A DNA stretch of 63,756 nucleotides, counting the filler, from Octopus bimaculoides (lineage: Eukaryota): NCBI RefSeq assembly GCF_001194135.2. It is 7 parts of 6 records of this genome, joined end to end, with 100 filler letters (N's around TTAATTAATTAA, not from the genome) between each part and the next. Parts side by side here need not be neighbours in the genome. Positions count along the whole stretch, not along the records: positions 8,609 to 31,395 come from NC_068999.1; 6 more parts are not named here. The stretch is one strand, 5' to 3'. Of the stretch, positions 1 through 63,756 are shown one piece after another. Position 1 is the stretch's first letter, and each line of letters opens with the position of its first letter. The notes beneath the pieces were generated by a model, which saw only the letters and a list, made by a program, of their open reading frames with translations, was not told the DNA's origin and did no database searches. Made by a program: the position numbers and the translations under genes.

Positions 1-133
1 GACCAGGAAATTGTGTTGCAGGGAATTTAGATATTATGATCCTGAATTGTGTAGGGGACATGTACCACATGGTCCTATCCTTGAATGAATTCTGAATCTA
101 ATGTTAAGGTCGTTTCAGAAATCCTGATATATA

Positions 134-367
134 TATTTCTTTATTGCCCACAGAGGGGCTAAACATAGAGGGGACAAACAAGGACAGAGAAAGGGATTAA
201 TTCAATTACATCGACCCCAGTGCAAAACTGGTACTTATTTAATCGACCCCGAAAGAATGAAAGGCAAAGTCAACCTTGGCGGAATTTGAACTCAGAACAT
301 ACAGATAGACGAAATACCGCTAAGCATCTCACCCGGCGTGCTAACAAGTCTGCTTGCTCGCCACCCT
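134..367 (-). mobile_element. tRNA-headed SINE, family A (MetaSINE-like central domain)
   Basis: Reverse complement reads head ...GAAATGCTTAGCGGTATTTCGTC...GTTCTGAGTTCAAATTCCGCC, then GCCTTTCATTCTTTCGGGGTCGATTAAATAAGTACCAG. The same motif recurs more than 10 times in the window. Confidence 0.8.
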
Positions 368-382
368 AGCAATCCTGATATA

Positions 383-607
383 TACACAAAGGGTGCTGCA
401 AAGTTCCTGGCTTTGAGGGTGTCAAGAAAGGCCTGGCTGGAGGCCCAGCCTTCTGAGCTCTTTTATAGGACTTAGAAAAACTGAAGGACTGTTGCAATAA
501 GTTTGTGGATCTGAGATAGGGAGAATATGTTGACTAAAATCATATTTAATTGATCCGCCTGGATTTCCTTTTACCCAAAGCCAGGAACTTTTCAGCACCA
601 TGTCGTA
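383..607. mobile_element. Mariner-derived MITE
   Basis: TIRs GGTGCTGCAAAGTTCCTGGCTTT / AAAGCCAGGAACTTTTCAGCACC with TA flanks. A second copy lies at 34574-34865. Confidence 0.75.
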
Positions 608-974
608 TATCCTGTTTCCTTCTTTACATGAAGAGCTCACTTTTAACCTTCAGGAATGACCTAAATAGGATCAAATAAGTTCGTTACCTGAATTACCTGT
701 TCAGGTGTGTCATTAGATGACCTACTTCTGCAGACACTTCTTCAATTTATAAAGAATTGAACAAGATACTCTTTGTTTTATTCCTTGTTTCTCATAGAAT
801 ATATTCCAGTTTCGCAAACCTACAGCGTAAAGGTGGACATTGAGAAATAACATCAAGAATCTTTGGTTCTTCAATTGCCTGGAGCTACTTAAACAATGGC
901 TGCTCTTGGCATTGGTTGTGTCGGAACAATGCTTAGCACCAGATGGTTCACACAAGATTTGTACTAGATTGCTG

Positions 975-1265
975 ATGCTGTTGTTGTTATTGTTGTTGTT
1001 GTTGTCGGTGGTGGTGATGGTGGTGGTGTGGTGGTGGTGGTGTGGTGGTGGTGGTGTTGATCCTGTTATTTTTTATTAATGTTGTTGTTGTTGTTATTAT
1101 TGTTGTTCATGTTGTCAATGTTGTTATTGTTGCTGCTGCCGATGTTGACACTGCTAATGTTGTTGTTGATGATGATGATGATCATCATGATCATGATAAT
1201 GTGTTGTTATTGTTGTTGATAATGATGATGATGATGATGATGACAATGTTGTTGTGTTGTTGTTG
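975..1265. repeat. Compound (GTT)n/(GGT)n/(GAT)n microsatellite
   Basis: Direct reading. Confidence 0.9.
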
Positions 1266-2149
1266 ACAGTGCTGTTGTTATCATCGTTTAGCCTCCAGGT
1301 CAGCTCCAAATGAGAGCACCTACAGTCAAAGACCATTCTGCTGTCCATTCAGCCATGACCATTCTGCTGTCTCCCAGAAGTAGTGCCCCAAAATCTCAAT
1401 ATAAAAGGCATCCTTTATTTTTTTCCAAACAAAGATAACCAGGGAATTTTAGCTGCTGCTGTTAGCCAGTCAAATGTCCACAAAAAGCAGTGGTTCTCAG
1501 CCTATGAGGCACAAACAAATTTTGGTCATGGCATAATTCTGAAAGGGTCATGAAGACAAACTCTCTTTTGAAATATTATATAAATCATACAATCTTCATG
1601 AATATGTTGTTAAACAATAACATACAGGCATGAGGGCCAACCCACAACATTTACTGCAAACGAAAAGCTTAGAAAGTTTTCCCAAGAAAAGAGCCAAATG
1701 CCAATTTTATTAAATTTTAAAAACTGTTTTTTTTATCTAAATATTAAAAATATATTTAGAGGATTATTGAACTGCCAACAGAGGATTATTGAATTTGCAA
1801 AAGTAAAAGGTTGGAAATCACTATTATAGAAGCATTCTCAAATGTTTCTTTCTTTTCCTTGTGTAAGGTGGTGAGATAAAGTGTAAGTGAATTAGTAACT
1901 GTGTATTTGATTTCTTCTATAATGGTCATAGGAAAGGCATACCTTTCAAAACATCACATATTTTTCAAAGAGCATAGAAAAGTCTTTGATGTTTTGAGCT
2001 TATGCTCTTTGACAGAAAGGATTGATAGGGATAAAAAATGGAGAGAGAATGAAAATAAACCAGAGAGATTAATGGTTAAGATAATGGAGTTAATGGTTCA
2101 AGATAAAGATGTATATATGTATATATATATGTATATATATATGATTGAC

Positions 2150-2335
2150 CGTTGACTGAACACTATTCAATTTTTTTTCTCCGTGTTTTTCTCCTTGTCT
2201 CCGTATTCTTTCTGTTGAAGAGCGTAGCTCGAAACGTTAAAGACTTTCTGTATTCCCGAGCGTCATACTAATACATCCTTTTGTTGTTTACACCACCTGT
2301 CCTCATCTGTTGTTGTTTTTTTTCGTACATTCTCC
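2150..2335 (+). mobile_element. Short repeat with Penelope-type terminal motif (TGAAGAG...CTCGAAACGT)
   Basis: TTGAAGA-GCGTAGCTC-GAAACGTT at 2215-2238 resembles the PLE-associated hammerhead-like core. Flanks are microsatellites. Confidence 0.4.
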
Positions 2336-3019
2336 CATATATATATATACACACATACATACGACACAGTTCTTTCACTTTCCATCTACCAAATCCACTC
2401 CCACTGGCCCAAAGTGCCATACAGTGGGACATAATGTAAGACCAAGTGGTTGGGAAGCAAATTTCTTACCATACAACCATACTTCTGTCTTTTAGAGAAA
2501 ATAGACAAAATTAAATTGCAAAGTCTGGGCATGACTAAAAAGCATAACGTTGCCATGGCAACAGATTGCCAATACTAAAACAAAGACTTCAAGAGGTTAT
2601 AATAATTGATCACACCTGTTCTTCTTAGCGCCAGAGACTTTGGGTTCGCTTAATTATTAAAAATATCTGCAGGTTGAACAGTAAATACGTTAGACATGTT
2701 TATGAAATAAAACGATGAATGTATACAAATGAAACTGTAAACGATGTTTCTAATGAGATGACAACAGCTGTTAATTTATTTTTGAGGGACTTTACGCACT
2801 CACCTATTGATTAGTTCTTAAAAAGGTAATTGGTTCCACCTTGAAATTTGGTGAATGAAGATAGCTCTATAGTGCAGTGGGAGAGACCACACACACACAC
2901 ACGCACATTCTCGATTGTGTTGTTAGCTATATGTCTGTTTGTGTGTGTGTGTGTATGTATGTGTGTGCATGTGTGTGTGTGTGTGTGTGTGTGGTAATCT
3001 TTATACCCTACTCACTGTG

Positions 3020-3312
3020 AAAGGGCTGTTAGAACCAAATGCTGTAGAGGACCTCAATATTGCAATATTCCTTCTTTGTTACGTTCTCAAATCATGTTCC
3101 CGGTTTCCCTGGTGTATATATATTCATCACTGGGATGGGATGATAGTCCACCACAAGTACTACTCATTTTTTCCAGCCGAGTTGACTGGAGCAACGTGAA
3201 ATGAAGTGTCTTGCTTAAGGACACAAAGTGTCTCCCGGTCCAGGAATCAAAACCACAATCTTATGATCATGAGTCCTCTAACCTCTAACCACTAAGCCAC
3301 ATGCCTCCACTC
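3020..3312 (-). mobile_element. tRNA-headed SINE, family C
   Basis: Minus strand GTGGAGGCATGTGGCTTAGTGGTTAG (A-box) ... TTGATTCCTGG (B-box-like), then GTGTCCTTAAGCAAGACACTT. Confidence 0.65.
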
Positions 3313-3399
3313 AGCAGTATTCGTCATTCTAACATTACACAGACACACAGACATTGAGACATACAGATTGCTATATATATATATATATATATATATAAG

Positions 3400-3623
3400 C
3401 GAAATCGTGATGGCACCTGTGCCCAGCGTCACCTTTCTGGCACTTGTGCTGGTGGCACATGTAAAGACATTTGAGTGAGATCGTTGCCAGTGCCGCTGGA
3501 CTGGCTCCTGTGCAGGTAGCATGTAAAATACACCATTTTGAGTGGGGCCGTTGCCAGTACCGCCTGACTGGCCTTTGTGCCGGTGGCACATAAAAGCATC
3601 AACTACACTCTCGGAGTGCTTGG
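3400..3623 (+). mobile_element. SINE body with ~60-bp internal subrepeats (Nin-domain-like family)
   Basis: GTGC(C/T/A)GGT(G/A)GCA(C/T)...TAAA...GTTGCCAGT unit repeated about 3 times, ending CACTCTCGGAGTGCTTGG at the gap. Confidence 0.55.
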
Positions 3624-3823
3624 NNNNNNNNNNNNNNNNNNNNNNNNNNNNNNNNNNNNNNNNNNNNNNNNNNNNNNNNNNNNNNNNNNNNNNNNNNNNN
3701 NNNNNNNNNNNNNNNNNNNNNNNNNNNNNNNNNNNNNNNNNNNNNNNNNNNNNNNNNNNNNNNNNNNNNNNNNNNNNNNNNNNNNNNNNNNNNNNNNNNN
3801 NNNNNNNNNNNNNNNNNNNNNNA

Positions 3824-3855
<32 letters not shown>

Positions 3856-3942
3856 AGGTAAGTTTCCAAATTTGGTTGGTAGTGATATACAATGATAGCA
3901 GGTACCATATTCATTTTTACCAATTAATAATGTAGGCTAACC

Positions 3943-4100
3943 AAGGCAGTGAGCTAGCAGAGACATTAGCATGATGAGCCAAATGCTCAGCAGTATTTCG
4001 TCTCTCTTAATGTTCTGAGTTCAAATTCCGCTGAGGTCAACCTTGCCTTTCATCCTTTCGGGGGCAGGGGGCAACAAATTCAGTACGAGTTGTGTACTGT
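3943..4100 (+). mobile_element. SINE family A, CpG-decayed copy
   Basis: GGCAGTGAGCTAGCAG...GTTCTGAGTTCAAATTCCGCTGAGGTCAACCTTGCCTTTCATCCTTTCGGG. Confidence 0.75.
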
Positions 4101-4269
4101 ATATATATATGTATATGTATTTATATATATATATATATATATATATAGTAATAATAACAATGATCCTTGGATGAAATTTATAACCATTTTAATGCATCTT
4201 TACTCATGTTTCCACATATCAGATGTCTCTTAAGATCACAGTCTGTATTCCTGCAATGGTTACAGTGTA

Positions 4270-4440
4270 GTCCGTAGTATATATATATGATGGGCTTCTT
4301 TCAGTTTCCCTCTCCAAAATCCATTCACAATTTCTTTGGTTGGCCTGGCTATAGTAAAGAACAGTTGCCCAAGATACCACACAATGAGACAGAACCAGGA
4401 ACCATATGGTTGGGGAAGCAAAGTTTTTAACCACACAGCC
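4270..4440 (-). mobile_element. tRNA-headed SINE family B, partial
   Basis: GGGCTTCTTTCAGTTTCC...AAATCCATTCACAA...CCCAAG...ACCACACAGCC is the reverse complement of the family B head and core. Confidence 0.7.
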
Positions 4441-5364
4441 AGTTCTGCATCTATCTATTCATTTATCTTTAATAGATCAATCTAGAAGCGGAATACAACT
4501 TGGCATATTTCTTTTTTTTTATGTTAATAATCCCCAGAAAAAAGATATTAATGACCGATTTACTGCGAGATATAAGACAATAATATTACACTGAATCAAA
4601 GGAAACCAGTATTTATACACACACACACACATATATATAATATATATATATAATATATATATGTATATATATATATANNNNNNNNNNNNNNNNNNNNNNN
4701 NNNNNNNNNNNNNNNNNNNNNNNNNNNNNNNNNNNNNNNNNNNNNNNNNNNNNNNNNNNNNNNNNNNNNNNNNNNNNNNNNNNNNNNNNNNNNNNNNNNN
4801 NNNNNNNNNNNNNNNNNNNNNNNNNNNNNNNNNNNNNNNNNNNNNNNNNNNNNNNNNNNNNNNNNNNNNNNNNNNNNNNNNNNNNNNNNNNNNNNNNNNN
4901 NNNNNNNNNNNNNNNNNNNNNNNNNNNNNNNNNNNNNNNNNNNNNNNNNNNNNNNNNNNNNNNNNNNNNNNNNNNNNNNNNNNNNNNNNNNNNNNNNNNN
5001 NNNNNNNNNNNNNNNNNNNNNNNNNNNNNNNNNNNNNNNNNNNNNNNNNNNNNNNNNNNNNNNNNNNNNNNNNNNNNNNNNNNNNNNNNNNNNNNNNNNN
5101 NNNNNNNNNNNNNNNNNNNNNNNNNNNNNNNNNNNNNNNNNNNNNNNNNNNNNNNNNNNNNNNNNNNNNNNNNNNNNNNNNNNNNNNNNNNNNNNNNNNN
5201 NNNNNNNNNNNNNNNNNNNNNNNNNNNNNNNNNNNNNNNNNNNNNNNNNNNNNNNNNNNNNNNNNNNNNNNNNNNNNNNNNNNNNNNNNNNNNNNNNNNN
5301 NNNNNNNNNNNNNNNNNNNNNNNNNATATATATATATATATATATATAGTATGCGCATAGGCAC

Positions 5365-5765
5365 AGGCATGGCTGTGTGGTAAGAACTTTGCTTCCCAAC
5401 CACATGCTTTCGGGTTCAGTCCTACAGCATGGCACCTTGGGCAAGTGTCTTCTACTATAGCCTTAGGACAACCAGAACCTTGTGAGTGAATTTGGTTGAT
5501 GGAAACTGAAAGAAGCCCAAAATGCATATGTATTTATTTGTGTGTGTATCTGTTTGTCCCACATACTGCTTGACAAACGATGTTGAGGTGCTTATGTCCT
5601 CATATTCTAGCGGTTCAGCAATAGGGAATGACAGAGTAAGTCCCAGGTTAAGAAATATTAAGCGAAAGTGTGGATCTATTTGACTCAACAATTCTTCAAG
5701 TCCGTGCCCCAGCATGGCCACAATCCAATGACTGTAACAAACAAAAGATAAAAGAATAAAGAAAA
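5365..5765 (+). mobile_element. tRNA-headed SINE family B, near full length
   Basis: GGCTGTGTGGTAAG (A-box), GGGTTCAGTCC (B-box), GGCACCTTGGGCAAGTGTCTT core, (TG)n, 3' part ...CCAGCATGGCCACA...AAAAGATAAAAG. Confidence 0.8.
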
Positions 5766-6734
5766 CATCTATCTCACCATTCCTGGAGATCTGTGAATGT
5801 CTTAATTGAAGCTCAATTCCCACCGACTGGAAAATGGTAAAATATAAAAAAAGAATATTGTTTGGAATGTCATGGAACCATCTTTGGTAGGATTTATTCA
5901 GTTTGTGTGCTATTGTAGGAATGGATCCTTATGTTTTATTGGTGCTGATAACTACTCTCATGGCAGTTGATGTGTAAAACCTGAACATCACTGACCTTCT
6001 GAAGCAGGAATGGGTAACCTTGAAATGGGCCACATGAGGCACGGTTCATCATCAGATAGTCCACACTACAACCCCCCCCCCAAAAAAAAACCAAGGTTAA
6101 TATTCATTGTCGTGCCATTTAGACAGTTCCATGGGTTGTGGTTTACCCAAGACAGTTCCAAAGGATGTTTTGACTCAGGGCCTCTTTGAGAAATTTTAAA
6201 GGTGAAACAAGACTACTTTTGAGTTCCCTGGAGGCACATGATTCCCTAGAGTCATCAGAGACAGGTTATCACAAAAAATTCAAAGTGGAGGAAAGGGGTC
6301 TTTCAGATGTTTATTGAGCCCTGGATTAATACATAGACAGAGCCCCACTCTTATAGGTTCTGTTCAAACTTAATTTGTTTCCTGGTTTATCCCCACTGGC
6401 ACCATCACCACCACAGTCACCATCTCTGCTGCCACCACCACCTCCATCACTGCCACCCCTGCTGCTGGCACCACTGTCGCCACCACCAGGTCCTTCAATG
6501 CTTTTAGCAATGTCCACTCTGTTGCAACTATTTGAACTTGTCTGAGAATAAGCACCCGACTACTTTCAGACCTCCCAAAACTGCTAAACTTATCAGGAAA
6601 TATATAATTGAAATAGAAAATATCAGGAAATTAAAGAATGGTATTTCATTTCCAATAAAAGTCTGTTCCTGTGTCACCTTCTTTAGGATGATGGCATCTT
6701 CTGATCATATCTGGGAATATTATGGAGACAATTA

Positions 6735-7160
6735 AGGCAGCCATCTGGCAGAATCATTAGTACACTTTGCAAAATGCTTCTGAGTTCAAATTCCACTGGG
6801 GTTGGCTCCACCTTTCATCCTCTTGGGGTCGATAAAATAAATACCAGTTGAGCACTGGGGTCAAAGTAATCGACTTACACCTCCCCACAAATTGCTGGCC
6901 TTGTGCCAAAATTTGAAACTAATGTTACAGGGATATTTAAGGCAGCGAGCTGGAAGAATTGTTAACATACTGGACAAAATGCTTCGTGGAATTTCATGTA
7001 TCTTTACATTCTAAGTTCAAATTCCGCCGAAGTCGACTTTGCCTTTCATCCTTTTGAGGGTCAATAATATAAGTACCAGTACCAGATGGATACTGGGGTT
7101 GGTCTGATCAATTTAGAAACTCCTCTGGAATTACTGGCCTTGTGCCAAAATTTGAAATAA
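6735..7160 (+). mobile_element. Two head-to-tail SINE family A copies
   Basis: Two consecutive heads (6735, ~6938), each with AGTTCAAATTCC, CCTTTCATCC and a 3' GCTGGCCTTGTGCCAAAATTTGAAA. Confidence 0.75.
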
Positions 7161-7299
7161 ATATTACTGAAAGATTTCTTTAACTTCCCTGCTTACCATT
7201 TAATTTGGAATTTGTGTTTCCTTGAAGCCTGATGTAAAGAAATTCTGTTTCTTCTCTATCATTTTGTCTGTTGAAACTACAAAAACAAAACAATATCGT

Positions 7300-7790
7300 C
7301 TGCAAAAATGAAAGCTTCCGTCGTCTGTCTACCAATCTATAATTAGAATTCTGGTGAAAACCCGGCCCTTTTTCACCAGGTCGTTGACCAGTCTCTTCTT
7401 TATGGATTAATCTTGGAAGTCAAGGAAGGAATTCAGGAATTATTCTGAGAACAATTAAATAGACAGACAGACACTTGTTTTCATAAGGCTTCCTCGTATA
7501 TTCGGATTGTTATGCTAGACGCAAACATTATCTAATAAACAGCTAATCAAATCGAGTCATCAAATATCTCCTGTACTGATTATTCTCGTCTGTGCTTGAT
7601 ATCGCATATTGCGCAGTGGTTTTATTAACTGATGTAATATTAATTAATTGTGTCGATATCAATGGAATAACAGCTGAGATGAAGGGAAGTAATCGAAAGT
7701 GTGTTCTTAAGAGTTACGTCCCCCTGTTCTGACCATTGTTTACTAGCGCCACTTGGTACTTCCGATCAGAGGCACAAGATGGCGGACTCC
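7300..7790. promoter_or_regulatory. Candidate CpG-rich promoter with YY1-type motif over the start codon
   Basis: CpG-containing unique sequence. CAAGATGGCGG at 7775-7785 matches the YY1 consensus and contains the ATG of the downstream ORF. Confidence 0.4.
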
Positions 7791-8508
7791 AGTACTAATG
7801 CCGATTTACCTCCACCAACATCCTCGCATCATAACGAAACAGCTTCTGTAGCTGTGGTGGATCTGGAGGAAGACGTTCAACAACCAAATGGGAACGATAC
7901 AAATACAACTACAACGGCGACAACAGATAAAAGAAGCTGTGCGTCTTCAACACCTAAACACAGTAGTAATAATAATAATAATAATAATCATTCACAACAA
8001 CAACGGCGAGAGGACGACGAAGTGGAGACTGACGAAGAAAACATGTGTGGTGTTGAAGATGACCACCTTGAAGAAGAAGAAGAAGAACACGATGACGATC
8101 AAAATCAAGCAGAAGATCAAGATATTGATATGCAAAGTCATCTCGATGCTCTGCAAGTTGTTTGTACGGCAGCAACGAACTCTGCCTCCTCGGAAGGAGA
8201 AGACGGCTGTTCCTCCTCTTTTAATTTTCACATGGAAAACAAACACACTCAAAGAAAAACAGACACAGATATGAGAACGTTAAGTTCGTATTTGAAATCT
8301 TTAAATGAAAGCCGTAACCCGGAGAGGATACCACCGGATGAACTCGACAATTATTTATCAAGTTTTTTCATGGTTGTCCGAAAAGCAGATGGAAGCGAAT
8401 ATGAACCAAAAACGTTAAGAGCAATTATGGCCAGCATCGAACGCTATTTAAGATGCAGAAATTACCCAGCTTCTATTACTAGGGACTATATATTTTCTAA
8501 AACTAGAG
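7779..8508 (+). CDS. Crypton tyrosine-recombinase-derived protein (DUF3504 family; KIAA1958/QRICH1/ZMYM/KCTD1-like), 5' part, truncated by assembly linker
   Basis: Uninterrupted ORF MADSSTNADL... with an acidic, N-rich low-complexity N-terminus, then TQRKTDTDMRTLSSYL...ERIPPDELDNYLSSFFMVVRKADGSEYEPKTLRAIMASIERYLR. This matches the L..YL..FF..VRK.DG..YEP.TL....SI.RYL signature of the family's N-terminal domain. Confidence 0.8.
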
Positions 8509-8608
8509 NNNNNNNNNNNNNNNNNNNNNNNNNNNNNNNNNNNNNNNNNNNNTTAATTAATTAANNNNNNNNNNNNNNNNNNNNNNNNNNNNNNNNNNNN
8601 NNNNNNNN
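8509..8608. other. Artificial 100-bp scaffold linker (44N-TTAATTAATTAA-44N)
   Basis: Palindromic 12-mer with stops in all six frames, centred in Ns and identical at six sites. Confidence 0.9.
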
Positions 8609-8617
8609 TATATAATA

Positions 8618-11419
8618 TTAGCTGACGTACCCGGTAATTCCCGGAAAAGCGGGGCTTATCCATTGGTTCCATTCGCATTATTGTTTCGCGAATCCAGTAA
8701 CAACAATACGAAGTTTATAGCATTTAAAACTGTTTTTGAGCATTTACAGAGAATATAGAACCGCCTTACATAGGATCGTGATTTTAGGAAATCCCAATAT
8801 GTTATAAATATCCGAATCGTGAAGTCTGTTACAAAATGACATGAAATTAGTTACCCGATAGTAAGAATTCAAATAAAGTAACCCCGAAAGGGCTTCAATA
8901 CGTTCCCAGGAATTAGGAGGAAATTTGTATCAAAATCGTGAAACATGTTACGTAATAAGAGACTAATCAGATATGAGATAATAACAATTCAAAGTAAGTC
9001 TGAAAAGGAATTTTGTGTATTCCCAGAGAATATAACTCTAAGGGCCCCAGTGTTGAAATAGATTTACAATGAATGTAGAAACGGACTGACATTTAGTTTT
9101 ACAGTAGACATACAAATAAAGTTGCATATAGATTTTAAAATAAAATATGTAGATTATCAATACATCTACAGCACTTACCAATATTACACTTAAATAATAA
9201 ATACCTGATAATTTGGTGAATCTTATTAAGTTTGCACAGCTTCTTGATAAACATTTTGGTCGTTGTTTGTGGGGCATAAAGAAACAAATGATACGGATTG
9301 CCGATTCTTGAGCATGTCACATAAAGTTGGCCATTGGAGAAAACTGGTTCCGCAAGGTTCAGACCTACCACATCTAAGGACTACCCCCGGGCCTTGTTAA
9401 TGCTCATTGCAAAGCTCAGTTTCAACAGGAATTGCAGGCACTTCTACTGGAAAAGCATACCCGAGGTATTAATTGGTATTCTAGGAATGAATACAGGCTC
9501 ACTGTTTGCTTTACCAGTCAAAATTGTTGTCTCCAAGACTGTTGGTATCATCTTTATTATAAGTCGTGTGCCATGGCAAAGCCTTGGTGGTAAGAGGTTT
9601 CGAAGCAGCATAACTGGTGCCCCAATCTTGAGGTGCAAGTTTTGGAGTGGGAGGCCGGGTGGTGGCAGACGATTCAGGAATGTATCTAGATATTTCACAG
9701 CTTTATTGATGTTGAGTACAATGTCAATGGACTTGTAGTTGTGACGCTCACCTGGCCACTGTTCCAGAAGTTTGATGTTCAAATCATCAACTTTCACATT
9801 CTTTGGCGCTAAAATGTCACGGGTTTTTACCCAGTTATGTTCTGTATACTGATGTCTCAAGTTAGGAACCACCTTATTCATGCGTTCCTTTAAATAAGAT
9901 ACCACATGTCCAAAAGCAATCTTACCCAGCCATCCTTCTCGCCACCCGAAGTGCCATTACTGACATCCAACAGTTGCTATGAAAACATATTCCGTCTGTT
10001 ACATTACCATGAGTTGCAGTCGCATGTTGGTTGTGAGGCTCAGCTTTTGCTCACTGCTGCATAGGAAGGACCACAATATGTTGGCTTTTACCTCATCAGT
10101 TCTTGTCCCCTGTGGAACCACAGGAAGGGTTTTTCTAAAGTATCCTGCAATCAAGAGTGTGGCACCTCCCACGGGCCTGGTATTGTGTCTCAGATCCTGA
10201 TAGACCATGTCAAGTGCTTCAAAGGAAATCTTTTTGCTCATCGTCGCTTCATCCCAGATGATCAACCTGCATTCACCCAGAAGTTTGCTTTTATAGAACC
10301 ACGACTGATGTTGCAGTTTGGTTTCTCTTTCGTGGACAGGTCCAAACAGAGTTTGAAAAAGGAAATAGCTGTGGGGCCACCACTTAGAACAGCTGCAGCT
10401 ATTCCACTTGACGTGACGGTTATGGCGCTGTGTTTCCTTTGGTGCAGTTAAGCCAGAAGAACATTGATGACAAATGTCTTGCCAGTTTCACCTGGAGCAT
10501 CCAGAAGGAAAGTCCTCTTCTCTCACTTTCAAAGCTTGAGATAATAGTCTTATAAACAGCCAGTTGGTTCTCCAGTTTGTGTTCGTTATCAGCTATATAC
10601 ACCGTCTTCTTTCGATATCGTAGCTGATTTCTCGCAAGTACTCAATTAGGAGATAGTCTGCCGCATCCTACGGTTGCGTCGGACCAAATGTGGCAAGGCC
10701 TTGACCTCTCTTAGCTTGCACTCCAATGTCTAGGTTAAGTAATGCTTCATTGTAAATGGCGTTATTGAACGTGGCAATTTCCTCTGAGGTTTACCTTTGA
10801 ATCCTTCGTAGGATGCCATCTGCCATGCTGGTTTCTTGGGAGGTTCACCCAAATCACATGTCATCGGCAAACAGATAACCCTGGCATAATTTGAAGAAGG
10901 CTGTCTAAGTGGGTTTTGGTGGTTTCAGAACTACGTTTCGAGCAATGGCTTCTATGATAATATACACGCTGGCCATTTTCAAAATATACAGGTAGATAAA
11001 CCACTGTTGGATATCGCCCGTGGATTTCGAAGCCAAGGATGCGCCACATTGCCTCGTTAGAGGAAATATACCTACCCAACTTATATTGCTGAATTTCGTC
11101 TGCCTGCCTGCCTTCCTGTTCAAGTCGATAAACCCTTATCGATGTATTTACATACATATTTAATAGTTTTTATAGAGATGCGTTACTCAACATTAACATA
11201 GGCCTGCAATGTTTTAGGCAGCAATGAGTTAGAGGGCATTATCCACATGTTATGATTAAAGGAAAATGAATAGGCTATTTCCATTGGCTTTTAAAGCAAA
11301 ATATATGGATGTGGATGCCTTCTAGGGGCACTATCCATCCAATTATAGATTTTTATTACACTTCACTGTGCCTCGTATTAAATTTGGGTGTTACCTTAAC
11401 AAATTTGCAAAATTTCACG
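8618..11419 (-). mobile_element. Helitron (decayed, 5' end lost in gap)
   Basis: Minus-strand 3' terminus: hairpin TCCGG-GAATTA-CCGGG (8630-8645), then 12 nt ending CTAA|T at 8618. RepHel fragments lie upstream. Confidence 0.9.
9135..11235 (-). pseudogene. Helitron Rep/PIF1 helicase pseudogene
   Basis: Rep Y2 motif NVE*..SIKTIKYVCKYIDKG (~11132-11195); DEIQQYKLGRYISSNEAMWRILGF; Walker A LDAPGETGKTF (~10480-10515); IIWDEATMSK; ILAPKN; LHLKIGAPVMLLRNL; VFSNGQLYVTCSR. Many stops and frameshifts. Confidence 0.92.
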
Positions 11420-11784
11420 NNNNNNNNNNNNNNNNNNNNNNNNNNNNNNNNNNNNNNNNNNNNNNNNNNNNNNNNNNNNNNNNNNNNNNNNNNNNNNNNN
11501 NNNNNNNNNNNNNNNNNNNNNNNNNNNNNNNNNNNNNNNNNNNNNNNNNNNNNNNNNNNNNNNNNNNNNNNNNNNNNNNNNNNNNNNNNNNNNNNNNNNN
11601 NNNNNNNNNNNNNNNNNNNNNNNNNNNNNNNNNNNNNNNNNNNNNNNNNNNNNNNNNNNNNNNNNNNNNNNNNNNNNNNNNNNNNNNNNNNNNNNNNNNN
11701 NNNNNNNNNNNNNNNNNNNNNNNNNNNNNNNNNNNNNNNNNNNNNNNNNNNNNNNNNNNNNNNNNNNNNNNNNNNNNNNNNNNN

Positions 11785-13680
11785 GGGGGGGTGCCTCACA
11801 TCTCAAAGATAACATATGGAGATTATCTCCCTTTGTTAATGACTATCGACTTCCGGCTGTGCCACCATCTTTGGCTAGCAGGAACCTCCTGAAATGTAAA
11901 CATGACCCAAGCAAACATGACTCTGTTCTGGAGTTAAAGATGCTCCCGGGTTCAGGTAGTACTTTAAGGATTTTGATGCGTTCAGCTATGCATAACTTGC
12001 ATCCCGTCCTTCCGTTGATGTAGGAGCCTGAATTCTGGAGAATTTTCCATCAGATCGAGTACAGAAAACACATTGTCTCTTAGGTGCGAGATGTGGCTGG
12101 CCAGTGCTGTTACGGATCTCCTTTCAGAGGAACTCCTAAGGAGGACCTGTGGTTGCAGAGACGTTGAACGAGTTACTGGAATATCCAATGAATCTCCGTG
12201 GGTGTGTGTTGTCGGTACTGTACCTGTTAGTGTTGTTGTTGTTGCTGCTGCCACCGATATTGCAGTTGTTGGAGCCGAGGCTGCTGGTGGTAATGGCGTC
12301 CGTAATGGTTAATGGTATCGTCATTGCCGGTTATGTAGGAGGCAATGATGTTGTTATCGTCGTCCTTTTCATTGGTGGGAGAGTTTCCAATGCTGCCAGG
12401 GGTGTCATCAGCTGTGGATCCGCTGGTGTTTCTTTTAGGGCCACCGTCACTGCTACTGCTGTTACTTCCGTTATAACTGCTGGTGGCACTGCGTCTGTTG
12501 CTGCTGCTGCTGCTGCTATAGATGTCAATTGTGGTACATTGGAAATGTTGGCAATGCTGGTGTTGATAGCGATTATGCTGTTCATGTTGTTAGAGTTGTT
12601 GGCGTCGGGGGTAGTACCAATGCTGCAACTGGTGCTATTATTGCTATTGTTGGAAATGTTGTTTACTGCGGTAACGGTCACGTTGTTGCTGCTTCCATTC
12701 TGGTTTCTGCAGGTTCTATTGCTTCTACTCGATGTATTGCTAGCGTTTGCAAAAACTTCGATTTAGAAGCAATAGCAGCCGTAAACGTGAGAACAGAACC
12801 AGCAACACCGCTACCATCGCCACAGATGACAACATGAGCAACAATAGAAATAGCAGCACCAGTGACAGCATCGGCAGTTCCCCCGACGGAGACAACTCTA
12901 ACAATAACAACGACAATAGCATCGCCATTAACACAAGCATTAACAACAGCTGCCATCACATCCATAGAAGCAGACCTGACAAATCCTAAAACAGCAGCAA
13001 CAGTGCTACCACTATCTCTAACGGTAATAACAGCAGAAGTAGTAACAGCAGCCCTAGCCGAAACACCGGCGTAGTAACAACAATGGCAAGTCTCCCACTA
13101 ATGAAGAGGACCACAAGAACAACAGCATTGCCTCCACCATTACCGGCAGTGGAGATGCCATTACGGACGCCACCATCACCTCACCATGACCTCACCAATA
13201 CCTGCAGCTCCAGCTCCAACAACAACAATGACGGCGGTAGCAGCAACAACAACAGGTACAGCATCGGACAACACACGCCCAAGGAGATACATTAGATGCT
13301 GCAGTAACTCGTTCAAGCAAAGTCTCTTCAATTACAGGTCATCCTTAAGAGTTACAGAAAGGAGATACGTAACATCACTGGCCAGCCGCTTCTAGCAGTT
13401 AAGAGATGATAGGTTTCCATACGTAATCTAATAAAAATAAATCCTCGAGAACCGAGAGCCCTACATCAACGGGACGAAGTATTGCAAGTTACGAATAGAT
13501 GAACCAGGGAACATCCTTAACACCAGAACACAGATTTTTCGGACCATTTTTAGATTTAAGGGGATCCCTGCTAGCCTTTTGGAGCCCGCAAGATGGCGCA
13601 CAGCCGGAAGTCGTTATCCACTAGCAAAGGGAGATAATCCCGAAATGTTACCTTTGAGTAGTGAGGCATTTTCCCCAACA
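11785..13680. repeat. ~1.9-kb diverged inverted repeat (foldback palindrome)
   Basis: 11785-12732 is the reverse complement of 12758-13680, at roughly 80% identity in a hand-aligned 70-bp block. Innermost arms CTATTGCTTCTA (12716-27) / TAGAAGCAATAG (12764-75). Right end ...CCCCAACA. Confidence 0.88.
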
Positions 13681-13793
13681 TATATTTAGGAAGTCGTGGG
13701 CCAACATTTTTTTGTCAACTGACGATATGCCATAAAGCTAAACTCTTTATGGAATGGAAACCTAAGATAATTCCATAATCTGGCCTTCACAAT

Positions 13794-13835
<42 letters not shown>

Positions 13836-16707
13836 NNNNNNNNNNTAGCAATGATAACCTCCCAGGGGCAACAAAAATAATCTACCTATCGGGGATAATC
13901 ACTAGAATAAATAAATATTGAAAAATAAATTAATAATTAAATAATTAAATAAATAAATAAATAAATAAATAAAATAAATTAATCTAGTAGAAATTCACAG
14001 GAGAGCAGTAGCAATTGGAAAGATTAAGGAGTTACCTCCCCGGTATATAGTAAACAAAATCGATGAAGGCAGCATGGCGGAGGTATAGTCAAGTATTTTA
14101 ATAATCTGTTATGATCGTTAATTGTGTTAGTTGTGTTTTTTCGTAATTTGTTCTGATGGAAGCCATTCCTGAGGAAGTGCCAAACGTCAGACATCCAACG
14201 GATCAGTCGCTGGATAGAGTTGGGCACAGAAATGTTGACATCGAATGGTAAATAATTAAATAAATGGAATAAAGATCGGTCGTGTTGAGAGTCTCTACAT
14301 TTTAAAACATATATATATATATATATATATTTGTTATGAAGGACACTCAATAAATGATGTACAGTATAGACAGATAGACAGAGCTGGTATGAGCATATGT
14401 CAACCTCCTGCCTTTATACATATATTTTGAAGAAGCATTTCTAAAACAATGTCAACTCTGTTATAAAATCAAGTTGTCCAAATTTTTACATACATATATT
14501 TGACTGACAGGTACAGACTTAAATTGTAAGGTAGGAAAAATCTTTAAACAAGAAGAAATATTTAATTGTAGTTCTCCGAATATGATGTAAAAGAAGACAA
14601 ATTACATAACCGAATGAGAGTGATAAGAAAGAAAATCAATTATGCGAATACTAAAACAATCATTTGATATATACTGCTGTGGGTGAAGGAGTGAAATTAA
14701 ATAATTTTAAAGCATATCAAGATAAAATTCCGATTCCCTTACCGATGAATAGTGAATAATCAAAGACAAAATGAATAAATAATAACCTCGCTTCCACTTT
14801 TGATTATTAATCACTGACAATAATGTAATACTTACAATGAACAGTATGATACAAAGTAAAGATTTGAGAACTGACGTTGTTGTTATAAGATAGTTATGCC
14901 ACCTGTATCCACTACTGTAACTAGAGGGTGTCAGTTTCTCTTTTTTTTAATATATGTAAAAAAGAAGCAATCAACCCACTTTGTATATTTTAGCTTAGCT
15001 ATTTGAATACTGTTAGTAATAAATACGGGATTTTCTTTATATCTAAATAATATACAACCATGATTTCCACCGACTTGTGCATATCATATTCATTGCTATT
15101 ACAAAAGCACAAACAATCATGACGAGGTATACACACCTATATATGAATATTCGTGGTGCATAACATAGACCTATATGAGTATAATATACTTGAAACTAGA
15201 ACATCTCACTGATCTTTGCTTCCCTGTGCTTTCACAGTTTAAATATGTCGTTTAATCTTTTAATCTAATGTTCTTTTTCGTTGTCTTTGATTTTTTCTAT
15301 TGCTTTTCTGGCTTCATTGTGTGCAGTATTCAAATAGATAACTTGTGCTATTTTCTTCTAAAATTATGAATTATGCAATAGGAAGACGCAATCTGATAAT
15401 TCCAAGAGGCCAATCTTAAGTTACCAAGCGATGAACGCTGCTATTCTAATCATTTCATTATTACCACTATCAAAATTCACCGTATCTTTGTCACAATATC
15501 ATTTTCATCATCATCGCCGTCGTCGTCATTCTTATCATAGTAACCGTCAACAATAACATCATTATTATCCTCGTCATTCCAGCAACAATGGAAAATTAAC
15601 TAAAAAGTAGCAGCGACATCGACTGCTATATATATTATAATAAAGTGCTATCTTTTACAACTTACTCATCATCATCATGAACATCGCTTTTATTATCACC
15701 AGTCTTTTTTCATCCTCATAAAATTCGTCATTCTTTCCTCATCTTCATCTGGCTCATCTTTCTTTTTCTCCTATCCAGCCTCTCCATCCCACACTTTATT
15801 TACTCCTCCTTCTTCTCTTTTCCTTCTCATTCTTTCCTTATAATCATCTTCACCATAATCACAGTGATCATATTGGTTAACATCGACGTTCTTATTTTTC
15901 TCAAAGTCAATACAAAGATAACCAGTATCTTTGGGAAGAGACATGCAAACTGGAACGTCGATGAATATGTTCAAGATTTACATAAGGATTTACATCGCCT
16001 TTACCATTTTCATAATAGCCATAACCATCCTCATCTATGTAAACATCGTCATATATTCTTCTTCGCCCTCTCGATCAACACGACCCTCATCACCAGCGTC
16101 GTCTTCATCATCATCTTCATTGTTGTCGTCGTCATCATAATGATGTTAATTGACACTAAAAACAGCATAATCATTAGCATCGTCATCACAACGGTATTTT
16201 TATTGTTATCCACGTCGAATATTCTACGTTCATCAACATTACAACCACTAAATTAATTGGTGATATCCTTATTAACTATCATCATATTTACCTGCGTCTC
16301 ATTGATATACAGTTTATTTTGTGTTCTCTTCTATATGTTGCTTCACTGAACAAATTTGTTAAATCTGATCATGACAAAGGCATCATTGACTCGATGTATA
16401 GTTGTGTTTAGACAAAGTACTATTCTCTCACAATCATGCTCACATTCCCTCCTCAAAATTATTGCATTTGGAGGCGTCTCATTAGGACTGTCATTGTGAA
16501 TGTGATTATATAAATGTGTACGAACGCTAATTTTCTTGGGTATTTTTTAGAGTAATACATATTTTGTGTCCCGCTAAATCTCCCTAAGAACCACGTTCAG
16601 TGTTCGCGTGTATATGGATTGCCCAAACAGTTGCACGTTAATTTCCTGTCCAGTCTGTTCCATTAACCTGATCAACTGGAACACTCGTTGTCGTAAACGA
16701 CAGAGTA

Positions 16708-16742
<35 letters not shown>

Positions 16743-16747
<5 letters not shown>

Positions 16748-17345
16748 GGTTCATATCTAGTTGTGTATTTATAGAAAATCCATATTTATGTATATGAATA
16801 TCGTCATGAATATTTGTCGTGATGCAAGGACTGTTAAATCATAAAATAGACTGATTAAATATATTCCTATATTTACAAGCCTGATCATTAACACTTTAAA
16901 AAATATATAAAATATAATAAAAACAAGAACAAAATTCAAATAGATAATAGAAATTAAATAAACAAAACAATTACACGGTCAGAAAATGTTCTTATGCATC
17001 TTTAATAATATTCATCTAACGATATTTTAATCACTACCCATTATTATTATATAAAATTTATATAATAAAATTTATATAATATCTTAAATATTTATGATGT
17101 TGTAAGAAATATATAGTTTTTAAATTTCTATATACTATTTTGAAAGAATAAATAAGGATCTATTTTATTCACACACGAAAGTCATTCAAAAAGTTTTAAT
17201 CAACGATTCATTAATTCAAAGTTTCTTCTAAATACGCTGTAATTAAAGAAATGTATGAATTTACGATTATTATAATCTATACTATTTCTTACATAAAAAA
17301 ATGGTAATAATATATAAGTAAATAACTTAGAATTTTACAGAAGAA
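16743..17345 (-). repeat. Downstream direct repeat (3' end/pLTR) of Penelope-like element
   Basis: Colinear with 20195-20850, e.g. ATGCAAGGACTG(T/C)TAAATC(A/G)TAAAATAGACTGA and AACGATTCATTAATTCAAA in both. Ends in (TA)n. Confidence 0.85.
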
Positions 17346-19900
17346 AATTAATCAGAGCAAGCCAATAGTTTAATATCTCCATAATTTTTGTGCATATAAG
17401 TTCAAGAGAACATAGTATCAATATATATATTAAATATTATAGGGTGTGCAAGAAATATTCATTTATACATAACTATTCAAAATTATATATAATTATCTTG
17501 AAGAATGATTCTTATCCATTTATGCGTACTAATATAAATATTATTCTCATAGCTTCCATATAGCTTCCAGATAAACTTCCTTAAACTGGTAATGTTCAAC
17601 CTCTCTCTTTTCGTAAAAGGATGTTCCTGGTTTGCAACGAGCCTTTTAATAAAAAATCTTCAGTTGACCCAATGGAAAAATAATGTTTCCCTTCAGATTC
17701 AATTCTACATCTACATACAGTGTTATTTTGCATACAAAAATTATTGAAATAACATTTATCCTTAAATGTACAATCACAAGCTCTAGCGAGATAATTACCA
17801 GTACTAAAACTATTATTATTTCTATTATTAGAAGAATTGTCTACTTTTCGTAATTAATTGAAGAGATAATTCTAAACAAATCTTTAGATAGTGAAAAGCC
17901 AATTCTAACATTTTATTATTAATTATTTTAGTATATTTATTTTCTTTACTAAAATGTTTACTGATCTGTAAAAAAAGCTTAACCAAATTAGATTATATTT
18001 GTCTTACATAAGGAAAAAATAAACCAAATATTATTTCCATTATAGAATTAACAGTATTAATAAAACCGGCATATGGGGTGTACGTTTTAGTCTTAAACTT
18101 AAGCCTATTTTCATACAGAATATTATAATTACTGCACTTCTTATTTATACTACATCTCTTATTATTACTATTCTTCTTCTTATTGTTAACCTCAATATTA
18201 TAATCGTAATGCAGGTTTAGTGTATCTATATTTTTGGTATTGATTTTAGAATATACGTTTACACTGTATTTTGTTCCACTTTTAATTTGGTTAACTTTCG
18301 ATTCTGTAATGGTTAATTTACTAATTACCTCATCAACCTTTTTACTATTTATATTTTTATGAGATTTAAGAATTTTAATTTTATTACTCGCATCACTACT
18401 ATTAGATCAACACATTCTGTTGTCTACCGATTTACCATTATCATAATAATATTTTTATAGCCTTCATTTTTATATTATAATAAACAATCCTATGCATATA
18501 TTCCACTCTTTTAAGGTCCACATTATAATATTCTGCATTATTGTTAAATATTCCACATTAGAAGATAAATATGAAACTCGCTTGGAAATATTTTCAACTA
18601 AAGTTCATGTAATTGCTTTAGGATGATTACTATTAAAGTTAATATATTTAAAAGTATTTCTTGGTTTATGATATGAGCCATATTGACCAGGAACAAGATT
18701 GGGATTAACATCTAAATAATTAACAAGATTTATGTTCAGTTTCAACAGAAATTAATAAACTAAATCTTTTAAGAAAACTATGCATATTTTTCTTATACAA
18801 AACTAAGTTCCTAGTTGATAGAATATTAGTAAAAACAGTTATTCATCTGTATACAGTCCGCCTTTAATATCTGGAAATTTAACACTAACATGAAATATAA
18901 TGTATATACCTACAGGATCAGTAACTTGGGCAAAATCAGCTGATCCCATAGAAAAGTCAAAAAATTATTAGTATAATTTTTAGACCAGTACTTATTATCA
19001 AATAATATAATGAATTTTCGAGCTTCCAAAATTACTTTCTTTAAAACTAAGGTTGGAGCATTTTCTAGCAAATAGATGAGCATTATTAAGTGCAACAGGA
19101 TTAATAGAAGAATAATAGATATTAATACCAGTTTGCATACATTTACTTCTTTTTCTTCTATTTTCTATGAAACCAATAAGCAGCTTCTTGCGTATTAGAC
19201 CAAATTTGAAGTGTTATATTTTGCTGACGTCTAGGTATATGCCTATGTAGAATAATCTGACTTAAGATATCCGGATCGGCCTGGGCAATTTAATCAAACT
19301 TTAGGGTCAGAAAAGAAGTTTCCTTTATGACCTTTTTAAGTTGTTCTATGCCTCATAAACACAAACGACTCTGTTCTATCATCAAGATCATAATCATTCA
19401 GAATTTTGTTAACTTCTAAATTAATGGACGCTAAAACATGTTTACTTACTACTTGTAATACTAGTATTCTCTTCCTGCATTCATGATATTTTAATAAATC
19501 CATATCACACAAGTTTCCGGTTTTATAAAATTGCACAGTAATTCCATTTTTGCAAGATCACATAGTAAAGACTTTAGCTTCTTTAAATGTTCATTTAACC
19601 TAAAGGGATATTTAAAAAATTTAGTATATTTGATTATGTTTCATCAGTTATTTTCAAAAGCCGTCAAGTGGTGGTTTGGTGGTGGAAATGTTTTAGTCTT
19701 AAATTATTTTTAAAACATTTAATATCTCATTAACAGGGTTAATTTCTCGCTCAAAATGTTTATCAGGGTAAATAGCCTTCTAAGAGAACCTATGGATGAA
19801 TTCAAGAGTTTTATTAATTAGGTCCTTCATGAGATCTTTTCTAGGTGGAATAAGATTTTTTTAAAAATATAAGTCAATTGGTGCTTTCTTCATTTATACC
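17330..19900 (-). pseudogene. Penelope-like element RT + GIY-YIG endonuclease pseudogene (Neptune-type)
   Basis: Minus-strand fragments: ILEARKFIILFDNKYW, FDFSMGSADFAQVTDPVGIYII (cf. FDVTMGS.DGAE.CELVGLY), GGLYTDE (cf. GLYRDD), NYLDVN, YHKPRNTFKYINFNSNHP, CDCTFKDKCYFNNFC...YFSIGSTEDF, TSLRKFIWKL. Confidence 0.88.
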
Positions 19901-20194
19901 AGCGAAAAAGAAAAGCAGTACTTAAGTAATATACAAATATGTTATTATCATTCAAGTCAAAAAAAAAAAATACAATTTCCTTTCAAGGGATGGAAAACAT
20001 CCAATTTCAATTCACTCTTCAGTCAATTTCCACAATACAGTAGAGAAAAAATCAGAAATTAAAATGTTATAATTTCAAAATATGCATATTAAAGAAAATA
20101 GAGGAATACTATTGACAGATTATAAACTTACTAATATTATAATATAATATAAGTATCCTATAAAATAATATAATTTAACAAATGATTAGAAAAT

Positions 20195-20850
20195 ATATAT
20201 AATCTACAATTTGCTTCGATACATATCAACTAGTGCATTTATTAAAAAATCACATTTATGTATATGACTCTCATCAGGGTAATATTTGTCTCAAAAATAT
20301 ATAAAAATGCTATGCAAGGACTGCTAAATCGTAAAATAGACTGACAAAAAATATTCCTATGTTTACAACCGTGGGTGTTGATAATTTTAAAATTTCATAA
20401 ATATAATAAAAACAAACTAAAATTCTAATTGATAAAATAAATTAAATAAACAAAATTACAACGGATATAAAATAATCTTATACATCTTTAATAATAGCAA
20501 TATAACGATATTTTGATCTAAAATAATCACTGCCAATTTTTATTACATAAAATCTAATATAATAAATAATTTATAGTATGTTAAATATTTATGGTGTAGT
20601 AAGAAATATATATTTTTTAAATTTCTGTTTACTATTATGAAAGAATAAATAAGGACCTAATTTATACAGATACAAAATACATTAAAAATCTTGTAATAAA
20701 CGATTCATTAATTCAAACATTTCTTCGAAATACGCTGAGGTTAAACAAATATATAAGTTACGATTATTATAACCTATACTATTTCTTACATAAAAATGGT
20801 AATAATATATAAGTAAATAACTTATCAGAATCTTATTTAATTTTACAGAA
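20195..20850 (-). repeat. Upstream direct repeat (pLTR) of Penelope-like element, with hammerhead-like motif
   Basis: Paralogue of 16743-17345. Contains CTGATGA at 20277-20271 (minus strand). Confidence 0.8.
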
Positions 20851-20864
20851 GAACATAACCCCTG

Positions 20865-21240
20865 TAAGTCAGTTGCTGTGTGGTAAGCAGCTCGCTTAAC
20901 AACCACATGGTTCCGGGTTCAGTCCCACTGCGTGGTAACTCAAGCGACTGTCTTCTACTGTAGCTGCGTGCGGACCAAATCGTTGTGAGTGGATTTGGTA
21001 GACCGAAACTTAAAGAAACCTGCCGGTTATATATACATATATATGTATGCATGTGTTTGTGTTTGTCACCGAACCACCGCTTGAGATCCGATTTTTTTGT
21101 GTTTATTTCCCAGTAACTTAGCGGTTTGGCAAATAACACTGATAGAGTAAGTACTAGACTAACAATAAATAAGTTATGGGTGTCTATGTGTTCCACAAAA
21201 GGTGGTGCTCCAGCAAATAAAAGAAAAAAAAGAATAAAAG
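20865..21240 (+). mobile_element. SINE family B, near full length
   Basis: GCTGTGTGGTAAGCAGCTCGCTTAACAACCACATGGTTCCGGGTTCAGTCCCACTGCG ... GTAACTTAGCGGTTTGGCAAA ... GGTGCTCCAGC. Confidence 0.8.
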
Positions 21241-24200
21241 AATTGCTTACAAGAAATAACCGGAAATATGTACTTACAATAGAAATGTTTTTAATCATGA
21301 TAGTGCCTTTTATAAAATTGTTTATATGACGTTCGTATTCAGTGGTTTTAGATGTACCCATTTGTGTGAGATCATCGAGAATATGGATATCTGTAAGATA
21401 ACATGTACATAGATTTCAGTGTCCAAAACAAATTTGGTTAACTTACACGCCCCCGGCCTACAATGCGACCACTCCGTCGGTAGTACTTTCAAATAATGTC
21501 AAAGATTATCTTTTATTAGGATTTATAGATCTTAAATAACCTTATTGTCCGAACAGACAAATATAAGTGTATATATATCTCAGGAAATCAGCTGGACCAA
21601 GTAAACGTAAAAAAAATTAAATTTCTGAAAATAAGTTTATACAATGCAGGAATAAAATGACACAGATTGTAACAAAAAAATATCACACATACATACATGC
21701 ACGCACGCACGCNNNNNNNNNNNNNNNNNNNNNNNNNNNNNNNNNNNNNNNNNNNNNNNNNNNNNNNNNNNNNNNNNNNNNNNNNNNNNNNNNNNNNNNN
21801 NATATATATATATATATATATATACATACATATACACACCGTCACATATTTATGCATAAATCTATAAACATAATTATGTGTGTATTTATATGTATGTCTA
21901 TCGATCTATCACCCTATACATCTGTCTAACTATCTCTCTCTCCATATATATATATATATATCATTGATAAACCTGTGTAATGAGAGTCAAACAACGAGAC
22001 GTAATTTTCAAATGAAAAATGGTGTACGAACCTCTACCACATTAATAGCAAAAACATAAAGCAAGGAATGAATGCAATTAGGTAATAAAGCAAATAACAT
22101 TAATATAGTAAAAACATACTGTATAAATTTCAATAAGACCAGCGTTGAGTTTTATCTTTATTTTTTTTTCTCTCTCCTGATATCAAAACAGATTTATTCA
22201 TTGTAGGTAATTCAACGGTCTTATTTCTTAGTGTGTCAAACACAGTCGAAATCTTGGCAACAATTAAAGTGATTGTATGTGAAAACAGCTCTATTTCACT
22301 TTTGACGCTCTCTCGAATATTTTAACAAGTACAATTTTCACCAAGGCACTAAATTAAACTATCCATTTTAGCTGTCATGTCTCAAACTATTCTTCTTTTA
22401 ATCGTTGCTGTCTCTTTTTAATACATCAATCAAAAATAAGCTTATACATTTTATCATGTTTTTTTTTCCTGTATAACTCTTTTTATTTGGATGGCGAGTA
22501 TTCATATTTTTATTTTTGCTAACATCATAATCATTTTTAACATCATCATTACTATCATCATACTCATCATTAATGGCATTGTAATTATATACAGAATGTA
22601 TTATTGTTGTTGTTGTCGTTGTTGATTATGATTTTGTTGTTGTTATTGATATTAATATTAGCATCATCATGATTGCTGTCTGCATTTATTTTATTTTCTA
22701 TGATGTATTTGCTCAAACAATTATTATGACTTTTATTTCCATTCTCTCTCTTATGTTGTTTTTGTCGTTGCTGTCGTTTTCTTTCTTGTTTTGTTTTATT
22801 TTCTTGTTGTTTGTATTGGCAGTATTTCAGAACAAGTTATGACAGACTTATTTTCGTTAGTTTTGATTTGCTGTTCAGGATTTTACAACCTTCATTGATT
22901 AAATAACACGAGGTTTTTTCTCAAACAGCAGATGTGCTTTCCTGTTGTAAGTTGGTTAAAAGTTAATATTTGTGATTCTCGTATTAATTTGTTGCAATAT
23001 ATTTTTACGCTGTCATTTTCAAATCTCTTTACTCAGAAATGCATTTGTTTCAGACGGACAACGTTCCAAAGGCATATTTCTTATTTTATTTGTCTGAAAT
23101 GAGGATATTAACAAATGAACGTGAGTCTGATTATTCTAGATTGTTCTAAAGGAAAAAAAATCATTAATAGTGGTTTCTTCCAACGAAATGGGGCTCTGGT
23201 ATAGAGATTAACGTGTGCTGTATGTAAAGAGGTTAATATGAACATACTGCATGCAATAACCTTTCGTTATATTCAGGACAGAGAAGTGCATATTGCTCCG
23301 TGGACTACTATATTGGAAAAATCATCAAGCTTCATATTAGAGAGGTGAATTTATTTTGGCAGCTATTTCTGGGATGCTAGACTTGATTGAGTCTATATGT
23401 CTGATGCTCATTTTTGTGTAATGAGTATGGTCACTAAGACACGAGTAAGACAACGTGAAAATGAGATGCGGAGAATAGCCTGTGTTATATATTGATTCTC
23501 GATATGTATTATCTAATTAGTCATAAAATGACATAGTTCCACTAAACAGATAATTGAAAAATATTATTTTATCTACCGTTTTACTGATTGTAGCAGTGAA
23601 TCTTCCGTTTGAAATTACTTCATACTCAACACAATTTTTGATATTATCCCCTTGAATTCAGTTGCGGCTTTGTTGAAAAATGTTTTCTGAGAAAAGATTA
23701 ATAAATCTTCTAGTAATGCCATTTAATATCCTCCTAGAATAAAAGAAGACGGTTCAGTATGTGCATATATACTGATGTAACTATGGGTTTTCTATGGAAG
23801 TAACATCTGCGTGTCTTTAAATCAAATGTAATGTTAAAATGTTGGTGAGCGGTAGTTTCTAATCTCACGTCAGAAGACTCCTATTATGATCTATATTTTA
23901 TACATAACATTTAATGTAATATTCTTGAGACTGCCACACCATTGTCTATGTACTGGCCTGCAATGTAGAGATCCGATTACCCCCAATATTCTTACCATTA
24001 TCAATCTGAAAATATTTACAAGGTAAGCGGAAAAGACATGTCAACTGTGGGAGTCAATGAGTGAGACATATTTCCTTAGGCCATGTAGGAATGCATATAC
24101 AAAAAATATTCATTTATGCTCCTGACTATTAGTGACACCAAATTTTGTGTTGCTGGCATTGCAAGCTTTAAAATTTCCTGTAACAAATACAACGATGTTA

Positions 24201-27200
24201 AATATATCTGAAGTATCATTGAACTCATAGTTTATTACTCTATGCCACATTTGTCATATCTGAGAGGTCTCTCATTTGCATTTCTTTATAATTTCACACA
24301 ATAAAATAATGAAATGTTATTTTTAATTAGCTGCTTCAATTGTTGTTCAACTGACAAAACAGACTCATCTGTTCATTATTTTTAATAAAGCTAACCCCGA
24401 ATATTCGATAAAATGCTGCTTCCTGAAATCAGTTATTTTGCTCACAGTTTTCCTTTTATTCTTTCTAACAGCATCTGTTATAGTTTCAGTAACATTATTG
24501 GAATTTACAATGTCAATGGAAATTTGAAAATGAAAATAAAAGAGAGTAACAGTTGGTAGCCTCTGAGGCACACAATGCTCTGCATGAGGTAAGTTCCGAA
24601 ACAGTTAACGACCATCATCACATATGACAAACAGAATCATATAGAAGTTGCAAACATTTTACTCAGAAGTAGGTATTCAAATTTCTAGCTTGTTTATATT
24701 TAGATCTCTGTCAACTAGGTCAATAGAAATAGCCTTTCCTAAAATAGTAATTAAAAACGTGGCACGCGACGTGATTTGTGCTTGTTCATTTGTTAAGGCG
24801 CATACGCGCATATACATGTCTTATACATATACTTCACTTCACTATTTTCCGAATCAATGTTTCCTGTGGTGTTCTCTCTTTCTCTCACACATATAATCTA
24901 TCTCTCTCTCTCTCTGTATGTATNNNNNNNNNNNNNNNNNNNNNNNNNNNNNNNNNNNNNNNNNNNNNNNNNNNNNNNNNNNNNNNNNNNNNNNNNNNNN
25001 NNNNNNNNNNNNNNNNNNNNNNNATATAATTTCACTGTTACATACACAACAGACAACACTTCAAAACATATCATGTCAGGTTAAATCACCAAAATATAAA
25101 TAGTAATTAGTTTCTTTATATTCACAGACAATAAATATGTTTAGCATATCTCGCTTTTGACATTCACTACAATTATCATATATGGAGAATATTAATGAAG
25201 CGGTGTCAGTAGGTAAATACAAGTTGAGAAATACAGTACTATAAAATGAAGGAAATAAAAACAAAACACTAACAGATAAAAGACAGAAATCATAATTATA
25301 TCATAAGCATTTTCTCTCCGAATTTTGATTGGCTATCCAGTAATTTTGAAACGAATAAAGCGTATGATAAAAAAGAAAGTTGACAAGACAAGAATAGATA
25401 AGTAAATATATGTATGAAAATTATGGAAAAAAGGAAGAAGAGTAACGAATAAGTAAAGGAGGATTTAAACATCGGGATGCAAGTTCAAGTTTATTGAAGT
25501 CAATACATATGCTGTAATATATACAGGTCAATACAGGTGCGTAGGAAAGCAACATAAACCGTTGGGTGTCTACGAACGACTGATTGAGGAAGGATAGAAA
25601 TGTCATTCGAGGACCATTCGAGGACTAACATAAACACACATAAAACTCATTCGAATATTTTGATACGTTCACACACATTCCTTCATATACATAAGCGCGC
25701 GCACACACACACACACACTCTCTCTCTCACACACATGTAACGAGGCATTATAGAAGTGTGATGTTCGAATGTGTAAAATGTGTTATTGCCTATTATGTTG
25801 GTCATATCTATAGAGTTTTATTATAATACAGTGCGACAATTAGTATTTATAAACACGTCCTATGCACATGTTCTCTGTTCAATCCCTGTGTATATACAGA
25901 TATATATATACATAGTGCATAAAATATGATATATAGAGGTGTAGCGAAAATATGTTGTACTGTTTCATGAGGTCAAACTTTTGATAAGAAGCAAGTTTTA
26001 TGTAGCGTACAGGAATGGGCTTGACAATTAGTAAGTACACGTGTGTGTAGCAGTGGAGAGTGAATTGTACTGGTGTTCAAGTGGCGATGTTTATTGTTCA
26101 AGCGGCTGTAAGTTTCAAACTTTTCCTGTTATCCACAAATAGCAAAATATCTAGCGCCATTATGTGGCTCAAAATAAAGCTTGATATGTTTAAGTAGTGG
26201 GAATGTATGTATATGTGTATAAGATCAGAAGAGCGTCGNNNNNNNNNNNNNNNNNNNNNNNNNNNNNNNNNNNNNNNNNNNNNNNNNNNNNNNNNNNNNN
26301 NNNNNNNNNNNNNNNNNNNNNNNNNNNNNNNNNNNNNNNNNNNNNNNNNNNNNNNNNNNNNNNNNNNNNNNNNNNNNNNNNNNNNNNNNNNNNNNNNNNN
26401 NNNNNNNNNNNNNNNNNNNNNNNNNNNNNNNNNNNNNNNNNNNNNNNNNNNNNNNNNNNNNNNNNNNNNNNNNNNNNNNNNNNNNNNNNNNNNNNNNNNN
26501 NNNNNNNNNNNNNNNNNNNNNNNNNNNNNNNNNNNNNNNNNNNNNNNNNNNNNNNNNNNNNNNNNNNNNNNNNNNNNNNNNNATGTAAAGATATTAATCG
26601 TTAAAATAACAGTTCCGTAATGTATCTTCTCATTTCGTGTAAAGAAAAGTGACAAATTAGAGGATATAACCTCATTTATATAGAAGATCAGTAACTAAAT
26701 ACAACATACAAAAGAGAAACGAACACGCAATGCTGCAGAAAAGTATTAAAAATAACCGTTTACGGATATGGAGAAGATGGTTTTAGAATGGACTGATCCA
26801 GTTGTAGATAGCAGAGTGTAACGAGAGTTGTGATAGCTGTGTCTCAGTTCCCTGATACTAAAACATGTGGCCGAGTATATATATATATATGTATATATAT
26901 TTCAGCTACGTATAAACTACAAATAATAGTCTTTCTTATAGATCAAATCTGATTTGCTTTTAGGTCCGTTCAGATTTTGTGATATATGCATTAAAATCTA
27001 TATTTAGATTAACATTGATATCTGAATATTAGGATAAGAATATAAAACACATATATTCTTCAGTTAATTTTTCATTGAATCTTCAGATATTATATTTGTA
27101 CGAGTCTCTCGACCATTAAGCATGGAGTGAGAAGCATATTCGTATTTGCAAACGGAAAGAATTTCTCTAGATTACCCAAAGTATGTAGTAGGGATTTCAT

Positions 27201-28117
27201 TTCATTATACGACTGAGCCACGCATTTAAAATCAGTAGTCATAGTTTGTGTATTATAATGACGAAAGTATTTACTGTTACAAGTTCAAGAATATTTATTT
27301 AAAATCATTTGGAATAAAGCAGTGTGTATTGTCTGGTGTCACCTCATTTATATATTTGATTAATGACTCTGATGAAACGTAATTCATATCAAAGATAATG
27401 GAGTTGTACATCATATTTTCTGTTTCAGTGTTTTCAAAAGTATAATTGTAATACGATTAAATAATATTGATAATAAATTAAATATAATTAACTGAATTAC
27501 TTTCATCCTTTCTGTGTCTACATTTCTCACGTACTTTAGCAAGTTAAATGAGTGGAAATGACTTTAAAATTATTATAGAATACTAAACTTTAAAACTATC
27601 AGAAATATCTTCAACTATTCCTTTTACTTCGTTTGTTTTTACGATATTTTATTTCGGTTTGATGTCTATGTTAACTTATGCGTTATGAAAGTAAGAGTTG
27701 TATGTAATAAAACTTTGGTTTGTGACAATTTTGACAAATACTATTCAAAGAGTGAATATTAATTTTTGATGGAATTGTTAAACTTGACATAAATGCGATT
27801 TTCTAAATATGTCTCAATCAAAACTTAGCTGTCTTCAAACTTCACGAGGATTAATAATTAAATCACAGTTTTTCCTATAAAAAGTTATTACTTTAGAAAA
27901 TAAATATGTGTATTGTTTGTTAAAACATTTGACATATGAAATTCGGAAGTTTTATATTAGTTCATGTTCCGGTAAACAAATATAATAAACCCAAATGTAT
28001 TCAAAGATGAGATAGCAAATTTCTTTACCTCAAGTAATTCACTTATATAAAACTGATCTTAGCTGTAGGTATTGTTATTATTAATGAATAAATTAAACTC
28101 AACTCAAAAATATCATA

Positions 28118-28198
28118 ATGAGTGTAATAATAATTATTATTATAATTATAACAACTACATCATCAACAACAACAACAACAACAATAATAACGATGATG

Positions 28199-28271
<73 letters not shown>

Positions 28272-28354
28272 TAATAATAATAATAATAACAATAATAATT
28301 TCAACTACATCATGGACAACAACAACAACAACAGCAACAACAAGAATAACAATG

Positions 28355-28426
<72 letters not shown>

Positions 28427-28430
28427 TCTC
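28118..28430. repeat. (AAT)n/(AAC)n microsatellite
   Basis: Direct reading. Confidence 0.95.
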
Positions 28431-28581
28431 TTATAGGCACAAAGATTGGGTAGTAAATTACATCCTTCTCAATGATTCACGGTAAAATTAATGAAATGAC
28501 GCTAAGCATTTTATTATACGCGCTAACAATTCTGCCAAATCGTTGCCAGTCATCCATTTTTATTTATATTATTATTATTAC

Positions 28582-28616
<35 letters not shown>

Positions 28617-28699
28617 TTAAGCAATACGCATACGTACAGGAATTTCACCGTGAGGAAAATGCATACTGGATTATGTGTTGCCTTCAAACACAAGGAACG

Positions 28700-31395
28700 T
28701 GATCCTCTCAGATTCTAGGTAATTCGGCGCCGAAAAAAGTCAGTTTCCAAAACGTATGAATGAAAGCTCCCATTAAGACGTTAATTTCAGACAATGTCCC
28801 TTCATGCACATCAACTTTATCAGACGCTGCAAGAAAAAGGCATTGAATAAAACATGAATATTTTAAAAGCGTATAATACCATAGTGTACTTTCCATAGCG
28901 CAGTTCTTATAGAGAACAAATATACTTTAATTGGATGAAAAAAAATTATCAATAGACTAAATCCTGATGACAATAATTTGGCTGATTTTCGCCGTCCTAT
29001 CGTAAAGAGATTTTGTAAACTAACATGGAAATTCCACAGCGTGTACAAGAAGACGTTCTTCAAAATGCTGAAGTAAATAATACTGCAAAATATCCCTCCA
29101 CCTCAGACATGGTACATTGTAAGAAAAAATAACCAAACTGAGCTATCCAGCAAATAGTCACACACCTTAAATGAGACTTACGTCTTGAGCTATACTTACT
29201 CAGACACTGTTTTTTTTTTCAATGAAGATGCAGAGCGTTTACCGGAGAAGTCGTAAGTCAGATACCAATCCGTGTGTGTTGATAATTTTATTTCTTACAT
29301 CCATCTTGAGTGAAATTGAAGTAGATTTTACCTGACTGAATTTTCTAGTTTCTAGCGCAGTTTCAATAATTACCATACGGAGAAGTATCCAATGAAAAAC
29401 AAAAACGGCAGAACATGTACAGAATGAATCCAGCATGACAAGTAAGAATTAGGGATGACAGAAAACTGATGTTAAAAAACTCAAAGGAAATAGTGCAGTC
29501 CTAAAATCTAAGAAACTGAAAAAGAGCACATGCGGTACTGAAATCAAAGAAATAATCGAAAGAAACTGGAACAAATGATCTAAGTCAGAGCAGAAAATAC
29601 TATATAACCTAAGAGAGAAAATAAAAACACAAAATCACTTCAAAAATAGCACTACGCACATATAGACACTTAAAATCTTCTACAGAAAAAAAAATGAAAA
29701 TAAATTTTGAAGGCACATCCAACAAGGAGAATGTAGAAAATTTTCGGAAATCAATCTGGTAGAATCCAGAAAAAAGTCATGAATTTACTCGGATTCCTCT
29801 GCAAGGCAAAAATTCTGAACATATCAAAGCGAAAATATGACAAAAATATCTCAGATATATATAATTTAGAATTGCAATGGAAAAATCGAGCAAATGGAAA
29901 TCAGCTGAAAGAGATAAAAAAACATAACTTCTGACTTAATGCTCACCCGAATTCTCATGTGTGATTAAACAATTTGTCAGAAACCTGCATACCTGACCCT
30001 AGGATAAAATCCCTCCTTGGCCAATTATAACTTACTGCCCAAATGTTATAAGTCTAATGACATTTTATAACCATTATTACTGAATGCATTGATATTTTTA
30101 CGATGGTGGAGATTATATTGCTAAAAAAAGGCTGTAAAAGAATCTTGTAAGGGTGTAAAGATAGGCTTTTTATCAATAACATGTTGATAGAGAACTGTCA
30201 TGAATGATACAATAAAATTTCCATTGCATGATTTGAATAAAAAAGCATTGAAAATCTTGCACTATAAATACATTGAGAAATATTGGGAAATCTACAATAT
30301 CGCTACGGTTATTAGTAGTTTTCTATTAAATATTGTAAAGCTCTGAAATTAAAACTCTAACATTGAATTCAGAGGCAAATACTGTAAACGCCGAATGAAG
30401 CATTTTACAAAGTGATTCCCTATCAAAAGCTCTCTTTTGCTTCATAGCCGTTCACTGATATAAGCTGTTAAGTGTCACGAAAGATCTGCAGAATATACAA
30501 CGAATCAATCAATTACGCGTATGATTTTAAATTTTTCGTGAAATTTGGTCAAAAATGGAATGCCATTCATCTATAATAAAAACAAAATTCTGACGTTATT
30601 GTGATATGCCTAGTTTGGCCTCGAAAACAAAAACGCTAAAGCGACAATATTTAAATTAAAACCCTTGAAAACTGCACAAAAATACCATAATTGTGTACAA
30701 AAATCGGCTTAATATGGATAATTCAATGGCATGTTTAAACGCACCGGCATCCCACGAAAAGGAGGTGACCGTGGACTGATGTAGTTGCAACAGCTTCTAA
30801 AATATCATTCTTCCGCTTAGACACGTTTCTAAATATTATTCGTGAATGAAGGTTTGAAGTTGCTTGCAAATATGAATATTATTTGGTTCTACAAGCAATA
30901 ATATAGGAGGCAGAAATATATGCAAAGGAAGTGAAACTCCTCTAGACTTGGGCGCGACTAGTTGAAAAAGAACACACGGCGTTAACTAAACAAATATATT
31001 TTACAAGAAATAATAGAATCTCGAACATGGGTGATAGAAGGTAATGCTAGCTAAATGATAAATACCCTGGAAGAGCCAGTGACTTTGAAGATAATACAAA
31101 TATTATTTTTCATTGGCCAGATGCATCTCGATTTAAATTTGACATCGCGGCCATCATTAGAGCCAGTAAGAATCAATAGCTTGTCACATGATATTACTAA
31201 AGCAATAGCGTTGAAAATGGTATTGATTATTCCGGCACTTTCTTGATGCAACTGGCCAAAACATTGACCAGTATGTCTTTGGACACCTCAGATTGGTTAG
31301 TATTTATACTAGATCGAGCTAGTCAGCATTTACACTTGAATATATGCCATCAGCTTCAATTTCCATATATCAGTTACTGAGAATATAATAGCGGT
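28700..31395 (+). mobile_element. Decayed R4/Dong-type (RLE) non-LTR retrotransposon
   Basis: Fragments: LADFRRPIVK; ENFRKSIW (cf. FW..IW); KWKSAERDKKHNF (cf. NWK.PG.D.I.NFW); KGCK..CKGCKDRLFINNML; SILQSDSLSKALFC (cf. GIFQGDSLSPLLFC); KGGDRGL; AAIIRASKNQ. Many stops. Confidence 0.72.
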
Positions 31396-31495
31396 NNNNN
31401 NNNNNNNNNNNNNNNNNNNNNNNNNNNNNNNNNNNNNNNTTAATTAATTAANNNNNNNNNNNNNNNNNNNNNNNNNNNNNNNNNNNNNNNNNNNN
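31396..31495. other. Artificial 100-bp scaffold linker
   Basis: 44N-TTAATTAATTAA-44N. Confidence 0.9.
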
Positions 31496-31860
31496 ACACT
31501 AGTGCTATACTAGGTGCAATCAATGGGAGCGGGTAAAAGTGGAGGTTTTACCCAAAATTTGTGTAACAATTAGAAAATGGAGGATAATATGCTGAACCCA
31601 ACTACTTGCAGACGGTGTATCCCGTTGAATTCATTAATTTAATTCATAGCAAAAGTGACAAAAAAGGAAGAAAAGAGAAAGAAAGAACCAAAGCACAGGT
31701 GTCCATGGCAGACTATGTTATTTTGCCAACATGGTTTACATATAGAAGTACAAAGTACATAAGGAATTAGAGGATGAACAGAAGTTTAATCTTACAGCTG
31801 TTTCGGCCTAGTTTTGGCAGGCCCCATTCTATCCGAAATATATATATATATATTTGAATT

Positions 31861-32540
31861 CAGGGTGCGTAAGATATTTGAGGACAGATTTATTTTTATA
31901 TTAAAAACAGATATATATAATAACAGATAATAACTTTAACAAAAAAATGCTCTGAGTATAAAAATAAACCTTTTCAACAACTGCTTCTATATGAGATCTA
32001 AATTATCTACGTGCTCGAAGCAAGTGGTCCTGGTTCATTTAGGACATTAGTCTGACTATGGCAGCTTTCAAGGAATCTTTGGTGTTATGGGCTTGTTCAT
32101 TGACTTCTCTCTCCACACTCCACATGTAATAGACCAACGGACTGAGATCTGAAGATGTAGGAGGCCAAATGTTAGGGGTTATGTTATCGTGAAAATTTTC
32201 TGTCATCCATTACTGTATTACTAGGGTCATGTGTGATAATGCATGTGTGATAATGTTTCTTACTGAAACGCATATGGTCTTCCATTACATACACTGTCTA
32301 TCCAGGACGTAAGAATTATTTCTGGGACCTCAAAGTAAGCGGCAGAGTTAACTCTAAGGGCTTGTGGAAAGAAGTAAGGAGGCACCACATGTCCTTCATT
32401 TCTGACAACCCATAAAACCATAGCATCTGCAGGAAAGTTTGTATGCATAACACCCTCTCTGAAGACGGCTTACTCAGTTTATGGAATCCTACTCAATATC
32501 ATGATCCACATGGTTGTCTATTCCACTGGCTATAAGAGAT
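31861..32540 (-). mobile_element. Tc1/mariner-superfamily transposon, 3' half
   Basis: TNFPADAMVLWVVRNEGHVVPPYFFPQALRVNS...WIDSVCNGRPYAFQ, then WPPTSSDLSPLVYYMW (cf. WPP.SPDLNP.DY). TIR-like end CAGGGTG at 31861. Confidence 0.8.
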
Positions 32541-32624
32541 TCTATATGTTTATATTCTCTATCTAAATTAAATGTTATTTTTTTCGAGTGATGTCAACCG
32601 TTTCACTGTTTTCATTTTTTACTG

Positions 32625-32706
<82 letters not shown>

Positions 32707-33991
32707 CATACGTATATACGCACTCACACACATATGGGCAGATGATTATTTACCCCAAATTTTCCCTTTGCTTTAGATCTTGCCTCTATCATAGTTATTT
32801 TCTTTCAGAAGCGAGTTTCCTTGTATGTAATGTAATAAATCACAAAAATGTTTGTTGTCTAATTAGATATGTCAACATTTTATTACTTTTGTACCATTTC
32901 ATGTAAATATTCATTTGAATCTTGTTTGTATATTTTTGCACTTCGTTTTAAAAATTATTTTTCTTTTAAATGATCTGGTGCTAAATATTAACAATTCGTA
33001 GAGACTTGTTTCTAGTCAAAATAGTAATTTTTTTAATTTATACTTTTGTATTCTTGTTGTCTGAAACAGGAACTTTCTTTATTGCCATAGGCTACGGTTT
33101 AAGAGTTCAAGTATGATTTATGAGTATAAGTTAAATTTGTAAATGCATGTAAACATAATCGCTTTTTGTAAGATACTGATGTAAACTCCGACAACAAATA
33201 TCTTTACATGATCTGTAGATACCTAAACTGATACGCATGCGCCAAAAGTAGCGCATTAGATTATGAGAAATACTGTATCCCACATCATACACCTTTGATA
33301 CGCGTTTGATGGTAAGGCAAGAGTCAGCGTCTGTCCATCGCAGCTATTTGCCGTCATTTTATAGTTAACTCCAACGGTACAGAATTAAGCTTCGTACGTA
33401 ATTTGTGAATATCTGTGGCTTTGTACTTCTTTTGCTTTATTTTTCTTTTTTACTTTTTGTGAAAATTAATCCTTCTTTATACTTCCCCCATCATATTGGA
33501 ACAGAAAATTAATAGAAAATCATAACCAATGTAGAATCAATGAATAGTGGACATTGAGCCATTGTTTGTAGCGGTTCCTTCAGGAAAACATTTGTGTATT
33601 ATTCGTGAAAATAGTTTCTCACGTAAACGATATTATCTTTATAGAAATTACACAACACCACATCTGGCTATAACGGAAGGGAAATTTAATCCAGCGCTTG
33701 AGTCAAAGTTACAGACATGATAATCAATTAAGAAAATAATTAAATCAAAACAACAGTAAATATTTTAATTGGAATTAGTTGAGGGAGTATAAATATGAAA
33801 GAAGTAGCTCTCTAAATCGTTTTTAACTATGACCAAATTAAAATAAACTGAAACTGTTCACTTATAGAAAATAAATTGTTAGAATTTTTTCTAAATATTT
33901 GCAAACGCTCGTATTCTTAAAACTATCGGAAGAGCAGTATACGAATTTGCTCTGTCAAAGCAAAAATGTATAGGTATTACCAAAAACTCTT

Positions 33992-34140
33992 CAAGGCGGC
34001 GAGCTGAGAGAATCGTTAGCAGACCGGGCATAATAATCAGCGGCATTTTGCTCGTCATTCCATTCAGAATTCAAATTCTATCGAGATCGATTTTTTTTTT
34101 TTTGCTTTTATCTTTACGGAGTGAATAAAATAAGTATAAT
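33992..34140 (+). mobile_element. SINE family A, degenerate
   Basis: AAGGCGGCGAGCTGAGAGAATCGTTAGCAGACCGGG...AATTCAAATTCT...ATAAAATAAGTA. Confidence 0.65.
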
Positions 34141-34573
34141 CTTATACCCTCACCACCATCACCGCCGCCAACACCACCATCACCGCCGCCAATACCACCA
34201 CCACCACCAAAACAATTGCTGGCTTTGTACCAAAATTTGAAACTAATATTACTATCAGTTTTTTTACTATCTCTTTTGATGAATTCCCTCTCTTTTACCT
34301 TCAGGAGACTGCAGACTCAGGATGTTTCTTCATGCATTCTTCTCAGATGGTTTTGGATCTTGTACAAATTTTACAAAATATCTACCGAAACAAACAGTGG
34401 TACTTATTATAATATGTAATAGTCTAATGAAGTAATATTAAATAGTCTGAATGACAAACAGTTAGCGGAAATCTGACTGTTATTTTATGTAGAAATGGAG
34501 TATTCCTCCTTGCCTCGTATATATTTTTAGTATGTTTATGCATCGTTGTATCTGCATGTAGTTTCAAAATTAA

Positions 34574-34865
34574 TAAGGGAGGGCTGAAAAGTTCCTGGTT
34601 TTAAGTGTATCGCGAAAAGCCTGGTTGGAGGCTCAACCATTCGAGTCCTTTTACAGGGTTTAAAAGTAACCGAAGGGCTTAGATAAACTGCAATAGTATG
34701 TGAATCTGAGAGAGGAATATGTGCGTGAATCTGAGAGAGGAATATGTGCGTGAATCTGAGAGAGGAATATGTGCGTGAATCTGAGAGAGGAATACAATCA
34801 TAATTCACTGATCCACCTGGATTTTCTTTTACCCAAAGCCAGGAACTTTTCGGCACCCTCTCGTA
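34574..34865. mobile_element. Mariner-derived MITE with internal 25-bp tandem array
   Basis: Same TIRs as 383-607. Unit GTGAATCTGAGAGAGGAATATGTGC x3.8 at 34700-34794. Confidence 0.78.
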
Positions 34866-34966
34866 CATATAAAGATTCGTAAAAGCATAGAATAGCGAGC
34901 TAGAAATGTCTATATAGTGTTTCCGAGAACAATAAACGAAATATGCTAAGAAACGTTTGTTTAGAT

Positions 34967-35309
34967 CAGTAGTTCTCAACCAGGGCCCATACGGTCCCTG
35001 AGGGTCGATATAAAATTTTATGGGGCCCCACGTAAAAAATTAGTAAATAGTATTTTAAGGACCCCTGGAAAAAAATTTTGCTTTAGATGTGTGTATTGGT
35101 ATGTATTGCAAGAAGCTGTTATATTTCTTTCTGTAGCATTTTACATAGTTCAACCTGTACAAGTTAATATGTAAAAAACAAAATCGGAATTTTGGGAGAA
35201 GATTTTATGAAACTAGTTTCTAAGCATTGAATAAGTGTGGTGGTCCACCAGTAAAAATAATAATCACAGGGGTCCATAGATAAAAAAAAAAAACGGTTGC
35301 GAAACCCTG
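34967..35309. mobile_element. hAT/Charlie-like non-autonomous element
   Basis: TIRs CAGTAGTTCTCAACC / GGTTGCGAAACCCTG. Partially matching 8-bp flanks GTTTAGAT / GTTTGAAA. Confidence 0.6.
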
Positions 35310-36122
35310 GTTTGAAACTTCAGAAAGGGAGTGCATCAACCATATTCCTTAAGTGACTACGAGTCATTTATCAGCCTTTCCCCTATGCGATCATTCATCG
35401 CTCCTTTTTTATCACTTCAAAAATAGTTAGACCGGAGTACTAAAAACAGAACACTATTAACAGCAGTATTCATTATAACATACGCACAAATCTTAAAACA
35501 TTGCATATGTCTATCTAAATATAGGTGTTGTTTATGTTATTTCTACTGAGACAAGCGTTGTTACATCAGAAACCGAGATAGGGAAGAGTTAGTTAGGAAG
35601 ATAATAGCAGAGAGGATGAGGGAAGATGATGATGGAGAGGGAGAGGAATGATTAAGTTCAAAATAAAGAAAATTTTTAACAGTGAAAATGGAGGAAATGT
35701 TGAAAGGTAGCAGTAAAGGGGTGAATGTGTAACTTCATATGATTGTGTGCGGCTTGTCGTCTTAAATGTATATATATATATATATATATATNNNNNNNNN
35801 NNNNNNNNNNNNNNNNNNNNNNNNNNNNNNNNNNNNNNNNNNNNNNNNNNNNNNNNNNNNNNNNNNNNNNNNNNNNNNNNNNNNNNNNNNNNNNNNNNNN
35901 NNNNNNNNNNNNNNNNNNNNNNNNNNNNNNNNNNNNNNNNNNNNNNNNNNNNNNNNNNNNNNNNNNNNNNNNNNNNNNNNNNNNNNNNNNNNNNNNNNNN
36001 NNNNNNNNNNNNNNNNNNNNNNNNNNNNNNNNNNNNNNNNNNNNNNNNNNNNNNNNNNNNNNNNNNNNNNNNNNNNNNNNNNNNNNNNNNNNNNNNNNNN
36101 NNNNNNNNNNNNNNNNNNNNNN

Positions 36123-36189
<67 letters not shown>

Positions 36190-36904
36190 GTATGTATGTA
36201 TGCATGTATTCACACACACATATACACACACACAGACACACTCAAACACACACACACTCACACACACATACATACACGCACACACTCACACACACATATA
36301 GATATACACATATATCGAGAGAGGGGGAGACAGAAGGTGTCGTGAGAGACGCACAAACACGTGTGTATGTTTGTATCTGCACGCGCAACGTATATCTCCA
36401 TACATATGCTTAAAGTGTAGAAGGGGATCCAAGAGAGAAAAAAAAGAGAGAGTGAGAAGAGGGAAGAGACGGTTTTAAAAAAAGCGAGTTAGCTTAAAAA
36501 GTAAAAACATTTATGTGAGGAGAGAAACGAGATGCTTTTTTTTTTTTTTTTTCAAAGATAAATGTATAGATATGAAGTAATGGATATAGTTGTATAAGGA
36601 AGTGTAGATATTCAGCAATGTTGTTGACATGGACATTGACTTGATAGTATACACCTGTAAAGAGTGACAGAGACAGATCGAATCACGCTTCAGGATGAGT
36701 GATAACAATCATTTTCAAAACAGTGGAGTGCGGTAGGTAGGGAGAATGATAACACGTCGTTGAGACAATAACAGCAAGAAGGGCTCCCTAGAAGAGAGAA
36801 AATGGAAATATAATCCTTCCTCGTCCCTTCATTTCACATTCTCCTCCTCTTCAACCTCTTTCATTTTCTCTGTTTTTGCGTTACGTTGTTGATTTTGCTG
36901 TTAT

Positions 36905-36951
36905 TGTTTCCTTCTTCTTCTTCTTCTTCTTCATTATTATTATTGTCATTG

Positions 36952-37022
<71 letters not shown>
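36905..37022. repeat. (TTC)n-(ATT)n microsatellite
   Basis: Direct reading. Confidence 0.95.
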
Positions 37023-37024
<2 letters not shown>

Positions 37025-37611
37025 AGCGGCGAGCTAGCAAAATCTTTAGCGCACNNNNNNNNNNNNNNNNNNNNNNNNNNNNNNNNNNNNNNNNNNNNNN
37101 NNNNNNNNNNNNNNNNNNNNNNNNNNNNNNNNNNNNNNNNNNNNNNNNNNNNNNNNNNNNNNNNNNNNNNNNNNNNNNNNNNNNNNNNNNNNNNNNNNNN
37201 NNNNNNNNNNNNNNNNNNNNNNNNNNNNNNNNNNNNNNNNNNNNNNNNNNNNNNNNNNNNNNNNNNNNNNNNNNNNNNNNNNNNNNNNNNNNNNNNNNNN
37301 NNNNNNNNNNNNNNNNNNNNNNNNNNNNNNNNNNNNNNNNNNNNNNNNNNNNNNNNNNNNNNNNNNNNNNNNNNNNNNNNNNNNNNNNNNNNNNNNNTAA
37401 CACGAAATGATTAGATTTTGGGATCGATCCGGATTCTGGATTATTTTTCGTGTTTTTTTTTTCTTCTTACTTAATTTTTGAGAACGGTCGGGTTCATTTT
37501 TAGTATTCTCGTTTGTGAGAGCAGTCGAGTTTATTTTAGATATTCTCATTTTAAAAATCATCTCTGGCTAAGTGTTACCTTGGCAGAGGTTTGTGCTCTC
37601 TGATGCTCTTA

Positions 37612-38360
37612 TTATTATTATTGTTGTTGTTGTTATTCAGTGGTCTTATTTTTATCATATGCCTTCACTGCACTACCGAGTGCAGCTCTGTGTGCCTTGA
37701 GTACGTGCTGTAGTTTGTTATGATGCTCTTATTTTTATTATATTGAAAGTGTTTTACGTAGGATGTGTGCGGTGCCTAGTAGTGCTAGTTTCTATATGTT
37801 ATATATACTTGTTAATCCTAGTGTCTTTGTTGTGTATTTGTCTGAATATTTTTTATTATACATAATGCGACTACTATGATAGGAATTGTTTCTGTTTTTA
37901 GACTCCACATTCGAGTTACCACTATTTCCAGATCTTCGTATTTTGAGAGTTTCTCGTTTTTTATTTTTTATTTTTAGAGAAACATTGTCAACTGTTGGTA
38001 TGGATACATCTCATTTTCAGTGACTTCTTCTGATATTTGCTCATGCCACGTCTTTGCTCTTTGTAGGCCGGGATTTCCAAAGACCTCCAAATGGATCATT
38101 CTTGTCACATTATCATGGAGTCTTTTCCATTCGCGTTGTGCCAATTTCAGTTATTCACTAATGATGTGCACACTGTTTCACCCCTCTCACCACACATTCT
38201 GCATTTGTCACTATCGGTAGTGTTGTCTATTCTTCACCTCATATAGTTGGTCCTTAACGCTTGTTCCTAAGCTGCGCATATGAGTGCTTCTCTATCTATC
38301 TTTAGGTCACTCACCCTCATCTACATTCACCGGTCCTCTGTATTTGTCTTGGCGTTCACA
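37612..38360 (-). mobile_element. 3' fragment of R4/Dong-type LINE (zinc knuckle + RLE domain + 3' tail)
   Basis: EALICAA*EQALRTNY...SDKCRMCGERGETV; EKLSKYEDLEIVVTRMW; (AAC/AAT)n tail at ~37612-37635. Confidence 0.8.
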
Positions 38361-38426
38361 TCTCTCGCAAACTGACCGTACATTTTCTTTTCCTTCCATG
38401 ACTTTTCTTCTTTTGTTTATTTCTTG

Positions 38427-38539
<113 letters not shown>

Positions 38540-38544
38540 TTATT

Positions 38545-38745
38545 AAGGCTGCAAGTTGTCAGAATCGTTAGCACACCGGACGAAATGCTTAGCAGTATAT
38601 CGTCCGTCTTTACGCCAAGGTCGACTTTGCCTTTCATCCTTTCGGAGTCGATTAAATAAATACCAGTCATGCACTGAGGTCGATGTAATCGACTTACTCC
38701 CATACCCCAAATTCCGGACCTTGTACTTGTAGTAGAAAGGATTAT
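38545..38745 (+). mobile_element. SINE family A
   Basis: AGAATCGTTAGCACACCGGACGAAATGCTTAGCAG...GTCGACTTTGCCTTTCATCCTTTCGGAGTCGATTAAATAAATACCAG. Confidence 0.78.
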
Positions 38746-39153
38746 TAGGACAGACACATTCCTCTTTGGTAGAGCTCTCATTGACCTTTTCAAGTTTCAC
38801 TTTTACAGGAAACTGAGAGTGTAGAGAGAAGTGCTGTTCTCGAGTGAGTTTACTGAAAGGTGGGTGAAAGTTTTAAAAATGACAAGAGTGAATGGTACCT
38901 CTCTAAGCATAGACCTGTGAGTCGATGAGATGGATTTGGAGTGGGCACTTGCTCCTAGGATTGGAGAGGGCACTTGCGCCACTGAAAAATGCGAAACCTA
39001 AAAGAAGCAGCACATATGCTAGGACACAACAACCTCCTAAGCAGACCGAGTGCCGATAAGTGCCGATATGAGCAGCTAATGAGAACCGGTATTAAGGAAG
39101 GATAGAAAAATATTAGATTTATAAGCCCTAAATTTCACTCCATAATTGCCTAC

Positions 39154-39226
39154 GAGCATATGGCGTAGTGGTTACTAACCCCAAGATACCGAGTTCGATT
39201 CCAAGCACTCTAAGTTTTATAATAAT

Positions 39227-39264
<38 letters not shown>

Positions 39265-39440
39265 CGAAAATACCTTAGGAATGAGAACTCAAGTTCGAAA
39301 TTTCCCCAGGACACATGAAGAAGGCTGGAGGGTATATCGGCCAAAACGTTATGTTAACAACAACAAACAAGATGAGGACAAATATCCGTCAAATGTAAAG
39401 AATGTAAATAATGTACATAATTCTTCATCCATATAGAACT
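39154..39440 (+). mobile_element. Short tRNA-promoter-headed element with a decayed hammerhead-like motif
   Basis: A-box TGGCGTAGTGG (39161-71), B-box GAGTTCGATTCC (39191-202), (AAT/AAC)n, then ACAC-ATGAAGA-A-GGCTG..CGGCC-AAAACGTT-ATGTT (39311-39355). Confidence 0.55.
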
Positions 39441-40637
39441 GTATTATCTTCCAGTTACTTCACTGCTGTCCAAATCATCCTAGTGTCACTTCCTGATGTT
39501 ACCTCATTCGTGATCAAGTCGAAATAGCATAAATACACCAGTCTGTTAGTTTGCCATTGTGGGCGACCTGGATAGTAGCACAGTCATAAACTCTTAAATA
39601 ATGCTGATGATTTTCGTTAAAAATCGATACAATAAAGTATCAGTAAATAACTGCAGTTCAAATAATCAACCGTTCCATCCCATCGAAAGTCTTGACCTTA
39701 TGGCCATGTTAGAAATCGTTCATGCGGTGAAAACAGTGAATTAAGGCGTATTGTTACAGCAGTGTACAAAATGTATTGAAATATTTATCTCGGTTCTGAG
39801 TTTAAATTCCTCCAAGATATATTTCACTTCGTTTTACGTATATGGAGTACTATACAAGTCAAGTAATGGAATTTTATCGACTAAACCTTCTCACGCATTT
39901 CTGGCTTTGTGACTATGCTAGAATGTTTAATTATAGAGGAAGGTTGATTTCCTTGATAATGAGTAAAAGTATATTGTCGTTGTTGTTGTTGTTTAGCCGC
40001 GGTTATGCCGCCTATTCAGGGATCTGTATGACAACGTCACATGTGTCCTCTTCTTTTCACAGAAGATATAGGCTGATTTCATGGAAATTTGGCGGATATA
40101 TCAGGAGGGTCGAGTGAAAGTAAACAGGATTCTTGCGTTATTACTTAGAGTCTTCTTTTTTTCCCATTTGTTCTTCTCTTCCTCCTTTTCTATGATAATT
40201 CGTGCTCTCTAATGTTTCTACTCTTCTCAGATAAAAGCTTTTAGCAGCTTCTATTTCACTAAACAGTTTTTTGCGTTATCATTACTCGCTTATGTTGATT
40301 TTGTGGCTTCCGTTGTTGTACATTTTATCTTATCTGGGATATTTCTTGTCAGCGTTTCTGGCAGACCTACAGTACAGAACAAGTTGACCGACACCAGAAG
40401 AGGAAAGACTTGAGTACAAGGGAGTTAGCGTGAGTAATAAAGACAATGAATTAGAGGAGCATGAGGATTACAATAAAATATATCACACATATATTGCACA
40501 CACACTAACACATGCATACACACGCACATACACACACAACCAGGCATACATGTGGGAAGAGTTCTGTGTATGTATATAAATATATTTACGTACACAGACA
40601 TATGTGCATACATATACGTGTGGAAAGGTGCATGTGA

Positions 40638-40674
<37 letters not shown>

Positions 40675-41003
40675 CTCTGATTCAATATTCTTATTGATCA
40701 ATGATATTCCAGCCGTGGTTATGCCGCCTATACAGGGATCTGTATAGACAACAACGTCACATATGTAGATGGAACACGGACAACTGATGATGGCAAATAT
40801 TCTTTATGTTGCATGTCTCGTTCTCTGTTTGCTTTTTTTTTTTTTTTCGTTGTTCGAAAAAATGTTCGTTTTCTGTCTTCGTCTTTACGTTTTCGTTTCT
40901 CATTGCGTTTAACGTTTTTATGTGATGTCCTGTACCCATATATGCATCATGTATGTATACATATAGATGTAGGTATGTACACATATGTATGCCTATATGC
41001 ATA

Positions 41004-41050
<47 letters not shown>

Positions 41051-41226
41051 TTCTGTCTGTCTGTGTGTATCTTGACATTGTTGCTTGTATACACACACAC
41101 ACAGAGCCATTCACATATCATTTAAGCAAAAACTTGCTAACAGAAATATCTCAGAATGGACAGTGGCGTGTATATGAACAAGATAGACAAATACAGTTGT
41201 GTGTTATATCAAACTTTGTATGGTAT

Positions 41227-42420
41227 CAGGTGATGCCCTAAGTAATATCCGGACTTCCATATTTTAAATTTGTAAACGCTTTTAGAACGTCTAATGGCAT
41301 CAAATAATATTTATATGTATTTGAACATATTTAAACTAATTAAATTTCATTTTGCAGGATAATCTGATTGAAATTTCGCTAATTATAGTTCTTCAAACAT
41401 GTAAGTGTTAAGGAGCATTTGATGCACATCATGCTTTATGAATTTACAAAAGACAACTCTGCAACTAAGATGATTCGAAATACTCACTCAGGTTATGGAG
41501 AATATTGCCTGAATGAAAGAACTTGCAGAAAGTGGTTTGTAAAATTAAGAAATGGAAATTGCAGCCTAGAAGATGAAGCCCGAACAGGATATCCAATTGA
41601 GTTTGATGACAAGGTCCTTTTGGCAGAACTTAAAAATGATCATGCATTTTCAGTTGAAAAATAGCAAGCCATCTTCAACAGCTTGGAAAGGTCCCAAAAC
41701 TCGTAAAATTGGTGCCTCATGATTTGTCTGAAGCCAAACGCAAATCCCGAGTGAGCATCTACTCTTCTCTTCGTTCTCGTGAACTCGTCTTGCTCTTTTT
41801 GGTCAAACTGGTGACCAGTGATGAGGAAAGGGTCTCTACGTTAAAATTTTAAGCGTCGTAGACATTGGCTTGGTGACAAGGAAAATGCCCAACCTTACCC
41901 GAAAATGGAACTCCATGCAAAGAAAGTTCTTATTTCTGTATCCACTTTCAGTTGCTACCAACTAATGCAATCCACTGTCAGCAATTTGAGCATTTGAATG
42001 CTGCTCTGAAGAAAAAACGGCCCGCTTTAGAGAATGGAAAGAGAGTGGTGTTTCATCAGGACAATGCAAGACCACACACTGCAAAGATCACATCACAGAA
42101 GATCGAGAAAATTGCTCATTCGCCTTATTCCTCAGGCCTTACATATTCAGATTACTATTTGTTCCGTAGTTTACAGAATCATTTGAATGGATTAATTAAC
42201 TCTCGAAAGAACTGAGGAAGTCAAAACTGACCTTTCAGAGTTCTCTTCGAAACCGAAAGAGTCTTTCACTAAAGGGATTAAAAAGTTTACGAGTAGATGG
42301 AAAGATGTCATATCATAGATAATCATGGATACTATATGGACGATTAAGATTCATTAAAATGTAAGTTTTGATTACTTGTTTTCCTTATTTAAAATCTGAA
42401 GATTATTCATGGGATACCTG
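41227..42420 (+). mobile_element. Near full-length decayed mariner (D,D34D-type) transposon
   Basis: HTH region MLYEFTKDNSATKMIRN...CRKWFVKLRNGNCSLEDEARTG; (W)VPHDLSE; LVTSDE; FHQDNARPHT; HSPYSSGLTYSDYYLFRSL. Degenerate TIRs CAGGTGATGCCC / GGGATACCTG. Confidence 0.9.
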
Positions 42421-42769
42421 GTATATACAGCAATAATTTTTATTTATTAAAATTATCTCCGCTTCTAGACGATCCATCATAATTATCGAATGATAAATGA
42501 GACCAGCTCCTTATATGAATAAGAGTTAATCACAAGAATCATAAATTCTCCAAATTTTAAGTGCTAATAAGGAGACGGACAGACTTTTTGTCTGGAGGTA
42601 ACAAGACAGTCATAGACATATACATACAACAAGATGCATCTAAGTTCCTTGCCAATTGAAAATAAAGTAAACAATTGCTAATCTGATGAGGACTATTGAT
42701 ACGTGTCCACAGCTGTCCTGTTATCTCTTCACAGCAAGTTTGTCCTTTGCATTCATGGCTTATAACTTT

Positions 42770-44200
42770 GACGAAATTTAAGTCTTGAAAAAAGCAGCAG
42801 CAGAATTAACATTTAATATAATGCATGAATTTTTCCTGGTACAGCTAGTTCTCAAACCAACAAAGCAGAATAAAACGGCATTGGATTTAATATCAACAAA
42901 CCTCTCTAGCTCCATTCACAGCATCTTAGTTGAAAAGACTTTCCTCTCGGACCACGACATGATACTCTGCAACCTTAGTTGCCGGCATATCGAAACCAAA
43001 CCAGCCAATCCCACTCCACTGCACTTATTTGACAACAAAAGCTTCCACAAAGCGGACTGAGGAGAAATCAGAAAGGATCATTTCATTATCGACTGGTCCT
43101 TCTCTCTCAGTTTAACTGACGTTGAAACCACATGGCAGCGCTTTGAAGACATTGTTACCTATACATGCTCAAAACATGCTCCTACGAAATCCACTACGAT
43201 AAACAGAAACAGGCTCTCTAGAGACGAGACACTCACCAGGAGCATCCAAAAACTTGATAAACAAAATCAACAAACTAAAATACTTCCACATGCACCATCC
43301 ACATTCAACAACAATGGAAAAGCTGGAGTTGGAAGAACTTCATCTGCAGACCAACATGAAAACCCACATTGAAAATCAAAGAGCTGCAGAGAAACAGTGG
43401 GTATTCAAACAAATCAAACAGTAAACAAAAGTGTTATACTCATATGCAAGTAAGCATACGACCGCTGTCTCACCCGTTGGTCTATTGATCGATGATTACG
43501 ACATTCTCCAACATGATGCTAAAGAAATGGCAGAAGTATTGCAGAAACAATACTGCTGTCTTTAGTGAACCCACTGATACTGACGTAAGGGATGTGAACG
43601 AAGTCGATTCTCAACATATAATCTCGGACATAATATTTACTGCTTCGGACATCATAGCAGCAATAAATGAGATCAAATAATATTCTACTGTAGGCCCTGA
43701 TGGATTCCCTGCTAGTCTCCTAAAGGAATGTAGACACCAACTTGCGAAAACCACATCTCGAATACTGCTACCCTCTGTGGTCTCCGCATACAAAACAAAA
43801 CATTTCGAAAATTGACTCACCAAGAGGTTATTCACTGAATGAGTTAAAGGTATGATTGATCTCAATTGTAGGGACCGCCTTAAAGTATTGAAACTCTATT
43901 CTCTCCAACGCAGCCGTGAACGATACATCATTTACACGATGTGGAGAATATACCACCAGCATTCCCCAATTGACCTCGACATTAGATTCAAAATTCATCC
44001 AAGACAAGGACCAAGAGCTATACGTCTCCTGTCCAATTCAGAATCACAGCACATATGTTTAACATTGTCTGAAAGAGATCGAAGAGGAAAAGGATCCCAC
44101 GACCTTTAAACGGAATCTGGGCAAATTTCTTGGCAGAATACCAGATAAGCCACCTATACCTTGATACAACTCACTCAACAAGAACTCCCTGCGCTTTTAA
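42770..44200 (+). mobile_element. CR1/Jockey-type LINE remnant with internal deletion
   Basis: APE C-terminus LVQLVLKPTKQNKTALDLISTN...LSDHDMI; RT start GPDGFPASLLKEC; C-terminus DRLKVLKLYSLQRSRERYIIYTMWRI. Confidence 0.78.
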
Positions 44201-44263
44201 GTTAGATATGGCCTTGACCAATCTTTGGTCGAAACACATCTAAGTTATCTACGTTACCTTATA

Positions 44264-44363
44264 NNNNNNNNNNNNNNNNNNNNNNNNNNNNNNNNNNNNN
44301 NNNNNNNTTAATTAATTAANNNNNNNNNNNNNNNNNNNNNNNNNNNNNNNNNNNNNNNNNNNN
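44264..44363. other. Artificial 100-bp scaffold linker
   Basis: 44N-TTAATTAATTAA-44N. Confidence 0.9.
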
Positions 44364-44585
44364 GTTAATAAAAGAGTAGTTATTATAAATAATAACTCTA
44401 ATAACCAGCAATTTTCACCAGGAACACATGTACGACGCGTAACCAACAAACTCACAGAGACGAAATACCGCTAAGCATTTCGCCCGGCGTGCCAACGCTT
44501 CTGGCAGCTCGTCACAAGTGTCTTCTGCTCCAGTCTCCTCGGTCAGTAGATTTGGTAGACGGCAAATCAAAGAAGCTCGCAGTAT

Positions 44586-44630
<45 letters not shown>

Positions 44631-44768
44631 TATATATATATATTAGAACTACTTTGATTGTTACGAGATAGCGGCTTTCTGCCGCTTCTCTGTTTACACA
44701 TATTGTGAGGAGGGACGATTGACTGCTATCTCTAGCAGGCAGGTATCCAGTACTGATGACGGGTAAAG

Positions 44769-44995
44769 GGCGGTGAGCTGGCAGAATCGTTAGCACATCG
44801 GGCGAAATGCTTAGCGGTATTTCGTCGGTCGTTACGTTCTGAGTTCAAATTCCGCCGAGGTCAACTTTGCCTTTCATCCATTCGGGGTCGATTAAACAAG
44901 TACCAGTTACGCACTGAGGTCGATGTATCGACTTAATATCTTTCTTTGTCTTTGTTTGTCCCTTCTATATTTAGCCCCCTGTGGGCAATAAATAA
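44769..44995 (+). mobile_element. SINE family A, well-preserved full copy
   Basis: GGCGGTGAGCTGGCAGAATCGTTAGCAC...GTTCTGAGTTCAAATTCCGCCGAGGTC...GCCTTTCATCCATTCGGGGTCGATTAAACAAGTACCAG...GGGCAATAAATAAATA. Confidence 0.85.
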
Positions 44996-45459
44996 ATAAA
45001 TATATCGGACACAGGATGTATGTCGTTAACCTGCTGGAAAAGATGTTTTTCCTGGGGTTAAAAAATAGTAACATAGTTCTTTATAGAACAGCCATGTTAT
45101 AGTGGCAAAAAAAAAATGTTACCGTCTAGTATTGTTACAACTTATATCTCGTTTAGAGATTTTAGAACTAACATTAATAAACTGTAAACTGACACAGAAA
45201 AGCGCCAAATCCTCATCTATTATCGGCCAAAGTATCAGCACAATGGTACGAACCTGCGTTGGTCTCTGGACCGGTAAGTGATGAGGATTAAGCCACCTTC
45301 TTTGTGTGTTTTGTGTTTGTCTGCGCATTTATTGTCTTTTTAAACTTATTATTTAATGGAACACCTCGTACTGTCTCGTATTTTGTTTACAGTAAGTGTT
45401 TATGCTAGCAGAGACAACCGGCGTCGCTCGGGATTAAAATGGTACAGTTTATTTATATT

Positions 45460-45503
<44 letters not shown>

Positions 45504-46740
45504 NNNNNNNNNNNNNNNNNNNNNNNNNNNNNNNNNNNNNNNNNNNNNNNNNNNNNNNNNNNNNNNNNNNNNNNNNNNNNNNNNNNNNNNNNNNNNNNNN
45601 NNNNNNNNNNNNNNNNNNNNNNNNNNNNNNNNNNNNNNNNNNNNNNNNNNNNNNNNNNNNNNNNNNNNNNNNNNNNNNNNNNNNNNNNNNNNNNNNNNNN
45701 NNNNNNNNNNNNNNNNNNNNNNNNNNNNNNNNNNNNNNNNNNNNNNNNNNNNNNNNNNNNNNNNNNNNNNNNNNNNNNNNNNNNNNNNNNNNNNNNNNNN
45801 NNNNNNNNNNNNNNNNNNNNNNNNNNNNNNNNNNNNNNNNNNNNNNNNNNNNNNNNNNNNNNNNNNNNNNNNNNNNNNNNNNNNNNNNNNNNNNNNNNNN
45901 NNNNNNNNNNNNNNNNNNNNNNNNNNNNNNNNNNNNNNNNNNNNNNNNNNNNNNNNNNNNNNNNNNNNNNNNNNNNNNNNNNNNNNNNNNNNNNNNNNNN
46001 NNNNNNNNNNNNNNNNNNNNNNNNNNNNNNNNNNNNNNNNNNNNNNNNNNNNNNNNNNNNNNNNNNNNNNNNNNNNNNNNNNNNNNNNNNNNNNNNNNNN
46101 NNNNNNNNNNNNNNNNNNNNNNNNNNNNNNNNNNNNNNNNNNNNNNNNNNNNNNNNNNNNNNNNNNNNNNNNNNNNNNNNNNNNNNNNNNNNNNNNNNNN
46201 NNNNNNNNNNNNNNNNNNNNNNNNNNNNNNNNNNNNNNNNNNNNNNNNNNNNNNNNNNNNNNNNNNNNNNNNNNNNNNNNNNNNNNNNNNNNNNNNNNNN
46301 NNNNNNNNNNNNNNNNNNNNNNNNNNNNNNNNNNNNNNNNNNNNNNNNNNNNNNNNNNNNNNNNNNNNNNNNNNNNNNNNNNNNNNNNNNNNNNNNNNNN
46401 NNNNNNNNNNNNNNNNNNNNNNNNNNNNNNNNNNNNNNNNGTAAATGCCACAATAATTATTACAGAGAGACAAAGAATTTTATGTCTTACCTTGCAGCTT
46501 CTGCGATAATTATCCTCCGGTAATGGAATTTTGTATTGACACTGGCCAACTCACACTTCGCGCATGTCAGTCGTCCACAAAGTATATAAAACAAGGAGAG
46601 ACAAAAATAAAATAACACGTGTCAAAAAATTTTTTTTTTTCTAAAAATGACGTTAACTGCTCCAATATTAAACTATTTTCTTTAGCCTTACACAGCGAAA
46701 GCTTATAAGCTTAGAACTTATATATATATATATATATATT

Positions 46741-47245
46741 CTTTTATTTGTTTCAGTCGTTTGGCTGCAGTCATGCTGGAGCACCGCCTTGAGGGGTTTT
46801 AGTCGAACAAATCGACTCCAGGAGTTACTTTCTAAGCCCCTTCTTATTTCATCTGACCCTTTTCCTGAACCGTTAAGTTACGGGGACATAAACACACCAA
46901 CACAAGTTGTCAAGCGGTGATGGGGTGGGGGACAAGCAGAGACACAAATACGCACACATAAAGATATCTACGTATATATATACGGCAGGCTTCTTTCAGT
47001 TTCCGTCTATCATTCCACTCACAAGGCTTTGGTCGGCCCGAGGCTATAGTAGAAGACACTTGAGTGAGACAAGAAAAAAAAAAAGAGCATGAAGTAGAAT
47101 ATACGAAAGGCCTAATAACACAGTGTGCACTTGACGAATAGACAGCTTATGCTTTAGAAGACACTTGCCGAAGGTGCCATGCAGTGGGACTGAAACCAAA
47201 ACCATGTGGTTGGGAAGCAAGCTTCTTCCCACACAGCCAACCTTA
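46741..47245 (-). mobile_element. SINE family B body (46741-47063) plus separate head (47150-47245)
   Basis: Reverse complement of the same head, core and 3' part as 5365-5765 and 20865-21240. Confidence 0.78.
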
Positions 47246-47790
47246 CGCACACATACACACACACATATATTTCTCTGTCTCTCTCTCTCCCTATCAATCT
47301 ATCTATATTTCTATATACACACGCACATGCGTAGACGAAGTAACGTCATGGCCTTTTTAAGTTGTTGTCTTTCTTAAGCATTTTCATTCTCCTTCCGCAC
47401 TCCTTATCTTTTTTTTCTCCTCCCCACCCGCCACCTTCTATTTTATCGTTTATCAATGTGTACTCGACCTCTTTAACTAGTTTCCATCAAGCGCAGACCT
47501 TTACTTCGTCTAATTGACCGTGCAACTGAGGGACCAGCCGGAAAGCGCTCCCTGCTGTTCTTTTCATGATCTTCAAATCTCCGCATGAAAAGCTCTTCCC
47601 TTCAACTTGCCAGTTAGCCAGAGAGCTAGTTACTACTGGAGCAATCAATCTTACCTGCACTTCCGCCTTTTGTTGCCAATGTTCTTTTAGCTGCTACTTC
47701 TGCCCTGTTAAGTCTTTTGTGGTCGGTTGGCATCAGCAAAACGGACGAACACACACACATACATATATAAAAATAGATAAACAAATAAAT

Positions 47791-47827
<37 letters not shown>

Positions 47828-48049
47828 CATACAAATATGAACACACGCTTACACTTATGCAAACGTATGCGTGTGTATATATATATATATATATACGTAG
47901 ACACACGTACATACGAAAGCACACATGAGGTTGCATATACGCTCACGTAAGTGTGTGTTTTACATTTGGGATCACATGTACGTTGAAACTGCAATCAAAG
48001 TGAAAGGGAACTCAATACATGGTTAGAGTTGTTATTTAATAAAGCATTA

Positions 48050-48240
48050 AGTAACGGAATGCTTAGCGGTATTTCGTCTGCCGCTACGTTCTGAGTTCAA
48101 ATTCCGCCCAGGTCGACTTTGCCTTTCATCCTTTCGGGATCGATTAAATAAGTACCAGTTACGCACTGGGATCGATGTAATCGACTTAATCCCTTTGTTT
48201 GTCTCCTCTATATTTAGACCCTGTGGGAAATAAAGAAATA
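48050..48240 (+). mobile_element. SINE family A
   Basis: AATGCTTAGCGGTATTTCGTCTGCCGCTACGTTCTGAGTTCAAATTCCGCCCAGGTCGACTTTGCCTTTCATCCTTTCGGGATCG. Confidence 0.85.
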
Positions 48241-48734
48241 AATATATTATTAGAAAGAAATATTATATGTAATATTAGAAGGAAAAATTATATGTACACG
48301 GTCAGCCTTCACACAGTTTCCACCTACCAAATTTATTCCCAAGACACGGGTCAGCCTGGAGTTATAATAGAAAACACTTCCTTAAGGTGCGGCGTAGAGG
48401 GATTGAACCCATAACCACACAGCCATGCTTGCGACAGTACTTAACATACGAAATATCCTTTGAGTTATATAAAATCGATGAGTGTTGATACTCAGTCATG
48501 TTACTGAATTGTTTTTGTGGTGGTCAGTATTCGATCTGGACTCGAGTATTTTTATTGAACTCGTTTGAGTCGCAGCAAAGCAAGTCATATCCAAATAGCA
48601 GCAGCAGCAGCAGCAGCAGCAGCAACTGCGGCAGTAATGGTCTTAGTAACAAGCTGTATCTGTATCAATTAATTTAATCACCTTAATCACCTTAATCATC
48701 GACAACGTCGTCGTCGATGCCAGTGTCATTGAAC

Positions 48735-48934
48735 CATTCGCCTTCATTAAGATCATCATCATCATGATTACAGTAATGATGCTGATGATCATGATAATAA
48801 TATTAATAATAATAATAATAATATTAATAATAATAATAATAATAATAATGATAATAATACTCATCATCATCCTCGTCATCGTTACAGTAATAATGGTAAT
48901 GATTATAGTAATGGTGATGATGATGATGATGATG

Positions 48935-48985
<51 letters not shown>

Positions 48986-48987
48986 GC

Positions 48988-49020
<33 letters not shown>

Positions 49021-49090
49021 AGTGATTATCATGGCTCCAGTTGAGAGATTCTCATCACGATCATAGTGATGACGACTGTGAATGATAATT
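48735..49090. repeat. (AAT)n/(GAT)n/(CAT)n compound microsatellite
   Basis: Direct reading. Confidence 0.9.
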
Positions 49091-50439
49091 AACAATCGTT
49101 AATCAATCGAAAAAAATTAAAATTAAAAATAAAACAATAAAAAATAAATTTAAAAAAAAAATAGAAAATTTATTTTAAAAAATTCAAAATAAAAACTCCT
49201 CCACTCCACCTCCACTCTACCCCTCTCGCCGTTCTTTTATTTCACCTGAAATATGACTTATTTTAGGGGATTGCCTTTATAAATTTATAAATGCAAAAAA
49301 AAAAGAAAAAATATATATATATAAAATAACATAAATCAAAGTAACCCCCCAACCTCCCCACGTCTCTCTCTCTCCTTTTCCCCCTATTCCCCCTCCCTTT
49401 CTCTTGCCGCTCCAAATGAAATTAGTTCTTTGATTAGCTAGTTCATTAGATGATCGTTTCTGTAAGTTTAATTAAAACCTTCAATGAAGAACGATCGCAT
49501 TGTTTATTGATTGGCCCTGTAAAGTAGTGTTCCCTACATCCTGTTAATTGATGAACTTTGACATGATCTTCCCGAATTAATGCGCGCTTGCTCATGCAGA
49601 CCTCATTAAAAATCTGCAAACAAAATGACGCACTTATTGGATAATGGTGATCGCTTCACGCACACACTCACACACACACACACATACACGCACATACATT
49701 CACACATACACACATGCACATACATACATATATATATATATATGTGTGTATATATACAATCAGTTATTTTCACTCCAACGTTTTGTTTTGTTTTCTAATC
49801 TTTGTATGCATATGTGTGTATAATTATTGTTTGTGTTTGTTTGTATGTTTGCATATATATATATATATATGTATATGAGTGCGTGTAATTGTGTGTGTGT
49901 GTGTGTGCGATTGTCTGTGATGACCTCCTTTTCAAAGTGATGAAACGAACCCTCTCGTGCCATCTCTCTTTGCCTTTGACCTCTTTCTGCGAATCACTCT
50001 TTCGTCCCCTCGTTCCCTCGTTCAGGAATATAGCTTAATTGAGAATGGATGTCATGTGGAACAGTTGAAACAAAACAACAGCAACAACAACAACAACAAC
50101 AACAACATCAACAATGAATAGAAATAAAAATTATAAAATAAAGATAAAAAGAAATAAAAGCTTTAATAAAAGTATCGTTATAGAGGAGAAAGGAGTGCTT
50201 GCAAGAAAATTTTTGCCGAAATTTTCCAGCGAACACCGGAAGTAGGAAGTTCATTGGTGAAGAGGAAAGTAAAATAATAAATACATAAATAAATAAACAA
50301 ATAAATATGTAAACAAAAGAAAAAACAACAACAAAAAATGATGCCCCAGGGTTATGATGACGGGAGAATGTTAAGTCTAAAGCATATAATAAATAAATAG
50401 ATAAATATATTAGTTAAGTAACAAAAGACCCCCGAAAGG

Positions 50440-51005
50440 GGCAGTGGTGTTGCTGTTGTTATTGTTGTTGTTGGTGGTGGTGTTGGTGGAGGTTATGGGG
50501 GTGGGGATGATGATGTTGTTGTTGCGGATGGTATTCGTGATGATGTGAATGATAGGGTGAAGAAGGAGAAGGTACAATATATTTTTATTATTATTACTAT
50601 TATTTTATTCGGTTTTCTTTTTTTTTTGATTCTTGCGTTTGTTTGATGATGGTGATAACGATGACGATGACGACGACGATGGGGATGGCGGCGATGGCGG
50701 TGATGGTAGTGATAGTAATGATGATGACGACGGTGATGTTGATGATGATGGTGATGATGATGATGATGATGATGGCGGTCATGGTGTTGGTGTTGATGTT
50801 GGTGATGATGATGATGATGATGATGATAATGATGGTGATGATGATGATGATGATGGCGGTCATGGTGTTGGTGTTGATGATGATGATGATGGTGATGATG
50901 ATGACGACGATGCTGCTGATGATGACGACGACGATGATTATGATGATGATGATGATTATGATGATGATGATGATGATGGTGATGGCGCTGCTGATGATGT
51001 TGTCC
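50440..51005. repeat. (GAT)n-rich compound repeat
   Basis: Direct reading. It produces the poly-His/Asp/Met ORFs in the track. Confidence 0.9.
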
Positions 51006-51384
51006 AAGAAATGTTATGTAAATCATCAAAAACACATACGAAGACGTTAACGAAGGAGAAATCCTTTTGAACATCATCAGTCACCGTAAAAAGGAAAGAA
51101 AGAAAAGCCCTAACCCTACTCCTCCTCTTACCCTACTAACCTTGCTATCTAACAGCTTAAGTAAGGGGAGAGAGGGAGAGAATGAGATAAAGAGTGAGTA
51201 AGAGGGAGAGAGAGGGAGGGAGAGAGAGGGAGCCAGTGCGGAAGATGGTCTGAGAAGGAAACCAGCAGGGGGGGAAGGTAGTAATTAAGCGTGTTAGAGA
51301 ATAGATTAGAATGGAATGTAGAACAGAAATGAAGTAGCGTGGAAGTGGTATATGAATGAAGGAGAGGGAGAGAGAGAGAGAGAG

Positions 51385-51484
51385 NNNNNNNNNNNNNNNN
51401 NNNNNNNNNNNNNNNNNNNNNNNNNNNNTTAATTAATTAANNNNNNNNNNNNNNNNNNNNNNNNNNNNNNNNNNNNNNNNNNNN
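51385..51484. other. Artificial 100-bp scaffold linker
   Basis: 44N-TTAATTAATTAA-44N. Confidence 0.9.
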
Positions 51485-51529
<45 letters not shown>

Positions 51530-52282
51530 ATATGTGTATGTATGTATGTATGTATGTATGTATGTATGTATGTATGTATACACACACACGCGCACACATT
51601 AATTTGCTCATTTGACTTAACTTCAATATGTTGTTTAAACGCCGTAAGCTCTGATAACTGTACTGAGAAATCGTCTCGTAGAGACGCTAGGTACTAAAGA
51701 GCAGAGATTATATCGGTAGACGAAATTTCACCGCTACCGCTGGATGGGACTTTTGTACGACGTGAGTTTAGCGTAATTTGCGCTTCTTCAGCAACAGGCA
51801 CTGCACCGCTGAATGCGAGTTCGAAATTCTGTCAGATCGATATAGTTTAACACTAACGAAACAGCCAGTGATATCGTAAGAACAAAAGTGCTTCTGTCGC
51901 TAATAGATAATTTATACACTGGCCGCCAGTGTTTTGCGATATCACTGACAGTTTATAGAATTCAGCTGCATCAGCTTACACGCGTTTCATTAACATTTGA
52001 TATATATCTGTTAAGAGGAAATCTTAAAATCTGATTGCATTGTCAAATCTTCAGATATTGCATATGCACCCTGTGATCAACCAAATGAAACTCAGTCCAT
52101 CATACAAGTTCTCCTTACAATTTCTTTTTAGATATACAAGAGATTTTGGCAGTTAGGGTTTGGAGTCTTGTTTGAAGCTGTGTCTGAGAGTGTTTGGGTC
52201 TATTGCGGTGCGCGATGTTTGAAGCGATATTGCCTAACCCAGAGTCACTGACTTGGACATTTTGTAAATTGAAGAGGAGCTA

Positions 52283-52650
52283 GTCGACCCCAGTGCTTGA
52301 CTGGTACCTATTTTATCGATCCCGAAAGGATGAAATGCCAAGCAATCCTCGACGGAATTTGAGTTCAGAACATAAAGACAAACTAAATTCCGCTAAGTAT
52401 CTTGTTCGATGTGCTAAGGATTCTGTCAGCTCGCTGTCTTTATAATAATCCTTTTTACTATTGGCACAAGGACTGAGATCTTGTGGTAGGGCACTAGTCG
52501 ATTACATCGACCCCAGTATTCAACTGGTACCTATTTTATCGAACCCGAAAGGGTGAAAAGTAAAGCCGATCTCGTCGGAATTTAAAATCAAAACATAAAG
52601 ATGAACGAAATACCGCTAAGCAACTTGTTCAATGTGCCAGCTCACAGCCT
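52283..52650 (-). mobile_element. Two head-to-tail SINE family A copies
   Basis: Two consecutive TCGACCCCAGT...ACTGGTACCTATTTTATCGA...CCGCTAAG blocks. Confidence 0.78.
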
Positions 52651-52654
52651 TTAT

Positions 52655-52800
52655 AATAATCGGAAACGGAGGCTCTAATCTGTGCTGCCCAAGAGCAAGC
52701 ACTAAGAACAAACCACATAAAATACAGAATAGACAACACATCAGAAAGTGATAAGTGCAGAATCTGTGGACACAACGGTGAAACCGTATGGCATACCACG
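52655..52800 (+). mobile_element. R4/Dong-type LINE zinc-knuckle fragment
   Basis: SETEALICAAQEQALRTNHIKYRIDNTSESDKCRICGHNGETVWH. Confidence 0.8.
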
Positions 52801-53910
52801 ACAATATAGCGTAGAGTTCGTAGGACAGACTACCCAAACCAGCTGATTTCCCCTCGTGCAGCTAGTAATTGCTTCCCATATTCCAAAGGCAGTTATTGGC
52901 CTTTCGCANNNNNNNNNNNNNNNNNNNNNNNNNNNNNNNNNNNNNNNNNNNNNNNNNNNNNNNNNNNNNNNNNNNNNNNNNNNNNNNNNNNNNNNNNNNN
53001 NNNNNNNNNNNNNNNNNNNNNNNNNNNNNNNNNNNNNNNNNNNNNNNNNNNNNNNNNNNNNNNNNNNNNNNNNNNNNNNNNNNNNNNNNNNNNNNNNNNN
53101 NNNNNNNNNNNNNNNNNNNNNNNNNNNNNNNNNNNNNNNNNNNNNGTGCTCCTGCCTTAGCTCTGACAATACAACCTTCGTGTTTCGCGTTGAAGAATTG
53201 GTCGAGTGCCAATCTCGCTGCGAGCAGGTCGGTCGCGATGCCTTTTCTAAAAGCCTCGTCTTTTTGACTAGCACTGCCTCTACTCTGTTTCTTTCTACTG
53301 CTAGTCTTTTGCTAAACCTTATCGATTCTATTATAATCGCCCTTTTCAGGATTATCGCCCCACCGTCAACGCCCTCTTCATTAGTTTACTAATCCGGTCA
53401 TTAAAATCTTTACGCGCCGGCAACGACGTGTTCAGCTTCCAATAACCAGGTCCCTGTCTATGAAGCTAATCTAAGTCGTCTGTACAGATCACTAATTTGT
53501 GGTCTGTGTAGTCGACTACTTTAAACTGGGGACAACCTATGCTATCCTTATATGCTGCTCTACAGAATATCCTATCTAGATACGATGTGGATGACCCGAT
53601 GCGGTTTGACCAGTTCCACACTGGCACGTCCGGGAAATCCAGTCGGTACCTGTCGGACAGTTGGAATTGTCTGAGCAGGTTTGCGAGGCTTTTGCATCCC
53701 CCTCTCCTATCTGCTAAACCTGCATAGTCCCATCTTACATCTAAAACTCCATTCCAATCCCCCACTAACACTAGAGAGCAGAAAGTTCCCAGGAAGGTTT
53801 CCAGACGTCTGAACAAATCTGCTCGTCCTGCTCCTGTCGGAGCACAGACGGCAACTATCCTGAAAGTATGTCCTTCGCTGCCTGCCATGTCCAGGACCAC
53901 TGACTTACCT
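52800..53910 (-). mobile_element. Tx1/L1-clade LINE remnant (APE endonuclease to RT start), spans a gap
   Basis: ORF 53466-53900 FRIVAVCAP...LVLVGDWNGVLD...WNWSN..SYLDRIF...TDHKLV; HEGCIVRAK (cf. GA.IRSR); GKSAGLGSLSYELY (cf. GKSPG.DGLPYE.Y). Confidence 0.82.
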
Positions 53911-53959
53911 TCCGGATCCAGGAAGATCGTCCTTATTACAAGATCCAGATTTTTCCGTG

Positions 53960-53961
53960 AT

Positions 53962-54045
<84 letters not shown>
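53960..54045. repeat. (GATA)n microsatellite
   Basis: Direct reading. Confidence 0.95.
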
Positions 54046-54686
54046 AAAAACCGCTAAATATAGAAAGGGGAGACAACTTGTTGCCTATGCTTGACGTGTT
54101 GTTTGACATGTCTTTTGTATTGTTAAAGTAGGTTATGGTTTTGGTATTGGAGAGGTGAGGTGAGGCGAGGGCGCGCACGTGTGTGTGTGTGTAGTGGTTC
54201 CGAAACAGTCATAAATCTTAGTTACTGTTGTTGTTTAGCCCCAGGTCAGCCTCGTCGAAGAGGCCTACAAACGGAAAGCATTCCTGTTACGACCATCACG
54301 TCTCTTTTGTTGGTGATGATGGTGATGATGATGATGGCGGCTGTGGTGTTGATGGCGATAGGGGTCATAACGAAGTAGATTGTAAGGTATTAGTAGTAGT
54401 AGTAGTAGTAGTCGTGGTGGTGGTGGTGGTGGTGGTGGTGGTGGTGGTGGTGGTGGTGGTGGTGGTGGTGGTGATATGACGAATTTTGTAGTTCTGATGG
54501 TGATAAGGATAATGGTGGAGTGGGGGCCAAGGGAACGCGGTAGTTGTGGTTGTAGTCTTACTTGCAGTAGTAGCAGCAGCAGTAGCAGCAGCAGCACCAC
54601 CACCACCACCACCACCATAAACATTATATTACATCTTTCTAGTTTTGCTTTATTTTGAAAGCTAAAAAATTATTTTGTGGCATATA

Positions 54687-55103
54687 CGTGTTCTGATCAA
54701 TAAGTATCCAGACTGTTGTCATAGTAACGAAGCTAAAGCACCCAGAGTAAAACCGCTTGGCACAGATTGACCTTGAACTCTGCTGTGCATGCACACAAAG
54801 TTTTAACATTCTAGCTCACTTCTGCTGTTTACAGCAGTGCTTGAAAGGAAGGTGTGTAGCGTGTGATCGTCACAGTGACCATGACGGAGAAAATTGAGCA
54901 GAGAATCTGCAGCAAATTTTGGCAAAAGCTTGGTGGTGGAGGTTTCTTCCAAGCACTGTTGTAAACAGAAGTGAGCTAGAACGTTAAAACTTAGTGCGCA
55001 TGCGCAACAAAGCTCAAAGTCAATCTGCGCCCAACGGTTTCACTCTGCGTGCTTTGGCTTCGTTACTATGGCAACAGCCCGGATACTTATTGATCAAACC
55101 TCG
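54687..55103. mobile_element. Mariner-derived foldback MITE with ~165-bp TIRs
   Basis: TGATCAATAAGTATCC...AAGCTAAAGCAC...CTAGCTCACTTCTG mirrored at the right end. TA on both flanks. Centre encodes the mariner start MTEKIEQRIC. Confidence 0.85.
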
Positions 55104-55664
55104 TATTTTGAATTATATATACAAGGGGGCAGGAAAATCTTTTAAGAGCTTAAGGCCTCTATGGGTCTTAATTGACCCTGCCTGGGTTATGTCAAAAGAC
55201 ACACGCCCAACGTAATGCGTTGCAGGACTGAATCCGCCACTAGGTGGCCGCCTGTAAATCGAAATTCGTATTCATACGCCATGTCTGCTGTCAAACAAAA
55301 TGAAGGACTAGAAAAATAGATAAATCAATAAATAAATAGATGAATGGACGTATAAACGGACGACAATCTGAATGGATGGACGAGTGAATAAACTATAATG
55401 AAATGAATAATGGGAGAAGCCTGTATATGAATGAAAGAAAAAATACAAATTATATGAACGAACGAATAAACAATCGGACTATTGGATCAATGAATGAAAA
55501 TGATAAATATATGATCGTATAATGAAATAAATGAATGAAATGCTCGCCGTTTCTATCAATGTTGCGATGGGCGTGATAAGAGATGAGTCAACGATGACCT
55601 TATGATTGCAGGGCGAACAGCATCTATTTCTGTATCTCATTATTTAGAATTACTTTAAGGAGAC

Positions 55665-56100
55665 AAGCTAGCAGAATCGTTATCATGCCGGACAAAATGT
55701 TTAGCGGTTCTTTCGTCCGTCTTAGTATTCAAGTTCACCGAGGTCAGCTTTGCTTTTCATCCTTTTGGAGACGATATAAAAGAAAAGTACCAGTTGAGCA
55801 CTGGGGTCAATGTAATGGACTAGCCCCCCCCCCCAACACCACCAACACCACCACACCGCCACTCCCGGAATTGCTGGCTTTGTGCCAAAATTTGAAAGCA
55901 TTATTTTAAGTATCGTTAAGGTGTGTAAGCTGACCGAATCGTTAACTCACCGAGCAAAATACTTAGCGGCATTTCGTCCGTCTTTACGTTCTGAATTCAA
56001 ATTCCGCCGGGGTGGATATAATAAGTACCAGTCATGTACTGGGGTCGCGGAAATAAGACCTTGTTCTTTTGCCCCAATTTTCCGGCTTTGTGCTTATAGC
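55665..56100 (+). mobile_element. Two head-to-tail SINE family A copies
   Basis: Heads at ~55665 (GCTAGCAGAATCGTTATCATGCCGG) and ~55925 (GCTGACCGAATCGTTAACTCACCGAG), each followed by the family core. Confidence 0.75.
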
Positions 56101-56404
56101 AGAAAGTATTTCAAATTACCATGACTTGTAGACAGGNNNNNNNNNNNNNNNNNNNNNNNNNNNNNNNNNNNNNNNNNNNNNNNNNNNNNNNNNNNNNNNN
56201 NNNNNNNNNNNNNNNNNNNNNNNNNNNNNNNNNNNNNNNNNNNNNNNNNNNNNNCCCACCCATGCCAAATTTACTTTTCATCCCTCCTTGGTCGATGAAA
56301 TAAAAGACCACCCAAACAGTGATGTTAATTTTAATTTCCCGTTCTTTTTGTCCGAACGCTGAATAGTTTTTTAGTTTGCAGACATAGACACATATATATA
56401 CATA

Positions 56405-56580
56405 TACATATATACGACGGGCTTCTTTCAGTTTCCGTCTACCAAATCCACTCACAAGGCTTTGGTCGGCCCGACGCTATAGTAAAAGGCACATACCCAA
56501 GTTGCCCCGCAGTGGGACTGAACCCGGAACCTCGTGGTTGGTAAGCAAGCTACTTACCACACAGCCACTCTTGCGCCTAT
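56405..56580 (-). mobile_element. SINE family B, head and core
   Basis: GACGGGCTTCTTTCAGTTTCCGTCTACCAAATCCACTCACAAGGCTTTGGTCGGCCCG...ACTTACCACACAGCCACTCTTGCGCC. Confidence 0.85.
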
Positions 56581-56670
56581 GCGAAAGATTTCTTTGCTAT
56601 TTCTAACAGATCAAGCAACCACACAGGTCGTTGTCTACCTGGATTGCGTTTGAATACGTTTGTACATATA

Positions 56671-56978
56671 CAGTACACTTCCGAAAAAAAAACGACACTC
56701 AAAATAACAGAACACCCGCCCCAAATTAACGGCACTTTTAAAAATTGCTGTACAGTGTCGGCATCACGTTAGTCTTCCGAAAATACATGTTCATTATGTT
56801 CCTTTTCCAAGACTCAGCTTACTAAGAGAATCATCCTTGTTATACCGTATCTCTATTTCTTATTCAATGTATCTCTTTTAGGTAACAAATACGCGAAAGA
56901 AGTTTTCCGAGACAACGGAAAATTCGAAATAACGGCATCGCGAATCGGTGAAATTGCCGTTATTTGGGAAAGTTACCG
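56671..56978. mobile_element. Pogo/Tigger-like MITE
   Basis: TA|CAGTACACTTCC...AACGACAC at left, TGCCGTTATTTGGGAAAGTTACCG at right. Degenerate. Confidence 0.45.
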
Positions 56979-57262
56979 CATGCAGTAATCTTTTGTTTGT
57001 ACGCGCACGCGTGTGCATCTTTAACTATATCATATCTCATATTTCTGTGTAGGCTGTTGTTTAAACCCTACGATCAAAAGGTTTTCCAGCCGTGACCTTC
57101 CTTATTATTTTCGTGTGTGATATCAGGGACTACATATTATCCAATTTGTCCTTTCTCTTCACTAACACAGCAGTGCATGATATGGAAGATTGGACTGCTA
57201 TTCTTAGCATGTTAAAGCGACTGCAGAGATACTCCACTGTTTGTGCAAACATACATGCATGC

Positions 57263-57312
<50 letters not shown>

Positions 57313-57329
57313 CACACACACATATATAT

Positions 57330-57360
<31 letters not shown>

Positions 57361-57460
57361 NNNNNNNNNNNNNNNNNNNNNNNNNNNNNNNNNNNNNNNN
57401 NNNNTTAATTAATTAANNNNNNNNNNNNNNNNNNNNNNNNNNNNNNNNNNNNNNNNNNNN
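57361..57460. other. Artificial 100-bp scaffold linker
   Basis: 44N-TTAATTAATTAA-44N. Confidence 0.9.
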
Positions 57461-57523
<63 letters not shown>

Positions 57524-58699
57524 TACATATATATTTTAATACATGAAAGTAAACGTTGAGTGTATGTAGTTGATAATGTTTGTATATACAGTATATATGT
57601 ATATACCTTTACAGATAGAGAGACCTAGAGAAAGAGGAGAGTGTAATTGTTGTGCCGACACCCCCAAGCGAAGAAGTAGGATCACCCAAAACATATACAT
57701 AAAGGTAGTCTGGCCGAGGTAAGGGAGTCGAGTAGCAGTCGGTTAGCGGTTGAGTAGAGATCATTCGAAGTTGCTAGATAGAAGTAGTTTGAGACATAAT
57801 AGTAATGTAGTAATACAGATTATAAATAACACCAACATAGCTGAGGGCCACACATCTAAGGGTCTTAGCGGAACATTCTGCATACTAAATATTGTAGAGA
57901 CGCTTGCATTCAGTGTAGTTAGTTAATAAACTTCGATGAAATGAAAATATTCTAGCAATTAGCTAATAAAATCTCCCACTACCGGTGTGTACAATATGAA
58001 AAAAATCAAGGAATTAATTCCAATCAACTAATTTTATCGAAATTTGTAGACAAAGCAGACGATGCAGTAATCTGTGTTAATAAATGACTTCGGTAGAGAT
58101 TGAACTTATTACTTTTATGACAGAGACTGTCTTGAAGTTGATTACTCTCACAAGAATAATAATGATCTAATAATTAGAAATAAAATGAGATTATAAATTG
58201 AATTAAAAATTAAAAAGCAAACCAGATTAAAATGATAGAATATTCTTCTTTGAAAGAAACCATCTTTATCATGTCCCGCCAAGAAGTGTTTTGAATTGTT
58301 AAATATTTTCTTTTGTTCCGTTAGCCTTTTGTGTGGTCTAATTGTGTAATTCTGGTTAACTTTGGCTTGCCATATGAATCAAAAAAAAAAAAAAGAAAGG
58401 AAGAAAGAAAGAAGAGGATCGGGTCATTTAAACTGTGCGTGTTTACGTAAGTTTGTTTGTATGTGTGGAGTATTTTGCGTGTTTGTGTGGAGCTATGTGT
58501 GTTTTGCTATGAGCTAGTATATGTTATGCTTGACTGAGTATGTGTGAATAGGCCCCGGTGGGTATAATGCTCCACTGTGTTTGTGTAGTTCTATAATGGT
58601 TCTATGATTGCGGGTAGAACTGCGTATGCTAGTTTGTTTATGTGTGCGTGTATGTGTATGTAGCTACGTATGCATGTATGTATCTATCTATGTCACCAT

Positions 58700-59343
58700 T
58701 CAGTTTATTTCAAGATTTCTTGTCAATGCAGAAAGAACCGGTTTCTAACCTAGATTCAAGGCTCCTTCATTGGAATTTCAACATCAACAACAGGGTATTT
58801 TTTGTATGTATGTATGTATGTATGCATGCATGCATGTATGTATGTAATCAATCAGTTTCATTTCTGTATTTCTTGTCCATAGAGAAAGAGCCGGACTCTA
58901 ACATAGATTCAAGGCTCCCTCATTGGAACTTTTATCAACATCATCTAGGTATCTGTGCATATGTGTGTGTGTGTGCAGTATTTGGTGTTAGTGTATGCGC
59001 AGATTTGTATGTTTGTTTTATGGATGCGTTTTTATGTCTAGATGCATGCATATGTATTTATGTGCTGTATGTATGTATGTGTGCAGATTTGTATGTTCTA
59101 TGTATGTATTCTCATGCATATTCTTGCATATCTAGAAATGCTCATATATATTTAAATGATAAACTTCTGGAAAGGTTCTTATAGTTCTAGTGATGGAGTG
59201 AATCTGTAGTCTTCGAATTAGAATTCTCCTTTCTTGTTTTGAAAAGTCTAATTTCTCAAGGTTGGTATTTAGGCAGTGTGTTACATATCCCAAGGCCCCA
59301 ATAATTACAGGTATAAACCTGAACTTGTAATCTGGACAGAGTA

Positions 59344-59345
<2 letters not shown>
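58700..59345 (-). mobile_element. 3' end of RLE-type LINE (third subfamily) with duplicated 3' terminal block
   Basis: CPDYKFRFIPVIIGALGYV (cf. IP.I.GALG of RLE C-termini). ~75-bp block duplicated at 58726-58800 and 58878-58950. Confidence 0.6.
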
Positions 59346-59374
<29 letters not shown>

Positions 59375-59489
59375 TGTATGCATTTATGTATGGGTGTTAA
59401 TGCTTGTAGTTCTGTGTGAACATGATTCAGGTTCTATGGTGAGAGTATTTTAGTGTATGCGTGTGTGTCACCATATCGAAAAGAGAATG

Positions 59490-59772
59490 AGAAACAGAGA
59501 GAAAGAGAGAGAGAGAGAGAGGGAGAGAGAGAGGGGGGGAGAGGGAGAGAGAGAGGCAGAGAGAGAGAGGCAGAGAGAGATAAAAAGATAGATAGAAAGA
59601 GAGAGAGAGAGAGAGGCAGAAAGAAAGATAAATAGATAGAAAGAAGGGGAGTGGGTAAAAGGAAACTACAACATTGATGAAAATGCGAGTGATAGGGAAA
59701 AAGTGAGAGGGCAAGAGAGTAGAGAAGATATATGTGAAGGGGCAAGAATTAAATTTCAGATCGAAAAGAGGG

Positions 59773-59815
<43 letters not shown>

Positions 59816-59825
59816 GAGAGAGAGA

Positions 59826-59862
<37 letters not shown>
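59490..59862. repeat. (GA)n-rich repeat
   Basis: Direct reading. Confidence 0.9.
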
Positions 59863-59865
<3 letters not shown>

Positions 59866-60199
59866 GTATATATGTGTTTATGTATATTTCTATGTTGGTG
59901 AATCTACTTATGAGTGTTACAAGGAAAATGAAGGTACCGATACTTATAGAAAAATATAGCTTGTTACAGCTTGATACGTGAAAAACAATGTCACTTTGTG
60001 AAAAAGATAATGTTATGTGAGTGTAACAGTGTGATACATAGAGGTAGAGGCACGTTAAGATACATAATATTCTGTGTTTATATTACAGCGAGATATATGG
60101 AGGTAACGACAGATACGACATTTTTATGTTTGTTACAACGAGATGCAGCATGGAGATAGCGATATTTCATGGAATGTATGGAGCGTTTATTGTGTTACA

Positions 60200-60520
60200 T
60201 CGAGTGTAACATTTGCTGTAATCTCGAGATCGGCATAGTTTCCTTGCTTTTCGATCCAGTAGCTTGCTTATTCCATCGGATAAGATTTTCGGACGGTCGC
60301 ACGCCCACTTATGCAAAGCTTCATGCCTACTTCGTCAGTAGTAAATCAATGACTTTTTAAAGGCTGTTTGAGCAGGTAGTCGGAAGGAGCGAGATCTGGA
60401 CTATACGGATGGTGTCTCAGCAACTCGAAACACAATTTTTCAACAGTTTCAAAGGTGTGGGCGGTTGTATTTGTGCATGCATTGTCGTTCAACAATAACA
60501 CCTGTTTAGACAATAGGCCT
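60200..60520 (-). mobile_element. Mariner transposase C-terminal remnant
   Basis: RRGLLSKQVLLLNDNAC...FELLRHHPYSPDLAPSDY. Confidence 0.85.
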
Positions 60521-60571
60521 CGTCTTCTGAGATTGCAGGTTTCAGTTTCACTGCAGCTTACACTGGTGTCT

Positions 60572-60573
<2 letters not shown>

Positions 60574-60655
<82 letters not shown>

Positions 60656-60700
60656 ACACGCACACACGCACACGCACACACTCACACACACACACACAAA
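60574..60700. repeat. (CA)n microsatellite
   Basis: Direct reading. Confidence 0.95.
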
Positions 60701-62243
60701 CATATGAAAGACTGTGAGTGAGGGAGTGAGAGAGTGAGAGTTCATGTAATGGAGAGATACAATGGGAGGCAGAGGAGAGAAAGAAGATGTTTTTTTAATA
60801 AAGTCTGAATGAAGGGAAACGAGAAGAAAATGACTAAAAGCGTAGAATTTGCATCATGAACCAGAATTTTGTTTGCTTTCAACTAATATCTCTGATTATT
60901 TATTTAACTTTACCCCTCGATACATTTTGAGTCTGATTCGCTAATCTTTAGTGTTAAATCACAATCTCAGTGATCACTTCTCTTTTGATAGTGAAAACTG
61001 GTTATATTTTCTTACTTCACTTTGTTGATTTCTTCATATAATTTTCTGCGTTTCTCAATGAATTTAGAGGAAGTAACCATTATGTAAATAACGCATATGG
61101 CCGTTTTGTACATTGTTCGTTACGCGTTCATGCCTATAATCATAGCATAGCCAAGTTTGCTGTAAAATTTATGAGCGACACACTTGAAATGCCTAGCTAA
61201 TGTGTCCTTCATTTTTAAAAGAATGAGATTTATTTCATTTAAAATTTGGCCGATATTTCTGAAATTACAGAACAACAAACACTAACGACATACCTTAGGT
61301 AAATATCAAAAGAAGAGGTAGTCTTTAATACATTTCTCACAAGAGATTGGTTTACGTAGTTTTGCTATAATCAGTGGAATGTAAGGACGCCAACGAAAAT
61401 TTGCGTAGACAGGAAACAGTTCGATATTAATAAGGACGTAATTGTATCAGCATTTAAAAAGTAGAATGAAGAAATACAACATATTGATAGGAATAATCCG
61501 GGAGAAATGCAACATATTGATAGGAATAGCTAAGGATATAGATTAGCAGTAGACTAGCCGAGATGCTCTGGTGGTTTTCGCAGTTCTGATAGTTGGTTAT
61601 GTATTTAGCAAAAAATATGAAATACGGATATTGTCCAGTCTATCTAGTTAGAAACAAATATCAGGTGGTTGTGGTAATTAATACACACTCTATACCTCTC
61701 TAAATATTCATAGAAATTATAGTAGGTAAATGGGAACATTTAATTTATTTATTTTTGTTTTTGTTGTTGAAAATGCTGAATTCCACTGAAGGAAATGATC
61801 ATGTCAGTTGAAGCATAAGTAGCGTGATTAGAACTAGACTGATCTCTCATTCTTAGTATATATCAATATCTATAATCCGCCTTCAAAGCTGAATCCAGCA
61901 TCTTAACAAATTTTGATTTATTTCTTTGTTTTTAACTCTTTCTTCAAGAAGAAACAAGAAAAGATTGTTAGAAGTACAAATATTTCGTATTTAACTCAAT
62001 TTGTGTTCATGTTCAGTTCACATTTTCTCAGGGTAACATCTAACATTACACTACGGGGAATCGCTAAAATATAGCGAGAGGGATTTCATCACCCGCGACC
62101 AGTTCCCATTAAAACTGACATTATGGTCAGTTATATGTCTAGGATGCAATGGAATATATAGGCGTATATGTATACGTACATGTGTGCATGAATACATACA
62201 TACGCACATACATCCATCCATCATCCTTCCATCCATCCATACA

Positions 62244-62277
<34 letters not shown>

Positions 62278-62484
62278 CATATATACATATATACATACAT
62301 ATATACATACATACAAAATCTGCCAGACATTCTTTAGATTTAAAGGTATATGAACAAAACATGATACTTTCCTCCACAGCATTGCAACTAAGTAGGTGGA
62401 CGGTCAGTATTTGCACTAAAGTAAAAAGAGAAAGAGAAAGACGTACATAGATATGTGTGTGTGTATGTGTGTATATACAGAAAG

Positions 62485-62547
<63 letters not shown>

Positions 62548-62647
62548 NNNNNNNNNNNNNNNNNNNNNNNNNNNNNNNNNNNNNNNNNNNNTTAATTAAT
62601 TAANNNNNNNNNNNNNNNNNNNNNNNNNNNNNNNNNNNNNNNNNNNN
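62548..62647. other. Artificial 100-bp scaffold linker
   Basis: 44N-TTAATTAATTAA-44N. Confidence 0.9.
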
Positions 62648-63334
62648 TGCCGTTGATGTGGTTCGTGGTGGAATGATGGTGTATAAAACATATTCCCGAT
62701 CTATTGAAGTTTCCCCCTCGCATTTGCGATAAAGGGCCTATAAAGAAATAAATATATAAAAAAGAAAAGAGGGTATCCTTGGCGAAAATCATTGCTTGCT
62801 TATACGGGAAAGGTCGGATTTAAGGCTTTAAATAAAACCAATGTATTTATTATAAACCAAGTAATGCGACACGTACCAACACGTTTCCGCTTTATTGGAT
62901 CTCATCAGCGAGGCATAATTTACTCAATCGGGAATTGAACTCACAACCTTACGATCATGAACCAAATGCCTTCACAGTTTGTATGTATGTATGAAAACAA
63001 AGAGCTGATATTATTGGCAGTGTTTCTCAATATTTCTCTAGTTGTCCGTCTTTCTATGGGAGATAAATCTCCGGTCTTATCGGGTTTTTCTAGCTTGGTT
63101 TCTATATACATACTAACTTGAAGGCTATTCGTCCTATTTTGTGAAAACACTTCATGCCACGGCTGCTAGAATCATCTAGAATTGATAGTTAAACAGTAAT
63201 ATTGTTATTGATAACATAAACTATACATATGAGAATATTTTGGAGGTTTTTTTAAAAATATTTATTTTGAATGTAACTTTTATTTGTTTAGTATAATGGA
63301 ATAAAAAGAAAATGAAAAAGAATCACGTGTGTGT

Positions 63335-63590
63335 GTGTGTGTGTGCAAGCATGGTCGTGTGGTTAAGCTCACTTCGAAGCCACGTAGGTTTCGGTTCAAT
63401 CCCGCTACTCAGCACTTGGGCCGAGGACGACCAGTGTTTACTGTGGTAGCCCTTTATACATATAATTTGTGTGTGTGTGTGTGTGTGTTTGTCCCCTGTC
63501 GCCAATTGTAAACTAATTTTGCATTATGTCTCGGTAATCGACACATCCGACAATAAGGACTGATAGAATAAATAGACTTGGAAACACGCG
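63335..63590 (+). mobile_element. SINE family B, degenerate
   Basis: GCATGGTCGTGTGGTTAAG...GGTTCAATCCC...CACTTGGGC...(TG)n TTTGTCCCC...GATAGAATAAATAG. Confidence 0.6.
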
Positions 63591-63756
63591 TATACATACA
63601 TGCGCGTTGTATGTATGTATATATCCTATATATATCTATACACACACACACTCTCACACACATAAAGTGTAAATATACACACCTATGTATGTATGTATAT
63701 ATTTACGTGAGTACATGTGTGAGTGTATATGTGTGTGTATATATATATATATATAT

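What the first reader, a model, noticed from the sequence alone, without database searches (positions are those of the whole stretch)
11785..13680. Unexplained ~1.9-kb foldback palindrome with paralogous Thr/Ala-rich reading frames pointing outward from its centre
Seen: the two ~0.93-kb arms are reverse complements around a spacer of only ~25-36 nt (12728-12763). They are about 80% identical in a hand-aligned block. Both arms carry the same low-complexity peptides read outward (AL(K/A)ETPA, MKRTT(I/R)TT(S/A)LPP). The intact right end is TGTT...AACA-type; the left end runs into a gap. No transposase, RT or integrase motif is visible. Inference: a non-autonomous long-TIR/foldback element (TGT-ended, as in Ginger-like elements) or a snap-back duplication of an LTR-like fragment. 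Any read-through transcript would fold into a ~0.9-kb dsRNA, a potential ADAR or endo-siRNA substrate in a lineage known for heavy A-to-I editing.
Basis: partly seen in the sequence, partly recalled or inferred. Interest (0 to 1): 0.7.

Follow-up and report, generated by a model that had tools for sequence, protein, structure and literature searches.

The report
Decayed non-coding palindrome in octopus DNA
This is a real but old, mutation-worn 1.9-kb inverted duplication of non-coding, repeat-like DNA in the Octopus bimaculoides genome; its "reading frames" are by-products of a triplet-rich tract, and such inverted repeats are an ordinary feature of this genome.

Summary
The palindrome is real. 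Arms 11785-12727 and 12764-13680 align as reverse complements over about 1000 columns, with 80% identity in ungapped columns. The alignment score is 454, against 23±2.4 for shuffles. The asymmetric centre is 20-36 nt.

The piece is Octopus bimaculoides DNA. Each arm has an outer ~430-bp non-repetitive part and an inner ~520-bp degenerate triplet tract. The triplet tract produces the Thr/Ala/Asn/Ser-rich outward ORFs.

The ORFs are not genes:
- Only 13 of 47 indels are multiples of 3.
- Substitutions fall evenly on all three codon phases.
- dN/dS is 0.64-1.15, depending on phase.
- The right arm has stop codons.
- No Pfam hit and no homologue was found in 5.8 billion proteins.

The claimed "intact TGTT…AACA end" is not established, because homology stops exactly where the left arm meets an assembly gap. 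There is no hammerhead, tRNA, reverse transcriptase or transposase. The neighbouring decayed Helitron helicase is a separate element.

I read the feature as a single-event snap-back duplication of a GC-richer, probably mobile-element-derived fragment, now decaying neutrally. Whether it belongs to a dispersed foldback family could not be tested, because no octopus genome search was available.

A read-through RNA would fold into a long, interrupted hairpin (helices ≤21 bp). That would be a plausible ADAR substrate, but this is generic for octopus. Interest is low.

The parts
11420..11784 (.). Assembly gap (365 N) that cuts off the outer end of the left arm.
   Evidence: Comparison with four Helitron-family copies puts that element's end about 60-90 bp inside the gap. 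About 275-300 bp of unknown sequence therefore remains in which the arm could continue.
11785..12727 (+). Left arm of the palindrome (aligned 11792-12742).
   Evidence: 80% identity to the reverse complement of the right arm; score 454 vs 23±2.4 for shuffles.
11785..12210 (+). Outer, non-repetitive part of the left arm (46.7% G+C, no period-3 signal). It contains the best-conserved block, 11792-11871 (86%).
12211..12727 (+). Inner degenerate triplet tract of the left arm. It reads (TGN)n on the + strand and (NCA)n outward. Period-3 signal-to-noise is 13.7.
   Evidence: TRF finds no tandem array there.
12728..12763 (.). Asymmetric centre or spacer. It contains the small palindromes GCTAGC and TTTGCAAA, and the symmetry axis lies at about 12745/12746.
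   Evidence: (I1).
12764..13680 (+). Right arm of the palindrome (aligned 12749-13668).
12764..13255 (+). Inner degenerate (NCA)n triplet tract of the right arm. Period-3 signal-to-noise is 19.5.
13256..13680 (+). Outer, non-repetitive part of the right arm (44.5% G+C).
12331..12681 (-). 116-aa outward ORF of the left arm (T19, A18, N14, S11, P11). A by-product of the triplet tract, not a gene.
   Evidence: No homologue, not on record, dN/dS 0.64 in this phase.
12862..13295 (+). Two 70-aa outward ORFs of the right arm (12862-13074 and 13083-13295). They are in different frames and are separated by stop codons.
   Evidence: The left arm reads the same two peptide motifs in a single frame, so the frame is not conserved between the arms.
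11849..11871 (-). ACTTCCGG … CCATCTT, conserved in both arms. It resembles ETS-like and YY1-like motifs. This is a lead from my own knowledge and was not tested.
   Evidence: Read directly.
13580..13601 (+). AAGATGGCG … CCGGAAGT, the right-arm counterpart of the same motif pair.
   Evidence: Read directly.

Best explanation
What it is: one block of about 0.95 kb of G+C-richer, non-coding, repeat-like DNA is present twice, head to head, around a 20-36-nt asymmetric centre. Each copy has an outer ~430-bp non-repetitive part and an inner ~520-bp degenerate (NCA)n triplet tract.

How I think it arose: the two arms formed together in one event. Either a DNA strand folded back on itself, or a polymerase switched template at the centre (snap-back or fold-back duplication). 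This happened during or after the arrival of a probably mobile-element-derived fragment. Both arms have since decayed neutrally.

The outward Thr/Ala-rich 'reading frames' are side-effects of the triplet tract, not genes. Nothing in the sequence points to a function.

If a polymerase reads through, the RNA would fold into a long, frequently interrupted hairpin. ADAR hyper-edits this kind of substrate in octopus, but it is one of very many such loci.

Shown: the palindrome, its divergence, the absence of coding constraint, the in-silico fold, and independence from the neighbouring Helitron fragment.

Inferred: single-event origin, neutral decay, mobile-element ancestry, and any transcription or editing.
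For: - Collinear reverse-complement alignment covers the whole of both arms, through both the unique part and the triplet tract, and the inner ends meet within 36 nt or less.
- Identity is even along the arm, 75-86% per 100 columns.
- K2P distance is 0.23, and transitions to transversions are 86:85.
- There are 47 indels, of which 13 are multiples of 3, close to the one-third expected by chance.
- Substitutions are spread evenly over the codon phases (0.21, 0.24, 0.19), and dN/dS is 1.15, 0.84 and 0.64 in the three phases.
- The two peptide motifs lie in one frame in the left arm but in two frames, separated by stops, in the right arm.
- The arms have no Pfam domain.
- The 116-aa and 90-aa ORFs have no homologue among 5.8 billion proteins or 1.84 billion representatives. 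That collection does hold Octopus gene models.
- No Rfam family (including hammerhead) and no tRNA.
- The arms are a G+C island of 45-49% in flanks of 29-32%.
- No other copy was found in the 22.8-kb piece or in 84 kb of Octopus DNA from three species.
- The whole palindrome lies inside one gap-free contig block. The longest perfect reverse-complement run between the arms is 16 nt, so the assembler had no repeat-induced ambiguity between them.
- RNA fold: MFE is -975 kcal/mol on the + strand and -1019 on the - strand, against -551 and -557 for shuffles (z about -38). There are 693-708 base pairs across the centre, and the longest helices are 17-21 bp.
Against: - Copy number in the genome could not be measured, because no tool searches a cephalopod genome. 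A dispersed family is therefore not excluded.
- The compositional foreignness of the block, the FB-like layout (unique outer part, simple-sequence inner part), and arm divergence similar to that between copies of neighbouring repeat families (about 18-24%) would all fit a transposable-element family equally well.
- The outer end of the left arm is lost in the gap, so termini and target-site duplications cannot be examined.
- There is no outgroup or orthologous locus to date the event.
- The negative protein searches are weak evidence for low copy number, because non-coding repeats are rarely called as genes.
Confidence: 0.55

Rival explanations
1. It is one copy of a dispersed, non-autonomous foldback or long-TIR transposable-element family. 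The ~0.95-kb arms are the element's terminal inverted repeats, and an unlinked transposase would mobilise it.
For: - A discrete G+C-rich block sits in AT-rich flanks.
- The arm layout, with a unique outer part and a simple-sequence inner part reaching an almost empty centre, resembles Drosophila FB elements (my knowledge).
- The surroundings are full of old repeats of similar divergence.
- The right arm stops near …CCCCAACA.
Against: - No second copy in the piece or in 84 kb of Octopus DNA. This is weak evidence.
- No tandem sub-repeats in the arms by TRF or self-BLAST.
- The termini and target-site duplication cannot be seen, because the homology end coincides with the gap edge.
- No transposase domain within about 8 kb to the right.
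- No ORF-derived relatives in the protein collections.
Confidence: 0.3
2. Two separate copies of one interspersed repeat (for example solo LTRs or truncated retroelement ends) happened to insert head to head. The 'centre' would then be two abutting element termini.
For: - The arms differ by about 20%, as unrelated copies of other families here do.
- Nested and adjacent repeats are common in this piece.
Against: - It requires both copies to end at the same internal position within 36 nt or less, and both to have the same extent as far as can be seen.
- The centre has no TG…CA, poly(A) or microsatellite tail.
- No RT, integrase or hammerhead lies nearby.
Confidence: 0.08
3. It is an assembly artefact: a chimeric join of two unlinked copies, or a hairpin contig.
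For: - The draft assembly has many gaps, one of them directly at the left arm.
- Other copies of the neighbouring Helitron family also break into gaps at the equivalent place in this assembly.
Against: - Hairpin artefacts give identical arms, whereas these differ by 20% and 47 indels.
- The centre and both arms lie in one uninterrupted contig block, 11785-13835.
- The arms share no exact reverse-complement run longer than 16 nt, so k-mer paths are not ambiguous between them.
Confidence: 0.04
4. It is functional. Either it is a pair of divergently oriented paralogous genes for Thr/Ala-rich (mucin-like) proteins, or it is a hairpin-RNA locus that makes small RNAs against a parental gene.
For: - Outward ORFs of 70-116 aa with shared motifs.
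- Strong period-3 signal in the inner arm halves.
- A very stable predicted hairpin.
Against: - The frame is not conserved between the arms, and the right arm has stops.
- Indels are not in threes.
- There is no codon-phase bias, and dN/dS is 0.64-1.15.
- No homologue, and so no candidate parental gene among the Octopus proteins held in the database.
- Perfect duplex runs are at most 16-21 bp.
- Dicer processing of long dsRNA was reported as elusive in molluscs (PMC12479628).
Confidence: 0.03

Closest known systems
Foldback (FB) elements of Drosophila and other long-TIR non-autonomous DNA transposons (e.g. Galileo). This comparison rests on my own knowledge.
   Same: Very long inverted arms with little or no middle. 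The outer part is unique and the inner part is made of simple or repetitive sequence. The element has no coding capacity of its own.
   Different: No tandem sub-repeat arrays were detected. No second copy, shared termini or target-site duplication could be shown. The arms are 20% diverged, so if it ever was such an element it has long been dead.
Small-scale fold-back or snap-back inverted duplications, made by intrastrand annealing at a break or by replication template switching. This is a general mechanism known from yeast, human and cancer genomes (my own knowledge).
   Same: Two inverted copies of one segment joined through a short asymmetric spacer of tens of nucleotides. The arms are coextensive and evenly diverged.
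   Different: The original junction microhomology is no longer recognisable after about 0.23 substitutions per site. One outer breakpoint is hidden in the gap, so the original copy cannot be told from the duplicate.
Inverted-repeat dsRNA substrates of ADAR hyper-editing in animals, including O. bimaculoides (Porath et al. 2017, PMC5625713).
   Same: A reverse-oriented similar sequence lies within 2 kb at 65% identity or more. That is the criterion the paper used for structures around hyper-edited clusters. The predicted hairpin is strong.
   Different: It does not meet that paper's 'long, nearly perfect' criterion of more than 95% identity over at least 40 bp, because perfect runs are at most 16-21 bp. 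Neither transcription nor editing was shown here.
Hairpin-RNA (hpRNA) endo-siRNA loci of Drosophila (my own knowledge).
   Same: A long inverted repeat with a short loop, and arms that look coding-derived (triplet periodicity).
   Different: No parental gene was found. The duplex is heavily interrupted. There are no small-RNA data, and Dicer products of long dsRNA were reported as elusive in molluscs.
Ginger-type DNA transposons, and solo-LTR or Penelope-like pseudo-LTR pairs.
   Same: Only the …AACA at the right limit of homology. Penelope-like elements can also carry inverted terminal repeats (my knowledge).
   Different: The terminus is not established, because the homology end is the gap edge. 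There is no integrase, RT or GIY-YIG domain, no hammerhead ribozyme, and no TG…CA at the inner ends.

Membership tests
Foldback (FB-type) / long-TIR non-autonomous DNA transposon | Long terminal inverted repeats with little or no central region. | tested here: met
   Arms of at least 940 bp around a centre of 36 nt or less.
Foldback (FB-type) / long-TIR non-autonomous DNA transposon | Arms built, at least in their inner part, of tandem sub-repeats. | tested here: inconclusive
   TRF and self-BLAST find no tandem array. The inner ~520 bp is nevertheless a strongly period-3, cryptically simple tract (signal-to-noise 14-20).
Foldback (FB-type) / long-TIR non-autonomous DNA transposon | Multiple dispersed copies sharing the same termini. 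| not testable with these tools
   No cephalopod genome can be searched by DNA. There were zero copies in the 22.8-kb piece and in 84 kb of Octopus loci, which says little.
Foldback (FB-type) / long-TIR non-autonomous DNA transposon | A target-site duplication flanking the element. | not testable with these tools
   The left terminus lies in the N gap 11420-11784.
Ginger-like DNA transposon | TGT…ACA termini with a short target-site duplication. | tested here: inconclusive
   The right limit reads …CCCCAACA, but it is defined by where the left arm hits the gap.
Ginger-like DNA transposon | An integrase-like transposase (in autonomous copies). | tested here: not met
   No Pfam domain in the six frames of the arms or in stop-free segments 14027-21415.
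LTR retrotransposon / solo LTR pair | Each repeat unit bounded by TG…CA, with PBS/PPT or gag-pol remnants next to it. | tested here: not met
   The inner ends at the centre lack CA/TG boundaries. No tRNA-like or RT, RNase H or integrase signal.
Penelope-like element with inverted pseudo-LTRs | A hammerhead ribozyme motif in the repeats, and an RT/GIY-YIG ORF. | tested here: not met
   No Rfam hammerhead at E ≤ 1 and no RT/GIY-YIG domain.
Helitron (the neighbouring element) | The sequence is part of the element as defined by its other copies. | tested here: not met
   Four copies (L001-L004) share an end about 60-90 bp beyond window 11419. None carries arm-like sequence.
Protein-coding paralogue pair | A conserved reading frame, purifying selection and homologues. 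| tested here: not met
   Frameshifts and stops between the arms. Only 13 of 47 indels are in threes. dN/dS is 0.64-1.15 with no phase bias. Zero homologues.
ADAR hyper-editing substrate (inverted-repeat dsRNA) | A reverse-oriented similar sequence (≥65% identity) within ±2 kb. | tested here: met
   80% identity over about 940 bp. Predicted hairpin z is about -38. The criterion is from PMC5625713.
ADAR hyper-editing substrate (inverted-repeat dsRNA) | The locus is transcribed across both arms, and A-to-G clusters appear in RNA reads. | not testable with these tools
   No RNA-seq data are accessible.
hpRNA / endo-siRNA locus | A near-perfect long duplex, small RNAs of about 21-22 nt, and a homologous target gene. 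| tested here: not met
   The longest perfect runs are 16-21 bp, and no parental gene was found. Small RNAs could not be tested.

The most novel reading that the evidence does not exclude
The locus is a relic of an undescribed cephalopod foldback-type transposon family. Its arms combine a promoter-like outer part (conserved ETS-like and YY1-like motifs) with an expandable triplet tract. Its self-complementary transcripts would add to the unusually large pool of hyper-edited dsRNA in octopus.
Probability: 0.2. Interest if true: 0.4.

Novelty: new member of a known kind. Interest (0 to 1): 0.18.

Why it matters
It matters little on its own. It is one more old inverted repeat in a genome already known for an exceptionally high density of them. 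It shows no sign of coding or RNA-level selection.

It would gain some interest only if a genome-wide search showed a whole family of such self-folding elements. That family would then be a defined source of ADAR substrates in cephalopods.

The practical lesson for the scan: long ORFs with shared peptides inside triplet-periodic tracts are not evidence of genes. An element "end" that coincides with an assembly gap on the partner arm is not an end.

Tried and rejected
1. Protein identity of the arms. Pfam on all six frames gave nothing. The 116-aa and 90-aa ORFs had no hit in the 5.8-billion-protein index. The 116-aa ORF had no hit in the 1.84-billion representative library. I rejected a coding reading.
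2. An independent copy of the locus. Exact look-ups of four arm ORFs, three of which cross or touch the centre, and of the local gene model P0001 all returned 'not on record'. I therefore obtained no independent assembly of the centre and no orthologous locus.
3. Structured RNAs. Rfam at E ≤ 1 found no hammerhead or any other family in the arms. The only hits were microRNA models on (TA)n microsatellites elsewhere, far below their gathering scores. ARAGORN found no tRNA.
4. A link to the neighbouring Helitron. I fetched four related copies from three Octopus species. They share an end just inside the gap, and none has arm-like sequence. I rejected the link.
5. An autonomous partner nearby. Pfam on stop-free segments of at least 45 aa in 14027-21415 gave nothing. 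A segment that looked to me like a Penelope-type motif (18608-18751, minus strand) was not confirmed.
6. Continuation of the palindrome beyond the gap. The right flank does not pair with the sequence left of the gap (score 27, against a shuffle maximum of 28).
7. An RNA-structure or editing footprint in the arm differences. G:U-compatible changes number 33 on one strand and 53 on the other, and transitions to transversions are 1:1. There is no convincing signal.
8. Literature. I found no described cephalopod foldback family.

Full report
**Observation.** The sequence between the N gap at 11420-11784 and about 13680 is a palindrome.
- Ungapped repeat finding gives several collinear inverted pairs. 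They include 12580-12727/12764-12911 with 36 nt between them, and 11792-11862/13598-13668 at 85%.
- A gapped local alignment of the left arm against the reverse complement of the right arm runs 11792-12742 vs 13668-12749. It has 1001 columns, 692 matches and 138 gap columns. Identity is 80% over ungapped columns and 69% overall.
- The score of 454 compares with 23.1 ± 2.4 (maximum 34) for 100 shuffles, and with 19 for the non-complemented orientation.

The observation therefore stands.

**One part does not stand: the 'intact TGTT…AACA right end'.** The alignment continues to the very first base after the gap (GGGGGGGTGCCTCAC against GGGGAAAATGCCTCAC). The outer limit of homology is imposed by the gap in the left arm. 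A fall in G+C after about 13700 is only a soft hint that the right arm ends near there. Termini and target-site duplications cannot be assessed.

**Source and surroundings.** A helicase ORF to the left of the gap has its best matches in Octopus bimaculoides, O. sinensis and O. vulgaris. One match is a 99% identical gene model, so the piece is O. bimaculoides DNA.
- Region 8615-11419 on the minus strand is a frameshifted PIF1-type (Helitron-type) helicase fragment (PF05970, PF21530).
- I fetched four related copies: L001 and L002 from O. bimaculoides, L003 from O. sinensis, and L004 from O. vulgaris. They are about 77-82% identical to it.
- These copies share a common end about 60-90 bp beyond the point that matches window 11419, which falls inside the gap.
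- None has arm-like sequence, even with sensitive settings.

The palindrome is therefore a separate entity next to that element. At most about 275-300 bp of unknown sequence lies in between.

To the right, stop-free segments of at least 45 aa in 14027-21415 have no Pfam match.

**Anatomy of the arms.** Each arm has two parts.
- The outer ~430 bp is non-repetitive and has no triplet periodicity.
- The inner ~520 bp has a very strong period-3 signal. Signal-to-noise is 13.7 and 19.5, against 3.7 for the decayed helicase and 0.5 for a control.
- TRF and self-BLAST find no tandem array in the arms.

Read outward, the inner tract is a degenerate (NCA)n. That is why every outward frame is rich in Thr, Ala, Ser, Asn or Pro, and why ORFs are long.

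The arms are a G+C island of 45-49% in flanks of 29-32%. The best-conserved block (86%) is at the outer end. It carries CCGGAAGT and AAGATGG motifs in both arms. From my own knowledge these resemble ETS and YY1 sites. This is a lead, not a test.

**Are the reading frames genes? No.**
- Of the 47 indels between the arms, only 13 are multiples of three.
- The two shared peptide motifs lie in one frame in the left arm. In the right arm they lie in two frames separated by stop codons.
- Substitutions fall evenly on the three codon phases (0.21, 0.24, 0.19).
- dN/dS is 1.15, 0.84 and 0.64 in the three phases. The value of 0.64 belongs to the phase of the 116-aa ORF.
- There is no Pfam domain in any frame.
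- The 116-aa and 90-aa ORFs have no homologue in an index of 5.8 billion proteins that does contain Octopus gene models. The 116-aa ORF also has none in an exhaustive HMMER search of 1.84 billion representatives.

**Other identities tested.**
- There is no Rfam family in the arms, and in particular no hammerhead, which argues against Penelope-type pseudo-LTRs. There is no tRNA.
- There is no RT, integrase or transposase in the arms or in the ~8 kb scanned to their right.
- The arm has no further copy in the piece.
- I found no published cephalopod foldback family.

**Artefact?** This is unlikely. Hairpin contigs have identical arms, whereas these differ by 20% and 47 indels. The palindrome and its centre lie in one uninterrupted contig block. 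The longest exact reverse-complement run shared by the arms is 16 nt, so the arms cannot have been confused with each other during assembly. I could not obtain an independent assembly of the centre.

**RNA folding.** A transcript of 11785-13680 has a predicted MFE of -975 kcal/mol (+ strand) or -1019 (- strand), against -551 and -557 for shuffles (z about -38). There are 693-708 pairs across the centre, but the helices are interrupted every 21 bp or less.
- The locus meets the ≥65%-identity criterion that Porath et al. used for structures around hyper-edited clusters.
- It does not meet their 'nearly perfect' criterion of more than 95% over 40 bp.
- The same paper reports that O. bimaculoides has an exceptionally high fraction of loci with a nearby inverted match (PMC5625713). 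The potential is real but generic.
- A mollusc small-RNA survey that included O. bimaculoides found Dicer processing of long dsRNA elusive (PMC12479628). That argues against the endo-siRNA idea.
- The differences between the arms show no editing-like or structure-preserving bias. Transitions to transversions are 86:85, and G:U-compatible changes are 33 vs 53.

**Explanation.** The arms are coextensive and evenly diverged, and they meet at an almost empty, asymmetric centre. That pattern fits one event that created both copies. The event could be a fold-back or template-switch (snap-back) duplication of a G+C-richer, probably mobile-element-derived fragment. Neutral decay followed, to K2P 0.23.

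I give this reading about 0.55. The main rival, at about 0.3, is that the whole structure is one dead copy of a dispersed foldback or long-TIR family. The block's compositional foreignness and its layout (unique outer part, simple-sequence inner part) fit that rival too. Only a genome-wide DNA search can decide, and none was available here.

The remaining rivals are minor: two independent head-to-head insertions (0.08), mis-assembly (0.04), and a functional coding or hpRNA locus (0.03).

**Verdict.** This is a confirmed but ordinary structural relic. It is a new instance of a known kind, a degenerate long inverted repeat in a repeat-rich cephalopod genome, and its interest is low.

Noticed in passing
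window 8615-11419 (minus strand): A decayed, frameshifted Helitron-type PIF1 helicase fragment (PF05970, PF21530). An old gene model (P0001) matches it at 99% identity. Copies about 77-82% identical exist in O. bimaculoides, O. sinensis and O. vulgaris. All share the same upstream end, and no Rep domain is in view.
   Followed up: yes
window 11420-11784; L001 6963-7641: In the O. bimaculoides assembly, both this Helitron-family copy and copy L001 run into an assembly gap within about 0-75 bp of the same point of the element. The long-read assemblies (L003, L004) have no gap there. Something just beyond the element's end may be hard to assemble from short reads.
   Followed up: partly
window 16721-17329 and 20193-20824: A pair of direct repeats of about 610-630 bp, 78.5% identical and about 3.47 kb apart, with no duplication of the sequence between them. 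It is either LTR-like or two same-orientation copies of one repeat. The interval has no Pfam domain. Divergence is similar to that of the palindrome arms.
   Followed up: partly
window 20871-21215: An interspersed repeat of about 345 bp, with several copies (67-82% identical) in loci from all three Octopus species. One copy sits directly next to the Helitron-family end in O. sinensis (L003 8675-8832). It has no tRNA or Rfam match. The long ORF 20843-21361(-) that overlaps it is probably spurious.
   Followed up: partly
window 28085-28453, 28556-28619 and 22599-22695: A long (AAT/AAC)n triplet array of about 99 copies, and complementary (CAT/ATT)n tracts. These produce many low-complexity inverted and direct 'repeats', and long poly-Asn and poly-Ile ORFs.
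   Followed up: no
window 13794-13835, 16711-16743, 21802-21834: (TA)n microsatellites. Two of them sit directly at assembly gaps. They are the source of the weak microRNA-model hits in Rfam (mir-3149, mir-297 and others, far below gathering scores), which are spurious.
   Followed up: yes
window 11785-13680 vs 13846-16700: CpG observed/expected is 0.66 in the palindrome arms and 0.62 in the Helitron fragment, but 0.93 in the AT-rich right flank. I have no interpretation for this.
   Followed up: no
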